A DNA stretch of 5,069 nucleotides from a virus. Taxonomy: Duplodnaviria; Heunggongvirae; Uroviricota; Caudoviricetes. The stretch lies in the IMG/VR virus record IMGVR_UViG_2751185971_000010; one strand, given 5' to 3'. Under the pieces are notes generated by a model. It was not told the DNA's origin, ran no database searches, and saw only the letters and a list, made by a program, of their open reading frames with translations. The translations under genes were made by a program, and so were the position numbers. Shown here piece after piece: positions 1 to 5,069 of this stretch (positions are counted from its first letter, which is position 1; every line of letters begins with the position of its first letter).

Positions 1-90
1 AAGGAGATCAGTGAAGGTAATTTAAAAACGGTTCTGTGAAAGTGACACGAACCGATCTCCATCGATGTTACTCACCGATCTCCTTCACGG
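1..90. repeat. Cluster of short GATC-containing repeats: 10-bp direct repeat ACCGATCTCC (51-60 and 74-83) plus inverted partial copy AAGGAGATC (1-9)
   Basis: Read directly: ACCGATCTCC occurs twice 23 bp apart; positions 1-9 AAGGAGATC are the reverse complement of GATCTCCTT at 77-85. Three GATC (Dam) sites lie at 6-9, 54-57 and 77-80. The cluster sits at the point where lom homology is lost and is cut by the window edge. Confidence 0.4.
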
Positions 91-167
91 TAATACGCAC
101 ATGCAGGCGCACCGGATACAGCCAGACAGATGGCTGCGGACAAAATGGCTGCACAAACTTTACGCAT
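72..167 (-). pseudogene. lom: lom (Ail/PagC/Lom family outer-membrane protein) 5' remnant: signal peptide retained, then unrelated sequence and a stop after 31 codons
   Basis: Minus strand: RBS GAGAGG, 5-nt spacer, ATG at 165-167. Translation is MRKVCAAILSAAICLAVSGAPA followed by CAYYREGDR and TGA at 72-74. The first 22 residues match the lambda Lom signal peptide as I recall it (MRKLYAAILSAAICLAVSGAPA…). No other minus frame restores Lom-like sequence, so the gene is truncated or replaced from about position 101 leftwards. Position after J and its terminator is the lambda lom position. Confidence 0.55.
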
Positions 168-188
168 AATTACCTCTCGCTTTTCTGC

Positions 189-215
189 AATAAAAAAGGC
201 ACCATTTCTGGTGCC
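189..215 (-). terminator. Rho-independent terminator downstream of J
   Basis: Stem GGCACC (198-203) / GGTGCC (210-215) with a 6-nt loop. On the minus strand it is followed by TTTTTTAT (plus 190-197 are A-rich), about 19 nt after the J stop codon and upstream of the lom ribosome-binding site. Confidence 0.6.
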
Positions 216-234
216 CGTATCTGGGTTATAAAAT

Positions 235-3200
235 TCAGCTAATCGTGATGCCTGCAGTGGCTTTCTTCATCACAACAACCAGCAAATCGCTGATACTTGC
301 TGTGGGATACCAGCCATTTACCAGCCATGCCGATACAGAAAACTCCAGCGTCATGTGACCGTGACCGGCAGGCATATCAATAACACCCGTATATATCAGC
401 GTATTATCCAGGGTCGTTCGGTTATAAATTTCAGCACCGTTTTTCTTCACTATCAGGCGGCATGACGAATAAATATTGTTATTCTTCCGCTCATGTTTAG
501 CACCGCGAAACGCCACCGCGGGAATAACAATTTGCCGATCAAACGGCTGATCGTCATAAACCCTGACGGTAATGGTCCCTGATGGCCACCTCTCCGGTGC
601 CCGGGAGTCCCGTGGGAAAGGTTTGCCCACTGTTTTAACGAGATCGCCTTCAATCTGGTTCGCGGACAATTTTCCCAGAACCCGACAGTTCTTATTAATC
701 GTGACGTTGTTGAGCGTCCCGGAGTTCGCGTTCACGTTACCGCTGATATCGGCATTTTTCGCCGTCAGCCGTCCGCCAGGTGTCAGGGAAAATGCCGGAG
801 GATTACCGCCGCTGGTTATGGTCGGAGCCGTCAGGCGTTTCAGGAACACGTCGTTCATGAATATCTGATCGCCCTGACCAACAAACATCGGCTTTGTGTT
901 GCCATTCGCAGGATTAATCATCGCAATCCTGTCTGCCGCCAGCAGCACCTGACTCTGCATTCCTGCTGGCGTATTCTCAATACCGGCACCGATACCCGCA
1001 ATATAAAGGCGTCCGTCCTTCATCTGTTGCAGCTTCACAGCCCACATGCTGTTCAGATTATTATTTGTATCAACCTGAACCTTCTGTATCTGCTGGATTG
1101 CCGCACTCTGGTCTTTCAGTTTCTTATTGACAGTCTGCGTGATTTCATTGCTGACATCCGTAATGGACGTCCTGATTTCAGCCAGGTCAGGCGCAAGCTG
1201 ACCTTTATCAATCTGCGTCCACAGCTCCTGAGCCAGATGGGTTTTCCCTATCTCGCCTTTGAAAAAATCCAGATAACCGGATGCATCATCACTCGGCTGA
1301 CCAACAGCCTCCACGAATGCCGATTTGCCAACGGTGTTCACACTGCGAACGTAAAAATAATAATCATGGCCCGGTTTGATATTGATACTGGCGGCTATCC
1401 AGTACAGCCCCGTGCCAAGATAGCGCGCTGTGGTTTCAACCTTCCTGATATCGGTAATCCGCTTTTCCGAAAACCAGAACTCAAACTGTACCGTCGGGTC
1501 ATAAACGGCAAGATGCGGCGTGGCGGTTATCTGAAAATAGCCCGGCGTCAGCTCAATCCGCGACGGCGCTGCCGGTGCGGCAATCCGGAACGATACCGAC
1601 GCCGGATCGCCCTGCTGTCCCCACGCATTTACCGCCCGGACCGTCAACATGTAACGCCCCAGCGCCAGCTGCCTGAAGCGGTATGTGGTTTCCGTCGTCC
1701 GGGCCGTGCTGACCAGCCGCTCACTGCCATCGTCCGCTGTCACGGTCAGGCGAAGCAGGAAGCTCACGCCCTTCACCACCTTCGGCGTGTCCCAGCGGGC
1801 CAGTACCTGATACTCCCCGCTGTCTGCGGTGACTTCGGCAGTCAGGTGCTGCACCGCTGGCGGCGTGACACCATTCACCGTGCCGCTCTGGTCGCCGTCA
1901 AAGTGCGCCCCGTTATCCACGATGGCTTCTTTTTCCGGTACATGCTGCACGGCGGTGATGGCATACGTGCCGTCATCGTTCTCACGGATACTCACGCAGC
2001 GGAACAGGCGCTGGCGCAGCGTCGGCAGCTTCAGCCCCCACACGCTGTATTCGGCAACGCCGTCAGGAACACGGCTCACTTTCACCTTCACGCCGTCGGT
2101 GACGGACTGGACCTCCACGCTGACCGGATTCCCCTGTCCGTCAACCAGGCTTATCAGCGTGGTGCCGGAGGATGGCAGCGTGATTTCACGGTCGAGCGTC
2201 AGTGTCCGCGTCTGGCTGTTCACCGCCAGCACGCGCCCGCCGATGCTGATACCCGCATAGTCATCATCACAGATTTCAATGACATCGCCCGGTACATGGC
2301 GAAGCCCTTCTGCACCCACGCTGAAGTCCACGGTCTGCGTTTCCAGCAGCTCCGTTTTAATCAGCCACAGCCCGGCGCGGTGTGCCTGCCCCCGGCTGGT
2401 ACAGCCAAAGGCATCCATCTTCGTGACGTTACGACCGTAACGGGCAATGGCCTGCGTATCTTCAACAAGCTCTGTCGCCGTCTCCCAGCCGTTATCCGGG
2501 TCAATCCAGTTCACCTCAACGGCATTATGGCGGTCCTTCAGGGCGCTGAAGCTGTAGCGGAACGGCGCGCCATCATCCGGCATCACCACATTACTGCGGT
2601 TATAGGTCCACACCTTATCCGACGGTCGGTCCTGCACGAACGTCAGCGTCTGCCCGTTCCATACCGGCATATAGCGCATCGCCGAACAGAAATCACTGAG
2701 CACATCCCACGCCTTACGCTGTGTGGTCAGGTAAGCGTTACAGGTGATGCGCGGCTCCGTGCCACCAAAGCCATCCGGCACTGACTGATCGCAATACTGG
2801 CCGATGACATACAGCGCCCATTTGTCCACATCCGCCGCACCAAGACGTTTCCCCATGCCGTAGCGCGGGTGGGTCAGCATATCCCACAGACACCATGCCA
2901 TGTTGTTGCTGTATGCCGGTTTAAACGTCCCGTCCCAGATACCGCTGTATTGCCGCGTCTGCGGGTTATAGTTCGATGGCACCTGCAGAATGCGCCCGCG
3001 AAGATGATAATTACGGCTCACCTGCTGGCTGCCGAACTGTTCCGAGTCCACCTGCACGCCGACCAGTGCCGTGTTCGGGTAGCACTGTTTCACATCGATG
3101 ATTTCAGTGTATGACGACCAGAGCGTTTTGTTCTGCAGCTGGTCTGTGGTGCTGTCCGGCGTCATCCTGCGCATCCGGATATTAAACGGGCGCGGCGGCA

Positions 3201-3714
3201 GGTTACCCACCACCACCGAGGCCAGATACTGCGAGGTGGTTTTGCCCTTAATGGTGATGTCTTTTTCCGTCACCCAGCCACCGTTACGTTGTATCTGAAC
3301 CAGCAGGCGGACTTCCGACGGATTCCTGTCACCCTTTGAGGTGGTTTCCACCAGTGCCTGCACACCGAAGGTAAAGCGCAGACGGTCGATGTTTGCAGAC
3401 GTGATGGTCCGGGTGATCGGCGTGTCGTATTTCACTTCCGTACCCAGCACCGTCTCGGAACCGGAGGATTCAAATCCCTCCGGCGGTGTCTGCTCCTGCT
3501 CACCTGCCCGGAACACCACCGTAACACCGGAGATGTTGGTATTCCCCTCACTGTCCAGCACCGGTGTACTGTTCAGCAGCACGCTTTTTAATCCATCCAC
3601 CGGACCTTCAATCGGCCCTTCGCTGATGGCATCGATCACACTCAGTAATTGCGTGGATTTCAGGTTGTCCTTCGCTTCGCGCGGGGTATGCCCCTTACTG
3701 CTTCCTTTACCCAT
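235..3714 (-). CDS. J: Host specificity protein J (tail tip / central tail fibre, 1159 aa) with a divergent C-terminal receptor-binding region
   Basis: Single 3480-nt minus-strand ORF with an SD-like GGAG/GAGGA before the ATG. Residues 1 to ~790 ([54 protein letters not shown]…) are near-identical to lambda gpJ as I recall it. From ~790 the sequence diverges (different coiled segment, ~27 extra residues, recognisable but substituted C-terminal domain). Lambda gpJ is 1132 aa by my recollection. Confidence 0.95.
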
Positions 3715-3726
3715 TCCTCACACTCC

Positions 3727-3756
3727 ATAAACAACAAAGCCGCCCAAAAGGCGGCT
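3727..3756 (-). terminator. Intrinsic-terminator-like hairpin between the lipoprotein gene and J
   Basis: Perfect 7-bp GC-rich stem AGCCGCC (3738-3744) / GGCGGCT (3750-3756) with a 5-nt loop. On the minus strand it is followed directly by TTGTTGTTTAT, then the J ribosome-binding site (GGAGTGTGAGGA) and ATG. The plus strand has no T-tract after the stem, so it is directional for minus-strand transcripts. Confidence 0.5.
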
Positions 3757-3780
3757 CATGAGTTACGGCAGGATTAACTA

Positions 3781-4119
3781 TTATTTACATGCATTAACAC
3801 TATCAGCAAAAATTTTTGGCGTTAATGCTGGTACACGTTCATAAAGAGTAAAACTACTGCCATTTCCTGCTTTTTTGATATCAAGCACAATATCATATCC
3901 CCCCATAGCCTGTGGAACTAAAAGGCTTACCCCATTCTCAATAGGAAGGGATGTTATAGGTGTTCCATTACCAGCCCATTGTCTGGATATGCAGCCTGAC
4001 AATTCATCAATATTTTTTAATGAATTACCTTCCATTACAGGTTTTCCGGATTTTACGTAATCCAAAGATTTACATCCTGTTAAGGCAATAATCGTGCAGA
4101 ATAAAATCGTTTTGTTCAT
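3781..4119 (-). CDS. Small predicted outer-membrane lipoprotein (112 aa precursor), a moron inserted between tail genes I and J; function unknown
   Basis: Minus-strand ORF. Using the ATG at 4117-4119, the N-terminus MNKTILFCTIIALTGC is a typical lipoprotein signal peptide: positive n-region, hydrophobic core, lipobox L-T-G-C. The +2 residue after the lipid Cys is Lys, not Asp, consistent with outer-membrane sorting. Two further Cys (SGCISRQ and NACK at the C-terminus) could form a disulfide. The gene sits in a ~420 bp block much more AT-rich than the flanking tail genes. The ORF track opens at an upstream TTG (4129-4131); I prefer the ATG. No convincing Shine-Dalgarno was seen. Confidence 0.65.
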   Translation of the reverse strand: MNKTILFCTIIALTGCKSLDYVKSGKPVMEGNSLKNIDELSGCISRQWAGNGTPITSLPIENGVSLLVPQAMGGYDIVLDIKKAGNGSSFTLYERVPALTPKIFADSVNACK

Positions 4120-4154
4120 ATAGCTAACCAATAGAATAATTATCAGTGTTCGAT

Positions 4155-4190
4155 ATAAATATTAAATCAGTTAGAACATGAGTAAATAAT
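4155..4190 (-). promoter_or_regulatory. Putative sigma70-type promoter for the inserted lipoprotein gene (weak match)
   Basis: AT-rich sequence just downstream of the I stop on the minus strand. Candidate -35 TTTACT (plus coords 4181-4186), 16-nt spacer, candidate -10 TAATAT (4159-4164), about 40 nt upstream of the lipoprotein ATG. Hexamers match consensus only 4/6 each; a guess by eye. Confidence 0.2.
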
Positions 4191-4191
4191 A

Positions 4192-4833
4192 TTACCGCCC
4201 AATTACCACAACCTGACCACCATCCCCTTCATCTGCCGTGCTGATCTCCTGAGATGCCACACGTGACCCCACGCGCATTTCACCGTACAGAACAGGCAGG
4301 ACATTGCCCTGGGCAACCATGTTATCCAGTGAGGAGAAACAGGTGTTCTGTTTGCCGTTATCCGTTGTCTGTGTACGGGGAGTTCTGGCTTTCGGTGCCA
4401 GCATCTGTGCAACACCGCCAAGCGTCATACTGGCACCGAGAGAAAACAGCAGATTACTCGCCATAATTCCTACCCCCGGCATCCATATAGCAACCGCCAT
4501 AACAGCTGCCCCCAGCACCGCCTGAAACACACCGCCACTTTTAGCTCCCACCAGACGCGGTACGATGTGGATCACGGCACCATTTGCCAGCGGCTCATTA
4601 AGACGGGCAGATAATTCGTTTTCGCCTGCATCACGCCCGGCAATGCGCACCTGATACCAGCCCTCATTCAGTTTCTGGCGAAACGCCGGGAGCTGTGTGG
4701 CCAGCGCCCGGATGGCTTCGGCCCCCGTTTTCACACGAAGGTCGATGCGGCGACCAAATCGTTGTAAATCCCCGTAAAGGCAGATGCGTGCCATGCCTGG
4801 TGACGCCAGAGGGAGTGTGTGCGTCGCTGCCAT
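4192..4833 (-). CDS. I: Tail assembly protein I (213 aa)
   Basis: Complete minus-strand ORF. The N-terminal ~55 residues (MAATHTLPLASPGMARICLYGDLQRFGRRIDLRVKTGAEAIRALATQLPAFRQKL…) and the C-terminal ~60 residues (…APKARTPRTQTTDNGKQNT.FSSLDNMVAQGNVLPVLYGEMRVGSRVASQEISTADEGDGGQVVVIGR) match lambda gpI as I recall it; the central hydrophobic segment differs. Position between K and J fits lambda gene order. Confidence 0.9.
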   Translation of the reverse strand: MAATHTLPLASPGMARICLYGDLQRFGRRIDLRVKTGAEAIRALATQLPAFRQKLNEGWYQVRIAGRDAGENELSARLNEPLANGAVIHIVPRLVGAKSGGVFQAVLGAAVMAVAIWMPGVGIMASNLLFSLGASMTLGGVAQMLAPKARTPRTQTTDNGKQNTCFSSLDNMVAQGNVLPVLYGEMRVGSRVASQEISTADEGDGGQVVVIGR

Positions 4834-5069
4834 TTGTCGGTGTACCTCTCTCGTTTGCTCAGTTGTTCAGGAATATGGTGCAGCAGCTCGCCGTCACCAC
4901 AGTAAATGGCGGCATGATTCGGCACCGATGAACCAAAACAGCACAGCAGCACATCGCCCGGCTGCGCCGCTGACAACGGCACCTGATACAGCCCTGTGGC
5001 CTCCAGATTATCCAGATAGAGATTCTGACCGTGACGCCACCAGTCATCCCCGCGATGAAAATCCGGCAT
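4731..5069 (-). CDS. K: Tail assembly protein K, C-terminal 112 codons only (NlpC/P60-like portion); 5' end lies beyond the window edge
   Basis: Minus-strand ORF open to the window edge. Translation (…PDFHRGDDWWRHGQNLYLDNLEATGLYQVPLSAAQPGDVLLCCFGSSVPNHAAIYCGDGELLHHIPEQLSKRERYTDKWQRRTH…) matches my recollection of the lambda gpK C-terminus almost residue for residue. It ends 103 bp inside the start of I in another frame, the same overlap I recall for lambda K/I. The Met at 5067-5069 is an artefact of the window edge, not the true start. Confidence 0.88.
   Translation of the reverse strand: MPDFHRGDDWWRHGQNLYLDNLEATGLYQVPLSAAQPGDVLLCCFGSSVPNHAAIYCGDGELLHHIPEQLSKRERYTDKWQRRTHSLWRHQAWHASAFTGIYNDLVAASTFV

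Follow-up and report, generated by a model that had tools for sequence, protein, structure and literature searches.

What interrupted the lom gene of this prophage, and whether the gene was deleted, replaced or disrupted in place, is the question raised by the left end of the window, i.e. the whole stretch of 5,069 nt analyzed here. The initial annotation had recognized a lom gene truncated after its signal peptide and proposed a deletion or recombination junction, with lom deleted or replaced in an actively remodelled accessory region. The genes of the window all lie on the minus strand, and those preceding lom, together with the element that separates J from lom, are the following:

4731-5069, minus strand: 3' part of K, an NlpC/P60 gene, cut by the window edge

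4192-4833, minus strand: I, intact

3781-4131, minus strand: moron ORF between I and J, encoding a putative lipoprotein of 116 aa (112 aa from the second ATG)

235-3714, minus strand: tail-tip gene J, intact, 1,159 aa, the upstream neighbour of lom, identified by Pfam GpJ domains and by the annotation of its matches

197-216, minus strand: terminator-like hairpin with a T-run between the J stop (235) and lom, consisting of an 8-bp stem with five GC pairs followed by TTTTTTATT

No Rfam family or structured RNA was found across the window. The moron ORF has a lipoprotein-like N-terminus (…LFCTIIALTGCKS) and no match in Pfam or NCBIfam.

Downstream of the hairpin, the leader and the start of lom are preserved, and the reading frame then runs into foreign sequence:

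168-196, minus strand: lom 5' leader with the ribosome-binding site GAGAGG at 178-173, identical to the sequence upstream of intact lom

100-167, minus strand: lom remnant encoding the signal peptide, CDS nucleotides 1-68 (codons 1-22 and two bases of codon 23)

167-72, minus strand: chimeric ORF of 31 codons, in which the Lom signal peptide is followed by CAYYREGDR from the terminus of an insertion sequence (IS); the stop TGA at 74-72 is codon 32

The product of the chimeric ORF is MRKVCAAILSAAICLAVSGAPACAYYREGDR. Its residues 1-22 are identical (22/22) to those of the intact 199-aa Lom WP_001233104.1 of E. coli CFSAN029787 (locus L002), and both the remnant DNA (100-167) and the GAGAGG site are identical to the intact lom region of that genome. 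At residue 23 tryptophan is changed to cysteine, and the alanine at residue 24 agrees with intact Lom by chance. Over window positions 100-330, comprising the ribosome-binding site, the J-lom spacer and the end of J, the identity to CFSAN029787 is 99.6%; the same DNA is present at 99.6% in several E. coli genomes, where J is followed by an intact gene for an “Ail/Lom family outer membrane beta-barrel protein.” Consistently, the Pfam family Ail_Lom (PF06316) aligns with residues 1-25 of the remnant on profile positions 1-25 (31.9 bits against a cutoff of 23, E 1.4e-7). When intact Lom was searched against all six frames of the window by tblastn, only residues 1-24 were matched (E 9e-11), all other matches having E > 0.3. 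Thus, no frame restores Lom, as the initial annotation had stated, and its reading of the signal peptide, the good ribosome-binding site and the stop at codon 32 was likewise borne out.

The remnant shares with lambda Lom and the Ail/Lom/PagC/OmpX family (PF06316), which comprises 8-stranded outer-membrane β-barrels, the position after J and a terminator, the ribosome-binding site and the N-terminal Sec signal peptide. By contrast, residues 25-199, i.e. the whole mature barrel of approximately 175 residues with its C-terminal ...GVGYKF signature, are absent from the window. Since there is no Lom sequence past residue 24 and the ORF stops at codon 32, it represents a gene remnant rather than a functional member of the family. 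No β-barrel can be made from it, and lom is therefore a pseudogene with a non-functional product, as had been presumed. The remnant had been likened to lambda Lom; the match to Lom of E. coli and Shigella prophages holds, but lambda Lom itself begins MRNVCIAVAVFAALAVTVTPARA (MRNVCIAVAVF...) and fits the remnant poorly. Comparison of the N-termini identifies the remnant as the Lom allele common in E. coli and Shigella lambdoid prophages, not lambda's own.

The sequence that follows the remnant, at window positions 1-99, is the end of a known transposable element, the IS21-family element ISEc12. It contains the following features:

1-99, plus strand: right end of ISEc12, identical over 99/99 nt to the last 99 nt of a 2,581-bp copy (locus L003)

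1-14, plus strand: 3' end of istB, the gene for the helper AAA+ ATPase, with the codons ...G D Q stop (TGA at 12-14)

51-63, plus strand: inner direct repeat of the right terminal inverted repeat, ACCGATCTCCATC, an R2-like putative IstA-binding site (direct-repeat family D2, 23-nt spacing)

74-99, plus strand: right inverted repeat, comprising the outer, R1-like repeat ACCGATCTCCTTC (74-86) and ending in ...ACGCA-3'; read as its reverse complement, TGCGTATTACCGTGAAGGAGATCGGT, it aligns with TGCGTATTTTCATGAAAGGAGATCAC of the left end

Among E. coli records, 2,260 contain window positions 1-100 at an identity of at least 99%. The surroundings are numerous and unrelated, on chromosomes as well as plasmids, and each of these matches adjoins a gene annotated as “IS21-like element ISEc12 family helper ATPase IstB.” The annotated istB of L003 ends at position 3014 of that locus, which corresponds to window position 14, and the C-terminus of IstB (...TEGDQ*) places GDQ* at window 3-14, so that the window holds only the last four codons of istB. 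Full copies with identical ends carry both istA and istB. The terminal inverted repeats of the IS21 family each contain two or more transposase-binding repeats, designated R1 and R2 at the right end, and the element is bounded by the conserved dinucleotides 5'-TG...CA-3', the terminal CA being a signature of the family (PMC10122671). Both features are recognizable here. The sequence ACCGATCTCC occupies 51-60 and, at a spacing of 23 nt, 74-83; it recurs in inverted orientation at 3-12, and its GGAGATC core also occurs three times in the left end of ISEc12; judged by their arrangement, these motifs would correspond to the R1/R2 and L1/L2 pairs of putative transposase-binding sites. The element ends with ...ACGCA at base 99, and the terminus, written as its reverse complement TGCGTATTACCGTGAAGGAGATC, forms an imperfect inverted repeat with TGCGTATTTTCATGAAAGGAGATC at the left end of full copies. 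In its right end, the terminal ...ACGCA, the paired GGAGATC-core repeats and the istB stop, the window agrees with the ISEc12 copies that RefSeq annotates on chromosomes and plasmids of E. coli, while it holds only 99 of the 2,581 nt of the full element; the genes istA and, for the most part, istB lie beyond the contig, together with the left end and the duplication. No promoter-like sites that could provide an outward promoter from the IS end, antisense into J, were found in window positions 1-400.

The position of the break was determined by aligning the window with independent copies of ISEc12 (three or four at the junction) and with intact lom:

99-100, no strand: boundary of the IS and lom, which falls within codon 23, behind nucleotide 68 of lom

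The IS copies agree with each other through base 99 and then diverge, while lom is exact from base 100, so that the junction lies precisely between 99 and 100. The alignment to intact lom that the initial annotation had proposed for placing the breakpoint thereby narrows its estimate of around 100 to a single position. A breakpoint at 94/95, to which BLAST extended the lom match, was rejected, since the independent IS copies are shared through base 99; the extension is due to ACGC at 95-98, a chance match of 4 nt between the IS tip (ACGCA) and lom (ACGCC). The recombination junction that had been suspected is thus a transposon insertion junction at the terminus of ISEc12, and an exact match, to the base, between break and transposon end is a signature of transposition, unlike what a generic deletion, an exchange of morons or a random chimera would produce. 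Of the proposal that lom was deleted or replaced, the truncation by foreign DNA stands, whereas nothing shows a deletion or replacement, the unrelated sequence being the right terminal inverted repeat of ISEc12. The suggestion to look for an IS element was a good lead, although the IS end is located inside the window and not beyond its left edge.

The same junction was found in none of 5,426 complete E. coli genomes, in no phage record and, searched as an exact 30-mer, in no GTDB representative, and it is also absent from other contigs that encode an identical J or an identical moron protein; nor is a gene for the exact 31-aa chimeric product on record in the assembly collection. In the public collection, only a single contig encodes this J protein, MIIX01000156.1 (GCA_001742995.1); with its 5,069 bp it is the window itself, and the evidence for the junction rests on this single draft assembly. 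The accession MIIX00000000 is that of FC1708 (FC14), an Indian clinical isolate that could not be serotyped and that sequencing assigned to Shigella dysenteriae serotype 3, ST148 (PMC5674244, PMC6563743); the species calls in the source paper conflict, with S. dysenteriae or S. boydii being obtained depending on the method. The isolate was sequenced by Ion Torrent with 400-bp chemistry and assembled as a draft with the AssemblerSPAdes 5.0 plugin. An artefact in which lom is intact and the IS end was falsely joined to the contig tip would agree with the single Ion Torrent draft and with a junction seen in no other genome searched. Nevertheless, the join coincides to the base with the terminal CA of the IS, which transposition predicts and a random chimera would be unlikely to produce, and contigs from de Bruijn assemblers usually extend one k-mer into a repeat before they stop. 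A false join is therefore very hard to credit.

The left edge of the window is accordingly an assembly break inside a repeated IS, and no biological or prophage boundary: the assembler could not get past the repeat, and the contig therefore ends after 99 nt of the IS. The length of this stub suggests a SPAdes de Bruijn k-mer of 99, which it would fit. The other end of the contig (5069) stops inside K, presumably at another repeat common to lambdoid prophages.

Taken together, a copy of ISEc12 most probably transposed into codon 23 of the prophage lom gene as a simple insertion of the full-length element, flanked by a target-site duplication and with the distal part of lom elsewhere in the genome. 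What can be read directly from the window is which sequences flank the junction, where exactly the junction lies and that the reading frame of lom is lost. Going by what is established for the family, transposition of ISEc12 would be carried out by the DDE transposase IstA together with the AAA+ ATPase IstB, and the 3'-OH of the terminal CA would attack the target in lom. Strand transfer would occur after lom nucleotide 68, one residue before the signal-peptidase site AWA/S, and would leave the right end of the IS (1-99, reading outward) abutting the 5' fragment of lom (100-167, minus strand). From the unchanged ribosome-binding site, translation would then yield the 22-residue core of the signal peptide and nine residues from the terminal repeat of the IS before reaching the stop. 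The element is predicted to have its full length of 2,581 bp, to be flanked by CATGC as a 5-bp duplication and to separate the lom remnant from a distal part that lies on another contig:

100-104, no strand: predicted target-site duplication CATGC, one copy in the window, the other expected beyond the contig, next to the left end of the IS; the prediction is modelled on eight other copies of ISEc12

For such a simple insertion, the reciprocal junction would consist of ...GACGCCCATGC (distal lom and CATGC) joined to TGCGTATTTTCATGAAAGG (left IS end), which in the plus-strand orientation of the window would read 5'-...TCAGACGCCCATGC/TGCGTATTTTCATGAAAGGAGATC-3'.

The prediction draws on eight other ISEc12 copies with both flanks available (L001, L003, L004 and L007-L011). 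All of them are simple insertions with duplicated flanks (5 bp in 7/8 and 6 bp in 1/8), which makes a simple insertion with CATGC the most likely outcome here. The duplications are CCTTG, CCCGT, CCTGG (twice), CTGGT, CCGGT, CTTTGC and GATAA; most begin with C and are rich in G/T on the 3' side, which hints at a weak target preference, the sample being too small to judge it. A preference of ISEc12 for targets resembling its own tip was also considered and dropped, as the eight flanks display no consistent pattern beyond C-rich duplications.

Only the proximal junction lies in the window, and the distal part of lom may well follow approximately 2.5 kb further on. The proximal junction would look the same if an adjacent deletion, an inversion or recombination between two ISEc12 copies had removed or relocated the distal part of lom and possibly the downstream tail-fibre genes, which is the nearest version of the earlier “deleted or replaced.” Shigella genomes are rich in IS-mediated rearrangements (PMC7373316), and the contig is short with repeats at both ends. 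Against such an event, the target duplications of the other copies are intact in 8/8 cases, i.e. there was no adjacent deletion, and J, I and the moron are intact, so that the window carries no sign of further prophage loss. A deletion or rearrangement at this site is therefore considered rather unlikely, though it is the least improbable of the alternatives.

The state of related prophages bears on the history of the insertion. Prophages that are 97.7-99.7% identical over the moron and J keep an intact lom of 199 aa at the same position, and since these closest relatives retain it, the intact state is ancestral. The moron upstream of J had been taken as a further sign of active remodelling, which does not hold: it is conserved in related Shigella and E. 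coli prophages, is annotated as “hypothetical protein” in 337 complete E. coli genomes, and is present in the relatives with intact lom, so that it provides no evidence of ongoing remodelling connected with the insertion. In one relative that shares the moron and J (L016, positions 10130-10860; GCA_043060205.1, DAYBAK010000101.1), no lom was called in the 730-nt gap after J, which suggests an independent lom defect such as a frameshift.

A further question is which form of the element resides in lom. A 114-bp miniature of ISEc12 is present at L010 2786-2899 on plasmid pM217_FII (NZ_AP018147.1), inside psiA of IncF plasmids. It joins a 15-nt piece of the left end to the final 99 nt via the 10-nt direct repeat AAGGAGATCA, carries no genes and is flanked by the 5-bp duplication CCGGT; it resembles a MITE derived from an IS21-family element. 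Its 99 nt are those of window 1-99, and because they are common to the miniature and the full-length form, the window by itself is compatible with either. Insertion of this non-autonomous element into lom, mobilized in trans by IstA/IstB, would account for the start of the window at the exact base where the two forms diverge, and the element is well represented, having both termini and a duplication in psiA and its specific junction in 170 of 5,426 complete E. coli genomes, nearly always on plasmids. There is also a second, diverged copy beside a chromosomal CRISPR array. However, right ends of the full-length form are approximately 25:1 commoner (4,386 places vs. about 170), the plasmid copies share one site (psiA) and give little sign of recent mobility, and an insert of 114 bp would more likely have been assembled through with 400-bp reads. 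Moreover, the 99 nt would be equally well explained by the presumed k-mer of 99. A miniature in lom is therefore regarded as improbable, and the full-length ISEc12 insertion is preferred. If a miniature were nevertheless present, it would represent a fresh chromosomal insertion of a trans-mobilized, MITE-like IS21-family derivative, and the contig break at the point of divergence would reflect the co-existence of both forms in the isolate. The second miniature, at L022 1501-1580 on the chromosome of an E. coli ST38 strain (NZ_OZ204848.1), is shorter (approximately 80 nt), has both termini and directly follows the last repeat of a type I-E CRISPR array (cas1e-cas2e-CRISPR), where it appears to interrupt the repeat-like sequence GTGTTCCCCGCG with no clear target duplication visible.

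With ISEc12 inserted at codon 23, the 31-residue product may still be translated from the untouched leader and start of lom. Judged by its residues, it would keep the n- and h-regions of the signal peptide, and the motif A-C-A could possibly be cut by signal peptidase I, leaving a heptapeptide. The new Cys23 was considered as part of a lipobox and rejected, since APA-C has no L, V or I at position -3.

A closely similar event is found in E. coli JB2 (NZ_CP182203.1), in which the same IS interrupts the same gene in the same J-lom-tail fibre context. There, lom is split into two annotated pseudogene fragments, and both halves of the gene and both ends of the IS are visible. The JB2 insertion is independent and at a different site, with approximately 405 nt of lom on the J side and the duplication GATAA. 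In the same strain, the slot between I and J is occupied by sodC on the opposite strand instead of the moron.

The insertion into lom is therefore of an already known kind, a textbook case of IS insertion and pseudogenization of a prophage accessory gene in an IS-rich Shigella. It resembles the IS-mediated pseudogenization described for Shigella and EIEC (PMC7373316) in the loss of a non-essential accessory gene in an IS-rich, host-restricted lineage and in contigs that are broken at IS, but the element is not one of the five classic expanded IS of Shigella (IS1, IS2, IS4, IS600 and IS911). Beyond correct annotation its significance is slight. A fitting annotation is “lom pseudogene, interrupted by ISEc12,” with the contig end marked as an assembly break in a repeat instead of a deletion or the boundary of the prophage, and the case illustrates that contig-terminal IS stubs in draft genomes can pass for “unrelated sequence.” Furthermore, it adds a small data point, the inactivation of a prophage outer-membrane gene by ISEc12 in Shigella (ST148), a lineage group not highlighted for this element. 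ISEc12 was reported to have expanded in E. coli ST131 and to be “not present in Shigella” lineages sampled (Hawkey et al., 2020; PMC7373316); by contrast, the ST148 isolate analyzed here, for which S. dysenteriae serotype 3 was reported, carries it.

Follow-up and report, generated by a model that had tools for sequence, protein, structure and literature searches.

Temperate phages change the phenotype of their hosts chiefly by means of morons, most of which are uncharacterised. Among prophage accessory envelope proteins, lambda Bor is encoded near the lysis genes and has a serum-resistance phenotype, and lambda Lom belongs to the same category. The locus described here resembles gene 15 of HK97, a tail-operon moron that likewise consists of extra DNA of deviant GC content between syntenic tail genes and encodes one small envelope-targeted protein; HK97 gp15 stops entry without blocking the receptor, and the entry block depends on features of the tail (PMC3594210). 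Another line of comparison is provided by T5 Llp, the Cor proteins of phi80, N15 and T1, Lpp021 of mEp021 and Lpp010 of mEp010, which, like the protein analyzed here, are small lipoproteins with outer membrane-type sorting encoded in structural or host-recognition clusters; phage-excluding lipoproteins encoded in phage structural clusters have been described (PMC11893012). On the side of the tail, gpI is a trimeric plug in the lumen of the tail tip; upon opening of the tube, its hydrophobic helices are proposed to enter the outer membrane of the host (PMC11101478; PMC12617516).

The DNA analyzed here (hereafter, the window) is a stretch of 5,069 nucleotides from the virus record IMGVR_UViG_2751185971_000010, in which every gene is on the minus strand (Table 1). 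The C-terminal 135 aa of the window J protein show 40% identity with lambda J, and the E. coli lambda-like prophage to which the window belongs has lom immediately after J. A first-pass annotation made from the sequence alone had put the distance between the tail genes I and J at about 477 bp, compared to about 60 bp in lambda; the exact values are 477 bp (3715-4191) and 60 bp (15445-15504 in lambda), respectively, and the 60-bp spacer is the standard in most E. coli prophages as well.

Table 1. Features of the window and of the DNA between tail genes I and J.
Feature	Position	Strand	Evidence
J, tail tip/host specificity, 1159 aa	235-3714	minus	six gpJ domains, Pfam
GC-rich hairpin (3737-3757) and T-rich tract (3727-3736)	3727-3757	minus	fold, alignments
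Inserted cassette, net +417 bp over the 60-bp I-J spacer	about 3761-4190	minus	34% GC, alignments
Lipoprotein gene, 112 aa plus stop	3781-4119	minus	phrog_914
Spacer upstream of the ORF, 72 nt, 22% GC	4120-4191	minus	composition, promoter scan
Candidate promoter, 9/12	-35 TTAATA 4160-4165, 15 nt (poor spacer), -10 GATAAT 4139-4144	minus	
Candidate promoter, 8/12	-35 TTTACT 4181-4186, 16 nt, -10 TAATAT 4159-4164	minus	
22-nt non-coding motif ATTTACTCATGTTCTAACTGAT	4166-4187	minus	local alignment
Tail gene I, 213 aa	4192-4833	minus	PF06805 Lambda_tail_I, E 2.4e-23
K-like gene, partial, NlpC/P60	4731-5069	minus	Pfam, PHROG

Alignment of the window with lambda and with two E. coli junctions without an insert (the empty sites of an O157:H7 strain and of strain U1) delimits the insert: on the upstream side, homology continues through the stop codon of I, and on the downstream side, it returns at a conserved hairpin. 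The resulting boundaries agree with those given in the first-pass annotation. The junction query spans 901 bp in the window and 484 bp in typical E. coli, so the insertion amounts to exactly 417 bp. The initial observation that this DNA is more AT-rich than the adjacent tail genes and carries one small gene in their orientation was borne out. The GC content is 34.0% in the insert, 36% in the ORF and 22% in the upstream spacer, compared to 57% in I and 56% in J; codon usage differs as well, with a GC3 of 23.9% in the ORF vs 56-67% in the flanks; and in a sliding GC analysis, the lowest-GC 432-nt stretch of the whole window begins at position 3763. No support was obtained for the plus-strand ORFs within the cassette (3875-4060 and 3960-4091), and an Rfam search of the I-J gap produced no match, so there is no known RNA element there.

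The cassette shows a clean presence/absence polymorphism in E. coli. The flanks were detected in 4,297 of the 5,426 complete E. coli genomes searched, and the cassette in 334 of these 4,297; the extra DNA is missing from about 92% of the junction-bearing genomes and is present in about 6% of the complete genomes, including enteroaggregative strain 042 (EAEC) and ExPEC isolates. Most lambdoid phages do not carry a homologue at this position either, and a search of the cassette DNA against 50,697 phage records yielded no match. Across the 42 loci in which all segments are present, identity to the window is 98.9% for the cassette vs 92.2% for the K-I flank and 95.8% for the N-terminal part of J, indicating that one allele spread by recombination into diverged prophage backgrounds. 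The horizontal acquisition surmised in the first-pass annotation is thus supported by both the deviant composition and the excess identity: the cassette represents one allele of recent acquisition, which has recombined among E. coli lambda-like prophages of differing backgrounds. One locus, L074, was considered as an independent, diverged I-J copy and rejected, because it holds the same allele in an error-rich assembly.

The product of the cassette gene begins with MNKTILFCTIIALTG followed by CKS. The predicted signal peptide has a positively charged n-region, a hydrophobic core and a lipobox, L-T-G-C, that matches the pattern [LVI][ASTVI][GAS]C and ends in Cys16 (codon 4072-4074). According to the +2 sorting rule, lysine at position +2 entails no retention in the inner membrane; given that the mature protein starts with C-K-S, with Lys rather than Asp at +2, this sequence rule predicts sorting to the outer membrane. 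The gene is annotated only as encoding a hypothetical protein. It belongs to phrog_914 of PHROGs v4 (E 2.5e-32, residues 1-112 aligned with positions 1-118 of the 118-position profile), a family annotated as being of unknown function. Searches against Pfam, NCBIfam and PADLOC detected no family match, the sole NCBIfam match being to the VirB7 lipoprotein signal peptide (E 0.08), and in a sequence search of the PDB the similarity was confined to the signal peptide.

An exhaustive HMMER search against 1.84 billion representatives produced 61 matches, about 45 of which are proteins of 105-120 aa with a similar build. The family extends to Pseudomonas and Xanthomonadales, and among viruses, the best match is to an uncharacterised protein encoded by the Pseudomonas phage phiAH14a. 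Three cysteines, Cys16, Cys43 and Cys111, are invariant in the family alignment (the lipobox cysteine in 37 of 37 members); because Cys43 and Cys111 are both invariant, a disulfide between them probably staples the domain. The AF2 model of the lipoprotein has a pLDDT of 86.7. Comparison of 59 near-identical copies of the cassette in viral contigs yielded 11 synonymous and 6 non-synonymous variants (pN/pS 0.156), so that the ORF is under purifying selection at a pN/pS of about 0.16; the ORF is frameshifted in three of the 59 copies. When species-representative genomes were searched with a narrow family alignment, a single match was obtained, in a Kluyvera. Chromosomal orthologues form a group in Dyella-like bacteria with the conserved, non-phage synteny PpnN-lip-GspH-UvrB, and on these grounds the family fold may have a housekeeping role in the envelope. 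In the libraries and literature covered here, no description was found of either the phrog_914 lipoproteins or their association with gene I.

Examination of the genomic neighborhoods of the relatives reveals a recurrent arrangement. Gene I lies directly downstream of the lipoprotein gene, on the same strand, in L078, L073, L075, Fraca/LMessi, the Klebsiella phage ST846-OXA48phi9.1, L065 and L086; the window differs in that the lipoprotein gene is directly downstream of I. Identity to the window lipoprotein is 53% in L078, from Kluyvera, 61% in L073, 51% in L075 and about 30% in Fraca/LMessi, and the relatives are AT-shifted in every context. Altogether, an I-type gene is the immediate neighbor of the lipoprotein gene in 9 of the 12 phage contexts; these are not independent events, given that the K-lipoprotein-I order could come from one ancestor, with at most about three independent events keeping the adjacency to I. 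Arguably, this adjacency may merely reflect the status of the K-I and I-J boundaries as permissive gaps in an operon whose genes overlap elsewhere; other variable genes found in the K-I gap encode DUF6414, DUF4760 and hypothetical proteins. The lipoprotein did not co-diverge with I: relatives that are 51-61% identical to the window lipoprotein adjoin I proteins that are only 37-40% identical to the window I. In the remaining three contexts, the lipoprotein gene lies on the opposite strand and is not adjacent to I: two (L067 and L083) occupy the chaperone/tape-measure slot, and the third is located between a DUF6950 gene and a gene for a 1517-aa J-like protein. Fraca was also considered as a virulent phage, which would exclude a prophage role, and this was rejected given the presence of integrase, excisionase and Q.

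In phiAH14a, an unrelated lipoprotein, p83, is encoded upstream of the structural I, p84. The family member in this phage is p33 (hhalign 98.6%, E 7e-16), which has a full lipobox after correction of the start and belongs to an ectopic gene pair, p33/p32, beside the immunity region and on the strand of the repressor. Here, p33 is followed by a hairpin and then by p32, a paralogue 79% identical to the structural I.

The hairpin and T-tract upstream of J had been interpreted in the first-pass annotation as part of the cassette. The element is real (9 pairs, folding z = -3.9), but it is not a terminator of the cassette's own: lambda has it in the 60-bp spacer, as do the empty sites in E. coli, and a G-C/A-T change in it is compensatory. 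Moreover, a GC-rich hairpin, a T-tract and a Shine-Dalgarno sequence are found in all I-to-J gaps examined; these gaps come from seven K-I-J modules that are only distantly related (lambda, Fraca, LMessi, L073, L065, L086 and a Klebsiella phage). The hairpin with its T-tract is therefore a conserved punctuation element of the operon that lies outside the cargo and bounds the insert on the downstream side. A hairpin of this terminator-like kind ahead of J should not, then, be counted as evidence of a moron. In the phages with the lipoprotein gene ahead of I, this gene is followed by a near copy of the I-J hairpin, as illustrated by the hairpin pair of Fraca, AAGCCACCTTCGGGTGGCTT and AAGCCACCCCCGGGTGGCTT. 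The positions at which the window hairpin departs from its lambda counterpart cluster in the loop and in the 5' arm; immediately after the hairpin, the sequence is again of the lambda type. It is plausible that the hairpin served as a homologous crossover point by which a unit consisting of the lipoprotein gene and a hairpin moved out of the K-I slot into the I-J slot.

At the upstream candidate promoter noted at the outset, promoter-like hexamers are present, but only below consensus. A standard scan for sigma-70-like promoters on the minus strand of the window detected no site; a relaxed scan of the spacer gave six candidates scoring at least 8/12, only one of them at 9/12, compared to 1.8 +/- 1.75 in shuffled sequences (p about 0.04). 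No clear Shine-Dalgarno sequence was found in this spacer upstream of the window lipoprotein gene. The 22-nt motif overlaps the -35 candidate TTTACT and is shared with the upstream region of L073, the closest relative located between K and I (p = 0.002 against shuffles), indicating that some non-coding DNA moves along with the lipoprotein gene. L075 has gaps of 32 and 21 bp, the Klebsiella phage gaps of 31 and 15 bp, and L078 a gap of about 39 bp with AGGAG; such gaps are too short for a private promoter, so that these three genes must be co-transcribed with the tail genes. The presence of relatives with their own Shine-Dalgarno sequences and 15-39-bp gaps in the tail operon weakens the initial proposal of expression independent of the late genes and suggests that the lipoprotein gene is transcribed, at least in part, together with them; expression with the late operon is at least as likely as autonomous expression from the prophage. 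Among the recognized attributes of morons (Juhala/Hendrix; Cumby et al. 2012), extra DNA and deviant composition are found at this locus, and a terminator of its own is not. The initial moron interpretation holds for the most part: the AT-rich extra DNA with one gene stands, the terminator falls away, and the promoter is a sub-consensus candidate.

The locus is a moron-type cassette of foreign composition that encodes a conserved, selected prolipoprotein of 112 aa. The explanation set out below is, taken as a whole, probable, if only by a little; the function by itself is rated lower. The precursor would be exported via Sec, lipidated at Cys16 and cleaved by signal peptidase II, yielding a mature protein of roughly 97 aa that is predicted to be attached to the outer membrane through the inner leaflet and to face the periplasm, its periplasmic part being a small helix-grip alpha/beta domain. 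Read-through of the late tail operon, antiterminated by Q, would be the most likely source of expression, given the shared strand and the lack of space for a private promoter in several relatives; the AT-rich upstream spacer may contribute low-level expression from the prophage. A periplasm-facing lipoprotein would share the compartment in which the incoming gpI emerges. Our tentative proposal, the likeliest single function though short of probable, is that it is a superinfection-exclusion or anti-ejection factor acting after receptor binding: the step targeted, at the periplasmic face, would be the insertion of the incoming gpI, together with the gpH C-terminus, into and across the outer membrane, without masking of the receptor recognized by J. 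It is position and analogy that point to such a function; no homology or fold match was found between the lipoprotein and proven exclusion proteins.

Several other roles have to be weighed against this one. A receptor-masking lipoprotein of the Llp/Cor/Lpp010 type would bind the outer-membrane receptor of its own J and block adsorption, thereby protecting the lysogen and/or preventing the loss of progeny on cell debris. An outer membrane-type lipoprotein encoded beside the host-specificity gene is suggestive of such a function, for which there are precedents in T5 Llp and FhuA (10.64898/2026.03.26.714494) and in Lpp021 and Lpp010 of the mEp phages, which match OmpA/LamB users and are encoded next to J (PMC11893012). 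However, cassettes that are 97-100% identical are associated with at least five J C-terminal types (across cassette loci, identity over the last 135 aa of J is 100, 92, 62, 41, 21 and 18%), and none of the 54 phage records with the J C-terminal type of the window, among them VT1-Sakai, PPompW and Stx2a phages, has the cassette. This absence of co-variation with the receptor-binding end of J argues against receptor-matched masking; furthermore, the similarity to Cor and Lpp010 is confined to 17-31 columns of the signal peptide, Llp matches neither in sequence nor in fold, and Fraca has both the lipoprotein gene and cor, all of which makes masking quite unlikely. We rate as unlikely, too, a lysogenic-conversion factor that would benefit the host, for example, by serum resistance, stress tolerance or adhesion, in the manner of Bor and Lom, and would be expressed from its own prophage promoter. 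The foreign, AT-rich nature of the cassette, the promoter-like hexamers and the conserved motif upstream of the gene, the chromosomal non-phage orthologues, the nearby lom, the occurrence in ExPEC/EAEC strains (042, an O18 strain and a CSF isolate) and a fold resembling that of Flpp3, called a Francisella virulence determinant in its PDB entry, are all consistent with conversion. Against it stand the sub-consensus state of the candidate promoter, the location of most relatives inside tail operons with minimal gaps, the absence of a match to Bor or any other Pfam family, and the lasting linkage to the tail tip in Escherichia, Klebsiella, Kluyvera, Pseudomonas and soil phages, which would be unexpected for a host-niche factor.

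A role late in the lytic cycle, in which the lipoprotein would condition the outer membrane or debris against wasted ejection, or else aid disruption of the outer membrane, fits the many same-strand relatives tightly set in late operons and the hairpin punctuation they share with the tail genes. This role overlaps mechanistically with the exclusion model, involving the same molecular target at a different time; there is, moreover, no link to lysis cassettes, and the opposite-strand copies together with the immunity-side copy in phiAH14a argue for expression outside the late program in some of the phages, so that we deem it very unlikely. That the gene is non-functional, hitch-hiking DNA or an annotation artefact might be surmised from its annotation as a mere hypothetical protein, from the RefSeq tag in strain 042, RS30590, which is out of series with those of its neighbors, RS07240 and RS07245, and from the frameshifts in 3 of 59 copies. 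Given a pN/pS of 0.156, a deep family with three invariant cysteines reaching Pseudomonas and Xanthomonadales, and a confident structure prediction, this most improbable of readings is effectively refuted by the conservation data.

Under the favored model of exclusion at the gpI step, a further, speculative and unlikely possibility is that the phrog_914 lipoproteins constitute a new class of post-binding entry blockers, which would intercept gpI or the complex of gpI with the gpH C-terminus so that the DNA conduit never forms. If true, such interception would account for the linkage to I in phages of Escherichia, Klebsiella, Kluyvera and Pseudomonas and in soil phages, for the indifference to the receptor-binding type of J, and for the pairing of a lipoprotein with an I paralogue beside the immunity region of phiAH14a. 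A block at this step would represent a new exclusion mechanism, would offer a handle on outer-membrane penetration by lambda-like phages and would have a bearing on the prediction of host range for phage therapy. In any case, the cassette defines a lipoprotein family tied to the tail-tip genes of many siphophages.

The comparison with the described systems shows several differences along with the similarities. Beyond the signal peptide, the cassette lipoprotein has no homology to Llp, Cor, Lpp021 or Lpp010; it is larger than these proteins (97 aa in the mature form), differs in fold class from the PDB entry for Llp, which is not among its fold matches, is encoded beside I rather than downstream of J, and, unlike them, does not co-vary with the receptor-binding domain. 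With Flpp3 (DUF3568), an outer-membrane lipoprotein of Francisella, and with the N-terminal domain of BamC, the likeness is at the level of fold only, at 6-12% identity, and scores similar to that of the Flpp3-like fold are obtained for many unrelated helix-grip proteins, such as DUF302 and KA1 domains; Pfam DUF3568 itself did not match the cassette lipoprotein, and neither did Pfam Bor or Ail/Lom. The Tai tail-assembly-interference system was also considered and rejected, given that it occupies another genome position and does not consist of lipoproteins. HK97 gp15 has no sequence relationship to the cassette lipoprotein and is an inner-membrane protein, whereas the cassette product is a predicted lipoprotein; gene 15 has its own promoter and terminator and demonstrated prophage expression, compared to a candidate promoter and a shared punctuation hairpin in the cassette. 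The two systems nevertheless meet at one location: the chaperone/tape-measure slot occupied by two of the opposite-strand family members is the position of gene 15 in HK97.

Directly 5' of J, the host-specificity gene, all the K-I-J tail modules inspected, from lambda through the soil phages, contain a GC-rich hairpin, a T-tract and a Shine-Dalgarno sequence, and the modules that carry the lipoprotein gene additionally contain a second, near-duplicate hairpin on the other side of the tail-tip gene I. The hairpin and T-tract preceding J are an intrinsic-terminator-like element within the late operon; it might allow read-through under Q, protect the 3' ends of mRNAs or fix the I:J ratio. Further small variable genes, encoding DUF6414, DUF4760 and hypothetical proteins, precede the lipoprotein gene in the K-I gap, which seems to be an accessory-gene hot spot.

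Coordinates of the features in the window and in the compared loci
Feature	Location	Strand	Remark
GC-rich hairpin and T-tract	window 3727-3757	minus	directly upstream of J
Corresponding element in lambda	L003 1446-1505		directly upstream of J
Corresponding elements	I-to-J gaps of L079, L089, L073, L065, L086, L081
Other small variable genes in K-I gap	L065 5910-6963; L086 1335-1844; L079 14063-14332; L089 4647-4994
Lipoprotein gene in E. coli 042	L001 12282-12620		RefSeq locus tag EC042_RS30590
Ectopic pair p33-p32, phiAH14a	L080 5962-6948		adjoins immunity region
Tail-module pair p83-p84, phiAH14a	L082 25239-26310
3' third of J	window 235-1215
Lom-like gene, 5' part	window 1-167	minus	protein starts MRKVCAAILSAAICLAVSGAPA...

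Pseudomonas phage phiAH14a encompasses two "lipoprotein plus I" pairs. The ectopic pair consists of a phrog_914-type lipoprotein (p33; the annotated start is truncated, and the lipobox is regained from the true start at L080 5962) and an intact paralogue sharing 79% identity with the structural I. In the tail-module pair, the lipoprotein is an unrelated protein of 140 aa. Orthologues of the lipoprotein, some of which are labelled "YceK" by JGI, are also encoded on the chromosomes of Dyella-like bacteria (Xanthomonadales; L064, L084, L085, L087), where the synteny PpnN - lipoprotein - GspH - UvrB is retained and no phage genes were found nearby.

Within the cassette, the -35 candidate (window ~4184-4187) shows a T3/T4 length polymorphism in 21 of the 59 near-identical copies, and in two loci (L060 and L061) the lipoprotein ORF is frameshifted by the loss of a single base from its G6 run (TATGGGGGGATAT, window ~3904-3909); these length variants could represent either sequencing errors or slippage-prone tracts. 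The RefSeq locus tag of the gene in E. coli 042 is out of series with those of its neighbours (RS07240 and RS07245), which suggests that the gene was overlooked in the original annotation of this genome.

J itself is a mosaic, with a breakpoint around residue 833: at least five unrelated C-terminal modules were identified among loci that are ~95% identical upstream of this point, and the GC content drops from 59% to 50% in the 3' third of the gene. The C-terminal type in the window, which shares 40% identity with the lambda receptor-binding domain, is that of the VT1-Sakai and PPompW prophages. The lom-like gene downstream of J is the classical moron of this region; E. coli 042 has an annotated Ail/Lom family protein in the equivalent position.

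What the first reader, a model, noticed from the sequence alone, without database searches (positions are those of the whole stretch)
3781..4119. Small outer-membrane lipoprotein next to the receptor-binding gene: candidate superinfection-exclusion or lysogenic-conversion factor
The ORF encodes a ~96-residue mature lipoprotein (lipobox LTGC, Lys at +2, two further Cys) that I do not recognise as any characterised tail component. Established precedents pair small lipoproteins with phage receptor recognition: Cor of phi80/N15 and Llp of T5 both inactivate the receptor FhuA, and T5 llp lies beside the receptor-binding gene. By analogy, this protein could block the receptor used by the adjacent variant J, or act as a surface or virulence moron like Lom and Bor. 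The analogy is by gene context and protein class only; there is no sequence similarity I can assert.
Basis: inference. Interest (0 to 1): 0.7.

Follow-up and report, generated by a model that had tools for sequence, protein, structure and literature searches.

The report
Uncharacterised prophage moron lipoprotein (PHROG 914)
A real, well-conserved small lipoprotein gene sits on a foreign AT-rich cassette between tail genes I and J of a lambda-like prophage; its family is widespread and unstudied, and it is probably a prophage accessory factor, but it is unrelated to the known receptor-blocking lipoproteins and does not track the receptor-binding end of J.

Summary
Window 3781-4119 (- strand) encodes a 112-aa prolipoprotein with lipobox LTGC, Lys at +2 and two further conserved Cys. 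It lies on a ~430-bp cassette of 34% GC inserted between lambda-like tail genes I and J (56-57% GC). Phage lambda and many E. coli prophages have this site empty.

The protein belongs to PHROG 914, a family of unknown function. The family has about 110 clusters at 50% identity, nearly all ~112-aa lipoproteins with three invariant Cys. A confident model (pLDDT 90) shows a small TBP-like alpha/beta domain with no informative structural match.

The Cor/Llp analogy is not supported. Cor, T5 Llp, the mEp Lpp exclusion lipoproteins and Bor match only in the signal peptide. The gene flanks the conserved 5' end of J, 3.3 kb from the receptor-binding end. Identical lipoprotein alleles sit upstream of J proteins with at least four different receptor-binding ends. 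Relatives occupy other slots: between K and I, between the tail chaperone and tape-measure genes, next to a repressor and a Septu system, and on the opposite strand within head or early genes.

Best reading: a moron-encoded, outer-membrane-anchored periplasmic accessory protein. It most likely acts in envelope-level phage exclusion that is not matched to the adjacent J. The function is untested. Interest is moderate.

The parts
3781..4119 (-). Lipoprotein CDS (112 aa, stop codon included), a member of PHROG 914
   Evidence: ORF list and sequence. phrog_914 match at E 2.5e-32 over the full length. Same gene annotated as WP_001332187.1 'hypothetical protein' in RefSeq. AF2 model with pLDDT 90.4.
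4075..4119 (-). Signal peptide, residues 1-15 (MNKTILFCTIIALTG). The lipobox L-T-G-C is encoded at 4072-4083 and the lipidated Cys16 at 4072-4074.
   Evidence: Read directly from the sequence. The lipobox Cys is invariant in 95 homologues.
3787..3993 (-). Mature-domain core running from the Cys43 codon (3991-3993) to the Cys111 codon (3787-3789). The two Cys are a presumed disulfide pair linking helix 1 and the C-terminal helix.
   Evidence: C43 and C111 are invariant in 95 sequences. In the model, C43 lies in helix 37-49 and C111 at the end of helix 103-111. The disulfide itself is an inference.
3760..4191 (-). AT-rich moron cassette (about 430 bp, 34% GC) inserted between the stop codon of I and the I-J hairpin
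   Evidence: Composition. Alignment with empty sites in lambda and E. coli 675SK2. Present in 337 of 5426 complete E. coli genomes.
4159..4186 (-). Best sigma-70-like promoter candidate inside the cassette: TTTACT, 16-nt spacer, TAATAT (8 of 12 matches). Weak and unproven.
   Evidence: Own scan. The tool's stricter scan found no - strand promoter here.
3737..3757 (-). GC-rich hairpin followed by a U-rich tract (terminator-like) between the lipoprotein gene and J
   Evidence: dG -20.5 kcal/mol, z -3.4. An equivalent hairpin exists at empty I-J sites, so it is not specific to the cassette.
235..3714 (-). Tail tip / host-specificity protein J (1159 aa). The receptor-binding C-terminal ~150 aa are encoded at about 235-690.
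   Evidence: Pfam domains including Ig_GpJ_C. 83% identical to lambda J overall, 40% over the last 150 aa.
4192..4833 (-). Tail assembly protein I
   Evidence: Pfam Lambda_tail_I at E 2.4e-23.
4731..5069 (-). C-terminal part of tail protein K (NlpC/P60), which runs off the window
   Evidence: Pfam NLPC_P60 and the RefSeq context.

Best explanation
**Shown**
- The ORF is a functional gene carried on a horizontally acquired moron cassette in the tail operon of a lambda-like prophage.
- Its sequence carries a lipoprotein signal peptide with a canonical lipobox, Lys at +2 and two further invariant Cys.
- It is modelled as a compact TBP-like alpha/beta domain of about 85 residues.
- It belongs to PHROG 914.
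- It is independent of the J receptor-binding type.
- Relatives sit in accessory-gene slots.

**Inferred (processing and localisation)**
- The product is exported by Sec, lipidated and cleaved at Cys16. Because +2 is Lys rather than Asp, the Lol pathway sorts it to the inner leaflet of the outer membrane.
- A Cys43-Cys111 disulfide staples the domain, which hangs in the periplasm on a tether of about 10 residues.

**Inferred (function)**
- It is a prophage accessory protein whose most probable job is envelope-level exclusion of incoming phages.
- It would act at a step not matched to the receptor-binding domain of the adjacent J. One option is a post-adsorption block of tail-tip opening or DNA-conduit formation in the periplasm. 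Another is action on a conserved envelope component.
For: **Real, constrained gene**
- Three Cys are invariant across 95 homologues.
- 60 of 63 alleles are intact, with mostly synonymous variation.
- The AF2 model is confident (pLDDT 90.4, pTM 0.81).

**Moron features**
- The cassette is 34% GC against 56-57% in the flanks.
- The empty site is precisely defined in lambda and in strain 675SK2.
- It is present in only 337 of 5426 E. coli genomes, while the same J occurs in about 2600.

**Envelope localisation**
- The lipobox is canonical, and none of the family members listed has Asp at +2.

**Accessory or defence-type contexts of relatives**
- K-I gap in phiKO2, where GenBank calls it a 'putative moron', and in Fraca, Yersinia and Kluyvera prophages.
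- The slot between the tail chaperone and tape-measure genes. This is the slot of the HK97 gp15 exclusion moron (PMC3594210).
- Opposite strand within head genes or early genes.
- Between an XRE-type regulator and a Septu PtuA/PtuB pair.

**Not matched to the J receptor-binding type**
- Identical alleles occur with four or more J C-terminal types.

**Precedent**
- Small phage lipoproteins in tail regions do exclude phages: the mEp Lpp010 and Lpp021 proteins were tested experimentally (PMC11893012).
Against: - No experiment exists for any member of the family.
- PADLOC has no model for it.
- No convincing own promoter was found. In tail-operon contexts the gene is co-oriented with the late genes, sometimes only about 30 nt after K. 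Expression might therefore be late-lytic rather than lysogenic.
- The fold matches are generic and give no mechanistic clue.
- The defence neighbourhood was seen in a single locus.
- The conserved residues may be purely structural, so no binding partner can be named.
Confidence: 0.4

Rival explanations
1. Cor/Llp-type receptor blocker. The lipoprotein binds and inactivates the outer-membrane receptor used by the adjacent J. This would exclude homologous phages and protect progeny from adsorbing to cell debris.
For: - It is the right protein class, in the tail-tip gene cluster.
- There are experimental precedents for receptor-matched lipoproteins near J or the receptor-binding gene: Lpp010/LamB and Lpp021/OmpA (PMC11893012), and Cor and Llp (PMC11990801).
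- 14 of 25 complete loci do carry the window's J type.
Against: - There is no homology to Cor, Llp, Lpp010 or Lpp021 beyond the signal peptide, and no fold match to Llp among the listed best hits.
- Identical alleles lie next to J C-termini that are only 25-65% identical to each other. One of these is a Fraca/HK97-like end.
- The same receptor-binding end occurs without the cassette.
- The gene is 3.3 kb from the receptor-binding end, across a 98%-conserved stretch prone to recombination.
- Fraca carries both a family member and cor.
- Family members also occur outside tail operons.
Confidence: 0.12
2. Host-fitness or virulence conversion factor (a Bor/Lom-like moron). The lipoprotein alters envelope properties such as serum or stress resistance or adhesion, and has no role in phage exclusion.
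For: - The cassette has moron architecture and is carried by pathogens: O104:H4 C227-11, NMEC IHE3034 and CE10, APEC, and Shigella.
- lom lies just downstream of J in the same prophages.
- The closest solved fold is Flpp3, a lipoprotein of Francisella.
Against: - The family is spread over environmental and commensal Proteobacteria and their phages, not just pathogens.
- It is repeatedly linked to tail-tip genes, and once to a Septu system.
Confidence: 0.25
3. Late-lytic helper. The gene is transcribed only with the late operon and acts during lytic growth, for example by modifying the envelope before lysis or limiting loss of progeny, rather than in the lysogen.
For: - It is co-oriented with the tail genes in every tail-operon context.
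- Some relatives start only about 30 nt after K.
- No strong promoter was found.
Against: - Distant members lie on the opposite strand to the lytic genes or beside a repressor, which implies independent expression.
- The cassette is dispensable in most prophages with the same tail genes.
Confidence: 0.1
4. Structural or assembly component of the tail tip.
For: Only its position between I and J.
Against: - A lipoprotein signal peptide exports the protein from the cytoplasm, where tails are assembled.
- It is absent from lambda and from most prophages with the same K, I and J.
- It matches no structural family.
Confidence: 0.01

Closest known systems
phiKO2 gp19 and other PHROG 914 members (Fraca and LMessi K-I gap ORF, Serratia phage OS31, Yersinia/Kluyvera/Hafnia/Serratia prophage genes)
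   Same: - True homologues: hhalign probability 99.3% for the Fraca protein, and phrog_914 E-values of 1e-11 to 1e-25.
- Same length, lipobox and three Cys.
- Located in the tail-tip gene cluster.
- phiKO2 gp19 is annotated in GenBank as a 'putative moron gene product' followed by a putative terminator.
   Different: Those genes lie between K and I; the E. coli/Shigella allele lies between I and J. Identity is 30-61%. None has a known function.
Cor (phi80, N15, HK022, T1; PHROG 1119) and T5 Llp
   Same: Small phage-encoded outer-membrane lipoproteins encoded in the tail or host-range region. They are the established mechanism for receptor inactivation (FhuA).
   Different: - No similarity beyond the signal peptide.
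- Different size: mature Cor is about 60 aa, against 97 aa here. Llp is absent from the listed fold matches.
- Those genes lie just downstream of the receptor-binding gene, as seen for cor and for the mEp lipoproteins. That they co-vary with it is from general knowledge, not tested here. This gene lies upstream of J and does not co-vary with the receptor-binding end.
mEpimmI Lpp010 and Lpp021 exclusion lipoproteins (PMC11893012)
   Same: Lipoproteins in the structural gene cluster of temperate coliphages with lambda-like K, I and J. Shown experimentally to exclude cognate phages that use LamB or OmpA.
   Different: They are 72-82 aa, unrelated in the mature part, and encoded immediately downstream of J, one of them on the opposite strand.
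HK97 gp15 moron (superinfection exclusion; PMC3594210)
   Same: - A moron inserted in a lambdoid tail operon.
- It excludes phages without blocking receptors, and its effect depends on the incoming tail.
- Some PHROG 914 members occupy the same slot between the tail chaperone and tape-measure genes.
   Different: gp15 is a small YebO-like inner-membrane protein, not a lipoprotein, and there is no homology.
Bor/Iss and Lom (lambda lysogenic-conversion morons)
   Same: Prophage-borne outer-membrane proteins expressed from morons near the tail genes. Bor is a 97-aa lipoprotein.
   Different: There is no homology to Bor beyond the signal peptide. Lom is a beta-barrel.
Flpp3/DUF3568, DUF302 and the BamC N-terminal domain (TBP-like or helix-grip small alpha/beta domains)
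   Different: Identity is 6-12%, and Foldseek E is 0.014 at best with TM about 0.48. This is fold-level resemblance only. No functional inference is justified.

Membership tests
PHROG 914 (phage lipoprotein family of unknown function) | Full-length match to the family profile | tested here: met
   phrog_914 E 2.5e-32, residues 1-112 against profile positions 1-118. Homologues from five other contexts hit the same PHROG.
PHROG 914 (phage lipoprotein family of unknown function) | About 112 aa, lipobox Cys near residue 16, a second Cys about 27 residues later and a penultimate Cys | tested here: met
   C16, C43 and C111 are invariant in 95 sequences.
Bacterial lipoprotein (Lgt/Lsp substrate, Lol-sorted to the outer membrane) | Positive n-region, hydrophobic core and lipobox [LVI][ASTVI][GAS]C | tested here: met
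   MNK-TILFCTIIA-LTGC.
Bacterial lipoprotein (Lgt/Lsp substrate, Lol-sorted to the outer membrane) | Residue +2 is not Asp (the outer-membrane sorting rule); actual lipidation and localisation | not testable with these tools
   +2 is Lys, and none of the family members listed has Asp at +2. Globomycin sensitivity and fractionation are needed.
Moron (Juhala/Hendrix definition, as summarised in PMC3594210) | Extra DNA absent from closely related phages, with deviant base composition | tested here: met
   Empty site in lambda and 675SK2. 34% GC against 56-57%.
Moron (Juhala/Hendrix definition, as summarised in PMC3594210) | Own promoter and terminator | tested here: inconclusive
   Only weak promoter candidates at 8 of 12 matches. 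A hairpin terminator is present, but an equivalent hairpin exists at empty sites.
Moron (Juhala/Hendrix definition, as summarised in PMC3594210) | Expression from the repressed prophage | not testable with these tools
   No transcript data were available.
Cor superinfection-exclusion family | Sequence similarity of the mature protein | tested here: not met
   hhalign aligns only residues 1-32, the signal peptide and linker. PHROG 1119 (Cor) is not hit by the window protein.
Cor superinfection-exclusion family | Gene downstream of the J or tail-fibre host-range genes | tested here: not met
   The gene lies upstream of J. Fraca has a separate cor downstream of J.
Cor superinfection-exclusion family | Inactivation of the FhuA receptor | not testable with these tools
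   Requires plating and adsorption assays.
T5 Llp (lytic conversion lipoprotein) | Sequence or fold similarity to Llp (PDB 8a60_B) | tested here: not met
Receptor-matched exclusion lipoproteins in general (Cor, Llp, mEp Lpp) | Co-variation or tight linkage of the lipoprotein with the receptor-binding domain | tested here: not met
   Identical alleles occur with four or more J C-terminal types (14, 7, 2 and 1 loci, plus one truncated J). An identical receptor-binding end occurs without the cassette.
mEpimmI Lpp type A / type C | Sequence similarity of the mature protein | tested here: not met
   Only the signal peptide aligns.
Bor/Iss | Sequence similarity | tested here: not met
   Only the signal peptide aligns.
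Known anti-phage defence systems (PADLOC) | Match to any PADLOC model | tested here: not met
   0 families at E <= 1.

The most novel reading that the evidence does not exclude
PHROG 914 lipoproteins could be a new class of Gram-negative superinfection-exclusion protein that acts after adsorption. Anchored under the outer membrane, the protein would bind conserved internal tail-tip components of incoming siphophages as they emerge into the periplasm. Candidates are the gpI C-terminus, the tape-measure protein and the J N-terminal hub. This would stop formation of the DNA conduit. It would be a functional analogue of Ltp from Streptococcus phage TP-J34 and of HK97 gp15. It would also explain why the gene travels with K, I, the 5' end of J or the tape-measure gene rather than with the receptor-binding end.
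Probability: 0.12. Interest if true: 0.7.

Novelty: new member of a known kind. Interest (0 to 1): 0.4.

Why it matters
The cassette is carried by about 6% of complete E. coli genomes. Carriers include the O104:H4 outbreak strain, neonatal-meningitis strains IHE3034 and CE10, and Shigella. Its family is among the larger PHROGs, yet it has no assigned function.

If it proves to be an exclusion factor, it would add a structurally new family to the short list of Gram-negative envelope-level exclusion proteins. It would also be one whose specificity is not set by the receptor, which matters for predicting prophage-mediated resistance to therapeutic phages. If it is instead a host-fitness factor, it is a widespread conversion gene in pathogens.

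Either way the hypothesis is cheap to test: one 339-bp gene and plating assays.

Tried and rejected
- **Known families.** Pfam, NCBIfam and PADLOC scans of the protein found nothing useful. The only hit was a weak VirB7 signal-peptide match. A Pfam scan of 95 family members gave only LPAM_1 and weak DUF6491 hits.
- **Solved structures by sequence.** Neither the single protein nor the family profile gave a significant match. The TopBP1 BRCT hit at E 0.11 was judged to be chance.
- **First structure model.** The 4-sequence alignment gave a poor model (pLDDT 63). It was replaced by the 95-sequence model.
- **Fold searches.** Only generic TBP-like or helix-grip neighbours were found. The afdb50 library was unavailable.
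- **Related-locus scans.** Scans with broad alignments failed for lack of a conserved 7-10-residue stretch. Single-protein scans with P0017 and P0043 found nothing in IMG/VR.
- **Small RNA in the cassette.** Rfam found nothing.
- **Spurious hit.** The 1047-aa hit P0039 from the exhaustive search is an Ig_7 repeat protein.
- **Literature.** Searches for the accession, the PHROG number and related terms found no study of this family. The svsR small-RNA paper is unrelated, because that RNA lies in cI. The Casjens 2004 phiKO2 paper is not held.
- **O-spanin idea.** Rejected on my own judgement: wrong locus, no partner i-spanin, and a structured alpha/beta domain.

Full report
**1. What is in the window.**
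- On the - strand the window carries the distal part of a lambda-like tail operon.
- In order, the genes are the C-terminal part of K (NlpC/P60, 4731-5069), I (4192-4833, Pfam Lambda_tail_I), the ORF in question (3781-4119) and J (235-3714, 1159 aa, with all the lambda J domains).
- Downstream of J only about 22-24 codons of lom remain (start codon at 167). Window 1-100 is the end of an IS21-family element, ISEc12.
- In RefSeq genomes the same arrangement sits in a complete lambdoid prophage, and the ORF is annotated 'hypothetical protein' WP_001332187.1.
- The exact window protein is named 'hypothetical protein [Shigella dysenteriae]' in public sources.

**2.
- The ORF encodes MNKTILFCTIIALTGC|KSLDY... 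(112 aa). It has a canonical lipoprotein signal peptide, the lipobox LTGC, Lys at +2, and Cys43 and Cys111 in a 97-residue mature part.
- It is a real gene rather than a chance ORF. An exhaustive profile search found 112 representatives at 50% identity. Nearly all are 105-125-aa proteins with a lipobox Cys at about residue 16, a second Cys about 27 residues later and a penultimate Cys.
- In a 95-sequence alignment only these three Cys are invariant. P27, K35, W48, G63 and D80 are well conserved.
- Among 63 E. coli/Shigella copies, 60 are intact and 3 are frameshifted. Ten polymorphic codons are synonymous-only against six with an amino-acid change.

**3. It sits on a moron-like cassette.**
- The segment at about 3760-4191 is 34% GC, against 56-57% for I and J.
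- Phage lambda and E. coli 675SK2 have the empty site: the stop codon of I, about 15 nt, a GC-rich hairpin, then the start of J.
- The cassette alone occurs in 337 of 5426 complete E. coli genomes at 95% identity or more. DNA similar to at least 80% of the window, mostly without the cassette, occurs in 2629 genomes.
- The hairpin after the ORF (3737-3757, dG -20.5 kcal/mol, z -3.4) has a counterpart at empty sites, so it is not cassette-specific.
- Upstream there are only weak sigma-70-like candidates, the best being TTTACT-16-TAATAT at 4186-4159. Independent expression is therefore plausible but not shown.
- Rfam finds no RNA family in the cassette.

**4. Family and fold.**
- The protein matches PHROG 914 (unknown function) at E 2.5e-32 over its full length. 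It matches nothing in Pfam, NCBIfam or PADLOC.
- All homologues tested from other contexts also fall in PHROG 914.
- Sources call the proteins 'hypothetical protein', 'phage protein' or 'lipoprotein'. Hosts include Escherichia/Shigella, Yersinia, Hafnia, Serratia, Shimwellia, Kluyvera, Klebsiella (phage phiKO2) and Achromobacter/Alcaligenaceae. A Pseudomonas phage protein is the best structural match in the viral structure library BFVD.
- With the 95-sequence alignment AlphaFold2 gives a confident model (pLDDT 90.4, pTM 0.81). It has a short N-terminal tether followed by a beta-alpha-beta4-alpha domain.
- No functional inference follows from these matches.
- From established rules, a Lys at +2 predicts Lol-dependent sorting to the inner leaflet of the outer membrane. 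The invariant Cys43/Cys111 pair predicts a periplasmic disulfide. Both are inferences.

**5. Test of the Cor/Llp analogy.**
- *Sequence.* The family profile aligns with four proteins only over the signal peptide and lipobox. They are Cor (from phage Fraca), Bor, and the experimentally validated exclusion lipoproteins Lpp010 (mEp010 gp116) and Lpp021 (mEp021 gp81). As a positive control, the Fraca K-I gap lipoprotein aligns end to end at 99.3% probability. T5 Llp (8a60_B) matches only residues 1-20 at E 0.62, and it is absent from the listed fold hits.
- *Position.* Cor, Lpp010 and Lpp021 lie just downstream of J (PMC11893012). This gene lies upstream of the 5' end of J. That end is 98% identical to lambda over 800 aa, and the divergent receptor-binding end is 3.3 kb away.
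- *Co-variation.* I examined 25 loci with a complete J downstream of the E. coli/Shigella allele. Fourteen carry the window's C-terminal type. Seven carry a CE10 type (48% identical over the last 150 aa). Two carry a Fraca/HK97-like end (25%). One carries a fourth type (65%), and one is truncated.
- The same lipoprotein allele occurs in three of these types. One RefSeq protein, WP_001332187.1, is annotated in both IHE3034 and CE10, whose J ends are 49% identical.
- Conversely, strain 675SK2 lacks the cassette, yet its last 150 J residues are identical to those of the cassette-carrying strain C227-11 and 95% identical to the window's.
- The lipoprotein is therefore not matched to the receptor-binding domain of its neighbour.

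**6. Where relatives sit.**
- The E. coli/Shigella allele is always I-lipoprotein-J (58 IMG/VR loci).
- Relatives at 38-61% identity lie between K and I. These are from metagenomic contigs, Kluyvera and IMG/VR loci, and a Yersinia-type locus behind a 4-kb accessory island. Another lies in a cluster of accessory genes between K and I.
- Isolated phages Fraca, LMessi, phiKO2 and OS31 carry a 30-49% relative. In the three whose context was read (Fraca, LMessi, phiKO2) it lies in the K-I gap. GenBank calls phiKO2 gp19 a 'putative moron gene product' with a putative terminator after it.
[quoted passage not shown] This is the slot of the HK97 gp15 exclusion moron (PMC3594210).
- More distant members occupy other accessory slots:
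  - on the opposite strand within head genes;
  - on the opposite strand in an early/replication region;
  - in an integrative island;
  - between an XRE-type regulator and a Septu PtuA/PtuB pair, with PtuA at E 5e-166 and PtuB at E 5e-72.
- This is the behaviour of a mobile accessory gene, with a marked preference in siphophages for the tail-tip and tape-measure region.

**7. Interpretation.**
- *Shown.* The gene is real and constrained. It encodes a protein with a canonical lipoprotein signal sequence, lies on a foreign cassette, and belongs to a large uncharacterised phage family. It is unrelated to the known exclusion lipoproteins and independent of the J receptor-binding type.
- *Inferred.* It is anchored in the outer membrane with a disulfide-stapled periplasmic domain. 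It is an accessory function that benefits the lysogen.
- I judge envelope-level phage exclusion, not matched to the adjacent J, to be the most probable role (about 0.4). The grounds are precedents for tail-operon morons and lipoproteins, the accessory or defence contexts of relatives, and the linkage to conserved tail-tip genes rather than to the receptor-binding end.
- The rivals are a host-fitness conversion factor (0.25), a receptor-specific Cor/Llp-like blocker (0.12), a late-lytic helper (0.1) and a structural tail protein (about 0.01). The remaining probability covers other or no function.
- The weak promoter evidence and co-orientation with the late genes are the main uncertainties.

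**8. Novelty and score.**
- The kind of element is well known: a moron-encoded envelope lipoprotein in a lambdoid tail operon. One family member was flagged as a putative moron in the GenBank record of phiKO2.
- No function, structure or study exists for the family.
- I rate it a new member of a known kind, with interest 0.4. The most novel reading still open is a periplasmic, post-adsorption exclusion mechanism aimed at conserved tail-tip internals (probability about 0.12).

Noticed in passing
window 1-167: Window 1-100 matches the end of the IS21-family element ISEc12. The lom gene downstream of J keeps only its first ~22-24 codons (start at 167, - strand) before the IS, so lom is disrupted in this prophage.
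   Followed up: partly
window 3737-3757, compared with L004 and L005 (lambda): The GC-rich hairpin between I and J is conserved at both occupied and empty sites, with compensatory stem changes: GAGCCGCC...GGCGGCTT here against AAACCGCC...GGCGGTTT in lambda. Its role inside the late operon is unexplained.
   Followed up: partly
L011 8600-10494: A distant family member (P0116) lies between an XRE-type HTH gene and a complete Septu pair (PtuA E 5e-166, PtuB E 5e-72), with an ADP-ribosylglycohydrolase gene nearby.
   Followed up: partly
L002 5725-5994 (phage Fraca); L087 4515-4898 and 5406-5855: The K-I gap often holds further small accessory ORFs beside the lipoprotein. Examples are a phrog_2320 protein in Fraca, an XRE-type HTH protein and a 149-aa ORF in L087, and a ~4-kb island with KilAC/Bro-like genes in L097.
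   Followed up: no
L084, L085, L086; proteins P0006, P0008, P0009: Some E. coli copies of the lipoprotein gene are frameshifted or truncated (3 of 63 loci). The gene therefore decays in some prophages.
   Followed up: partly
L053 and one other IMG/VR locus: Two prophages combine a lambda-like J N-terminus (96% identical over 800 aa) with a Fraca/HK97-like C-terminal end (...NVIRVRMGRLF). This illustrates recombination within J downstream of the cassette.
   Followed up: no
L098 8041 onward (phage phiKO2): The J-like gene of phiKO2 is about 10.3 kb (15332-25633 in the record), three times the length of lambda J. It lies downstream of a PHROG 914 member.
   Followed up: no
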